Positions 1 to 53,700 of a stretch of 53,700 nucleotides of DNA are shown here, one piece after another. The notes under the pieces are model-generated. The model made no database searches, had not been told where the DNA came from, and was given only the letters and a program-made list of their open reading frames with translations. The stretch covers positions 1 through 53,700 of the IMG/VR virus record IMGVR_UViG_3300013136_000004. One strand, 5' to 3'. This DNA is from a virus (taxonomy: Duplodnaviria; Caudoviricetes). A program made the position numbers and the translations under genes. The number at the start of each line of letters is the position of its first letter. The first letter of the stretch is position 1.

Positions 1-25
1 AACGCATGGTGAAAAGGATACGCTC

Positions 26-337
26 ATGATAGACACTAATGGGAAAATGTCAGCGGGAGTGCGGATTAGCTGGACGGTCATATTTTCTGCCCTTTTGGTA
101 ATGATAGGCTCAGTTATCGGTTACAACCTAAGTGAGACACGGGCGGTTTCTGACAAGTTAAGCGCAAAATGTGACATCTTGCAGAACACAAAACTTGACT
201 CAGTAATTTACTGGGATGAGCATCGTAGGCTACAGGACTATATAGCCAAGGAACTCACAGACATAAAAAGCGGGCAACGAGAGTTGCAAAAAATGCTGGT
301 GGATGCACTGCAAGTAAAACCAATGGCGAGGCGATGA
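26..337 (+). CDS. Membrane-anchored coiled-coil protein (holin-like or hypothetical)
   Basis: One N-terminal hydrophobic helix (ISWTVIFSALLVMIGSVIGY) followed by a helical region; AAGGA upstream; late-region context. Confidence 0.5.
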   Translation: MIDTNGKMSAGVRISWTVIFSALLVMIGSVIGYNLSETRAVSDKLSAKCDILQNTKLDSVIYWDEHRRLQDYIAKELTDIKSGQRELQKMLVDALQVKPMARR

Positions 338-462
338 TGAACATTGACTGGTATCTGTTCAGTTTATATACCACTCGTTACATGATGGGGCAATGGTATA
401 TTGATGTTCCTCGATATAATTTACCTGAGCATTGAGAAGCTAATTGTGGTGTTAGATAAGAG

Positions 463-717
463 GTGCAAATGAAACAGTTTGTCATAGCAAATTTTGGAAA
501 AGCCTCAAGCTCATTCAGCCAATGGAGTGTAATGGAATCACAACCAGAAGCACCAAATATAAGGACCTGTTATAATACACAAATATGCAGCAAATGTGGC
601 TGTAATATTATGGGAACGATTACTTATTATAGAAATGGTCAGCCTATTTGTCATTCCTGTGCGTTTCCACCGCTTTATCAACCAAGCTACTGTCCACACT
701 GCGGAGGACAATTATAA
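463..717 (+). CDS. Small zinc-ribbon protein
   Basis: Three CxxC pairs (CSKC, CHSC, CPHC); the C-terminus is duplicated at about 2073-2116. Confidence 0.5.
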   Translation: MQMKQFVIANFGKASSSFSQWSVMESQPEAPNIRTCYNTQICSKCGCNIMGTITYYRNGQPICHSCAFPPLYQPSYCPHCGGQL

Positions 718-792
718 TGTGCTGGAAAAGACATTTAGCATTATTAATATGGCACAACGTGAGATAAACCAGGTAATAACATAGGAGGTTTT

Positions 793-1260
793 ATGCTGAA
801 AACTGTAGTAACTATATGGATGTTAATCTCAGTAATATGGTGTTCTTTCTGCTTCGGAATGGAAGTAAAGACAAGGGCATTATCTAATGATATTACTCTT
901 GGATGGGACCATGATGGTATTAATGTAACTGGATTTGAAATAGAAATGGGAACAGTAATAGGAGGTCCTTATCCTACTAAGTTTACTGTCCCGGGGGCTA
1001 CTACAAGAACTTATCCTATCGTAAACTTCTGGGTAACTTTTACGGGAAACAAATATTGCTTTAGGGCTTATGCTGTAAACAGCACTATGAAAAGTGCTCC
1101 AAGTAATGAGGCTTGTTGCACCAGACCTACTACTACAACTACATCAGTTATTCCGACCACGACAACGACAAGCATACCGACTACTACGAGCAGCATTCCG
1201 ACTACGACTACAACGAGTATCCATGTACCAACTGCACCAACTAACATAAGGATTTACTAA
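793..1260 (+). CDS. Secreted fibronectin type III-like protein with Thr-rich repeats
   Basis: Signal peptide; ITLGWD...GFEI...YCFRAYAVN...SAPSNE FN3 pattern; four PTTT(T/S)-type repeats; GGAGG RBS. Confidence 0.7.
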   Translation: MLKTVVTIWMLISVIWCSFCFGMEVKTRALSNDITLGWDHDGINVTGFEIEMGTVIGGPYPTKFTVPGATTRTYPIVNFWVTFTGNKYCFRAYAVNSTMKSAPSNEACCTRPTTTTTSVIPTTTTTSIPTTTSSIPTTTTTSIHVPTAPTNIRIY

Positions 1261-1261
1261 T

Positions 1262-1663
1262 ATGAATATAACTTGTATGCGTTGGTCTATTTTCTTAGCT
1301 TTAATATTTTGGGTATTTACTATTGCAGTATGTTTTGGGCAAACCACTACTGCACCAGTAACTACTACCGTAGTAGCTAAGGGTAAAACAGTATTTATAG
1401 GGTGGCAGCACACCAATTCCAATCCTGATAATTACGTTTATACTGTCCATTATGAAGAAATAAGAAATATGACTCAGTGTCACTATTCTTCCAGATTTAA
1501 ACTTGATATACAGGTTGACGGTAGGACATTTGACGCTATCTGTGATTGGTGTGCTGTATTTGGTGGGCTTCCAATGGCTATTAAAATTAAAGCACATGAT
1601 AAAAGAACTGGGTTAGATAGCCCGTGGTCAAGTGAAGTTTCGTATCAAGGAGGTTGTCCATAA
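1262..1663 (+). CDS. Secreted FN3-like protein
   Basis: Signal peptide, Thr-rich stretch, IGWQH...YTVHY...IKAHD...DSPWSSEV FN3-like pattern. Confidence 0.55.
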   Translation: MNITCMRWSIFLALIFWVFTIAVCFGQTTTAPVTTTVVAKGKTVFIGWQHTNSNPDNYVYTVHYEEIRNMTQCHYSSRFKLDIQVDGRTFDAICDWCAVFGGLPMAIKIKAHDKRTGLDSPWSSEVSYQGGCP

Positions 1664-2025
1664 TGGGAGTTTTATCCGCAATCTCTACGGATGAATTATT
1701 AGAAATGGTTGCAAAAGAAGGGAATGTAAATCGTGCAGCTAAAAAACTTGGAGTCCATCCTAACGGAATTTATGCACGAATAAAAAATCATGAGAGTAAG
1801 AAGATATTACCAATAGGAGTACCTCTTGCCAATGCAATAGAACAAGAGCATTTTAATCGATATAAACTGGAAATAGATTTTACAGACGATTCCGACCTTT
1901 ACCATATAGTTTTAGAAGTAGCTAACAAACAAAGAAGAAGCATGGAGGAACAGATAAAGTATATCCTTGAATTCTATCTGATTAATGGGGGAGGTGGAAT
2001 ATTTAATGGTAAAGAAAAAATGTGA
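1663..2025 (+). CDS. DNA-binding protein (HTH plus Arc/ribbon-helix-helix-like domain)
   Basis: GNVNRAAKKLGVHPNGIYARI HTH; VANKQRRSMEEQIKYIL Arc-like motif; paralog at 42500-42928; likely ATG at 1663 after AAGGAGG. Confidence 0.65.
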   Translation: MGVLSAISTDELLEMVAKEGNVNRAAKKLGVHPNGIYARIKNHESKKILPIGVPLANAIEQEHFNRYKLEIDFTDDSDLYHIVLEVANKQRRSMEEQIKYILEFYLINGGGGIFNGKEKM

Positions 2026-2115
2026 ATTTGGGAAAATTTCAATTAGTAGGGCAAAAGTAAACAGGATGATGATTTATCAACCAAACTACTGCCCACACTG
2101 CGGAGGACAGTTATA

Positions 2116-2781
2116 ATGTCCACATGGTTCTGTTCAAAAACTAAAGCCGATTGTGATAGACAAACAGCAGCATTAAAAAGAGAAATTAATGATTATAAAA
2201 CATGGGCTGCTATTCTTCAGGCTGATCAAGCTAAAGTGAAGGCAGAACTTGCACAAGCCAACGCACGTATAGATGACCATTATAAATTCATGTCTGAAGG
2301 GCTCCCGTCAATGGCTGAAATGGTAGCGGATGGTCGAGCCAAGAAGTTTGAGACGTATCAGTTCCAGAGACAGTACACCAAGCAGACGGGAAGGACACTG
2401 ACATCGAGCCAACCTTTATCCGGAGATACCACAAAAACTCACTGGATAGACTGCGGGTATAATAACTGGCGGCTTCCCCGTGATGTGTTTATGCAGATAG
2501 TAGCGAAGAGTAGGGTTGACCGTTTTAAATATGTCTGTGTAGCTGGCGAAAATAATAGACCGTTTATCTGCAATGACTTTGCCTATGCCTTCTTTGGGGA
2601 AATGCAGTCGGGTCCATGGTGGGATTGCTTTATTGGTTGTGTGTTTATAACAAATCCCGGACATCGGGTCAATATGGTTTGGTTTACTGGAGAAGAACAA
2701 CTTCAACTGTTTGAGCCACAGGCAGACTACCTTTTCCCGATTAACATGACACAACGTGAAATTAAACAGGTGATAACCTAA
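2116..2781 (+). CDS. Coiled-coil protein with papain/transglutaminase-like cysteine protease domain
   Basis: ICNDFAYAF (catalytic Cys), GHRVN (His) and FEPQ motifs, resembling the MOA-lectin C-terminal protease-like family. Confidence 0.6.
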   Translation: MSTWFCSKTKADCDRQTAALKREINDYKTWAAILQADQAKVKAELAQANARIDDHYKFMSEGLPSMAEMVADGRAKKFETYQFQRQYTKQTGRTLTSSQPLSGDTTKTHWIDCGYNNWRLPRDVFMQIVAKSRVDRFKYVCVAGENNRPFICNDFAYAFFGEMQSGPWWDCFIGCVFITNPGHRVNMVWFTGEEQLQLFEPQADYLFPINMTQREIKQVIT

Positions 2782-2884
2782 AATACTATAGCTGATTTTT
2801 CAATACCAATAAGAACTGGACCAGCTCAAATAAACTGTCAAACAGACGATAACCATATAATCCCGAAGCAATAGGGAGAATAAA

Positions 2885-3700
2885 ATGCAAAAGTATGCAT
2901 ATCTTCAAGGTGTAAACCTCTATAACAACGGAAACAATCTAAGAGGATGTGTTAACGATTGCGTTGATATCCGAGATAGAATGGTACAAAAATATAAAGT
3001 CCAGCCAGATAATATCCGTATGTTAACAGATTATAGAGCTACTACGAAGGCAGAACTGGAACATCTTGATTGGTTGATAGCTTGTTGTAGTTCTACAGAA
3101 CAGGATTACTTAATATTTCAAAACAGTTCTCACGGAACGAACTTTAGAATACGAGATACTGGTGGAAATCTTAATCCGTGGTTATCCGATGTAATATGTC
3201 CAAGTGATTTTGATTGGGATAAGAACTTTATTTCTGCCGAGATGCTTCATGAAAAATTCGATAAGATACCGCCTAATACTACACTATTTTTTATTAGCGA
3301 TAGTTGTTGTTCAGGAAATCTGGTGAAGGCTTTTTCTCAAATTGATTCTATCCCAAGAAGAATGATACCTCCTGAAGATATCCAATCAAGAAGTATTGGT
3401 CAAAAGATGATGAACAATTCGTTACAGAATTATGTGTCTAAAATTGATTCAGTTAATATAATTTTTCTTTCCGGATGCCAGTCAGATCAAACTTCTTCGG
3501 ATGCATTTATTAACGGTAGATACAATGGGGCACTGACAGCAGGGTTGAAGACTGTAATAGATAATATTCCAGAAGTACATTACCTAATGGCACATCAAGA
3601 AATACATAAATATCTAAATGAAAATGGATTCGACCAGGAACCAGAACTGAAAGCGAGAGAAGCTCTGTTAAGTAGTATGATATTTGGGGGAGTAGAATGA
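2885..3700 (+). CDS. Metacaspase (peptidase C14, caspase family)
   Basis: LRGCVND, SSHGT (catalytic His), ISDSCCSG (catalytic Cys), SGCQSDQTSSDA, NGALT, QEPEL. Confidence 0.92.
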   Translation: MQKYAYLQGVNLYNNGNNLRGCVNDCVDIRDRMVQKYKVQPDNIRMLTDYRATTKAELEHLDWLIACCSSTEQDYLIFQNSSHGTNFRIRDTGGNLNPWLSDVICPSDFDWDKNFISAEMLHEKFDKIPPNTTLFFISDSCCSGNLVKAFSQIDSIPRRMIPPEDIQSRSIGQKMMNNSLQNYVSKIDSVNIIFLSGCQSDQTSSDAFINGRYNGALTAGLKTVIDNIPEVHYLMAHQEIHKYLNENGFDQEPELKAREALLSSMIFGGVE

Positions 3701-4143
3701 TGCGCATTGCAGTAGATTTTGACGAAACTCTTACAGCTGGTAATCACTCGATTCACAATTACTTGGAGATGGAGCCTAATATTACAACGATTAATAAAGT
3801 AAATGAATCGTATGATCTGGGTAACGAAATATTTATTTACACTACAAGAAAACACATCGAACATGACAGTCTAATAGACTGGTTAGACGATAACGGAGTA
3901 AAATACGATCATCTTGAGTGCGGAAAACTCATGGCTGATATGTATATCGACAATAATAGTCGTAAAGTTTCCGAAGACTGGAGTTTTAATACTTCAAAAC
4001 CGATGACTCCAAGCGGGTGGAAACCAGACACAGTTACTGATGTATACGATGGTTTCTATCTCAAGATCAACATAACTGCAGTCATGCTTACTTGGAAAAA
4101 AATTAAAGCATGGCTCAAAAACAGAAAAGGAGAGCGAGTATGA
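3697..4143 (+). CDS. HAD-superfamily phosphatase
   Basis: IAVDFDETL motif I, IYTTR motif II, GK...YIDN motifs III and IV. Confidence 0.8.
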   Translation: MMRIAVDFDETLTAGNHSIHNYLEMEPNITTINKVNESYDLGNEIFIYTTRKHIEHDSLIDWLDDNGVKYDHLECGKLMADMYIDNNSRKVSEDWSFNTSKPMTPSGWKPDTVTDVYDGFYLKINITAVMLTWKKIKAWLKNRKGERV

Positions 4144-4676
4144 AGAAAATTGTAGTGTTGTTTGCTTTACTGGCTATCGTATGTAGTGGGTGTAATTCAC
4201 CTACTACTCCACCTCCACCTCCTGAAAACGGAGTTTTCGTCCCAAGTCCTCTGCTAACAAAAGCTGTTAACTTAGGGTGTACTACCACAAAGTTTTTTAT
4301 GACAGTGCACTCGTACTGGGGATTTGTAAGACCTTTTATCCCTGCAAATGTTACTTCAATTGCAGTTCCTGCGATCAACTTATTCAAGGCAGGTCTCCGT
4401 TCTTACAACGATGCAATTATTGCCTGTTACAACAATAAAAAAGACCCAACTAACTTCGAGCAGCTTGAGAAGGACCTGTTGGCATTAAAAGAATCTGTCA
4501 TGCCGATTATACAGGAGATAATGACTTTGATTAATAGTAACAAGCCTTCCGATACAACAGTTAATGCTACTAAAGAGATGAAGGCAACAATGGAATCAAA
4601 AGCAATGTTTTCATGTACGATAGATGAACTCATCAATATGAATGATAAGTTAAAAACATTACCTGACATTTCTTAA
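4140..4676 (+). CDS. Lipoprotein
   Basis: MKKIVVLFALLAIVCSGC lipobox, Pro-rich linker; ATGA overlap with the upstream gene; next to the lysis genes. Confidence 0.7.
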   Translation: MKKIVVLFALLAIVCSGCNSPTTPPPPPENGVFVPSPLLTKAVNLGCTTTKFFMTVHSYWGFVRPFIPANVTSIAVPAINLFKAGLRSYNDAIIACYNNKKDPTNFEQLEKDLLALKESVMPIIQEIMTLINSNKPSDTTVNATKEMKATMESKAMFSCTIDELINMNDKLKTLPDIS

Positions 4677-4683
4677 TAGATAG

Positions 4684-5037
4684 GTGACTACGATGGAAGA
4701 GAGTGCAAAATTATTATTTGATACAAGATTAATTATTGTAGCGTTTTTCGTGAATATTCTTGTGGAAGTTTTTAAAAGAATAACTCCGGATAAAAAAATA
4801 TATGACCCGAGAATATTCCTTGTGCTCTTTTCCATCACCCTATCGTTGATAAAATGTTATATCTATAAATATTGTACTGCTGAAAATGTTTTCATGGAAA
4901 TAGTTATTACTGCAATAATAGCTTCCGGAATGTATGAAATAGGATGGAAGCATCTTCTTAAATTTTTTATAAGTAAATTTCTTCCTAAAGATATTATTGA
5001 AGAAACTACAGTTGAAGAAAATAAGGAAACAAAATAA
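4684..5037 (+). CDS. Putative holin
   Basis: Three hydrophobic segments and a charged C-terminus; immediately upstream of the endolysin. Confidence 0.65.
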   Translation: MTTMEESAKLLFDTRLIIVAFFVNILVEVFKRITPDKKIYDPRIFLVLFSITLSLIKCYIYKYCTAENVFMEIVITAIIASGMYEIGWKHLLKFFISKFLPKDIIEETTVEENKETK

Positions 5038-5426
5038 TGGGTAGTTTAGTTCCAGAACAGCATAAATTTGTTATGGATTTAATATTACTTTTTAATGAAA
5101 TAGATAAGCAGGGGCTTTTTATTTCCCCAAGAGAACTACGCAGAAATAATGACCCTCTTCCTTGCATATATTGTGGTGGGATAAATACTGTTCAAAAAAT
5201 GCTTGTTAAAAAAGGTGTTTCTTGGACGTTTAACAGCAGGCATCTTAATTCACTTGCTATTGATATTGTTATCTTCAAAAAAGAAGATGATTCATATAAA
5301 TTAATTAATGCTGACGATTATAAACCTTTTGGTGATTACTGGGAAAGTTTGTCAAAGGAAAACATTCACTCCTTGAGAAAAGGATGGGATGTTAAAGATG
5401 TTTATCACTTTGAAAGAAGGATATAG
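5037..5426 (+). CDS. Endolysin, peptidase M15 family (L-Ala-D-Glu peptidase-like)
   Basis: SRHLNSLAID (SxHxxxxAxD) and DVYHFE zinc-binding motifs. Confidence 0.85.
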   Translation: MGSLVPEQHKFVMDLILLFNEIDKQGLFISPRELRRNNDPLPCIYCGGINTVQKMLVKKGVSWTFNSRHLNSLAIDIVIFKKEDDSYKLINADDYKPFGDYWESLSKENIHSLRKGWDVKDVYHFERRI

Positions 5427-5429
5427 ACA

Positions 5430-6245
5430 ATGAAAATAGGAACTACTCTTTACAGTACAAATTCAACGTATAACGGAAAATGGACAGAAATAGCTGAAAA
5501 ATGTGATTGGCTTGTTTCTTCTGTTGTAAATTATAACAGTGCCATCACAAGTGCTCCAAGTGCTACGCTACTTTATAGAACATTTGGAAGTTTATCTATG
5601 ACTGTTCCGACAACTAAAACAAATGCATGGGGGGATATTGATTCAGGTATGATATTTCCTGATAAAGATACCTCGAATGATTCTGAGGATACTACGACAT
5701 TAAGTGAACATAGATACATAATGAACTTGAGTGACCCTGATTATGTAGCGAATAAAATAACAGAACTTGATTATATCTATGCCAATTATTCTCTTTTTGC
5801 TGGATTTATTATTGATATACTTCCATATGAAGCAACCACATTGACATGGAATATATCTACTGCAAACAAAACTTATTATAGGCAACTTGTTCAAGCGTTT
5901 CTTCTACAAATTCAATATGAATTTTCCAGCAAAATAATTATCCCTAATTGTTATCCAATTACAAGTAGCCCTGTCGGTGACTATTCACTCGCTAAAATAG
6001 CAAGTGGGGAAATGCAAGAATGGAGAGTTGGTTCTGATAGTATGGATTGGTCTGAATTATTATCATATTTAGTAAACCATATTACATATTGTCCAACGAA
6101 ATATTTCTTTTTGTATTGTACAACAGCAACAGATATATCTGCACAAAATAATAGGGATTTATTTAGAGTTATGGGAAATAAATCTGAATATCTTGTACTA
6201 TTAACTGATATGTTTGATACTGATGCACTTGAAGAAGTTCCTTGA
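5430..6245 (+). CDS. Hypothetical protein, possibly a TIM-barrel glycoside hydrolase-like fold
   Basis: MNLSDPDY...FAGFIIDI...IIPN spacing resembles GH-like barrels; weak. Confidence 0.4.
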   Translation: MKIGTTLYSTNSTYNGKWTEIAEKCDWLVSSVVNYNSAITSAPSATLLYRTFGSLSMTVPTTKTNAWGDIDSGMIFPDKDTSNDSEDTTTLSEHRYIMNLSDPDYVANKITELDYIYANYSLFAGFIIDILPYEATTLTWNISTANKTYYRQLVQAFLLQIQYEFSSKIIIPNCYPITSSPVGDYSLAKIASGEMQEWRVGSDSMDWSELLSYLVNHITYCPTKYFFLYCTTATDISAQNNRDLFRVMGNKSEYLVLLTDMFDTDALEEVP

Positions 6246-6264
6246 GTGCTAAAGGAGAAATAAA

Positions 6265-7479
6265 ATGGCTATCGTGTCTAATGATGAAATGCTTACTTAT
6301 CTTGGAATTTCAAATCCGTATTTTATCATAACATCTGTCAATGACGCATTAGTGTTCAGAGTATCTGTGACAAACACTCCCATCGACATTCCTGATGGAA
6401 CATATGGTGCGACCGAATTGTGTGCGGCTGTAAAATCATGCCTCGATACGGCTTTCACTCCTCTAACATTCACAGTTTCATACGACTCAGATACTTGTAA
6501 ATTTACTATAACTCCTTCTGCTGGAACTCTTGCCTATATCAACACAGGCTCTGATGGAGGATATACTCTCGGATTTACTCAGGACCATACAGCTGCCACC
6601 TCTCTTACAAGTGACATAGAGGCAGGAGCGCAGAATTCTGTTCTTCTTTCTATTAGAGATGCAGCAGAGGAATATGTGCAGAATGTATATTGCAGGAGAA
6701 ACTTCGAACTCACAAGTTACAAAGAAAGATATGACGGGAAAGGAACCAGAACTCTTACTCTGAAGAATGCTCCTGTCGTCTCCCTCACGAAGCTCTCTAT
6801 AGGAACAGTTGATGTTGTAAAAGTTTGCAATACTTCTTCTTATACCTCCTCCACTGTTTCTGTTTCATCTACAGGTCTCAATCTCATGAAAGATGATGTT
6901 GTCGATTCTTCTATTGTCTTTCTAACTTATGACACAATAGGAAAAGTTGTAAATGCAATTAACGCACTCGGAAACTCATGGAGTGCATCATCTCTCTGTA
7001 GCATCTATGATAATTATAAGTCGACAGAGCTCATTGACATGATGGGAGCAAATTGCATTGATAGTAACTGGGTATATCTCCAGGTCCCAGACAAGCCCGA
7101 GGATACATTTGATGTCTATGCAGAAAGAGGGCAAATAGTTCTACCGGGACGGAGTGATTCTCTCTTGAGAGATGCTCGCGCAATGGCTGTAAACTATGAA
7201 GATAACCCTCATTGGGATTCATATTGTAATTTAGTGTTCCCGACAGGGAATAGAAATATCTTTGTGAATTACACTGCCGGATACACATCTGCCAATATGC
7301 CCGCTGACTTGAAGCTTGCAATAAAAATAATAACGAAGACGCTCTACGGGGCAACAATGCAGGATACATTCGGAGTGAGGAATTACTCAGTTGACAGAAT
7401 TTCGATGACTCTGGATGATTCTGAGATTCCAATGGAAGCAAAAACAATTCTCAATAGATACAGGAAGACATTGATATGA
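6265..7479 (+). CDS. Head-tail connector/adaptor protein with large insertions
   Basis: MAIVSNDEMLTYLGI N-terminus, YCRRNF...ERYDG, RNIFVNYTAGY...PADLKLA, ILNRYRK C-terminus, typical of gp6/gp15-like connectors. Confidence 0.75.
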   Translation: MAIVSNDEMLTYLGISNPYFIITSVNDALVFRVSVTNTPIDIPDGTYGATELCAAVKSCLDTAFTPLTFTVSYDSDTCKFTITPSAGTLAYINTGSDGGYTLGFTQDHTAATSLTSDIEAGAQNSVLLSIRDAAEEYVQNVYCRRNFELTSYKERYDGKGTRTLTLKNAPVVSLTKLSIGTVDVVKVCNTSSYTSSTVSVSSTGLNLMKDDVVDSSIVFLTYDTIGKVVNAINALGNSWSASSLCSIYDNYKSTELIDMMGANCIDSNWVYLQVPDKPEDTFDVYAERGQIVLPGRSDSLLRDARAMAVNYEDNPHWDSYCNLVFPTGNRNIFVNYTAGYTSANMPADLKLAIKIITKTLYGATMQDTFGVRNYSVDRISMTLDDSEIPMEAKTILNRYRKTLI

Positions 7480-7802
7480 GCATGATTGGACCTTCTTCAA
7501 CTCTCTATCTTCAAAAATTTTCCTCGACTGTTAATTCAGAAGGAGGAGTTGAAGATGCATGGGCTACCGTTGCTTCTCTCACAGGAGTCATTCAGAAACT
7601 CGAAGGGAAGGAAGCTCTTGATGCTCTTGGATTGAAAGTTGTCTCAACTCATATGTTCTATCTGAAATATCCCTTTATGAAATATTCCATAACGGAACAG
7701 GATAGATTTATCCTTGGAAGCAGGATTTTCAATATCAGAGAGATAATAAATCCAGGAGAGCAGAATTGGTTTTTAGAAATTAAATTACAAGAAATAAAAT
7801 AA
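7476..7802 (+). CDS. Head closure (stopper) protein, SPP1 gp16-like
   Basis: GGVEDAWATVA...STHMFY...DRFI...FNI...NP...FLEIKL pattern; follows the connector gene. Confidence 0.75.
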   Translation: MSMIGPSSTLYLQKFSSTVNSEGGVEDAWATVASLTGVIQKLEGKEALDALGLKVVSTHMFYLKYPFMKYSITEQDRFILGSRIFNIREIINPGEQNWFLEIKLQEIK

Positions 7803-7833
7803 GAAAAAAATAAAAAAAATTGAAAAAAATATC

Positions 7834-7859
7834 ATGGGACTAATTTTAGTCCCATTTTT
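7834..7859 (+). terminator. Rho-independent terminator ending the late operon
   Basis: ATGGGACTA-ATTT-TAGTCCCAT hairpin followed by a T run. Confidence 0.7.
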
Positions 7860-7860
7860 A

Positions 7861-7948
7861 TTGACTAAAAAAATTTTATAAAAATTAAAAATAATGGTTG
7901 ACAAAGGTTTTAAAATATCCTACAATATTATTAATTTTAAAAATTAAT
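7861..7948 (+). promoter_or_regulatory. Repeated early promoter block, copy 1
   Basis: TTGACA (7898)-N17-TACAAT (7921) inside an ~88 bp AT-rich block repeated at 9770 and 11314. Confidence 0.85.
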
Positions 7949-7964
7949 CTTATTGGAGGAGAAG

Positions 7965-8171
7965 ATGAAATCGCTCCCATTCAAAAAAACACATTCTTTC
8001 AAATGCACATTCTGCGGAAGGTCTCATAGAGTAAAAATATTTCCAGATTGCCCGAGACAGAAATTTGACAAGGAGTGCGAATGCGGAGCAATATGCGAGG
8101 CCGAGGCAGAAACGATTTCGAGAAACAATCAGATTCATATTTCCAAGTTCACATTTCAGTGGGCCAGATAA
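7965..8171 (+). CDS. Small zinc-finger early protein
   Basis: CTFC and CECGAIC motifs; GGAGGA RBS. Confidence 0.6.
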   Translation: MKSLPFKKTHSFKCTFCGRSHRVKIFPDCPRQKFDKECECGAICEAEAETISRNNQIHISKFTFQWAR

Positions 8172-8242
8172 AGATTTTTTCAAGTAACTGACGAAGACAA
8201 AATTTGGATTCAGTAACAACTAACTACAAGGAGACCCAGACA

Positions 8243-8668
8243 ATGATGGTATCAAAAGAAAGCTTAATTTTTTTCGAAGAGCTGGCAAAGAAGCAAACAA
8301 GAATCTTTCCGGATGCATGCGACTCCGGATACCTCCTCAACTCTCCAGAAGAAAAAGCTCTCATCCGGGCGCACCTCTGCAAGCTGATGGCGACATATAA
8401 ATACGTCGCAAAGACCCACCCGATGCGCTCATCCGACTCACACAAAGAAGTAGTCATCGGAATTCCGGTCGAGGAAGAGAATAAGAGAATGTTCGGAATC
8501 GAGCTGACAGTCTCCTATCTTTCTCACAAGAAACTTGAGTGGATAGATGTTTTCATTCAGAGAAAAGACCTTGGAAGAGGGGATGCAGATTTCTTTCAGC
8601 CGGAAGAGGTCTTTTGGAAACTCTATAAACTCGGTCGTTGCGAAGAATTCAAAATTTCTACATTCTAA
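8243..8668 (+). CDS. Hypothetical early protein
   Basis: ORF with AAGGAG RBS. Confidence 0.6.
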   Translation: MMVSKESLIFFEELAKKQTRIFPDACDSGYLLNSPEEKALIRAHLCKLMATYKYVAKTHPMRSSDSHKEVVIGIPVEEENKRMFGIELTVSYLSHKKLEWIDVFIQRKDLGRGDADFFQPEEVFWKLYKLGRCEEFKISTF

Positions 8669-8679
8669 GGAGAAGAAAA

Positions 8680-8916
8680 ATGATTCAACACACCGGAGCA
8701 ACAATAACAAGGGGAAGGGCTATCAAGCTTGAGGGAATGAAGATGACGTTCGAGTGCAAAAACGGACATATCCAGTCAACAGATTACTCGAAACAATCCA
8801 TATCTCCCCAAGGAGTCGAATTTCTTTTCTCACATTATCAGAAAGGTCTCTCGCTCTTTTGCAGAGAGTGCAAGAAAGATATCATCATCGAGAAGAAGAG
8901 AAAGAGAACGATATGA
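8680..8916 (+). CDS. Small zinc-ribbon protein
   Basis: CKNGH...CREC; AAGGAG RBS. Confidence 0.6.
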   Translation: MIQHTGATITRGRAIKLEGMKMTFECKNGHIQSTDYSKQSISPQGVEFLFSHYQKGLSLFCRECKKDIIIEKKRKRTI

Positions 8917-9143
8917 GCTCCATCAGATGTGAAGCGAAAATATTCGACGAATTCGTCGAATGCGATTTAATATTCGTTAGATGCCCGAGAAGCAAAGTCG
9001 AAGGAAGCAGATATTGCTTCCTTCACAAAACCTGTACTCACTCCCCCGTCGAAGTAGAGAAGAAGGGAGAGAAAAAAATCGTCTGCTCAATCTGCGGAGT
9101 AGAAATTTCAAGTCATCTATTAAGAGGAAGGAGAAAAAAATGA
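8913..9143 (+). CDS. Small Cys/His-rich protein
   Basis: RC...RC...YCFLH and CSIC motifs; overlapping start/stop junctions. Confidence 0.55.
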   Translation: MSSIRCEAKIFDEFVECDLIFVRCPRSKVEGSRYCFLHKTCTHSPVEVEKKGEKKIVCSICGVEISSHLLRGRRKK

Positions 9144-9580
9144 ATCCACGTCTTACAATCACAGAGATAAATCTCATGTCAGAGACAAGAATAAAAGTCA
9201 AAGAGGCATTTCGCCAGCTCAGAAAAGAAGGGTTCATCGCAAGAGCGAATCATCTCTGCTGCTCAAATTGTGCCGGATACAATTTAACAGAGAAGGCGAC
9301 GGAAGATGTTGAATTAGGGAAAAAGAAAAAAGAAGAAATCAAAGGATGTGTCTTCTGGCACAACCAAGACGATGAAAGCTTCAACAGAAGAGGGATTTTA
9401 TTCCTCTCTTTCGGAAATCTTCATTCACAACAGATAGGAGATATCGGAATTGGAACCCTCGAAGTCGGAAAGAGAGTTGTCGAGGTATTGAGAGAAAAAG
9501 GGCTCGATGTTGAGTGGCCTGAAGATACATCAATTAGAATCGAAGTCTTTGCCTTCAGGAGATTGAACGATGCCGCCTGA
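9140..9580 (+). CDS. Conserved hypothetical protein with CCxxC motif
   Basis: GFIARANHLCCSNCAG...FWHNQD...GLDVEWP; AAGGAG RBS. Confidence 0.65.
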   Translation: MNPRLTITEINLMSETRIKVKEAFRQLRKEGFIARANHLCCSNCAGYNLTEKATEDVELGKKKKEEIKGCVFWHNQDDESFNRRGILFLSFGNLHSQQIGDIGIGTLEVGKRVVEVLREKGLDVEWPEDTSIRIEVFAFRRLNDAA

Positions 9581-9728
9581 AAACTTAGGGATTGTCTGGT
9601 ACAAAGGTCAATTTCGATATGCAATCTCAATCAAAGAACTCAAGAGAGAAAGATTCGAAGCAGTTCTTGTAAGCAGGAAAAAAATAATTATTAAGAAGGA
9701 AGAAATCAAACGAATGCCGAAAAAAAAT

Positions 9729-9857
9729 TTTTCATAAAAAATAAAATACCATTTCCAGTCCCGTCATTATTGACTAAAAAAATTTTATAAAAATTAAAAA
9801 TAATGGTTGACAAAGGTTTTAAAATATGCTATAATATTATTAAATTTAAAAATTAAT
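9729..9857 (+). promoter_or_regulatory. Repeated early promoter block, copy 2
   Basis: TTGACA (9807)-N17-TATAAT (9830), a perfect sigma70 consensus; ~130 bp nearly identical to 11273-11401. Confidence 0.88.
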
Positions 9858-9886
9858 ATGTCGATGTTGCATAGGGAGAATCAGAT

Positions 9887-10357
9887 ATGATGCCATTTAT
9901 CCACGATGACGGAGGAAGAGCAGAAGCAGGGTATAAAGGGCTCGCAAACGATTGCGTTGTCAGAGCCATCGCTATCGCATCCGGACTACCCTACCAGGAA
10001 GTATATGACGCAATTAACTCTCTCAGCCTTAAAGAGAGAGTAACCAAATCGATGCAGCGCCGCTCCTCTTCTCGAGAAGGAGTCTATAAGAAGACCTACG
10101 AAAAATATCTTTTCTCTCTCGGATGGAAGTGGACTCCTACAATGAAAATCGGCTCAGGGTGTAAGGTCCATCTCACAGAAGGAGAATTGCCTGGAGGGAG
10201 AATCATCTGTCGACTCTCAAGACACATTACTGCGGTAATCGATGGAGTAATACACGACAATCACAACCCACAGAGAGAGACTCACGTCGTCGATGGCTGT
10301 GGCAACGTAAGTATACAGAAACGATGTGTCTACGGATACTGGTCGAAGGAGCAATGA
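9887..10357 (+). CDS. Conserved phage hypothetical protein (DCVVRAIA family; possible Cys-His-Asp enzyme)
   Basis: DCVVRAIAIA...HITAVIDGVIHD...VYGYW; GGGAG RBS. Confidence 0.7.
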   Translation: MMPFIHDDGGRAEAGYKGLANDCVVRAIAIASGLPYQEVYDAINSLSLKERVTKSMQRRSSSREGVYKKTYEKYLFSLGWKWTPTMKIGSGCKVHLTEGELPGGRIICRLSRHITAVIDGVIHDNHNPQRETHVVDGCGNVSIQKRCVYGYWSKEQ

Positions 10358-10551
10358 AGATGAAATTCAAAAAGGGGCAGACCTATAGAGCAGCCATCCA
10401 AGGAATGAATATATACAAGATACACATTCTTGCCGTCATCGAAGGAATGGTTGTTTACAGATGGTATGGGCGTCACAAACAATGGTGGCACTATTCAATT
10501 GAAACAAAAGAAATGGTAGAGTTTTTTATCAAGAATGCAAAAGGAGAATAG
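10354..10551 (+). CDS. Hypothetical protein
   Basis: ATGA overlap with the upstream gene; AAGGAG RBS. Confidence 0.55.
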   Translation: MKMKFKKGQTYRAAIQGMNIYKIHILAVIEGMVVYRWYGRHKQWWHYSIETKEMVEFFIKNAKGE

Positions 10552-10553
10552 AA

Positions 10554-10841
10554 ATGATAGAAGGGAGATGTAAAAAGAACGTATCTACTGATGGATGGCA
10601 CCGGCATCAATGTCGCAACAAAGTTGTAAAAGATGGCTATTGTATGATTCACCATCCCGATTCAGAAAATAGGAGAGCAGAGAAGTCTGAAAAACTCGAG
10701 GAAGAAAAAAGGCAGAAGCATCCTCTCTTTCTGGCAATGAAAAAAGTTCAAGAACTCTCAATAGAGAATAAAATTCTCAAAGAGAGGATAGAACAACTCG
10801 AATCTCAACTCAAATTATCAAAGGAGAATGAAAATGATTGA
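10554..10841 (+). CDS. Zinc-finger plus coiled-coil protein
   Basis: C...C...YCMIHHP motif followed by a heptad-rich tail. Confidence 0.6.
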   Translation: MIEGRCKKNVSTDGWHRHQCRNKVVKDGYCMIHHPDSENRRAEKSEKLEEEKRQKHPLFLAMKKVQELSIENKILKERIEQLESQLKLSKENEND

Positions 10842-11068
10842 CGGGCAAGAATTTCTCGTCGTGTTTCTTTTCGTGGCACTCTTAATAATCGCAAAGACCT
10901 GGTGGGATACGAGGAAGAGATGAAAAAGTATATATTTCATTTGAGTAGATATAGGAAGAGGAGTTTCGAGAACAAGAGAGTCGAAGTACTTGCTGATAGC
11001 TTTCTCGAAGCAATCTCCTCGGTCAAAGTCGAATTTCCATATTTCGAAATAAATATGGCCTGGCCTGA

Positions 11069-11266
11069 ATGGAGATAAGGATGAACTACTTCTGCCCCTC
11101 CTGCAAGAAAGAGCTAAGAGCAGTTCCAGATTGGCTCAACACAAGAAGAACCGATAGAGAAGAGCTCTCAGAATACGAAGTCTTCTTCGAATACACAGAC
11201 CCGGACAGAAGAATATGGAGGACGATTTATAAATGTTCTGGCTGTGGAGCAGAAGGAGAAATTTAA
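11069..11266 (+). CDS. Small zinc-ribbon protein
   Basis: CPSC...CSGC. Confidence 0.5.
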   Translation: MEIRMNYFCPSCKKELRAVPDWLNTRRTDREELSEYEVFFEYTDPDRRIWRTIYKCSGCGAEGEI

Positions 11267-11272
11267 AATTTA

Positions 11273-11401
11273 TTTTCATAAAAAATAAAATACCATTTCC
11301 AGTCCCGTCATTATTGACTAAAAAAATTTTATAAAAATTAAAAATAATGGTTGACAAAGGTTTTAAAATATCCTACAATATTATTAAATTTAAAAATTAA
11401 T
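11273..11401 (+). promoter_or_regulatory. Repeated early promoter block, copy 3
   Basis: TTGACA (11351)-N17-TACAAT (11374). Confidence 0.88.
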
Positions 11402-11420
11402 GTCAACCAAGGAGGATAAA

Positions 11421-11729
11421 ATGAAAGAGTACAAAGTCTATTATCAGAAAGACCCTCACTTCCATCTTCCGGGAACAATCTACTCTTTGGACAAAATCGA
11501 AAACACCCACGTCTATCTCGGAACCGTAATAGCAAAAGACATCGAAAAAGTTTTCATCGAAATGCAAGGTGAAGTCTGGTCGCCAAGAGGAGAAGCTCGT
11601 CCCTTCATCGAGGCAGCAGGATTATACCATACCTCGATGAGCGTCGGCGATATCGTCGAGACAGAAGACGGATTCTTTTCATGCGGAACCTTTGGATGGG
11701 AATTCTTAGGAGAAAGGAGAAGAATATGA
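11421..11729 (+). CDS. YodL-like domain protein
   Basis: HTSMSVGDIV...FFSCGTFGW motif; AAGGAGG RBS. Confidence 0.7.
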   Translation: MKEYKVYYQKDPHFHLPGTIYSLDKIENTHVYLGTVIAKDIEKVFIEMQGEVWSPRGEARPFIEAAGLYHTSMSVGDIVETEDGFFSCGTFGWEFLGERRRI

Positions 11730-11965
11730 CAGAGAGATATTGGGAATATCCAAGAGACACAAGAAGATTCGCCTTTCAGCCCGGCGACAAGATTGTCGGC
11801 AAAGGGAAATATGCAGGGAAAGAAGGAACCATCGTCGAAATAAGAGTCAGGGTGAAAGAGTCCTGGAAAAAATTCCGTGACACTTACTACACAGTCGAAC
11901 TCAAAGGCGGGAAGAGAATAGTAATGCAAGGCGGAAACGGATTGAGAAAGGCAGAAAATGCTTAA
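11726..11965 (+). CDS. KOW/SH3-like small protein
   Basis: FQPGDKIVGKGKYAGKEGTIVEI. Confidence 0.6.
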   Translation: MTERYWEYPRDTRRFAFQPGDKIVGKGKYAGKEGTIVEIRVRVKESWKKFRDTYYTVELKGGKRIVMQGGNGLRKAENA

Positions 11966-12121
11966 CACTTGCCTCTTCAGATGTAATGAATGCGGCTATC
12001 TTGTCAGTCTCTCACAGTGTAGAATCGAAAGCGAGGGCAAGGGGATTGAGAAAGAGAGCTATTACGTTCACAACGGATGCGGCGGAACAATTTCCGTCAT
12101 AAAAGAAAAGGAGGAAAAGAA

Positions 12122-13171
12122 ATGAAGGGTTCATCTATCAACACACTGTGGCAAGAGGTAGAGAGAGTGGAACAGGCGAAGCAAGATTTCATCATCTCCT
12201 CACAGTCTCTCTCGATGGTCGAGCAGGAAGAACTTCCACTCCTGGACATCCCCTCTATCGGAAAGTTCGGTCTCACAGAACACGCTCATCTGCAGATGGC
12301 GGAGAGGCTCCAAATTCCGAAGAAGTATTACGACCGGATGAGGACAGAGGCTCCTGACCTTCTGTGCCTCAACGTCAATCAGTGGCTGAAGAAGCCAGAA
12401 TCCGAGAAGCGCCTGGTTCGCACCTTGGACGGAAGAGTCCGGGCTATTCTATCGGACCGGTATCGTCCATACGATAATTACCCGGTTGCGCTTGGCGTAA
12501 TGGAAGGTCTGAAGGGCATCGAAGACCTGGAAATCCAATCTGCTAACCTGACAGATACAAATCTTTACATCCAGGTCGTTTCTCCTCGAATCCAGGACAT
12601 GGTGAAAGTAAACGACATCGTTCAAGCCGGCATCATGGTTTCAAATTCAGAAATCGGACTCGGTGCTGTCCGAGTAGAACCTCTCGTCTGGCGCCTCAAA
12701 TGTCTTAACGGAATGGTTCTTTCTGAAACTCTCCGGAAAGCCCATATCGGCAGAAAACTTGGAGAAGATGGATATGTCGATACAAAATACTTTCAGCAGG
12801 AAACCATTGCCGCTGATATGAAGGCGTTCATGATGACGGTCAGAGATATGGTGAAGGCTGCTGTCTCAGACGTCTCTCTCTTCCAGGCAGGAGTTGAGAA
12901 GCTGAAGGTTGCTTCTGGAATCCCAATTTCCGGAAAACTGGAAAGCGTTATCGAAAATGTTACAACTCGCTTCTCTTTCTCGGCGGACGAGAAAGACCAG
13001 ATGTTCAAGAATCTGATTTCAGATGGAGACTTGACTCGGTGGGGACTCGCAAACGCCATCACAGCAGTCGGCAGAGAAGTCGAAAATGCAGATAGAGCGG
13101 CATTCTTGGAAAGGACTGGCGGAAACATAATCGAGCTTTCGGAGAAAGACTGGAGTGTAATCAATAATTAG
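12122..13171 (+). CDS. DUF932/DUF945-family protein
   Basis: RLVRTLDGRVRAILSDRY, SNSEIGLG, RLKCLNGM, TRWGLANAIT motifs; AAGGAGG RBS. Confidence 0.8.
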   Translation: MKGSSINTLWQEVERVEQAKQDFIISSQSLSMVEQEELPLLDIPSIGKFGLTEHAHLQMAERLQIPKKYYDRMRTEAPDLLCLNVNQWLKKPESEKRLVRTLDGRVRAILSDRYRPYDNYPVALGVMEGLKGIEDLEIQSANLTDTNLYIQVVSPRIQDMVKVNDIVQAGIMVSNSEIGLGAVRVEPLVWRLKCLNGMVLSETLRKAHIGRKLGEDGYVDTKYFQQETIAADMKAFMMTVRDMVKAAVSDVSLFQAGVEKLKVASGIPISGKLESVIENVTTRFSFSADEKDQMFKNLISDGDLTRWGLANAITAVGREVENADRAAFLERTGGNIIELSEKDWSVINN

Positions 13172-13177
13172 TTTTGC

Positions 13178-13248
13178 GAAGCGGGAGGGTCTCAATCGCA
13201 AGGCAGACAGGGGCATCTCTAACCCGTTAGCCTCCCGCTTCTTCTTTT
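13178..13248 (+). terminator. Long-loop hairpin, probable terminator
   Basis: GAAGCGGGAGG ... CCTCCCGCTTC 11-bp inverted repeat followed by TTCTTTT. Confidence 0.55.
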
Positions 13249-13548
13249 CAAAAAGGACGAGAAATGACTCAAGAAGAAATAGCCATAGTTATATTTGTAT
13301 TTGTAGCAGGTTGGATAGCAGGTAATTTGAATGGAAGGAGGGAAAATGAAAAATCAAAAAGAATCAAATGAAGAGCTCGAAAAAATCCTTGCAGAGCTCA
13401 AGGAATGCAACATAATCAAAACACAATCTGACTACGCAGTCCTCTCTTCTGCCCTTTCAAGAGCCTTCGGATATGGATTTCGATTTGGCCTTGAGCAGAA
13501 GATAAGCGCCTCTATATGAAAGAAAATTGATAATATTAAAAAAATAAC

Positions 13549-13577
13549 TTGACATTTTAAAAAATTTATCATAAAAT
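13549..13577 (+). promoter_or_regulatory. Sigma70-type promoter of the replication operon
   Basis: TTGACA-N17-TAAAAT upstream of 13611. Confidence 0.65.
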
Positions 13578-13610
13578 TCTTATATATTATAAAAGAAAGG
13601 AGGTGATGAG

Positions 13611-13814
13611 ATGAGATATACAGCACTTGAGAGGAGCTCTCCTGATGCCAAAAAGATAGTTGTTAGTACATATCTTAACAAGGAAGTTGCAGAAGAAATG
13701 TTTAAGGAAGCTCAGAAACAGAATCGGTCAATGGCAGCGCAGATTTCCTTTGTCTGCAAATGCTGGTTAGAGAAGAAAAGGGAACAAGAGAAAGAAACAG
13801 AGATTGATTCCTAA
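13611..13814 (+). CDS. Arc/ribbon-helix-helix DNA-binding protein
   Basis: VSTYLNKEVAEEMFKEAQKQNRSMAAQI; AGGAGG RBS. Confidence 0.7.
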   Translation: MRYTALERSSPDAKKIVVSTYLNKEVAEEMFKEAQKQNRSMAAQISFVCKCWLEKKREQEKETEIDS

Positions 13815-13838
13815 CTATCATTTAAGGAGGGACGAGAA

Positions 13839-14249
13839 ATGGTATTACCGGAAGCATATTCGAAGTATAATTATCTTACTGCCTGCAACCTCATGACAGG
13901 GAGAGGAGAAATTACATATGAAGAATTTCCTGCTGATGAGATAGAGGCAGCCAATACAATCGTTTTAGAAGATGAGAAAACTCCTGAGAATATCCTCTTC
14001 AGAAAGAGCGCACTCGATACTCTTTCTGAAGAGGCTCAGAAGGTTATTGAATTGATTCTTGATGCACCAGAGCAGTTGATGGCGTATGCCTCTACTCTTG
14101 ATGGTTCATACCATTCTCCTAAATACAAGAAGGGCAAAAAAGTAAGTCTAACAAACGTCGAGTTTTATATCCGAGATAACTGGAAATGGAAATGGGAACA
14201 AATCTGGAGCACAACCAAAGAAATAAGACGCGCCGTCAGTCTGCTATAA
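13839..14249 (+). CDS. Hypothetical protein, sigma region 4-like transcription regulator candidate
   Basis: TPENILFRKSALDTLSEEAQKVIELI resembles the entry to sigma region 4; AAGGAGG RBS. Confidence 0.45.
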   Translation: MVLPEAYSKYNYLTACNLMTGRGEITYEEFPADEIEAANTIVLEDEKTPENILFRKSALDTLSEEAQKVIELILDAPEQLMAYASTLDGSYHSPKYKKGKKVSLTNVEFYIRDNWKWKWEQIWSTTKEIRRAVSLL

Positions 14250-14292
14250 AACATGATAGCACCGGCGAGATTTAATTGTGCAGGTAGAGAAA

Positions 14293-15702
14293 ATGAAGAT
14301 TGATATAATCTCACCTGTATTTTGCCATACAAGTGATTACAAGCGTCTACAACCAGCTCTTCAATATCAAAAAGAGTATTGGAGAAAGAAGCAATATTCA
14401 AAAGAGCAATGTTTCTATCTTTCAAGTCTTGTTGATTCTAAAGGGATATTTCTAAGAGGCCTTCTTCCTCGAGCAATCGAATATCTCAAGAATGAAAATA
14501 TTCCTTTTGAGGTTATAGGTGGAGGACCAGAAAAATTTCTCGAATATAGAATTCCATCTGAATTATCCGGTCTCCAGGCAAGAGATTATCAGATAGATGC
14601 AGTCGAAAAAATATTCTATCACAAGAGAGGTGTGATAGTGGTTGTTACCGGAGGAGGAAAAACCTTCATTGCAGCTCTTGCTATTAAATCCATTGTTGGC
14701 TACAGACCGAAAGTTCTCTTTCTCTGCAATACTATCGGACTCCTTCGACAAACAACAACAAAATTCAAAGAATACGGAATCAACAACATCTGCTCAATAG
14801 GTGAAGGGAAAAAAGAGATAACAGCAGATGTTGTCGTCTCAACAATCCAGAGCTTCGCTCGATTAGATGTTGAGTCTCTGAAAGACCACTTCGACATGAT
14901 AATTGTGGATGAAGCTCATCATGTAAGGATGTTTGATGGCGTTTGGACAAAGGTTCTCTCAGGTCTCAACGCTCTCTACAGAATAGGGCTTACAGCAACT
15001 CCTCCTTTAAATGAAGAAGGAGTTCTCTGTCTTGAAGGCCATATTGGTCCTATCATCTCAGAGATGATGCATCCTGAGGCGATTTCAAGAAAAATAATTG
15101 TAAATGTATTTCTCAATTTGATAAAAATACCTTATAATAATGATATCGCACAACTAAAGAATTACAAGGATGTTTACAGGCAAGGAATCGTCGAGGATTA
15201 TCTCTACAATAAAATTGTTGTGGAGGAAGTTAAGAGACTCTCAGACATCGGGCTCACGTCTTTAATCTATGTTTCACAGATTAACCACCTTCTCAAAATA
15301 CAAGCACTTTTAAATAGATATGAAATCCCCTCTTCTCCTGTTTACGGAAATGTGTCAGGAGAAGAAAGAGAAAAAATTAGAATCAGTCTTCACAGAAAAG
15401 AAATAATGGCAGTTGTAGCAACGACTGCCTGGAAAGAAGGAATCGACATCCCCTCTCTCAATAATATTAGTCTTGCCGCTCAAGGAAAAGACGAGATTGC
15501 TCTTCTTCAAAATATAGGAAGAGGTGTAAGAAGAGATGAAGGGAAAACTGAATTGATTCTTACTGATTTCTTCAATCCATCCCAGTACTATCTTGTGAAG
15601 CATTTTGGCGAAAGACTTTCTCTCTATTTCGAAAGAGGATGGATTGGAAAAGAATTTGAAAAATCTTATCGACAAAATCCCTCTCCTGATAGAAAACTTT
15701 GA
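14293..15702 (+). CDS. Superfamily 2 DEAH helicase (UvsW/T5 D10-like)
   Basis: RDYQ Q-motif, TGGGKT Walker A, VDEAHH, GLTATP, EGIDIP, QNIGRGVR. Confidence 0.93.
   Translation: MKIDIISPVFCHTSDYKRLQPALQYQKEYWRKKQYSKEQCFYLSSLVDSKGIFLRGLLPRAIEYLKNENIPFEVIGGGPEKFLEYRIPSELSGLQARDYQIDAVEKIFYHKRGVIVVVTGGGKTFIAALAIKSIVGYRPKVLFLCNTIGLLRQTTTKFKEYGINNICSIGEGKKEITADVVVSTIQSFARLDVESLKDHFDMIIVDEAHHVRMFDGVWTKVLSGLNALYRIGLTATPPLNEEGVLCLEGHIGPIISEMMHPEAISRKIIVNVFLNLIKIPYNNDIAQLKNYKDVYRQGIVEDYLYNKIVVEEVKRLSDIGLTSLIYVSQINHLLKIQALLNRYEIPSSPVYGNVSGEEREKIRISLHRKEIMAVVATTAWKEGIDIPSLNNISLAAQGKDEIALLQNIGRGVRRDEGKTELILTDFFNPSQYYLVKHFGERLSLYFERGWIGKEFEKSYRQNPSPDRKL
15110..15138 (+). promoter_or_regulatory. Phage-specific promoter motif (internal to the helicase gene)
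   Basis: TTCTCAATTT-N13-TATAAT, one of six copies. Confidence 0.6.
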
Positions 15703-16585
15703 TATCTTTTCTTTCCTCGATACCAATTCCATAGATTACTCTACAAAAGGAAAAAACATAGGACGAGGGTGGATTGGCCTTGACTGTCCTTTCTGTGGAG
15801 ATTCATCTAATCATTTTGGATGGAATTTAAAGCAAAAGAACTATAGTTGCTGGGTTTGCGGAGAAAAAGGAAACACAATAGTTCTCATCAGAAGACTTCT
15901 CAAGTGTGGGTTTTATGATGCGCTCGAAGTTCTTTCATCTCATCAATCAGCTAAATTAATTATTGATGATGATATTCCTCTTGTTCCTCACGGAACAAAC
16001 ATTATTCCTTCTCAGGCAACAAAAGGACTTCTTCCTCGACATCGAGAATATCTAATAGAAAGAAATTTCAATCCAGATGAGATAGAAGAAAAATATCATC
16101 TCTATAGCTGTCATACATACGGTTTTTATAAGCATTCAATTATCATTCCGATAATCTATAATCGAGAAATTGTCTCCTTCACATCCCGAGATATAACAGG
16201 AATGAGGCCGAGCAGATATATTTCTTGTCCTCTCGATAAATCTATCATCTCAATAAAAGAAACACTCTATGGAATAGATGAGGTGAACGAATCTTGCGTT
16301 GTAGTTGAGGGTCCATTTGATAAATGGAGAATAGGAGATGGAGTGGTTGCCTCAATGAGTAAAGTAATCACTCGAAAACAGATTCTTCAGCTGATAGAAA
16401 AAAAAGTTAAAAATATTTTTATTCTTTTTGACTCAGAAGCGAAGGTGAGAGCAAATTACACAGCTAATCTACTTTCATTGACTGGACAATTTAAGTCTGT
16501 AGAAATTCTTGATATTGATTGCGAAGAACCTGAGTTCTTAAGCAAAGAAGATGTTGATTATATAAGAAAAGAATTTATTTTTTAG
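15605..16585 (+). CDS. DNA primase (zinc finger plus TOPRIM); start uncertain
   Basis: CPFCGD...H...CWVC zinc finger, IIIPI...FTSR, VVEGPFD, LFDSE. Confidence 0.88.
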   Translation: MAKDFLSISKEDGLEKNLKNLIDKIPLLIENFDIFSFLDTNSIDYSTKGKNIGRGWIGLDCPFCGDSSNHFGWNLKQKNYSCWVCGEKGNTIVLIRRLLKCGFYDALEVLSSHQSAKLIIDDDIPLVPHGTNIIPSQATKGLLPRHREYLIERNFNPDEIEEKYHLYSCHTYGFYKHSIIIPIIYNREIVSFTSRDITGMRPSRYISCPLDKSIISIKETLYGIDEVNESCVVVEGPFDKWRIGDGVVASMSKVITRKQILQLIEKKVKNIFILFDSEAKVRANYTANLLSLTGQFKSVEILDIDCEEPEFLSKEDVDYIRKEFIF

Positions 16586-16611
16586 AACATTAAAATCTTG
16601 TTTATTTATAC

Positions 16612-16790
16612 AAGAAGAACAGCATTAAGTTGATTATTTTAACCGGCCGACCAAGACATATTGAAGCCTTTTTGAAGGTGGGTAGAGATACTTTAGATGC
16701 TGCTCTTCTTTATTCACCAAAGTAGATTTGAGTTTTCCTTGGTCGGCAAACTCAATTTCTACCCACCTTCAAAAAGGCTTTTTTATTTTT
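16612..16790 (+). promoter_or_regulatory. Structured leader with four interleaved inverted repeats upstream of the replication initiator
   Basis: 23-bp perfect IR (16664-16686/16758-16780), 10-bp IR (16646-16655/16738-16747), 13/14 IR (16612-16625/16697-16710), 8-bp IR (16728-16735/16748-16755), then a T run. Confidence 0.65.
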
Positions 16791-16806
16791 CAAAATAGGA
16801 GGCTCT

Positions 16807-18159
16807 ATGGAATCTGACCATCTCTACTCCTCTCAACAAGAAGAGGACCCAGATGTAGCATTTGCAAGAGAAATAGGAAAATGCTACATCAAGTACTTCA
16901 ACATCCCCATCGAAATCTACAAAGACAAAAGACTCACAGCAAATGAAAAATTCCTCTATGCACTCATAAATCTCCTCGATAATGAAAGAGGCTGCTTCGC
17001 AAGTAACCAGAGATTGGCAGATGATTTAGGCCTCTCAATTGATGTTGTTTCGACAGGAGTTGCAAAGCTTGGGAGATTAGGATATGTGAAAAAAACGAGC
17101 TTCGATGGAAGAAATAGAGTGATGAGAGTGATGTGGAAAGGAGGAAAATTGCCTCATCCTCCCGATGAAGAGAGTATGAGGCATACGGAGAAGAGCGGGA
17201 ACAGTATCGAGAGAAGGGAGGGAACAGTACCCGTAGAAGAGCGGGAACAGTATCGAGAGAAGGGAGGGAACAGTATTCTCTCTTCGGCAGGACATATAAA
17301 TATAAATGATGAATATAATGTTAATACTATTTCTTCTTCGAAGAATATTACATATTCTTCTCAAAAAGAAATAGAGGAGGTTCCTTCGGAACCCACCGTT
17401 CTCCCTACCAAGGTTTCTCTTCTAAAACAAAAGCAGGAAGAAAAAAGAAAAGAAGCTGCTCAGCAATCAAAGCCTGCTCAGATACAAATATCAGATGATG
17501 AAAAGAAAATTGTCGAGTACTGGGAAAGTCTTGGATTGCATAAAACTGCTCGCGATACAAAAACTTTCGCCGACTCGATAAGGAGCCTCAGAAAAATCTT
17601 GCGAGGAACTCTTTTCAAAGGATGCACCTATACACTCGATGATATGAAAACATCAATTGTGAATTTTTCTCTTTCTGCCTTTGATGAAATGTATGAGCCA
17701 TCAAATCCTGAGCAAAAGAAGAGAATTAGTAAGATGAGCTTTTCAGACTTTCTCTACAATCCTTTCTCAAAATCAGAAAGAAGTTTTTTTCTCATCTATC
17801 TCAATTCACCAAAACAATCAACAAGAGTAGTCGAAGATAAATTTCCGGAGCTAACAAAAACATTCAAGAAAATCTACGAGGAGAAATTGCTCGGAGACAT
17901 TCATCCTTCGTATTCAGAGTCAGAGGAAAGTTGCTTCCGACTCTCAGCGATACGTACAAATGAATTCTTCTCCAAGCACCGAGGGAAGATGAACTCCATT
18001 CTTGTAAGGACACCAAAAGACCTTGCAGGAATGGTTGTAGAATCAGTCCTTGAAGATAAAGGAGATATGAGTATCACTCCTGCCTGGTTATGCTCGAACA
18101 CAACTTTCAATCGAAGACTTCCGACATATTTGACTGAGCAAAACGTAATCGAGGGATAA
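16807..18159 (+). CDS. Replication initiator protein (N-terminal winged HTH, lambda O-like organisation)
   Basis: LTANEKFLYALI...GCFASNQRLADDLGLS...LGRLGYV wHTH; internal iterons; directly upstream of the DnaB-like gene. Confidence 0.8.
   Translation: MESDHLYSSQQEEDPDVAFAREIGKCYIKYFNIPIEIYKDKRLTANEKFLYALINLLDNERGCFASNQRLADDLGLSIDVVSTGVAKLGRLGYVKKTSFDGRNRVMRVMWKGGKLPHPPDEESMRHTEKSGNSIERREGTVPVEEREQYREKGGNSILSSAGHININDEYNVNTISSSKNITYSSQKEIEEVPSEPTVLPTKVSLLKQKQEEKRKEAAQQSKPAQIQISDDEKKIVEYWESLGLHKTARDTKTFADSIRSLRKILRGTLFKGCTYTLDDMKTSIVNFSLSAFDEMYEPSNPEQKKRISKMSFSDFLYNPFSKSERSFFLIYLNSPKQSTRVVEDKFPELTKTFKKIYEEKLLGDIHPSYSESEESCFRLSAIRTNEFFSKHRGKMNSILVRTPKDLAGMVVESVLEDKGDMSITPAWLCSNTTFNRRLPTYLTEQNVIEG
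17189..17275 (+). repeat. Iterons, putative replication origin
   Basis: GGGAACAGTA at 17197, 17220, 17243 and 17266 (exact 23-bp period), forming two 41-bp direct repeats; AT-rich stretch follows. Confidence 0.8.
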
Positions 18160-18160
18160 A

Positions 18161-19687
18161 ATGTCCGTTAGACGAAGAAAAATCGATACCTATATTGAAG
18201 AGCTCATCATTACAGGAATGATTGTCTCAACGGAGTTTATGAAGAGCATTGTCGGAATCATGGCTCCAGAAATTTTTGAGGTTGATTTTGTTAAGAGGGT
18301 ATCGAGGTGGTGTATCGATTACTTCTCGGAATACAAATCCTCTCCGAAGGAATCAATTCAGCATATCTTCAACATCGAATCGTCGAAAATCTCAGATGAA
18401 GAAAAAGAAATAATTAGAAATTTTCTCAATAGCCTCTCAGAAAAATATGAATCTTTTGAAGGGCAAATCAACGACCAATACCTCACAGACAAGGCAATCC
18501 AGTACATTAAGAAGAGAAAGTTGAAGCTCACATCTGAAAAAGTCTCCTCATACCTTGAACTCGATATGGTTGATGCAGCGGAGGATGAATTCAGCTCTTA
18601 CAAAAAGGTAATTGCCGAGACGGCCTCCTGGGTAAATCCATTTGAGAAGGAATATGTCAAGAAAATCTTTTCAGAGTACAACGACGAGAAATATCATCTT
18701 TTTAAGCTTCCGGGTGCGTTAGGGGAGGTGACAGGGTGGTTTGAAAGAGAGAATCTCATCGGAATTATTGCTCCAATGAAAAGGTATAAGAGCTGGATTT
18801 TAGAGGAGATTGCAATCCAGGGGATTCTTGAGAAGAGAAAAGTTGTTCTTTTCTCTCTCGAAATGAGTGCAAGAAAAATCTCGCAAAGAATTTACAGAAG
18901 GCTGACAGGGCTTGCGAAGAAAGAAACTGGGAACTATCTCTATCCGGTATTTGATTGCCTCGAAAATCAAGATGGGTCTTGCTCAAAACAGATAAGAAAA
19001 AACAAATCATCTCTCGTGAAATCATTAGATGAGGAGCTTCCGAAGTGGCAGCCAGAACTCGAATATGAAGCCTGCTCTCTTTGTAGAGGGACGAGGGATT
19101 TCCGACTCGGATTCTGGTGGATGAATAGAAGGGTTGAGAAAATAAAATACTCAACCACAAAGCCAATAATTGATGCACTTGTCAAGATGTACGGAGACAA
19201 TTTTCGAATCTTTTCATATCCTGCTTTTTCTGCAAACTTCTCGAGGATGAAAAGAGACCTGGAAAAATTAGAGGTTGTTGAGGGATTTCATGGCGACATT
19301 CTCCTTTATGATTACGCAGAAATATTTGGAGACGAATCCGGAGATAATGGAGATGAAAGGTCGAAAATCGATAAAAGATGGAAAATGCTGAAAGGGCAAG
19401 GAGACGAGAAACACGCATGCGTTGTCACTGTCAGTCAGACAGGAGAGAAGAAGTCTCTCGATAAGAAAATTCTTCAACAGTCAGACGCTGCGGGAGATGT
19501 AAGAAAAAATGCTCATGTTGACAAGATGTATACCATAAATCAGACTCCAGAGGAAAAAAGAAGAGGGGTTTTCAGATTCGGAGTAGTGGCAGACAGAGAT
19601 GAAGGATTCGATTCTCTCTCAAGTTGCTATGTACTCCAGCAGCTCGATGTTGGGCAGATTGCTCTCGACTCGGAAATTTTAAGATAA
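18161..19687 (+). CDS. dnaB: DnaB-like replicative helicase
   Basis: APMKRYKS (degenerate Walker A), FSLEMS, LYDYAE, VTVSQ, HVDKMYTINQ. Confidence 0.8.
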   Translation: MSVRRRKIDTYIEELIITGMIVSTEFMKSIVGIMAPEIFEVDFVKRVSRWCIDYFSEYKSSPKESIQHIFNIESSKISDEEKEIIRNFLNSLSEKYESFEGQINDQYLTDKAIQYIKKRKLKLTSEKVSSYLELDMVDAAEDEFSSYKKVIAETASWVNPFEKEYVKKIFSEYNDEKYHLFKLPGALGEVTGWFERENLIGIIAPMKRYKSWILEEIAIQGILEKRKVVLFSLEMSARKISQRIYRRLTGLAKKETGNYLYPVFDCLENQDGSCSKQIRKNKSSLVKSLDEELPKWQPELEYEACSLCRGTRDFRLGFWWMNRRVEKIKYSTTKPIIDALVKMYGDNFRIFSYPAFSANFSRMKRDLEKLEVVEGFHGDILLYDYAEIFGDESGDNGDERSKIDKRWKMLKGQGDEKHACVVTVSQTGEKKSLDKKILQQSDAAGDVRKNAHVDKMYTINQTPEEKRRGVFRFGVVADRDEGFDSLSSCYVLQQLDVGQIALDSEILR

Positions 19688-19699
19688 TCAAAGAAAAAA

Positions 19700-19728
19700 T
19701 TCTCAATTTGATAAAAATGCCTTATAAT
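19700..19728 (+). promoter_or_regulatory. Phage-specific promoter of the 7-deazaguanine operon
   Basis: TTCTCAATTT-N13-TATAAT, intergenic, 20 bp before queD. Confidence 0.75.
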
Positions 19729-19748
19729 TCTTGTGAAGGAGAAAAATA

Positions 19749-20135
19749 ATGATTTCTATTACGCGGAAATTCGAGTTTCATTCTGCCCACTATCTTCCAA
19801 ATTACGATGGAAAATGTTCCCGCCAGCATGGTCACACCTATATTCTCGAAGTTGAAGTTGCAGGAAAGATAAAAGCCCAAGGTCCAAAAACAGGAATGAT
19901 AATGGACTTCGGTGAGTTGAAAATATCGGTCGATAAGGTTGTTATAGAAAAATTAGACCATGAGCTCCTCAACGATGTATGGGAAAATCCAACAGCAGAG
20001 GTTATGGTTGAAGATATCGCAATAATGCTTCTTCCTTTCCTTCCTGGTCTTGTAAGAGTGAGATTATACGAAACAACTAACAGCTATGCCGAATGGAGAA
20101 AAGATGAAAGTTTTGAGCGTATTTCGAAGCATTAA
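19749..20135 (+). CDS. queD: 6-carboxy-5,6,7,8-tetrahydropterin synthase
   Basis: FHSAHYL, CSRQHGHTY, MDFG, LDHELLN, NPTAE, LYET. Confidence 0.95.
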   Translation: MISITRKFEFHSAHYLPNYDGKCSRQHGHTYILEVEVAGKIKAQGPKTGMIMDFGELKISVDKVVIEKLDHELLNDVWENPTAEVMVEDIAIMLLPFLPGLVRVRLYETTNSYAEWRKDESFERISKH

Positions 20136-20781
20136 TGGAGAAGTAAATCGAAGCCTCCAGGGCTCGATGGCGACATTTGTCAGGTTTGCAGGATGTCCTT
20201 TCAGATGTTCATACTGTGATACAAGGAGGGCGCAAAAGAAAGATTCTGGAAGAATTATGACCGTCGATGAAATCGTCAATTCTATTATTGCTGAAGGATG
20301 CGAAAATGTCACTCTTACCGGAGGGGACCCTCTCTATCAATCTCAAGATGATTTAAAGTACCTTCTTAGGGAGCTGACAGAGAAGAGATGCTTTAAAGTT
20401 TCAATTGAGACGAATGGATTTTTCTCTGTCGAGCCCTATGAGGAATTCAGATTCGATGTTTCATTCGTAATGGATTATAAGCTGAAAGGCTCAGGGATGG
20501 ATGGGCATATGAAGGACGAGAATTTCGTTCCTTTATGGAAAAATGATTTTATTAAATTTGTCATTACAAGCATTGCGGATTATTCTCAAGCAAAGGAGGT
20601 GATGAGGCGGCTTAGACTTCAAGGATGCGAAGCGAAGTTTGCATTTAGTCCTTGCCATGGAGGGAAATTTGATGCTGCGAAATTGATAGAAGAGATGAAG
20701 AATGACAGAATCACAGACTGTATAGTTAATCTTCAAATCCATAAGTATATATGGCCGGAAGCCGGCGAGAAAGAGGTCTAA
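20104..20781 (+). CDS. queE: 7-carboxy-7-deazaguanine synthase (radical SAM)
   Basis: SINGE, FVRFAGCPFRCSYCDT, TGGDP, IETNG, LQIHKYIW. Confidence 0.95.
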   Translation: MKVLSVFRSINGEVNRSLQGSMATFVRFAGCPFRCSYCDTRRAQKKDSGRIMTVDEIVNSIIAEGCENVTLTGGDPLYQSQDDLKYLLRELTEKRCFKVSIETNGFFSVEPYEEFRFDVSFVMDYKLKGSGMDGHMKDENFVPLWKNDFIKFVITSIADYSQAKEVMRRLRLQGCEAKFAFSPCHGGKFDAAKLIEEMKNDRITDCIVNLQIHKYIWPEAGEKEV

Positions 20782-20782
20782 G

Positions 20783-21229
20783 ATGTCAGTGATTGTAGAT
20801 GTGAAGATAAATGGTGGAACATATTACTTGGGAGAATCTCCTGAGGAAATTTTCAAAGCACTTATTTCGATTTTTGATTTTACTGGAAAATATCAATTCT
20901 CTCCTCTCGAAACATTAAAGGGCAATTTTATTGAAATTTGTGAAATGGCAAAAGAGAATTTCATTGAACTAAAGAAAAGCCCACTTGTCACAAATCCGGA
21001 ACTCACAAAAGAATATCGAAAATGGCAGATGAAGATGGATAGGTTCATTGCGAGATTTCAATCGATTCAGAGTGTAGAGGAGTTTCATCAAAAGTTTTTC
21101 GATATGCTTCTCTCATTTGAAAACCTTTCTCCTCTTCACGGATTTGGTGCTAAAAATAAGTGGGGAGATAAGCTCTATGGAGACCCGGAGAGAAAACTTC
21201 TTTCAAAAATGGGAGGAAAAATTGAATGA
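20783..21229 (+). CDS. Hypothetical protein within the que cluster
   Basis: Tightly packed ORF between queE and queC. Confidence 0.65.
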   Translation: MSVIVDVKINGGTYYLGESPEEIFKALISIFDFTGKYQFSPLETLKGNFIEICEMAKENFIELKKSPLVTNPELTKEYRKWQMKMDRFIARFQSIQSVEEFHQKFFDMLLSFENLSPLHGFGAKNKWGDKLYGDPERKLLSKMGGKIE

Positions 21230-21915
21230 GAAATTTAGATGAAAAAAGAGCAATTGTTTTATTGTCGGGCGGGCAGGATTCTGCAACCTGTCTCTCTATT
21301 GCGATGAAGACATTCATCGAGGTCCATACTGTAAGCTTCTACTACGGACAGAGGCATAAGCTGGAGCTTGAGAAGGCGAAGAAATTGAGCGAAATAGCAG
21401 GAGCGAAATCTCACGCAGTTGTCGATATTGCGGGACTCTTCTCTCAGGTGACAGAATCTTCATTGATGGATTCAAATTCGGATATTTCTGAGAAATGCAA
21501 ATTTGATGATTCTGTCCCTGCATCATTTGTTCCGTTTCGAAATCTTTTCTTCATTTCATCTGCTGCCGCCATTGCGTATAGAAAAGGGATAGCGAATCTC
21601 ATGACAGGGGTATGTTCCACTGATTTCTCAGGATATTTTGACTGCAGAGACGTCTTTATCAAGGCAGCGAATGTGGCGATTTCTCTTGCTGGAGATTGCA
21701 ATCTTGATATCCACACTCCTCTCATGTGGCTCACAAAGGCAGAGACTGTCCTTCTTATGGCGAGACTGGAAACATTCGAATGGTATGAGCACACTCTTAC
21801 CTGCTATGAAGGAAAAGAGCCTCCATGTGGCGTCTGTCCTGCCTGTAAGTTGAGAGCAAAGGGATTCGAGGAGGCTGGACTCATGGACCCGTTAATTCTA
21901 AAATTCGAGGAGTAA
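21226..21915 (+). CDS. queC: 7-cyano-7-deazaguanine (preQ0) synthase
   Basis: LLSGGQDSAT, YGQRH, VPFRN, DCR, TPLM, TCY...CGVCPAC. Confidence 0.96.
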   Translation: MRNLDEKRAIVLLSGGQDSATCLSIAMKTFIEVHTVSFYYGQRHKLELEKAKKLSEIAGAKSHAVVDIAGLFSQVTESSLMDSNSDISEKCKFDDSVPASFVPFRNLFFISSAAAIAYRKGIANLMTGVCSTDFSGYFDCRDVFIKAANVAISLAGDCNLDIHTPLMWLTKAETVLLMARLETFEWYEHTLTCYEGKEPPCGVCPACKLRAKGFEEAGLMDPLILKFEE

Positions 21916-21916
21916 G

Positions 21917-22849
21917 ATGAGGAAAAAACATTATTATACATGGGACGAATTCAATGATGATTGTGTTGAGCTCTCGAGAGTGATTTCGAATTCTGGGGTT
22001 CGAGGAAAAGTTTCTGGAATTTATGGAGTCCCTAATGGCGGAAATCTTCTTGCTGACAGGCTGAGTAGATTGCTCTCACTTGAAAAGGTCCACAGAGCTT
22101 TCGCTGATTCTCCGGGAGTTCTTGTTGTTGACGATATAATTGATTCCGGAGAAACAAGAAGGAGATTTCCTTACAATCATTTTGTCTCTATTCACATAAG
22201 ACCCGAAGTCGAAAATTCCTTTGAAAAAACCCTTTGTCTTCGAGTAGAGGATAGATGGGTGTGTTATCCGTGGGAGAAAGAAGAGGAGAATAAAGGAGAA
22301 GATATCGTCAGGAGGATGCTCGAATTCATCGGAGAAAATCTGAATCGTCCAGGGCTGAGAGAAACTCCGGAGAGAGTTGTCAAGATGTGGGAAGAGGTGT
22401 TCGAGGGATATGATAAGAATAAATTTCCGAAGATAACGACAATTAACAACGGAGAAGACGGAATACTCTACCACGACATGATAATTGATAGTGGGTATTT
22501 TTTCTCACACTGCGAGCATCATGTCGTTCCCTTCTTTGGAAAATTCAGCTTCGGGTACATCCCCGACAAGGTCTTGATTGGGGCAAGTAAGATATCGAGA
22601 GTGATTGATTTCTATTCTCACAAACTCCAGATAGCCGAAAGGCTCGTTCATGAAATAGTAGATTGCATGCAAGAAACACTTTCTCCGAAAGGATTGATAT
22701 TGATAATGAGCGGAAGGCATCTCTGCAAGGAAATGAGAGGAGTGAAAAAATTCGATTCTCCTTTCGAGGTGATAGCTGTAAGGGGATGCTTTTCAACAAA
22801 TAAAGACGGATGCAAAGATGAATTCATGTCAAGAATTCAAAGGAGATAA
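21917..22849 (+). CDS. folE: Purine phosphoribosyltransferase-like domain fused to GTP cyclohydrolase I
   Basis: N-terminal YGVPNGG...LVVDDIIDSGET...YPWE (PRTase); C-terminal RPGLRETPERV, SHCEHH, GASKISR, LQIAE, HLCKEMRGV (GCH-I). Confidence 0.92.
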   Translation: MRKKHYYTWDEFNDDCVELSRVISNSGVRGKVSGIYGVPNGGNLLADRLSRLLSLEKVHRAFADSPGVLVVDDIIDSGETRRRFPYNHFVSIHIRPEVENSFEKTLCLRVEDRWVCYPWEKEEENKGEDIVRRMLEFIGENLNRPGLRETPERVVKMWEEVFEGYDKNKFPKITTINNGEDGILYHDMIIDSGYFFSHCEHHVVPFFGKFSFGYIPDKVLIGASKISRVIDFYSHKLQIAERLVHEIVDCMQETLSPKGLILIMSGRHLCKEMRGVKKFDSPFEVIAVRGCFSTNKDGCKDEFMSRIQRR

Positions 22850-22852
22850 GTT

Positions 22853-23296
22853 ATGGGAAGACTTTTCGGGAGAATTGTGATGACCGATTTAGCAGCAAAG
22901 ACATTTATCTTGATGTCGGTGGTTAGACCTCCTTTTCGATTTCCATCTCATTGGTTCAAGATATCTCTTGCGAGAGTTATGAATCCTGAAATGACAGATG
23001 ATGAGATAAAAAAAGAGTTTTTTGATAAAGGAAATGCGAAATTCGGCGACACGCTGAGGACGTTTTCAGACCCGAGAATTGGAGCATTCCGGGAAATTTC
23101 TAAAGGAAAATATATTTATGAAAATATTGTAACTCGAGGAATGCTTAGAAAATTCAAGGAAATCTACAAAGAGAAAAAGGATATAGGAAGATTTTTAAAA
23201 TCAAAGGAGAAAATGAATGAAAAAAGACAAGACAAATCATCTCAAAAGTCTCGGCGCAAAGAAAACAATCTACAAGCTCGGCGGGCCGAATACTAA
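22853..23296 (+). CDS. Hypothetical protein within the que cluster
   Basis: ORF with AAGGAG RBS between folE and queF. Confidence 0.6.
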   Translation: MGRLFGRIVMTDLAAKTFILMSVVRPPFRFPSHWFKISLARVMNPEMTDDEIKKEFFDKGNAKFGDTLRTFSDPRIGAFREISKGKYIYENIVTRGMLRKFKEIYKEKKDIGRFLKSKEKMNEKRQDKSSQKSRRKENNLQARRAEY

Positions 23297-24665
23297 AATT
23301 CTCGAGACATTCGAGAATAAGTTTCAGTTGAGGGAATATCGAATTCTCTTCCGGACAAATGAATTTTCTTCTCTTTGCGTTTCCGGAGATACTTTGATGG
23401 ATATTTCTCGCAACGAAGAAAAATATCCTGATGGAATCCCTATAAAAGATTTGGTGGGGACTGAGGGTATTATTTTCGGATTTGATTTAGAGACAAGAGA
23501 ACCAGTTGCGAGAAAATATCACTCTGTAAGAAAAACAAGAGAAGATGCTTCTGTCGTGAAAATCAATCTTGAGCACTTGCACTGCAGCGGAAAAGAAGGA
23601 GACGACCATATAACTCGAATCCCGAAAGAGATTGTAGTGACTCCAGACCATCCGGTTCTAATATCGACGGGGTGGGGAAAGACTTCTTGGATATTGGCTT
23701 CGGAGCTGGAGCCGGGGATGAGGTTAGTAGCTGACCAGAAATCTTTCGATTGTATTCGAGGAAAGGCTCGTCACAGACTCATAATGGAATGCTTTCTCGG
23801 GAGATATCTCGAGGATGAGCTGATTCACCACAAAGACCATTGCCATTTTAATAATGAAATTGAAAATCTTGAAATAAAAAATCAGTCTTCTCATTTCAGT
23901 CATCACCAATCAATGAAATATGGATATTCTTCGTCTCTTCCTTCGGTAGAAGAGCTCATCGAAATGTACAATTCCGGAGAAAATTTTAATTCATTAGCTA
24001 AAAAATTCAAGTGCGATTTTTCAACAATTGAATCGAGAATTGGACATCTGGTTGACAAAAGAACTCAGAAAGAATCTCTTTTGGCCAAGCCTGAGAGCAT
24101 TATTCATAGAAAATTGATGAAAGAGTGCTCTCAATATTATCAGAGAGGATATACTATTCTTGAGCTCTCTGAGTTCTACGGAGTTGATGGAACGACAATC
24201 TCTCAATGGATTATTAAATCAGGAGGAAAAGTTCGAACTTCTCTCGAAACAAAAGATTTTCGAAAAAGAGTTTCCGAGCTACCTTCTCTTAATCATCGAG
24301 TTGTTTCCGTTGAGCCTCATGGAAGGCAAGATGTATACAATCTCGAGGTCGAGGACATAGAAAACTTTTTTGGAAATGGAGTAGTGCTTCATAATTGCCC
24401 AAAAACCGGCCAACCGGATTTCGCCTCCATCGAGATAGAATATATCCCGAGAAAGAAGTGCATCGAATCAAAATCTCTCAAACTCTATCTCTTTTCCTAT
24501 AGAGGCCACGGCTCATTCATGGAGACGATAACCAATAAAATCCTCGAAGACCTGGTTGATACTTGTGACCCTCTCTGGATGAAGGTTGTAGGAAGCTTCA
24601 ATGCTCGTGGGGGAATTACAACTGACGTCGTCGCAGAATATCACTCAAAGGAGTATCGGCCGTGA
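23217..24665 (+). CDS. queF: preQ0 reductase (type I QueF) interrupted by an intein
   Basis: Spliced sequence EFSSL|CPKTGQPDFA, QueF motif ESKSLKLYLFSYR, FMET, FNARGGI; 142 aa after removing the intein. Confidence 0.92.
   Translation: MKKDKTNHLKSLGAKKTIYKLGGPNTKILETFENKFQLREYRILFRTNEFSSLCVSGDTLMDISRNEEKYPDGIPIKDLVGTEGIIFGFDLETREPVARKYHSVRKTREDASVVKINLEHLHCSGKEGDDHITRIPKEIVVTPDHPVLISTGWGKTSWILASELEPGMRLVADQKSFDCIRGKARHRLIMECFLGRYLEDELIHHKDHCHFNNEIENLEIKNQSSHFSHHQSMKYGYSSSLPSVEELIEMYNSGENFNSLAKKFKCDFSTIESRIGHLVDKRTQKESLLAKPESIIHRKLMKECSQYYQRGYTILELSEFYGVDGTTISQWIIKSGGKVRTSLETKDFRKRVSELPSLNHRVVSVEPHGRQDVYNLEVEDIENFFGNGVVLHNCPKTGQPDFASIEIEYIPRKKCIESKSLKLYLFSYRGHGSFMETITNKILEDLVDTCDPLWMKVVGSFNARGGITTDVVAEYHSKEYRP
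23376..24395 (+). mobile_element. Intein (340 aa) with HNH homing endonuclease and HTH repeats
   Basis: Starts CVSGDT; block B VTPDHPV; HHKDHCHFNNEIENL HNH motif; VYNLEV...NFFGNGVVLHN end; +1 residue is Cys. Confidence 0.93.
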
Positions 24666-25630
24666 ACGAAGTTACGATGTATTTTGCGGGATGTTGGGAT
24701 GGGAAGGCATCTCCGGAAGAGTATGAGATAGGAGTGAGAAATAAGCTCTGCTCATTCGTCTATCCGAAACAATTCGAGAGCTGGATGGATGTCTCTGGGG
24801 ACACACCTGGAAAAGTATTAATTGATTCAGGCGCCTTCTCTGCCTGGAATAAAGGCGACCAGATTGACTTCGAAAAATATATTAGATATTGCCACGGAGC
24901 AATATCTGAAGGAGAGAAGAGAAACAAGATAGTGAGAGTTGTCAATCTCGATGTCATTCCTGGAAAGAAAGGCGAGACGATAAATCTCAACTCTTCTGTG
25001 AAGAAAGAGGACAAGGCAATAATTGAAAAAGCGGCAGAGGATGGATATAAAAACCTCTGCCGATTTCTCGAGGATGGAATTACTCCGATACATGTCTTTC
25101 ACCAAGGAGAGCATTTCAAATGGCTCGACAAGATGGTTGAGAAGACAGATTATATTGGAATCTCTCCTGCAAACGACGTTCCTCCTGACCAGAAGAAGCT
25201 CTGGATGGATAGAGCATTTTCATATCTTGCGAAAAATAATATCAAGGTGAAGACTCATGGGTTTGCTGTTTTCGGTTCATCTATGATTCTTGAATTTCCT
25301 TGGACAAGCTGCGATGCCGCTACATGGAGAATTGCTGCCGGATTCGGATGTGCGTATTTCCCTGTCGGAGGATACAAGAATCCAGATTTCTCAAAGCCTC
25401 CTGTCGTTGTGAAGATTTCAGATAAACAGACAACAAAAGAGCAGTTTCAATTTTATGGAATCTTCGAAGAAGAGCTCCAGGAGACAGGGTATACTTTCGA
25501 AAAGCTCTCAACAACATGGGAGGAGAGATGTAGGGCAAATATGAAATTCTTCTTGCATCTCGAAAAATGGATAAATGAGAAGAAGAAGACTCTGACATTT
25601 AAACCGAAGAGTAGTATTTTTAGTATGTGA
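24662..25630 (+). CDS. dpdA: DpdA/TGT-like 7-deazaguanine DNA transglycosylase
   Basis: LIDSGAFSAW, NLDVIPG, IHVFHQGE, YIGIS, THGFA, SCDAATW; last gene of the que cluster. Confidence 0.8.
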   Translation: MNEVTMYFAGCWDGKASPEEYEIGVRNKLCSFVYPKQFESWMDVSGDTPGKVLIDSGAFSAWNKGDQIDFEKYIRYCHGAISEGEKRNKIVRVVNLDVIPGKKGETINLNSSVKKEDKAIIEKAAEDGYKNLCRFLEDGITPIHVFHQGEHFKWLDKMVEKTDYIGISPANDVPPDQKKLWMDRAFSYLAKNNIKVKTHGFAVFGSSMILEFPWTSCDAATWRIAAGFGCAYFPVGGYKNPDFSKPPVVVKISDKQTTKEQFQFYGIFEEELQETGYTFEKLSTTWEERCRANMKFFLHLEKWINEKKKTLTFKPKSSIFSM

Positions 25631-25640
25631 AAGGAGAATC

Positions 25641-26657
25641 ATGGAATTTGATGTTAAAGAGCTTGTGAGAACTCTTAAAATGGTGATGCCTGGATTAGGA
25701 GGAAAATCTGTTATTGAGCAGGCAAATCACTTCGTTTTTACGCCGAAAAGAATTGTGACATTCAACGACCAGATATGTGTCTCCCACCCATTTCCGTGCG
25801 GAGACATAACTCCCTTCTCTGCTCCATCGGACGAGCTCTTCTCGATTCTTTCCGGAATAAAAGAAGAGGAGATAGAAGTCACTATTTCAGAAGGAAAGAT
25901 GAAAATAGAGACTGAATCGACAACAGCTGAAATTTCGATAAAGGAGGAAGGACATATCTTCTCAAACATCAAATTCTTAGACGATATTGAGATTACAGTT
26001 CGAGAGGAGATTCCAGAAGGATTCATCGAAGGAGTAAAGCTCTGCCTCTTTTCTGTCTCGAGGGATATTACCAGGGGATTTCTGAGCTGTGTAAGCATAA
26101 ATGAGGATTCGGTTCTTTCATCTGACGACTGTAGAATAAGTTGGTACAAGATGAAAGGAAAGATGAGGTCTGTTCTTATTCCTCTCGTCTCTGCATCGAA
26201 GCTTATCCAGTATGAAGTGAAGCAATTCATTATCGATTCTTCTTGGATTCACTTTTTTACAGAAGATAATGTTGTTTTCAGCTCAAGAATTCTTTCGGAT
26301 GAATTTCCTGAGTGTGCGGAGGCTTTCGAAGTCGAAGGAGTCAATCTCTCATTGCCGAAAGAGATGAAGGATGCCATAACATCGACATCTATATTCTCTG
26401 AAGGAATGACGGAGCTCGACAGGGTTATTTCGATAGATGTTAAAAAAGGAAAGATTTCTTGCAAGTCTGAGAATCAGACAGGAAAGCTCATAAAGAAAAT
26501 GAAAATAGATTACGATGGACCTGAGTTTTCATTCTATGCAAATCCCTTCTTCATGTCTCAGGTTCTCGAGCATTTAACTAAAATCACAGTCGGAAAATCA
26601 AAAGCTCTCTTTTCTTCTGGCTCATTTCTTCATGTCATGGCGCTTCCAGTAGAGTAG
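25641..26657 (+). CDS. dnaN: DNA polymerase III beta sliding clamp-like protein
   Basis: 338 aa; FSVSRDITRGFLSCV, SSDDCRIS, SSRILSDEFP, ANPFFM, HVMALP, matching beta-clamp motifs. Confidence 0.82.
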   Translation: MEFDVKELVRTLKMVMPGLGGKSVIEQANHFVFTPKRIVTFNDQICVSHPFPCGDITPFSAPSDELFSILSGIKEEEIEVTISEGKMKIETESTTAEISIKEEGHIFSNIKFLDDIEITVREEIPEGFIEGVKLCLFSVSRDITRGFLSCVSINEDSVLSSDDCRISWYKMKGKMRSVLIPLVSASKLIQYEVKQFIIDSSWIHFFTEDNVVFSSRILSDEFPECAEAFEVEGVNLSLPKEMKDAITSTSIFSEGMTELDRVISIDVKKGKISCKSENQTGKLIKKMKIDYDGPEFSFYANPFFMSQVLEHLTKITVGKSKALFSSGSFLHVMALPVE

Positions 26658-29600
26658 ATGAATAACGAAAATTACGTCCATCTTCACGTTCATAATGAAT
26701 ACTCATATCTTGACGGTCTCGGCTCGGCCAAGCAATGGGCAAAGAAGGCAAAAGGGATGGGATTCAAATCTCTTGCCTTAACGAATCACGGAAATGTAGC
26801 AGGAGTGATAAAGTGGCAAGAGGCTTGTCTTGAGGAAGGGATTTCTCCGATAATTGGATGTGAGATGTATATAGTTGAGAATATCAAGAAGAAAGAAAAA
26901 AATGAGGAGAGAAAGCACATAACGATTCTTGTCAAGAACGAATCAGGCTGGAAAAATCTCCTCACTATGCTCACGATAGCAAACACTGAAGGATTCTACT
27001 ATAAGCCGAGAATAGACCCTCAAATTCTTTGTGAGGATTTAGAGGGAATTGTTATTATGACTGCGTGCCATAACGGATTTATCTCTACAGAATGGGGTGC
27101 CTCTCTTCTCGGAAAGCTCGGAAGACTTTTACCGAAAGATTGTCTTGCGTTTGAGGTGATGCCTTTAAAGGCAAGATTTCAGGAGAGATATAATTCTCTT
27201 GTTTTATCAATGAGAGAATCGTTGAGGGATGTAAGAGATATTCCTGTTGTTCTCACAAATGATTGCCACTATGTCAATTCAGATGATGCGACTGCTCAGG
27301 AAACAATGCTCTCTATTCAATCGAATGCGAAATGGACAGACAAAGATAGATGGAAATTCGATACGGATGAATTGTTTCTAAAGAGTGCAAATCAGATGAA
27401 AATAGCTTGCTCGAGGACTCTCAATCTTCAGGGAGATGAATTTATAGAGAACTCTCTAAGGATAGCAGAGCAGTGCAATTCATTTAGAATAAAAAGTCTT
27501 TCTGTTAATCTTCCTGACCCGAAATCGAAAAATGGAGCTCTCACAGAAGAAGACTTTTTGAGAATAGTCGATGAAGGATATCTCGAAAAAATATGGCAGA
27601 AGGTTCCAGATGAAAAGCCTTACATGAAGAGACTCCGAGAGGAAATCGACCTTCTCAAGAAAAAAGGATTCATAAAATATTTTCTAATTGTTTGGGAAAT
27701 TGTAAATTGGTGTAAAGAAAATAATATCATGATTGGTCCAGGAAGAGGGTCTGTTGGAGGAAGCATTGTTGCATATCTGATGGGGATAACGATGGTAGAC
27801 CCTCTCAGATACAATCTTCTTTTCTGGAGATTTACAAGTCCTGACAGGAATGACTTGCCAGATATCGATATTGATTTTGAAGATTCAAAAAGGCACCTTG
27901 TATTTGAGCACATAAGAGAGCTATATGGAAAATATAATGTCGCATCCGTTAGTACTTTCATGTATCTGAAAGGAAGGTCTGTAATAAGAGATGTCGGACG
28001 AGTATTTGACTTGCCTTCAAAGGATGTAGATGAATTTGCAAAATCTCTTGAATATACAAAAGTTGACACGGACATCTTAAAATCATCATTTGATGAGACA
28101 TCTGAAGGAAGAGATTTTGCAAAAAAATATCCTCTCCAGTCTGATATAGCAATGAGGCTTGAAGGAAACATACGAGGAACGGGCACTCATGCTGCTGCTT
28201 GTGTTATTTCAGAGGATGATTTAAGAGAAGGAAAGAGAGGAAATCTTATCTACTGCAAAGGAGGAGAACTTGCTGTCTGCTGGGAAAAAGACGATGCAGA
28301 GAAAATGGGATTGATGAAGATGGATATTCTTGGACTCAATGCTCTCTCTGTATTTTCGGAAGCGAACAGGCTCATTGCACTGAATGGAAAGCCTGAGATA
28401 ATCTTCCACAAAATTCCTCTCGATGACAAGAAAATCCTCAAAAGGTTCGCTCAAGGCGATACTTCTGGTTGCTTTCAATTCAACTCTCATGGAATTACAA
28501 AGCTCTGTAAAGACATGAGAGTATCAAGCTTCGAGGACCTCGTTGCGATAAATGCTCTCTATCGACCTGGAACACTGAGGAGTGGAATGGTCGATAAATT
28601 TGTTATGAGAAGGAGAGGGAAAGAAAAGTGGGAGCCTATACATTCTATTGTTGAGAAAATAACAAAAGATACCCACGGAATCATCGTCTATCAAGAGCAG
28701 CTCATGCTTGCGCTCTACGAGCTCGCAGGGCTTTCATGGACGACAATAGAGAAGATAAGAAAGGTTGTCGGAAAATCGAAAGGATTGGAGGCATTCAATA
28801 GATTCAAAGAAGAATTTGTCAAAGGATGCGAAGAAAAAGGGACTTTGTCGAGGAAACAGGCAGAAGATTTTTTCGACGAAATGAATAATTTCGGCGCGTA
28901 TGGATTTAATCGTAGCCACGCCGTTGAATACACGATGATTGGGTACTGGTGCATGTATTTTAAGCACTACTTTCCAAATGAATTCTATTCTGCTTCTCTC
29001 TCATACGGAAGCGAAGGGAAGAAGGAAGAGATAGTGGAGGAAGTATATGCATCGGGATTGAAAATAAAACTTCCGAAAGTAGGAATCAGCCATTCAAAGC
29101 TCTGGATTGTGAAAGGGGATGAAATTTACTGTCCATTTATCGAAGTTAAAGGGCTTGGTGAAAAACAGAGTGAAAGAATCTTTCGAGGAGATATAGGAGA
29201 AAAAATAAGAACTGTAGAGAGGAAGAAAAAAGAGGAACCGCAAGGTCCGAAGATAAAAGGATTTTTCTCTCAGAAAAAAGAAGAGCCTGTGAAGAAAAAA
29301 GAAGTAAAGGTGATGGAGGGTGGAAACTCTCTCAACTCTCTTCTTCAGAAAATGCATTCCTTTGAGCCAGATTATGAACCTTCGTTTGATGAATTGATGG
29401 AATTGAGCGGATTATTTTCTTTCTCTCTCTTGAAAGAAGACCTGAGAAAGAAAGAATTGAAGCTTAGAAAGATAAGCTATCGAGACGAATCTGTAAGCAA
29501 GTGTAATGATTGTCCTTTAAGAGAATTCGCAAGAGCACCTGTTCTTCCATCTCTCGGAAGATATAATATTGCAATCATCGGAGAATCTCCAGGAAGGGAT

Positions 29601-30053
29601 GAAGACAGAGAAGGAATTGGATTCATTGGAGACTCCGGTGGGCTTCTATGGGAAGAATGCTACAAGCATGGAATAAAAAGAGAATATTGTCATGTGACAA
29701 ATGTCTATAAATGCTTTCCAGGTTCCTCGAAAGAAAAATATGATTTAACGAAGACGAAAATGTGCTGGAAGCATTTAGATAAAGAGCTTAAAGAGCTGAA
29801 TCCTGGAGTCGCTCTCGGGATAGGAAATTCATGCGTTCATTTCTTCGAAAATAAGACATCCGGAATATACGATTTGAGCGGAACTGCAAAGTGGAGCTTT
29901 AAGTATGGCTGCTGGATTTGCTATTGTATTCATCCTGCCTCTCTTTTATATGGGCAGGAAAAAGATAAGAAAGAGAAATGGAGAGAAGGGATAAAAACAT
30001 TTGCACAGAAAGTTTCAGTTCTTATGATGAGAAAGGAGGAGGGGCTGATATGA
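26658..30053 (+). CDS. dnaE: DNA polymerase III alpha subunit with C-terminal family-4 uracil-DNA glycosylase domain
   Basis: HLHVHNEYSYLDG PHP domain, GPGRGS, PDIDIDF, KMDILGL, YGFNRSH; C-terminal CNDCPL...IGESPG...F.G.SG...TNVYKC...HPA. Confidence 0.95.
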   Translation: MNNENYVHLHVHNEYSYLDGLGSAKQWAKKAKGMGFKSLALTNHGNVAGVIKWQEACLEEGISPIIGCEMYIVENIKKKEKNEERKHITILVKNESGWKNLLTMLTIANTEGFYYKPRIDPQILCEDLEGIVIMTACHNGFISTEWGASLLGKLGRLLPKDCLAFEVMPLKARFQERYNSLVLSMRESLRDVRDIPVVLTNDCHYVNSDDATAQETMLSIQSNAKWTDKDRWKFDTDELFLKSANQMKIACSRTLNLQGDEFIENSLRIAEQCNSFRIKSLSVNLPDPKSKNGALTEEDFLRIVDEGYLEKIWQKVPDEKPYMKRLREEIDLLKKKGFIKYFLIVWEIVNWCKENNIMIGPGRGSVGGSIVAYLMGITMVDPLRYNLLFWRFTSPDRNDLPDIDIDFEDSKRHLVFEHIRELYGKYNVASVSTFMYLKGRSVIRDVGRVFDLPSKDVDEFAKSLEYTKVDTDILKSSFDETSEGRDFAKKYPLQSDIAMRLEGNIRGTGTHAAACVISEDDLREGKRGNLIYCKGGELAVCWEKDDAEKMGLMKMDILGLNALSVFSEANRLIALNGKPEIIFHKIPLDDKKILKRFAQGDTSGCFQFNSHGITKLCKDMRVSSFEDLVAINALYRPGTLRSGMVDKFVMRRRGKEKWEPIHSIVEKITKDTHGIIVYQEQLMLALYELAGLSWTTIEKIRKVVGKSKGLEAFNRFKEEFVKGCEEKGTLSRKQAEDFFDEMNNFGAYGFNRSHAVEYTMIGYWCMYFKHYFPNEFYSASLSYGSEGKKEEIVEEVYASGLKIKLPKVGISHSKLWIVKGDEIYCPFIEVKGLGEKQSERIFRGDIGEKIRTVERKKKEEPQGPKIKGFFSQKKEEPVKKKEVKVMEGGNSLNSLLQKMHSFEPDYEPSFDELMELSGLFSFSLLKEDLRKKELKLRKISYRDESVSKCNDCPLREFARAPVLPSLGRYNIAIIGESPGRDEDREGIGFIGDSGGLLWEECYKHGIKREYCHVTNVYKCFPGSSKEKYDLTKTKMCWKHLDKELKELNPGVALGIGNSCVHFFENKTSGIYDLSGTAKWSFKYGCWICYCIHPASLLYGQEKDKKEKWREGIKTFAQKVSVLMMRKEEGLI

Positions 30054-30196
30054 GAAGTACAATCCTATTTATATCGGGGATTATTCTTGTCCTCAAAGGA
30101 TTTGAGCCTCAGGGATGGGCAATCGTGATTTTCGGAATTTTCGGGATGATTACTGGCTATTTCTACTCTATAATGAAAAAGAAAGGACCACAATGA
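30050..30196 (+). CDS. Small two-helix membrane protein
   Basis: MRSTILFISGIILVL...WAIVIFGIFGMITGYF; ATGA overlaps on both sides. Confidence 0.5.
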   Translation: MRSTILFISGIILVLKGFEPQGWAIVIFGIFGMITGYFYSIMKKKGPQ

Positions 30197-31122
30197 AAAT
30201 GCATCCTCTTCATATAAGATATAGGCCGAAATCTTTCGATGAAGTTATCGGAAATGAAGGAGTAGTTGAATCTCTCATTGGTCTTTTTTCGAGAAAGGAC
30301 GGGGTTCCTCATTCCTTCCTTTTTACAGGTCCTTCAGGGTGCGGAAAGACAACTCTTGCGAGGGTAATTGGAGGAGAGATAGATTGTGACCCAGCGGAAT
30401 TCTTCGAGATAAATTCAAGTGAGGCAAGAGGAATCGACACAATAAGAGATATTATAAATAAGTGCTCTTTCTCTCCAATGTATGGAAAATCGAAAATATA
30501 TCTTTTAGACGAGTGTCACAAGCTAACAAGTGATGCTCAAAACGCATTGCTGAAAATCCTCGAAGATACTCCTTCTCATGTATTCTTTATTCTTTGCACA
30601 ACTGACCCGGATAAGGTGATAAAGACGATAAAGAATCGTTGTCATTGCTTCTCAGTTTCAACTCTTCAGAGAGCGAAAATTCTCAGGCTCTTGAAAGGAG
30701 TTCTTCAAAAGGAAAATGCAGAAGTTGACATCTCAGTTCTCCAGAAGATATGTGAGTGTTGTGAAGGAAGCCCAAGGCAAGCTCTTGTCATGCTTGACCA
30801 GGTAATGGATATTGGAGACAAGGAAATTGCACTTCAGACGATAATTGATTTAACGATAAATGATGTTGTTATAACAGATGTCTGCAAGGCGGTATTGGAA
30901 GGTAAGAGCTGGGAGTATATAGCGAATCTCTTAAAAGGGATAGATGATGACCCGGAGAAAGTAAGATATGCCGTCTTGACATATATGAGTAAGGTCCTTC
31001 TAAATGGAGGGGCTGGGAATATGAAAGCTCTGAAGACAATCTCTATCTTTCGTGATACCTGGATGTATTCCGGAAAAGCTGCGATGATAGAGTCTTTCTT
31101 CTATGCTTGTCAAAAAGAATAA
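30193..31122 (+). CDS. dnaX: Clamp loader AAA+ ATPase (Pol III gamma/tau-like)
   Basis: YRPKSFDEVIG, GPSGCGKTT, LDECH, NALLKILED, KNRC, GSPR. Confidence 0.92.
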   Translation: MKMHPLHIRYRPKSFDEVIGNEGVVESLIGLFSRKDGVPHSFLFTGPSGCGKTTLARVIGGEIDCDPAEFFEINSSEARGIDTIRDIINKCSFSPMYGKSKIYLLDECHKLTSDAQNALLKILEDTPSHVFFILCTTDPDKVIKTIKNRCHCFSVSTLQRAKILRLLKGVLQKENAEVDISVLQKICECCEGSPRQALVMLDQVMDIGDKEIALQTIIDLTINDVVITDVCKAVLEGKSWEYIANLLKGIDDDPEKVRYAVLTYMSKVLLNGGAGNMKALKTISIFRDTWMYSGKAAMIESFFYACQKE

Positions 31123-31145
31123 CCAATAAAAAAGGAGGAAAGGAA

Positions 31146-31388
31146 ATGTCAATTATTGCGAAATACAAGACAGAGGCAGGAGAATTACAAGTTCTCGAGA
31201 CCAAGACGAGATATGGAACTCGTTACTACTGGAGAACGACATCAAGAAATGGAGAGGAGATAGGGAGAAATAGTGAAAATTACGAGAGGCTTCAAGGATG
31301 TCTCAGGAGCCTCAGAGCCGAGATAAAGATAATAGGGAATCTTCCCTCGATTGAGGAAATCGCTTGTGACATGGGAATAAAATTATAA
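31146..31388 (+). CDS. YegP/DUF1508-like small protein
   Basis: YYWRTTSRNGEEIGRNSENY pattern. Confidence 0.55.
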   Translation: MSIIAKYKTEAGELQVLETKTRYGTRYYWRTTSRNGEEIGRNSENYERLQGCLRSLRAEIKIIGNLPSIEEIACDMGIKL

Positions 31389-31392
31389 ATAA

Positions 31393-31421
31393 TTCTCAAT
31401 TTCAGAAAAAGAATATATAAT
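31393..31421 (+). promoter_or_regulatory. Phage-specific promoter of the recombination operon
   Basis: TTCTCAATTT-N13-TATAAT, intergenic. Confidence 0.75.
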
Positions 31422-31453
31422 CATAATATCAAAATATAGACCAGGGAAATCTC

Positions 31454-31969
31454 ATGGAATACAACTATAAAAAAGAGCTGGAGATAGACATCTATAATCT
31501 CGACAAGGAGCTTGAGAGGCAGTCAGTTCTTTTCATGAAATATGCAGAGGCAGAAGTTGATGCTTCAGATGAAAGAGATAGAAAGAAAAGAGCGCTTGAT
31601 GTTTTAAGAGCGGACCTCGACAAGGAAATTCGCTCCAAAGACCCGAAAAAATACGGAATAGAGAAGTTCACAGAAGCTGCAATTGCCGGGTTGATATTGA
31701 CAGATGAGAGATATAAAGCAGCCGAACTTGAATTTCTTGAAAAGAATAAGCGGACAAAGCTTCTTGGTTCTGCAAAGGAAGCATTTGAACAGAGAAAGCG
31801 AATGATAGAGAAGCTTGTCGACTTATATATCTCAGGGGTATATTCTGTCCCGAGACAGAGAAAAAGCGAGGATGCAAAAGAAGGAACTGCTTCACATAAA
31901 GAAAATCTCAAAACAGGTGCAACAGCAGACCGCTTAGAAGAAAGCAGAAGGAGGAAAGAAAATGCCTAA
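31454..31969 (+). CDS. UvsY-like recombination mediator
   Basis: ELEIDIYNLDKELERQ...TEAAI...AFEQRKRMI helical pattern; upstream of the SSB and RecA genes. Confidence 0.65.
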   Translation: MEYNYKKELEIDIYNLDKELERQSVLFMKYAEAEVDASDERDRKKRALDVLRADLDKEIRSKDPKKYGIEKFTEAAIAGLILTDERYKAAELEFLEKNKRTKLLGSAKEAFEQRKRMIEKLVDLYISGVYSVPRQRKSEDAKEGTASHKENLKTGATADRLEESRRRKENA

Positions 31970-32981
31970 GTTTGACAGAGAAAAAGCACGAAAGGACCTT
32001 CAGAGGAGACATCAAGAGTCTCACGAAAGAATGGGAGGAGAGCAGTCATATAAGTATTTCAAGACCGACGTCGATATCCCCTTCTTCAAGGCAACAATAA
32101 CCAAAAACAAGCCTCACATCATCGACATCATCCCTTATCTCGCAGGAAAAAATCCGCCCCAGGTGAGTCAGAAGAATGTCATTCGTCCAAACGACCCGAT
32201 GTATGTCTCGGAAGTCTTCGTCCATCAAAATATCGGGCCGTCAGGGGACAAGTGGTTTCTCTGCCTGGCAAAGAATTTCGGATTGCCTTGTCCCGTCTGC
32301 GAAGATATCGCAGAGATGGAGCGGGAAGGAAAAGAGTACGATGATTATGCGGATATCGCTCCGAAGAGCAGATGCGCATACAATGTCGTTTGCTACGACG
32401 ATGCGACAGAGGAGAAGAAAGGGATTCAAATCTGGGAAGTCTCTCGAAAATATTCGGAAGACATTCTTCAGAAAATCTCTCGCTCCGGGAGAACAGGCGG
32501 AGTGGTCTTCTATGCCGATACAGATGTCGGACAGTCGATTGAATTCGATGTTGCAGATGACAAATATCGGACGATTTCTGGTCACCGCCTGGTTCCGAGA
32601 GATTACAAAATATCGGACGAGATAATTGACAAAGCATTCTGTCTTGATGAAATCCTTCACGTTCCGACATATGAGGAAATTGCCGAATGCCACTTCGGAA
32701 AGAAAAAGGCAGATGCTCCGGCACCTGAAAAAGAAGATGACGTTCCGATGAGTCCTACTCGGACAGAATCTCCGAAAGCCCCGGAGCCTGAGAAGGAAAA
32801 AGAGTCAGAAAATAAGTGCCCGGACGGCGGAACTTTCGGAGTCGACATCGATAAGAGGAATGCCTGTGGAGGCGGGACTTGCAAAAAATATCTCCTTTGT
32901 GAGGAAGAGATGGTAAAGCTCGAAGAAAAACGACTCCGGGACAGAATGGCCGCTCGAGAAGCTCGGAACCAGGAGAAGTAA
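31962..32981 (+). CDS. T4 gp32-like single-stranded DNA-binding protein
   Basis: VH...CL...FG.PCPVCE zinc site, YNVV, IQIW, acidic/Pro-rich tail with an extra Cys-rich terminal domain. Confidence 0.75.
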   Translation: MPKFDREKARKDLQRRHQESHERMGGEQSYKYFKTDVDIPFFKATITKNKPHIIDIIPYLAGKNPPQVSQKNVIRPNDPMYVSEVFVHQNIGPSGDKWFLCLAKNFGLPCPVCEDIAEMEREGKEYDDYADIAPKSRCAYNVVCYDDATEEKKGIQIWEVSRKYSEDILQKISRSGRTGGVVFYADTDVGQSIEFDVADDKYRTISGHRLVPRDYKISDEIIDKAFCLDEILHVPTYEEIAECHFGKKKADAPAPEKEDDVPMSPTRTESPKAPEPEKEKESENKCPDGGTFGVDIDKRNACGGGTCKKYLLCEEEMVKLEEKRLRDRMAAREARNQEK

Positions 32982-34061
32982 ATGGAAGAGAGTACCGCAA
33001 GTATTGCTCGACAGGTAGAAGAGGAGTCGAAGAAAAAAGTTAAGACTTCGACTCCTCTCTCGCTCACAACAGGCTCCGTCATGTTAAATCTTGCTCTTTC
33101 TGACAGGAGCGATGCAGGAGTAGATTCTGGGACATTTGTCAATATAGTAGGAGACCATAGTGCCGGAAAAACATTCCTTCTCTGGCACATGTTCGCAGAG
33201 GCTGCCTACAACAAGGCATTCGATAAATACGATATCTACTACGATGAGCCTGAGGTTTCTCTTAAAATAAACATTCCTCTTCTTTTCGGAGAAAAAGTTG
33301 AGAAAAGAGTAAAGAGGAGCATTTGTTCGTATACCGTTCAAGATTTTCACGACAACGTCATGACTCTTGCTCAAAAAGGAAAGCCCTTTATTCTCGGACT
33401 CGATAGTTGGGATGGATTGACAAGCGATGAGGAGATAAAGAAGGAGGCGAAGAAGGGCGGATATATGACCGAGGGAGCCACTGTCAGCGGCCGTATATTT
33501 AGAAAGGCGATGAGCAAGATTTCTGAAACAAATTCATATCTGATTGTTATCTCACAGACAAGAGATAATATTGGAGTGATGTTTGGACCCTCAAAGACTC
33601 GCTCCGGCGGGAATGCGATGCACTTCTGGAATTCACACGAATTGTGGATGGCAGTTGCTTCTCACATGAAGCGAACATACAGGAGCAAAGAGATTGACGT
33701 CGGAATCAATGCTCGTGTCGCAGTAAAGAAAAATAAATTGACCGGAAAGTTGAGAGAGGCTGAATTTCCAATCTACTTCGATTTCGGGATAGACGATATT
33801 ACTTCGATGATTAACTGGATGGTTTCGTGGAAATTCTGGACCGTTGAGACGATAGAAGAGACTGGAGATGATGGAAAGCCGAAAAAAGTCAAAGGAGCTA
33901 TCGATACGAAAGGCGATTTCATATCTGCGAAAATCGGAGATTTGATTTCTCATATAGAATCGCAAAAGCTCGTTCCGAAGCTCACAGAGATTGTTTCTTC
34001 TCGATGGAGAGAGATAGAAGATGCTATCTCTACCGGAAGAAAAAATAAGTACCAGGAGTAG
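32982..34061 (+). CDS. recA: RecA/UvsX-like recombinase
   Basis: TTGSVMLNLALS, GDHSAGKT, LDSWD, ISQTRDNIG, SGGNAMHF, KKNK. Confidence 0.9.
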   Translation: MEESTASIARQVEEESKKKVKTSTPLSLTTGSVMLNLALSDRSDAGVDSGTFVNIVGDHSAGKTFLLWHMFAEAAYNKAFDKYDIYYDEPEVSLKINIPLLFGEKVEKRVKRSICSYTVQDFHDNVMTLAQKGKPFILGLDSWDGLTSDEEIKKEAKKGGYMTEGATVSGRIFRKAMSKISETNSYLIVISQTRDNIGVMFGPSKTRSGGNAMHFWNSHELWMAVASHMKRTYRSKEIDVGINARVAVKKNKLTGKLREAEFPIYFDFGIDDITSMINWMVSWKFWTVETIEETGDDGKPKKVKGAIDTKGDFISAKIGDLISHIESQKLVPKLTEIVSSRWREIEDAISTGRKNKYQE

Positions 34062-34076
34062 GGATTTGAAATAAAA

Positions 34077-34271
34077 ATGAGCTTTGAAAGAGACGTCACA
34101 TTTACAGGGAAGATAGTTAGGAAGACGGCACTCGCTATTCTTTTCTCTCCGGAAGATAGAGAGGAAGAAATCTGGCTTCCTAATTCTCAAATTCAAATAG
34201 ATGGAATAGACGGGAATATTTTCGAAATAACAATTCCTGTCTGGCTTGCATTAGAAAAAGATTTGATTTAA
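34077..34271 (+). CDS. Small beta-barrel hypothetical protein
   Basis: TALAILF...IWLPNSQI...IPVWLA.EKDL, a recurring phage pattern. Confidence 0.6.
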   Translation: MSFERDVTFTGKIVRKTALAILFSPEDREEEIWLPNSQIQIDGIDGNIFEITIPVWLALEKDLI

Positions 34272-34321
34272 TTTTTTTTTAAACTCTTCTTTTTCTCATG
34301 TATAGTTATGTTTAGAGGAAG

Positions 34322-35164
34322 ATGATAATAATAGTTGATAGCCACTCAATCGGTCATATGCTTAAGCACAAGCTCTTCGGATTAACGTATGGGGAGAAGC
34401 AGACAGGGATTGTGTTTGGTTTTTTTCGGAATATTCTTTCTCTTTCAACTAAATACTACGGGGCCAAGTTTGTCTTTGTTTGGGATTCTCAGCATAGTAT
34501 CAGAAAGAAAATGTATTCTAAATATAAGGCGAGATATAAGAAAGAGCAGACGGCAGAAGAAATACTAATCGATAGTGCCACATTCAGACAATTTTTGAAG
34601 CTTAGAACTTTATATCTTCCTCTCTGCGGATTTAGAAATATTTTTTATTCTCACGGATACGAGGCAGATGACATAATAGCATCAATTATTAAAAGAGAAA
34701 AAAACGAGGCGTTTCTTATCGTCTCAAAAGACAATGATTTGCTTCAGCTTCTTTCTTCTACAGTCAAGATGTATTTTGTAGATAAGAAAGAAGAATATGG
34801 AGAGAAAGAATTTGTTAGAGATAGAGGAATAGTGCCGGAGCAATGGATAGACGTAAAATCTATTGCAGGGTGCACTTCCGATACAGTTCCTGGAATAAAA
34901 GGAGTAGGAGAAGAGACAGCGATAAAATATCTCAGAGGAGAGCTTCCTTCTCATTATAAATCTTATTCGTCCATCGTTGACGGAAAGGATGTGATAGAGA
35001 GAAATAGAGCGCTTGTAAGTCTTCCTCTTGAAGGATGTCCTGAGTTTAGAATACAAGAGGACAATCTTTCATTTGCAGGGTTTGAGGAAATTTCGAGGTC
35101 TCTTGGATTCAATTCGTTTCTAAATGACAGGAAGTGGAAGAGGTTCTTTTCTAAAAGCTTGTGA
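34322..35164 (+). CDS. 5'-3' exonuclease/flap endonuclease (T4 RNase H-like)
   Basis: IVDS, VWD, YKA, GYEADDII, SKDNDLLQL, GCTSDTVPGIKGVGEETA. Confidence 0.92.
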   Translation: MIIIVDSHSIGHMLKHKLFGLTYGEKQTGIVFGFFRNILSLSTKYYGAKFVFVWDSQHSIRKKMYSKYKARYKKEQTAEEILIDSATFRQFLKLRTLYLPLCGFRNIFYSHGYEADDIIASIIKREKNEAFLIVSKDNDLLQLLSSTVKMYFVDKKEEYGEKEFVRDRGIVPEQWIDVKSIAGCTSDTVPGIKGVGEETAIKYLRGELPSHYKSYSSIVDGKDVIERNRALVSLPLEGCPEFRIQEDNLSFAGFEEISRSLGFNSFLNDRKWKRFFSKSL

Positions 35165-35185
35165 GCGGAGGAAGATTGATAAGAG

Positions 35186-35764
35186 GTGGATAAAGAAGCG
35201 ATTTCGAGAACAACAGTACTGATATGTAGATATAAATCTGCTAAAACAGATTTACAAAAAAGTCAAATACGAAACATATTGTTCGATGAATTAGCGCCAT
35301 ACCTGGAAAGATGGGTTGGAGCAGCTCTAAAGAAAAAAGGGCAATTTCTTGAATCGACAGAATTTGTTTCATTCATGTGGGATTGCTTTCTTTTTTGCCT
35401 TGATAGATTCAATGAGGAGAAGAAAATCCCAATTCCTCAGCACTTCTATCGATATATTGTTTATTGTGTCCTGACAAAGATTGTGAGCGAAAACCATACT
35501 CCTGATTTCGAGGAGTATGTCGACGAGAAAGAATATACGGATGAAGGAGGAGAGGATGTTAGACTCTTCTTTTCTGAGATTTCCGAGTTTCGCTCTCGAC
35601 TATCTGAAAACTACAAAATAATATTTGATGATGCTCTTCTAAGCATGAATCCTGAAAGAAAGAATAGAATGAAGAGACAAGAAGAGAGCTTTACATCTTA
35701 CTATAAATACTGTGAGGCGAAAAATATTTATAAGCAGGTCATCGAATATTTCTTGAGTAGATAA
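35186..35764 (+). CDS. Putative phage sigma-factor-like protein
   Basis: IRNILFDELAPYL...FCLDRFNEEK...HFYRYI resembles sigma region 2; RSRLSENYKIIF resembles region 4. Confidence 0.5.
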   Translation: MDKEAISRTTVLICRYKSAKTDLQKSQIRNILFDELAPYLERWVGAALKKKGQFLESTEFVSFMWDCFLFCLDRFNEEKKIPIPQHFYRYIVYCVLTKIVSENHTPDFEEYVDEKEYTDEGGEDVRLFFSEISEFRSRLSENYKIIFDDALLSMNPERKNRMKRQEESFTSYYKYCEAKNIYKQVIEYFLSR

Positions 35765-35770
35765 AAATAT

Positions 35771-35799
35771 TTCTCAATTTCTAAATAAGAATATATAAT
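35771..35799 (+). promoter_or_regulatory. Phage-specific promoter of the SbcCD operon
   Basis: TTCTCAATTT-N13-TATAAT, intergenic. Confidence 0.75.
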
Positions 35800-35845
35800 G
35801 AAAATGTAGATAAATAAATTGACCGATATTTTTATATGATGAGGA

Positions 35846-35946
35846 AGGAGGAAGATATGAAGTAGTCCATAGAAGCTGGGGCGGAGAATTCTCGTCCCTA
35901 ATCCCCCACTGTCTCCGTCCCGGCTTCTCTTCATGTCAATCTCATG
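35846..35946 (+). promoter_or_regulatory. Leader hairpin bridging a distal Shine-Dalgarno to the start codon
   Basis: AGGAGG at 35846-35851; stems 35854-35862/35929-35937 and 35871-35887/35912-35928 (mismatches are G-U on the + strand); ATG at 35944. Confidence 0.6.
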
Positions 35947-44100: not shown

Positions 44101-44307
44101 ATGATAACACAAAAAGAAAAAGAATTAATGGAAAAGTACACACAGGTTTGCCATGTAGGAAACAATAAATATATCGGTGTTTTTTATAGTGACCATGAAA
44201 ATTTTAATATTGTTCTGTGCAAAGAAACGGATAAAAAAACAGCACAATCATTCTGTGAGAAATTCTCTGTTTCGTTGTACCGTGTTTTAAAAAGTGAGGG
44301 GAAATGA
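44101..44307 (+). CDS. Hypothetical protein
   Basis: AGGAGGAG RBS; ATGA overlap with the next gene. Confidence 0.55.
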   Translation: MITQKEKELMEKYTQVCHVGNNKYIGVFYSDHENFNIVLCKETDKKTAQSFCEKFSVSLYRVLKSEGK

Positions 44308-44609
44308 CCGAACTTAAACCAGAATTTAAGAAGTGGCTCACCAAAGAAATACTGGGTGAATGCTGGCACACAGTTACAGGAATATGTTGGAAATGTAAAA
44401 AATATATCGGTTTACCTTATAGTCGTTCTTTCACAACATGGCAAGACTATGGGGATGTGGTTACTGCCCTTCAATTATCATCTAAGTATAATTTTGAGGA
44501 GATACTGTCTTGGATGATGAATAACTATTTTCGTTATTTAAGTGAAACGCCCAATGTGAATAACTTTTTTAGCGCACTTCAAGAGTGGTTGGAGAAGGAG
44601 GGAAAATGA
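44304..44609 (+). CDS. Paralog family member 2
   Basis: Close to member 1. Confidence 0.7.
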   Translation: MTELKPEFKKWLTKEILGECWHTVTGICWKCKKYIGLPYSRSFTTWQDYGDVVTALQLSSKYNFEEILSWMMNNYFRYLSETPNVNNFFSALQEWLEKEGK

Positions 44610-44794
44610 CTGAACTATCTAAAAAGGTCAAAGATAAAATGCTCAGGTCAAGATTATCGACATGGGTAATAACGGGGAATGACCTGTGCTATATGGAAGA
44701 TAAGCCTGTCCCTGAATGGGCGAAGAGCCTTAAAACTCGTATTATGGAAGCACTTATTATTTATGGGGACAAGATAAGGAAGGAGTGGAAATGA
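44606..44794 (+). CDS. Hypothetical protein sharing family-like termini (MTEL...KEWK)
   Basis: ATGA overlaps on both sides. Confidence 0.55.
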   Translation: MTELSKKVKDKMLRSRLSTWVITGNDLCYMEDKPVPEWAKSLKTRIMEALIIYGDKIRKEWK

Positions 44795-45129
44795 GCGAAA
44801 TTAAACCAGAATTTAAGAAGTGGCTCACCGAAAAAGTGCTTGGTGAGTGTTGTCATGAGATAGAATGGGATGGAGAACCGGGATATATATGTGTAAAATG
44901 CAGAAAACATTCTATGAATGGAGTACTAACAAACCGCACCTTCGATAACTGGAAGGACTATGGGGATGTGATTGAAGGATTTAAAATGGCAGAAAAAAAT
45001 AAAGTCTTGTTTAAAAAGTTTTTAATGTGGCAACGTGATTTTCATGAAATGTCTATGTTAGATGTATTTACTGACAAAGACCTATTTTTCACCACGCTTC
45101 AAGAATGGTGGGAGAAGGAGTGGAAATGA
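44791..45129 (+). CDS. Paralog family member 3
   Basis: MSEIKPEFKKWLTEKVLGECCHE; identical N-terminus and near-identical C-terminus to member 4. Confidence 0.7.
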   Translation: MSEIKPEFKKWLTEKVLGECCHEIEWDGEPGYICVKCRKHSMNGVLTNRTFDNWKDYGDVIEGFKMAEKNKVLFKKFLMWQRDFHEMSMLDVFTDKDLFFTTLQEWWEKEWK

Positions 45130-45485
45130 GCGAAATTAAACCAGAATTTAAGAAGTGGCTCACCGAAAAAGTGCTTGGTGAGTGTTGTCATGAAAAGAAA
45201 AAAGGGGGAAGATATTACTGTTCATGTAACTATGGAACAAACGAACTGCAAGACCTAACCAGACATATAGAAACTTGTAACCGCACCTTCGATAACTGGA
45301 AGGACTATGGGGATGTGGTGACTGCTATGAAAGAGAAAACACATCTTCCTTGGGAAACTTTCTTTATCTGGTTATTAGATAATAAAAATTTAGTAGATAC
45401 CAAATTAGAAGCTATGAATTTTATAACAGACAAAGACCTATTCTTCACCACGCTTCAAGAATGGTGGGAGAAGGAGTGGAAATGA
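45126..45485 (+). CDS. Paralog family member 4
   Basis: As member 3, with a different central insert containing CSC...H. Confidence 0.7.
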   Translation: MSEIKPEFKKWLTEKVLGECCHEKKKGGRYYCSCNYGTNELQDLTRHIETCNRTFDNWKDYGDVVTAMKEKTHLPWETFFIWLLDNKNLVDTKLEAMNFITDKDLFFTTLQEWWEKEWK

Positions 45486-45673
45486 AGATGTATTTTTCTT
45501 TGATATTAGGATGGATTGTGGCCATAATAATACTAACCTCTACGGGAAATAGATGGACATCGGGGGGAGTTGTATTTCAGTTGCTACTATTACTTATCTA
45601 CTTAATAATAGCAGCATACCAAGAGCCGCCAAGCATGAGGTTGAGAAGAAGGAAAAAAGAAAAATATGTTTAA
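45482..45673 (+). CDS. Small two-TM membrane protein
   Basis: Two hydrophobic helices and a basic tail. Confidence 0.55.
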   Translation: MKMYFSLILGWIVAIIILTSTGNRWTSGGVVFQLLLLLIYLIIAAYQEPPSMRLRRRKKEKYV

Positions 45674-45685
45674 AGAGAGTAGAAA

Positions 45686-45922
45686 ATGACTGGCCAAGAA
45701 AAGCAAGTAGAAGATAAACTTGTCTCTCTTTACGAGAGCCTTTCAGGAGAATACAAAAAGGTAGCAGAAGCACTTAAAAAATCTTTATCAGGAGAGATTT
45801 CAAAAGAAGAATCACTGGAAGAATTTGATAGAAGAGCAGAAAATATAAAAGAGATAAATGTCAAGATTGATGAAATATTAAAAGTATTCAGGAGGACAGA
45901 AGATGAATCAGGTAGAGCTTAA
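45686..45922 (+). CDS. Helical hypothetical protein
   Basis: ORF in operon context. Confidence 0.55.
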   Translation: MTGQEKQVEDKLVSLYESLSGEYKKVAEALKKSLSGEISKEESLEEFDRRAENIKEINVKIDEILKVFRRTEDESGRA

Positions 45923-46214
45923 TGAATTTTTAGAACAGCATCAGAACATAGAGTGGGGAGAAGAAGAGACAGGTCAAGCACTATTATTCAGAAACGAAAA
46001 TCTTCCCTGGTATCAAGAAGATAAAAATCGAGCAACAAGAGTGACTATCGAAAAACTCTCACAACTCACTCATTCTGAGCTATACGATGCAATCAATAAA
46101 GGATTAGATGTAGACCACATAACAAGGGTGACAGGATACTTCTCGAAAATAAAAGGATGGAACAATGGAAAGCTCGGAGAGCTGAAAGACAGGAAAAGAG
46201 AAAGAGAATTATAA
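45903..46214 (+). CDS. Stand-alone NrdD C-terminal glycyl-radical-loop protein
   Basis: HITRVTGYFSKIKGWNNGKLGELKDR matches the class III ribonucleotide reductase C-terminal motif; only 103 aa. Confidence 0.8.
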   Translation: MNQVELNEFLEQHQNIEWGEEETGQALLFRNENLPWYQEDKNRATRVTIEKLSQLTHSELYDAINKGLDVDHITRVTGYFSKIKGWNNGKLGELKDRKREREL

Positions 46215-46220
46215 AAATAT

Positions 46221-46249
46221 TTCTCAATTTCGGAAAATGAATATATAAT
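46221..46249 (+). promoter_or_regulatory. Phage-specific promoter
   Basis: TTCTCAATTT-N13-TATAAT, intergenic. Confidence 0.75.
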
Positions 46250-46384
46250 AATCTTGAAGATGAAAAAGCCGGAACAAATCTGCAAAGGAGATAATCGATT
46301 CTACAAGAAGTTTCTAAAAAGAATTCGAAACAGGCAAATTAGAAAAGGAAAAATTCGTCCGCGCCAATACAGAGGATATTCGCT

Positions 46385-46603
46385 ATGATGGGAGATTCGT
46401 ACGAAAAGATGAAATCCGACAGAGAGCTTTTGAATAGGCAGTTGAAGAATTATCTAAGAGGAAGACCTATCTGCTGCTCAAAATGCAATCTGAGACTGGG
46501 AGTCAGCTACAAAGACGGAAAAGGAATAGAGAGAGGCTTGACTTCAGTTAAGAGGAAAGATAAATACTACTGCCAGTACTGTGCTCCTCGGCCTGAGAGA
46601 TAA
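46385..46603 (+). CDS. Small zinc-finger protein
   Basis: CSKC...CQYC; GAGG RBS. Confidence 0.55.
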   Translation: MMGDSYEKMKSDRELLNRQLKNYLRGRPICCSKCNLRLGVSYKDGKGIERGLTSVKRKDKYYCQYCAPRPER

Positions 46604-46604
46604 T

Positions 46605-46802
46605 ATGAACGCAGAAAAAGTATTGGACGAATCAAAACTTGTAATTGAATTTCTCCTCAAGGAGAGAAAAATGAAACCGGATGAGGCGGCCTCTGTTCTT
46701 ACTGTTTCAGCATTTGCGATAAATGAAATGATAAACCAAGAAACCCGAAAAGAAATGACAAAACAGATGCTCTTGAATATTTTCAATTCCGGAGGAAGAT
46801 AA
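46605..46802 (+). CDS. Hypothetical protein
   Basis: ORF in operon context. Confidence 0.5.
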   Translation: MNAEKVLDESKLVIEFLLKERKMKPDEAASVLTVSAFAINEMINQETRKEMTKQMLLNIFNSGGR

Positions 46803-46998
46803 TTACATAGAGGAATATGGAAACTTGGATAATAGCTTCTGGTTTTTCTATTATGTTAATATTACTTTTTATAGGTATATTTTCTCATATCTATGAATGG
46901 TGGATAGAAAAAAGAAAAGAAGAATATCATAAAGAAGGGATGTGGCAAGGATATAGAGATTTTAAAGATAAATATTGATATAAAGAGAAAGGAGAAAG

Positions 46999-47400
46999 AT
47001 GAGCCTATATAACATCATCAATGGAGCAAGTCCTGCCTGCTTTTTTATTCTCCCGATGCTGGGGAAGCATCCAGATGAATATCCGAGATTTAGAGATTGC
47101 TTCATAGGGGAGAATAAAAGAAAAAAGACAATAGATGTCTATACTCGAGTCGGAGGAGGAAATCGAAATTGCGGATACGGAGAAGAAGAGCTATATAAGC
47201 ATCCAAATTTCATATCGACATTCGATGACGATTCCGATTCAACATACGCCACTTATAGATTTTCTGTCCCTGAAAAATGGAAGAAGGATTTCTCAAAAAT
47301 AATAAACGGAAGACTGAAGGAAATCTCAATCGAATACAAGAGCGAGATATATAGAGTCTTTCCTAAACTGAAAGATAAATTGGACATATTCAACAAATAG
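46999..47400 (+). CDS. Conserved phage hypothetical protein
   Basis: RFRDCF...YTRVGGGNR...DDDSDSTYA; AAGGAG RBS. Confidence 0.7.
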   Translation: MSLYNIINGASPACFFILPMLGKHPDEYPRFRDCFIGENKRKKTIDVYTRVGGGNRNCGYGEEELYKHPNFISTFDDDSDSTYATYRFSVPEKWKKDFSKIINGRLKEISIEYKSEIYRVFPKLKDKLDIFNK

Positions 47401-47413
47401 AAAGGAGAAATCG

Positions 47414-48181
47414 ATGGCTGAATTACATGAACTGCTTGCAGTAGAAGGAAGTAAACAAGGGATTGCTCAGAAGATAATTGATGAGGCAATAGTTACATTC
47501 ACTAAGAAAATGGAGCACTTCACAGGTCATCGCAAAACACTTAATATGTTTGCCGATGAAGATAAAAATCAGGAAGATGCCTGCACAGAAATAAAAGAGA
47601 TGGTCACAACCGTTCCTGATAAATTGGCTTACGCTGTTGATTCAATCAAAGACTGGCTGGATGTTACTTTCCAGAAAGAAAAATCAAACCAGAACGCAAA
47701 GGCAAACATCGAAATCGACGATGTTTTGTTAGCAGTTGATTGCCCGGCCACTTTCCTTCTCGGGCTTGAAACAAAGAAGCTCTTGGACATTCGACGTATG
47801 TTTGAAGTCGTTCCTACTCTCCAGCCTGGAATCAAATGGGAGAAAGACCCGCAGATGGGAGAGAATGTTTACAGGGCTGAAAATGCTGTTAAGACAACAA
47901 AAACAAAAAAGACAGCACAGAGCAAGATTCTTGTTCCTGCGACAAAAGAACATCCTGCACAGATAGAAAAGTGGAATGAGGATATCGTTGTCGGCATGTA
48001 TACTGAAGAGAAGTGGAGCGGTATGATAACTCCGGCTGAGAAGTCTGCTATACTTGGAAGGATAGACAAGCTGCTCCAAGCGTGCAAACAGGCAAGAATG
48101 AGAGCAAATAAAACAGAAGCAGTGAAAGATAAGATTGCAGATAGATTATTCAAATATATTATCAAAGGAGAATTGTACTAA
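47414..48181 (+). CDS. Conserved uncharacterised protein, candidate partner of the downstream ncRNA
   Basis: LHELLAVE...FTGHRKT...PATFLLGLE...PTL...PATKEHPAQ...WSG...CKQARMRAN; AAGGAG RBS. Confidence 0.7.
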   Translation: MAELHELLAVEGSKQGIAQKIIDEAIVTFTKKMEHFTGHRKTLNMFADEDKNQEDACTEIKEMVTTVPDKLAYAVDSIKDWLDVTFQKEKSNQNAKANIEIDDVLLAVDCPATFLLGLETKKLLDIRRMFEVVPTLQPGIKWEKDPQMGENVYRAENAVKTTKTKKTAQSKILVPATKEHPAQIEKWNEDIVVGMYTEEKWSGMITPAEKSAILGRIDKLLQACKQARMRANKTEAVKDKIADRLFKYIIKGELY

Positions 48182-48198
48182 AAAATTAAGATTTTCAA

Positions 48199-48630
48199 AT
48201 GAGGAATGAGATGAGTAGAATAGTTATCAAACAGCATTATGTTACATTTTTCAGCCCTGGTACTTTTATGGCAGAAACAACTACAAAAAGAATATCTCGA
48301 TGGAACATAAAAGAAGCCGTGGAAATGTCACACCATATAACAGAAAGATACAATTCTCATCCATACTGTTTTAAATTTAGTACCCGTGGAAGAACAGAAG
48401 ATGAGATTGATAGCAGGGAATTAAAAACATCTAAACGTTTTTATCTTGGAGGAACAGTTTTATCTCTGAAAGAAATAAAGAATCGTGGTCTTGAAAAAGA
48501 CAGAATATTAATGTCAAACATGGAAGACAATGGTTGGGATAAAATTGTTGAATCATGTACGCCGTGGAAATGGTGTCAGCCTTTATATAAAGGAGACGTT
48601 GTCTTAGACATGGAGAAGTACAGATTATGA
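48199..48630 (+). CDS. Conserved phage hypothetical protein
   Basis: YVTFFSPGTFMAETT...PYCFKFSTR...FYLGG. Confidence 0.65.
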   Translation: MRNEMSRIVIKQHYVTFFSPGTFMAETTTKRISRWNIKEAVEMSHHITERYNSHPYCFKFSTRGRTEDEIDSRELKTSKRFYLGGTVLSLKEIKNRGLEKDRILMSNMEDNGWDKIVESCTPWKWCQPLYKGDVVLDMEKYRL

Positions 48631-48647
48631 AAGGAGAAGTATAAAAT

Positions 48648-48898
48648 TAGGGCAGCTTTGTTGTTGCTGTTGTTGTTAAAAGTTGCGTCTGAACCGCAAC
48701 GATGTGAAGTTTATCTTTTTGCCCTATATTTTCATCTGAGTCCAACATCTATAGTTGGTGGGTTGGCCGAAGTTAAAATCCCAAATAAGGGTTCAATTCC
48801 CTTCTCGTCCTCCAATAAAACATACGGACGAGTGGTCTAATGGGAAGGCGGGGAGAATTTTAAGTAATGAGCTAATTCATTCAACAACATAGACAAAG
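48648..48898 (+). ncRNA. Y-RNA (YrlA)-like ncRNA with circularly permuted tRNA domain; ends approximate
   Basis: T arm AAGGG-TTCAATT-CCCTT (48787-48803), acceptor 3' strand CTCGTCC-T-CCA (48804-48814), linker, acceptor 5' strand GGACGAG (48826-48832), D arm GTCT-AATGGGA-AGGC; enclosing helix begins TTGGCCGAAG. Confidence 0.75.
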
Positions 48899-48954
48899 AC
48901 GATACATGATGCAATTGAAATATCACTTGAAATGATATTAGATAATCATGAACC

Positions 48955-48995
48955 GAAAGGGGAGAACACGGATAGGTTCTCCCCTTTTCATTTTC
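48955..48995 (+). terminator. Rho-independent terminator
   Basis: AAAGGGGAGAAC-N8-GTTCTCCCCTTT followed by TCATTTT. Confidence 0.8.
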
Positions 48996-49051
48996 AAAGG
49001 ATGAAGCAATGAAAGAGAGACAAGAGTTGTGGTGTCACAACTGCAATAAGA

Positions 49052-49330
49052 ACGTATGCAATAGGAGGCACAAGGGAAGCCTGGCTGAACATAACATACA
49101 ACTACTCGATTTATTTCTATAAGTATATAGATAAAGAGAAAGGGATTTGATTTCTATACGGAAAAACAGGAAAGGAAAGCATTCCGATACTGGAAAACGC
49201 AATAAGCAAACTGAAAGACGACAACGAGGAGGACTACTGGAGAGCAACAGAAGGCAACGCAAAGAGAGCATTAATGAATCTACTCTTAATTGCAAGCATA
49301 AGACCTGACGGGATATGGGAAGGAGATTAA
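49052..49330 (+). pseudogene. 5'-truncated, nonsense-interrupted remnant of a phage hypothetical gene
   Basis: TYAIGGTREAWLNITYNY...KGI*FLYGKTGKESIP...YWRATEGNAKRAL...RPDGIWEGD; internal TGA at 49148; no usable start. Confidence 0.6.
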
Positions 49331-49500
49331 ATGAAAAGAGTATGCGAAATATGCAATAAGATAATAGATGAGAAAGACACAATAATAGTAACACCCAGCC
49401 AATATAGAGAATGCAAAGGGATAGGCAAACCAATACAGTATTGCTTTAGAGAAGACAACAGAGTAATATGTGAAAAGTGCTGTATAATAGGGAGAAAAGA

Positions 49501-49698
49501 ATGATAGCAAAAGAAAGATACGACAGATATCAGAGATTGGCAAGACTATACGGAAGCATGAGCATGCTGTTCCTGACACTATCGAAGAATATAATACCTA
49601 CAGAGAAAGAAATAGAGGTATTTAAAAACAACTACAAAGAAGTAAATAGAATTATAAAAGAAATAAATGACGCAAATATAGAAGCGTTAAATAGATAA
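49501..49698 (+). CDS. Hypothetical protein
   Basis: GGGAG RBS, ATG at 49501. Confidence 0.45.
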   Translation: MIAKERYDRYQRLARLYGSMSMLFLTLSKNIIPTEKEIEVFKNNYKEVNRIIKEINDANIEALNR

Positions 49699-49846
49699 AT
49701 GAATTATAGAAATAAATAAAATGAAAGAAAGAATGAGATAAGAAGAATAAGTAGTATAAGAGAAATACGTAGAGAAGAAGTATGTATATTTTAACCTCTT
49801 TTGTTTTGTTTTATATAAGTAGTAAAAAGTAGTTAGGAGGAAATGT

Positions 49847-50275
49847 ATGGATGTGAAAGATGTGAAAGGGAGAGCGAAAGGGAAGGGATTCCCTCCTGCA
49901 AGGGTGGTAGAGAGAGCCCTCTGGGAATCTGGTGGGTTCCTCTCAGCTGCTGCCGAACTGTTAGGTTGCGCACAATCCACCCTATCAGAAAGGGTAAAAA
50001 AGAACGACAGATTAGCGGCATGTTTGAAGCTTATCGAGGAGTCTTTTCTCGACCTTTCAGAGCATAAATTAGTACGCGCAATCAAAAATAACGAGGCATG
50101 GGCAATACAGTTCTATCTGCGCACAAAGGGTAAAGGAAGAGGATATGTAGAAGGCGGAAAGGGAGAACAGCGGGAAGAAACAGCTCCTATCTTCATACAT
50201 CAGCCAAGTGGAGGAGCGTTGCCAGTAGTAAAGACATACTCCACTCAGAGCAACGATGCTGTTAATGGTAAATAA
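49847..50275 (+). CDS. terS: Terminase small subunit
   Basis: HTH (GFLSAAAELLGCAQSTL) and AIQFYLRTKGKGRGY motif; upstream of terL; AGGAGG RBS. Confidence 0.8.
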   Translation: MDVKDVKGRAKGKGFPPARVVERALWESGGFLSAAAELLGCAQSTLSERVKKNDRLAACLKLIEESFLDLSEHKLVRAIKNNEAWAIQFYLRTKGKGRGYVEGGKGEQREETAPIFIHQPSGGALPVVKTYSTQSNDAVNGK

Positions 50276-50280
50276 ATTTA

Positions 50281-50389
50281 ATACCCGGTATTAAAAAAGT
50301 TTATACCCGGTATTAAAAAAGTTTATACCCGGTATTAAAAAAGTTTATACCCGGTATTAAAAAAGTTTATACCCGGTATTAAAAAAGTT
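50281..50389. repeat. Tandem repeat, five copies of 22 bp (ATACCCGGTATTAAAAAAGTTT)
   Basis: Copies at 50281, 50303, 50325, 50347 and 50369; palindromic ATACC-C-GGTAT core; no spacers. Confidence 0.95.
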
Positions 50390-50449
50390 AAGAAACAAAA
50401 GGAATTACGACGTCAAAGGAAACGTTATCTTAATAAAGTAGATTAAAGA

Positions 50450-52153
50450 ATGCCTATGCAAGAGCTAACATATAATAGTGGAGGAAAGAAAGGAAGACCA
50501 CTTGGATGGAGAAAAGATACCCATTCAAAGGAAGCTATTGCTAAGAAGAGAAGACTTGAGAATATATATACGAAGGAAACACTTGCTCAGATAGATAGAG
50601 AGAAAGATAGTAGTATAAGAGAAGAAGAGGGGAGAGAGAGTACCCCCCGGGGAGGTGGAGAATTTGCTCAAGGGGTGAGTGAGAGAGGGGTGGGGAGCCC
50701 CTCTCAAAATTCTTCTCACTCTGCTTCGACTTCTTCTCACTCTGAAAAAATCTCTCAACTGGATTCTGGTAATGATTCTGAAATTTTCTCTCCTGTTAAT
50801 ACACCACCTCCACAAAATTTTTCATCTTCTTCTATAGGTTATAAAAATGGTGGTTATTTTTTAAACCCTTCTGAAGCCTCTAATCTGATAAAGAAGAATG
50901 TTCCTGTAAAGACGATAAAGACAACCTCTGTCTTTGACGCAAATCTTTCATCTGACTCTAAGGTGATATGTGACAGGGGAGGTGCTCGCTCATCAAAATC
51001 CTACTCTATTGCGCAGCTCATAGTAGAGCGGTTTCTTGGAATTCCTGGTAGGAGGATTCTCATCGTTCGGAAGACCATGCCTTCGCTCCGTATCACCACA
51101 TTGCCTCTCATATATGAGACTTTAGATAATTATGGGTATAAGCAGAAGATAACGGAAGAGAAAGTTGCATTTAATATTTTATTTGGAAAAAGTTTGATTC
51201 ACTTCTCCTCTCTCGATGACCCGGAAAAGATTCACTCATCTGAATGGAATGACATCTGGATGGAGGAGGCAACAGAGTTTACATACGAGGATTTCATTAC
51301 TCTGAAGTTGCGCACATCTGCTCCTGATAAAGGCATCAGGAATCAATTGTTTCTGTCTTTCAATCCGATAGATGAGTATCACTGGATAAAATCGAATATT
51401 TTGGATGCACACGTTCCGGATTGCACAGAAATAGTGTCAAATTACAAGTGCAATCCTTTCTTGTCGGCTGATTATATTCAGACCTTGGAGGCGTTAAAAG
51501 ACCAGGACAGAAACTTTTACAGGATATTCGCTGAAGGAGAATGGGGTCGCCTGGAGCACGTTATCTACAAGAATTGGTATGAGACGGCGGACTTTTCTAT
51601 TCCTGTTTCTGGCGACAATACATTCTATGGACTGGATTTTGGGTTCAATTCGCCTACGTCTCTCGTCGAGGTACGCGTGGATGCGCGCCCGGGAGAGGCT
51701 TCTGCATGGCGGGTAGAGGCTAATGAGATAATATATGAGGCAGGGCTCACAAATTCTGCCCTCATTGAGAAGATGAAGGTTGTTATCCCAGAAGACAGAA
51801 GAAGAAAATTCATCTATCCTGATTGCGCAGAGCCTCAGAGGATAGAGGAATTGCGCTCTGCTGGGTTCCGGGTGGAGCCTGCAGAAAAGGATGTACTGGA
51901 CGGGATTGATTTCTGTAAACGCTTCAGAATCGGAATTACCTCAAATTCGATAAATGGACTGAAGGAGATAAGAGGCTATTCCTACAGAGTCGACAGGCAA
52001 GGGAAAGTCCTGGATGAGCCAGTCAAGTATAACGACCATTTCATCGACGCCTTCCGGTATGCTCTATATACGCACGGAAAGAAGTTTCTTGGAGGAAGGC
52101 CTCGAATTCGGTCATTCACAATCAAAGCAGATGGAGAGAAGGAGGAGAAATAA
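50450..52153 (+). CDS. terL: Terminase large subunit (PBSX/SPP1-like) with long N-terminal extension; start uncertain
   Basis: GGARSSKS Walker A, WMEEATE Walker B, SFNP, GLDFGF, NDHFIDAFRY. Confidence 0.93.
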   Translation: MPMQELTYNSGGKKGRPLGWRKDTHSKEAIAKKRRLENIYTKETLAQIDREKDSSIREEEGRESTPRGGGEFAQGVSERGVGSPSQNSSHSASTSSHSEKISQLDSGNDSEIFSPVNTPPPQNFSSSSIGYKNGGYFLNPSEASNLIKKNVPVKTIKTTSVFDANLSSDSKVICDRGGARSSKSYSIAQLIVERFLGIPGRRILIVRKTMPSLRITTLPLIYETLDNYGYKQKITEEKVAFNILFGKSLIHFSSLDDPEKIHSSEWNDIWMEEATEFTYEDFITLKLRTSAPDKGIRNQLFLSFNPIDEYHWIKSNILDAHVPDCTEIVSNYKCNPFLSADYIQTLEALKDQDRNFYRIFAEGEWGRLEHVIYKNWYETADFSIPVSGDNTFYGLDFGFNSPTSLVEVRVDARPGEASAWRVEANEIIYEAGLTNSALIEKMKVVIPEDRRRKFIYPDCAEPQRIEELRSAGFRVEPAEKDVLDGIDFCKRFRIGITSNSINGLKEIRGYSYRVDRQGKVLDEPVKYNDHFIDAFRYALYTHGKKFLGGRPRIRSFTIKADGEKEEK

Positions 52154-52359
52154 TGTCTCACTTCTATCCAACGAAAGAAGAATTCTATAAGTTCCGGATG
52201 CTCGAGTATATCGAAGAAGGAGCGTCCTTTTATTCATACTATGGCAAGAGAGAACTTCTCAAGGAGATAGATTGTCTATACAAGACGCTTCTCGTTGACG
52301 GGGCTGTTCTCGTTCTATATCAAGGAGAAATGAGAGAGGTGAGGTGGATGAATATATGA
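52153..52359 (+). CDS. Hypothetical protein
   Basis: Translationally coupled between terL and portal. Confidence 0.55.
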   Translation: MSHFYPTKEEFYKFRMLEYIEEGASFYSYYGKRELLKEIDCLYKTLLVDGAVLVLYQGEMREVRWMNI

Positions 52360-53700
52360 AAATATTTGGATACGATATCAGCGTGAGAAAATCTTCCCAG
52401 GAGTCCTATAAAGTACCCTTCTCTCGGACTCCTTTCCTTATGTACCCTTTTCAGTCTGAGATGAGACAGATTCCTCCGAATGACCCTTTTGCGCAGATAC
52501 AGAATTATGCCTCCTGGGTATATGTGTGTGCGAATAAAAATGCACAAGCTGTTGCATCTATCCCTCTGAGGATGTATATCGCAAAGCCGACTGCGAAAAC
52601 AAAAGTTATTGTTAGGACGAAAGAGGTATCGAAAGAGACATTGAAGTTTCTTTCATCTCAACCCTCAATTGCTCCGAAGATAAAAGGAGCAGATGAGATT
52701 GTCGAGGTGGCAGAGCATCCATTTCTCGATTTGATATCGAAAATGAATCCTCTCTCAAATCGATTCGATACGTTTGAGCTAACAGAACTTTTTATGGAGC
52801 TCACAGGCAATGGATATTGGTATATGCCGAGAGGCTCTCTCAATATACCGGACCAGATATGGTGTATGCCTTCACAAAATATGCAAGTTGTTCCTGCGAA
52901 AGAAGGAGGACTCATTAAAGGATATGTGTATAGGAAGGGAAATATCCTGATTCCTTATGAGCCGGACGAGATTGTCCATTTCAAGTTCCCAAATCCCTCG
53001 AATACATATTACGGCCATTCTCCTCTCTCATCCATTGGGCTGACAGTTAAATTGCTTGAGGCGATGGGACGGTTTGAGTTAGTATTGCTCGACAATATGG
53101 CTCGCCCGGATGGTGTTTTGCAGACAGACCAGTCCTTGACAGATGAGGAATTCGAAAGACTGAAAAGAGAATGGAAAGAAACATATGGCGGAGTAAATAA
53201 GGCTGGCCAAACCGCTATCCTGGAGAAAGGACTCACCTATAACGCTATTACAATGACGCCAAAGGATTTGAATTATCAGGCAGGACGAAAAATAAGTATG
53301 CAGGAAATTGCTGCCTGCTACGGAGTTCCTCTCTCAAAGCTCACAACAGATGATGTTAATAAAGCGAATGCAGAAGTTGGTGAGGTTCAGTATAAGCGAG
53401 ATACAATTTCGCCTCGTATGATAAGATTCCAAGAAAAATTGAATGAGAGAGTGATGCCTCTCTACGACGACAACGTGTTTTGCGCATTCGATAATCCGGT
53501 GCCTGAGGATAGGCAAGCGAGAATTATAGAAAGAGAGTCAAATTTAAGAAGCGGGTACTCCTGTGTCAATGAAGAAAGAGCTCTCGATGGGAGACGTCCA
53601 GTCGACTGGGGAGAGATTCCTATCATGCCGGTCGGAATGGTTCCTCTGGGGAGCGCTGCTCCTCCAGGCTCAGCGGGCCCGATTCCAGGGATGCCTGAAC
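52356..53700 (+). CDS. Portal protein (HK97 family), truncated by the window end
   Basis: Not in the ORF track. MKIFGYDIS...WVYVC...VASIPL...HPFLDLI...NP...LTGNGYW...EIVHFK.PNP...YGHSP...YGVP. Confidence 0.9.
   Translation, partial: MKIFGYDISVRKSSQESYKVPFSRTPFLMYPFQSEMRQIPPNDPFAQIQNYASWVYVCANKNAQAVASIPLRMYIAKPTAKTKVIVRTKEVSKETLKFLSSQPSIAPKIKGADEIVEVAEHPFLDLISKMNPLSNRFDTFELTELFMELTGNGYWYMPRGSLNIPDQIWCMPSQNMQVVPAKEGGLIKGYVYRKGNILIPYEPDEIVHFKFPNPSNTYYGHSPLSSIGLTVKLLEAMGRFELVLLDNMARPDGVLQTDQSLTDEEFERLKREWKETYGGVNKAGQTAILEKGLTYNAITMTPKDLNYQAGRKISMQEIAACYGVPLSKLTTDDVNKANAEVGEVQYKRDTISPRMIRFQEKLNERVMPLYDDNVFCAFDNPVPEDRQARIIERESNLRSGYSCVNEERALDGRRPVDWGEIPIMPVGMVPLGSAAPPGSAGPIPGMPE

Follow-up and report, generated by a model that had tools for sequence, protein, structure and literature searches.

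Bacterial Y RNAs of the YrlA class were defined, in the available portions of Chen et al. 2014 (PMC4201824), by a GNCGAAN0-1G motif near the 5' end, by T and D stem-loops flanking an acceptor-like stem-loop and by a TROVE gene located within 4 kb. According to the same portions, a V arm is present in 'many', not all, YrlAs, and the Ro60 site of the Salmonella and M. smegmatis RNAs is recognisable in the 5' strand only. The YrlA of M. smegmatis is the one with a 7-bp acceptor stem; it was cut there by RNase P in vitro, and in vivo it was present in two pieces, of which the 5' one carried a terminal CCA (PMC4201824, available portions).

Phage Y RNAs lying beside a phage Ro60 are already published. 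YrlA-like RNAs were placed there in 22 phages by Chen et al. 2014 (PMC4201824, in part), and Yrl1 and Yrl2 of Thermus phage phiLo are described, in the accessible part of PMC12135203, within a complex of Y RNA, Ro60 and host PNPase. The phiLo Y-like RNAs also bound host PNPase without Ro60 in EMSA (PMC12135203, same part), and a Y RNA beside a phage Ro60 was suggested for a Listeria phage (PMC12282133, in part). As far as the accessible literature goes, a Ro60-Y RNA complex engaging PNPase has been described for D. radiodurans as well.

The RNA element considered here belongs to a phage from lake water, as judged by the sequencing runs containing the stretch (six runs, with no RNA dataset among them). 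To our knowledge, every Y RNA with a tRNA-like domain described so far is the partner of a Ro60 gene next to it. The window, i.e. the whole 53.7-kb stretch of DNA that was analysed, is an IMG/VR virus record estimated to be ~55% complete. Its plausible genes are carried throughout by the + strand. They include a 7-deazaguanine set (QueC, PTPS/QueD, a radical-SAM QueE-like protein, GTP cyclohydrolase I, an intein-bearing QueF and a TGT/DpdA-like protein), a Pol III alpha with a C-terminal UDG domain, a clamp loader and a RecA-like protein, and, at the 3' end of the window, TerL and a portal protein. The element sits in a 1.2-kb stretch devoid of ORFs of at least 90 aa, bounded by an ORF of 143 aa (end 48630) and one of 142 aa (start 49847). 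Neither Pfam nor PHROGs disclosed an RNA-related family among the neighbouring ORFs. For the neighbour protein assigned to DUF7873, no close relative was found in IMG/VR, and cultured phages yielded only distant ones.

The locus is best explained as a genuine phage small-RNA gene, a self-contained cassette of ~360 bp (48627-48990) ending in its own terminator and predicted to be expressed. For its working part, a tRNA mimic of the YrlA class, resembling Y RNAs, is the best explanation.

Permuted tRNA-like domain and closing stem

The top half of a tRNA was found in permuted order at 48787-48849 of the + strand: T arm, acceptor strand, CCA, linker, acceptor strand and D arm (Table 1). This order had been proposed in a preliminary description of the locus and was recovered here in full, with all seven acceptor pairs (7/7). 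By standard numbering, the nucleotides engaged in tRNA tertiary contacts are in place, namely U8:A14, the Levitt pair A15:U48, T54, A58, G53:C61, and G18G19 with T55C56. Both strands of the window were scanned for a T arm followed by a 7-nt strand, its complement within 60 nt and a D arm with GG. The element was the sole 7/7 match; four further loci matched at 6/7, all of them inside coding regions.

Table 1. Features of the RNA cassette and of the downstream terminase gene (window positions; substitutions are those of the second copy from runs X5 and X6)
Feature	Position	Strand	Basis or remark
Conserved 5' segment; candidate leader or promoter region	48627-48712	+	kept in X5/X6 copy; 1 substitution in 86 nt, plus 1-nt deletion (48678)
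Segment B	48713-48765		17 substitutions in 53 nt; 1 insertion in X6 copy
Hypervariable linker	48713-48753	+	part of segment B
Closing stem, 5' strand	48754-48767	+	pairs with 48871-48885; pair probabilities 0.8-0.98
Core (GCCGAAG, helix strand, T arm, acceptor strands, CCA, linker)	48766-48837		2 substitutions in 72 nt
GCCGAAG, match to GNCGAAN0-1G (proposed Ro60 contact of YrlA RNAs)	48766-48772	+	
Extended 'anticodon-stem' analogue, strand TTAAAATCCC	48773-48782	+	pairs with 48851-48854 and 48858-48863
Variable loop AAAT, 4 nt, without V arm	48783-48786	+	sequence, fold
T arm AAGGG / TTCAATT / CCCTT	48787-48803	+	sequence, fold
Acceptor 3' strand CTCGTCC	48804-48810	+	sequence
Discriminator T	48811	+	
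Encoded CCA	48812-48814	+	
11-nt linker ATAAAACATAC closing the acceptor stem	48815-48825	+	sequence
Acceptor 5' strand GGACGAG	48826-48832	+	7/7 Watson-Crick with 3' strand
T8 (U8) and G9	48833-48834	+	
D arm GTCT / AATGGGA / AGGC	48835-48849	+	sequence, fold
Segment D	48838-48944		17 substitutions in 107 nt
G26 (48850), then GGG-AGA-ATTTTAA (returning strand of extended stem) and internal loop GTAATGA opposite CGAAG	48850-48870	+	
Closing stem, 3' strand	48871-48885	+	fold, pair probabilities, variant comparison
Variable 3' tail with weak hairpin	48886-48955	+	hairpin not conserved
Terminator segment	48945-48987		0 substitutions in 43 nt; variant match ends at 48987
Intrinsic terminator AAAGGGGAGAAC..GTTCTCCCCTTT and T run	48956-48992	+	
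TerL	50450-52153	+	

ARAGORN found neither tRNA nor tmRNA in the whole window, so that two adjoining live tRNA genes do not account for the element. The comparison with the YrlA, tRNA and permuted tmRNA families of Rfam, advised in the preliminary description, did not return a family assignment. No match to RF00005 (tRNA) was obtained at the element, while the models tmRNA_permuted and beta_tmRNA aligned weakly, over the T arm plus acceptor stem only, at 16 bits (gathering scores 47 and 84). The result for YrlA (RF02553) is given below.

The minimum-energy fold of 48750-48892 (+ strand) coincides with the proposed four-way shape, at -39.4 kcal/mol (z -2.57). Only one of 200 shuffles folded as well, and the reverse strand of the same segment was unremarkable (z -0.26). 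In this fold, an anticodon stem-loop with a 7-nt loop is absent and its place is taken by a closed stem that exceeds 25 bp and is interrupted by internal loops, in agreement with the irregular helix drawn earlier at this place. Folding thus shows a predicted tRNA elbow with a 7-bp acceptor, in which a long, irregular and motif-bearing stem replaces the anticodon arm. An outer helix, CTTTGT..TGTTGTTG with CAACAACA..ACAAAG (48656-48675 / 48882-48898), had also been put forward. Its complementarity is real (15 nt, 80%) but the pairing is unsupported: each pair had a probability of ~0.01, against ~0.8 for the competing 48754-57 / 48882-85, and forcing the helix destroyed the fold of the core.

A GNCGAA element in a stem of the Ro-binding type, likewise announced in the preliminary description, was confirmed as GCCGAAG in the 5' strand of the closing stem. 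The pattern GNCGAAN0-1G occurs 38 times on both strands of the window (3.5e-4 per base), and its chance occurrence within ~30 nt before the T arm is about 1%.

Cassette boundaries and the second copy

Contigs of four lake runs were compared with 48200-49400, X5 and X6 being other samples. A copy of 48627-48987, with precisely these limits and ~89% identity, was present in both X5 and X6. This variant copy differs at 36-40 letters and by four to five indels, is known only as a table of differences from the window and, in X6, lies on a contig of ~4.1 kb. The genome harboring it was the more abundant one, with depths of 73-96 as compared to 13 (X5) and 5 (X6) for the window's own contigs, and it occurs in these two samples besides or instead of the window phage. 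The flanks of the variant matched neither 48200-49400 nor, for 30 nt on each side, any other part of the window. Since the same unit is found between unrelated flanks, the segment from the upstream stop to the terminator behaves as a cassette common to different genomes.

Differences were unequally distributed along the unit (Table 1). The core displayed two substitutions in 72 nt and segments B and D together 34 in 160 (Fisher p 1.3e-4); in the second genome, the stretch from motif to acceptor is therefore under much stronger constraint than its surroundings. The two core changes were 48784 A>G in the variable loop and 48797 T>G at T-loop position 59. The acceptor strands, discriminator, CCA, linker, U8 and G9 were free of changes, as were the positions of the tertiary contacts. 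The motif GCCGAAG was also unchanged, although the neighbouring positions 48761, 48762 and 48765 had changed. In the D arm, 48848 G>A converted a U-G into a U-A pair, 48838 T>A broke pair 13:22 and 48844 G>C affected the loop.

Over stem and tRNA-like domain, nine pairs were changed (indels ignored), of which seven were still paired. One was altered on both sides (48761/48877, GU to UA) and six on one side only, including 48762, 48765, 48764/48874, 48766/48872 and 48755/48884; the two broken pairs were D-stem 13:22 and 48776/48860 (AU to AA). These changes fit the predicted structure and form a thin body of evidence, coming from a single relative in which one-sided transitions often keep pairing by chance.

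Outside the core, the 5' segment includes a stretch rich in (UUG)n and may form a hairpin (GTTGCG/TCTGAAC/CGCAAC, 48682-48700). Pairs linking this segment to 48713-48753 in the full-length minimum-energy fold were broken in the variant. So were all five changed pairs of the 3' tail hairpin (5/5), in a register that is uncertain owing to nearby indels. The strong terminator reported earlier was readily recognised by its perfect 12-nt arms (48956-48967 / 48976-48987) followed by a T run. No convincing sigma-70-like promoter was found on the + strand between 48600 and 48760, and repeats of the motif around TATAAAAT elsewhere in the window did not exceed chance.

An open frame at 48631-48840, continuing the frame of the upstream ORF beyond its TGA, was considered as a coding candidate and rejected from the variant copy, in which one nucleotide is deleted at 48678, the core carries non-synonymous changes and the stop at 48838 is lost. 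The deletion argues against coding in the 5' segment.

Relation to YrlA RNAs and to Ro60

The element shares with YrlA the order T arm, acceptor stem-loop, D arm and the motif, located at the expected place inside the closing stem. It lacks the V arm beginning with the conserved YUAY (GGUUAUC), a feature that is also absent from the YrlA-like RNAs L058:544-672, L205 and L213. The strand opposite the CGAAG motif is GUAAUGA, as compared to the usual CCCUUG of YrlA-like RNAs. Segments of 171-551 nt containing the element gave no match to RF02553 (YrlA), either at the gathering score (69 bits) or at E<=10; typical phage YrlA-like RNAs score 29-50 bits with this model, which is likewise below gathering. 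The kinship with YrlA that had been proposed consequently stands for design and motif but not for the Rfam family, and membership of the class is only partial, the element being YrlA-like in its design.

A covariance model was built here from 20 YrlA-like RNAs of phages and bacteria, 17 of which came from 13 phage records all encoding TROVE. With it, the element was the only significant match in the window (32.7 bits, E 2.6e-6, full length). A control tRNA-tRNA junction (L006) reached 32.2 bits, so that the score of the element mainly reflects T and D arms and is not discriminating alone; the Ro60-linked RNAs of L130 obtained 54-56 bits. An NCCA inside the acceptor loop was also encountered in other YrlA-like RNAs (L079, L205, L213 and L262), which makes the form with CCA in the acceptor loop a recurrent subtype.

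Compared with the M. smegmatis YrlA, as described in the available portions of PMC4201824, the element displays the same arm order and a 7-bp acceptor stem, and GNCGAAN0-1G is likewise situated near the closing stem's 5' strand. The CCA-ended 5' half observed there is what the encoded U-CCA and linker predict here. In contrast, CCA is encoded in the phage RNA and added in M. smegmatis; the phage RNA is devoid of a V arm, belongs to a cassette of ~360 nt whose 5' segment is long and conserved, and has no rsr within 48 kb upstream or 4.7 kb downstream. The Ro60-linked phage YrlA-like RNAs from IMG/VR (L016, L028, L058, L130 and others) are also phage-borne, permuted and provided with a CGAA-type motif but, unlike the element, mostly display a V arm with GGUUAUC. 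They score 29-56 bits (RF02553 or own model), as compared to 0 and 32.7 bits, respectively, for the element.

Six-frame searches of the 53.7-kb record revealed no match to TROVE/Ro60, as the preliminary description had supposed for the neighbourhood; a YrlA RNA is expected to have such a gene on its own strand, at no more than about 4 kb. RtcB, which it had proposed to look for together with TROVE in the rest of the genome, was not found in the record either. As the record is ~55% complete, a TROVE gene may exist at a distance. All of the 14 other phage records with typical YrlA-like RNAs that were searched encoded TROVE (14/14). In the nine for which the distance between RNA and gene could be placed, it was ~1 kb or less in seven, 8 kb in one and 86 kb in one. 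Among these TROVE-positive records is a phage (L130/G001) whose TerL is 50% identical to that of the window. It carries Ro60, two YrlA-like RNAs, further Y-like hairpins and a tRNA-Pro about 2-4 kb upstream of TerL, i.e. at the same map position as the element in the window.

Proposed function, alternatives and further occurrences

The classical substrate of RNase P is a 7-bp acceptor stem that stacks on a T stem of 5 bp and continues into U-CCA. The elbow of the element would be recognised by host tRNA enzymes, as for YrlA (TruB, DusA), and RNase P would be expected to cut 5' of G48826, after 48825, because the stem measures 7 bp and is then followed by U-CCA. Exonucleases may trim the 11-nt linker back to the encoded CCA. 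This would leave an RNA in two pieces, separated by a nick and ending like a tRNA, a form already known from YrlA of M. smegmatis. The GCCGAAG stem might dock on a Ro60/Rsr ring, either that of the host or one whose gene lies in the ~45% of the phage genome absent from the record. The RNA could then tether or gate this ring, and host PNPase might be recruited to it, for which D. radiodurans and phiLo provide reported examples. Belief and doubt are evenly balanced on this reading, in which the element is an elongated YrlA-like cassette and an orphan, RNase P probably cuts it and its Ro60 partner is encoded elsewhere. A bolder reading, that of a new class of phage tRNA mimic, is unlikely. There, a free-standing Y-RNA-type cassette would move between phage genomes without Ro60 and be converted by RNase P into a two-piece RNA with a genuine, possibly chargeable CCA end, acting on host machinery (Ro60, PNPase, or factors and defence toxins recognising the tRNA acceptor end) and not on a phage-encoded partner.

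The main rival is a titration of tRNA-handling proteins independent of Ro60, which is possible and on the whole somewhat improbable. The elbow and CCA-bearing acceptor end would bind or soak up proteins that handle host tRNA, such as RNase P, EF-Tu or synthetases, PNPase and the enzymes of CCA addition and tRNA modification, or else defence toxins attacking the acceptor end, and the match GCCGAAG would be incidental or serve another protein. It is favoured by the lack of TROVE in the window, by the movement of the cassette between genomes without a linked protein gene, by the missing RF02553 match and by the atypical strand opposite the motif. The invariance of CCA and linker in the variant and the binding of PNPase by phiLo RNAs without Ro60 (PMC12135203, in part) point in the same direction. 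Against it, a conserved GNCGAAG at the expected place is unlikely to be due to chance, and a TerL relative carries Ro60 and Y RNAs at the same map position. Anticodon nucleases, for which the preliminary description had imagined a decoy, are improbable targets because there is no anticodon loop to cut.

Three other origins or roles appeared less credible. The element might be a module of a larger ncRNA of ~340 nt in which the 5' segment (48627-48712) is functional and the tRNA-like domain is a handle for stabilisation or processing. The 5' segment is indeed as conserved as the core (one substitution in 86 nt), and the X5 contig carrying it had a depth of 199, about twice the 96 of the contig with the core, suggesting its presence in more copies or genomes. 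This role is nevertheless improbable: no Rfam family matches any part, the fold connecting the 5' segment with the remainder is lost in the variant, the earlier outer helix has a probability of ~0.01, and conservation at the 5' side may reflect a recent recombination boundary or a promoter. Very improbable is an inert remnant, either the junction of two decayed tandem tRNA genes, which had been named as the refuting case, or a tRNA-derived, attP-like fragment. Tandem duplication is a likely evolutionary origin of permuted tRNA-like genes, tRNA-tRNA junctions score alike with the model built here, and AGTTGGT at 48754-48760 resembles a D loop. On the other hand, ARAGORN found no tRNA in the window, the acceptor strands pair 7/7 and the 'anticodon' strands close on each other. 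Conservation of the core in a second genome also greatly exceeds that of its flanks, the unit ends in a terminator of its own and no integrase was seen among the 61 ORFs scanned in the window.

A two-piece, permuted tmRNA-like gene is hardly credible. It would share with the element the T arm, acceptor 3' strand, CCA, spacer and acceptor 5' strand as well as an expected excision of the spacer, and the weak 16-bit Rfam matches cover T arm, acceptor strands, CCA and loop. The alanine identity pair of tmRNA is G3:U70, however, and the third acceptor pair is A:U here; the element has a full D arm, is devoid of pseudoknots and was negative with ARAGORN, a program able to detect permuted tmRNAs. Inspection by eye of all three frames downstream of the stem revealed no plausible tag ORF. 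Permuted tRNA genes of red and green algae and of some archaea also display the 3' half upstream of the 5' half, but they keep the anticodon arm and give ordinary tRNAs after circularisation, whereas a long closed stem replaces this arm in the phage RNA.

Specific to the element are the encoded, invariant CCA and linker, the absence of a V arm, the ~360-bp cassette with its conserved 5' segment and the occurrence in two genomic contexts. No Ro60-less phage YrlA-like RNA was found in the literature as far as it was covered, in which the supplementary alignments of Chen et al. may contain closer matches to this subtype with CCA and without V arm. The element keeps motif and elbow yet travels without Ro60, and it offers a natural test case of whether the module can work through host proteins alone. 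Its CCA, encoded at a 7-bp acceptor, also raises the question of whether the two-piece, CCA-ended RNase P form is a designed feature or particular to M. smegmatis. Such genes escape standard annotation (ARAGORN, Rfam) altogether.

Further occurrences were sought in several collections. The region 48600-49000 had no blastn match among cultured phages, and exact core patterns of 25 and 39 nt had none in IMG/VR. Relatives of TerL with 38-65% identity (19 IMG/VR and 33 metagenome loci) were devoid of a homologue of the element, and L130 (same contig as L149) was the only one of these loci with YrlA-like RNAs. The looser pattern 'T loop .. CCA .. D arm' retrieved nine IMG/VR loci, all ordinary tRNA-tRNA junctions whose acceptor strands are not complementary to each other. 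The pattern GCCGAAG .. T loop .. CCA retrieved 82 loci in IMG/VR and at least 121 in genome contigs. The nhmmer matches listed for these comprised other YrlA-like RNAs and tRNAs, with no relative of the element among them. Finally, the pattern GGCCGAAG .. T loop was encountered at no fewer than 118 IMG/VR loci, many of which were permuted tRNA-like RNAs.

YrlA-like RNAs in other genomes

YrlA-like RNAs lacking a V arm were encountered in three bacterial MAG contigs (L213, L262 and L205; see table). Their acceptor stem of 7 bp was followed by ACCA and then by a linker of 3-7 nt, and they were of the same subtype as the window element. The phage YrlA-like RNAs of loci L315 (= L046) and L099 displayed GGCCGAAG, a T arm and an acceptor stem, while their D arm was replaced by the hairpin CCACYCGCRAGRGTGG; ACCA was present in the RNA of L315.

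The TerL of phage G001 (L130 1-1884 / L302) was 50% identical to that of the window. Upstream of this gene, G001 harbored a Ro60 of 444 aa, a tRNA-Pro and two YrlA-like RNAs, which scored 54-56 bits with our covariance model. Two additional Y-like hairpins, with GGGTTACTTCA in common, were likewise located upstream of TerL, and this RNA/Ro60 group was preceded by a sigma-70-like promoter. The YrlA-like RNAs of G001 displayed the motif GGTGAAG or GGTGCAG, in contrast to GNCGAAG.

Open frame and copy number of the 5' segment

The TGA at 48628-48630 terminates a 143-aa ORF, after which the same frame remained open until 48840 and traversed the tRNA-like domain, ORF and open frame together spanning 48199-48840. 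Read-through of this ORF into the tRNA-like domain was disfavoured by the variant (the ~89% identical copy of the cassette from another genome), whose 1-nt deletion and pattern of changes argue that the frame is open to 48840 by coincidence.

In run X5, the contig comprising the upstream flank of the variant and its 5' segment (window 48627-48708) displayed a depth of 199 versus 96 for the contig bearing the tRNA-like core. As this amounts to a ~2-fold difference, the 5' segment may be present twice in the genome of the variant, or may occur in further genomes.

Other features of the window

The full 7-deazaguanine gene set suggests that the phage modifies its own DNA. Pfam matches in the product of the intein-interrupted gene were QueF (400-479), Intein_splicing (134-393) and HNH_3 (184-223).

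Locations of genes in the window and of YrlA-like RNAs without V arm
Feature	Location	Description
7-deazaguanine gene set, full	window 19749-25630	PTPS/QueD, radical-SAM QueE-like, QueC, GTP cyclohydrolase I, QueF, TGT/DpdA-like
QueF-like gene, intein-interrupted	window 23217-24665	intein with HNH endonuclease and HTH domain
Pol III alpha subunit	window 26658-30053	uracil-DNA-glycosylase-superfamily domain at C-terminus (residues 970-1109)
YrlA-like RNA without V arm	L213 2984-3124	bacterial MAG contig, Bryobacterales
YrlA-like RNA without V arm	L205 833-966	bacterial MAG contig, Methylomirabilota
YrlA-like RNA without V arm	L262 225-366	bacterial MAG contig

Directly upstream of TerL, TTTATACCCGGTATTAAAAAAG, a unit of 22 nt whose core ATACCCGGTAT is palindromic, was repeated in five to six tandem copies (50271-50411). 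These repeats may act in packaging, as a pac/TerS-binding site, or may represent an array of operators.
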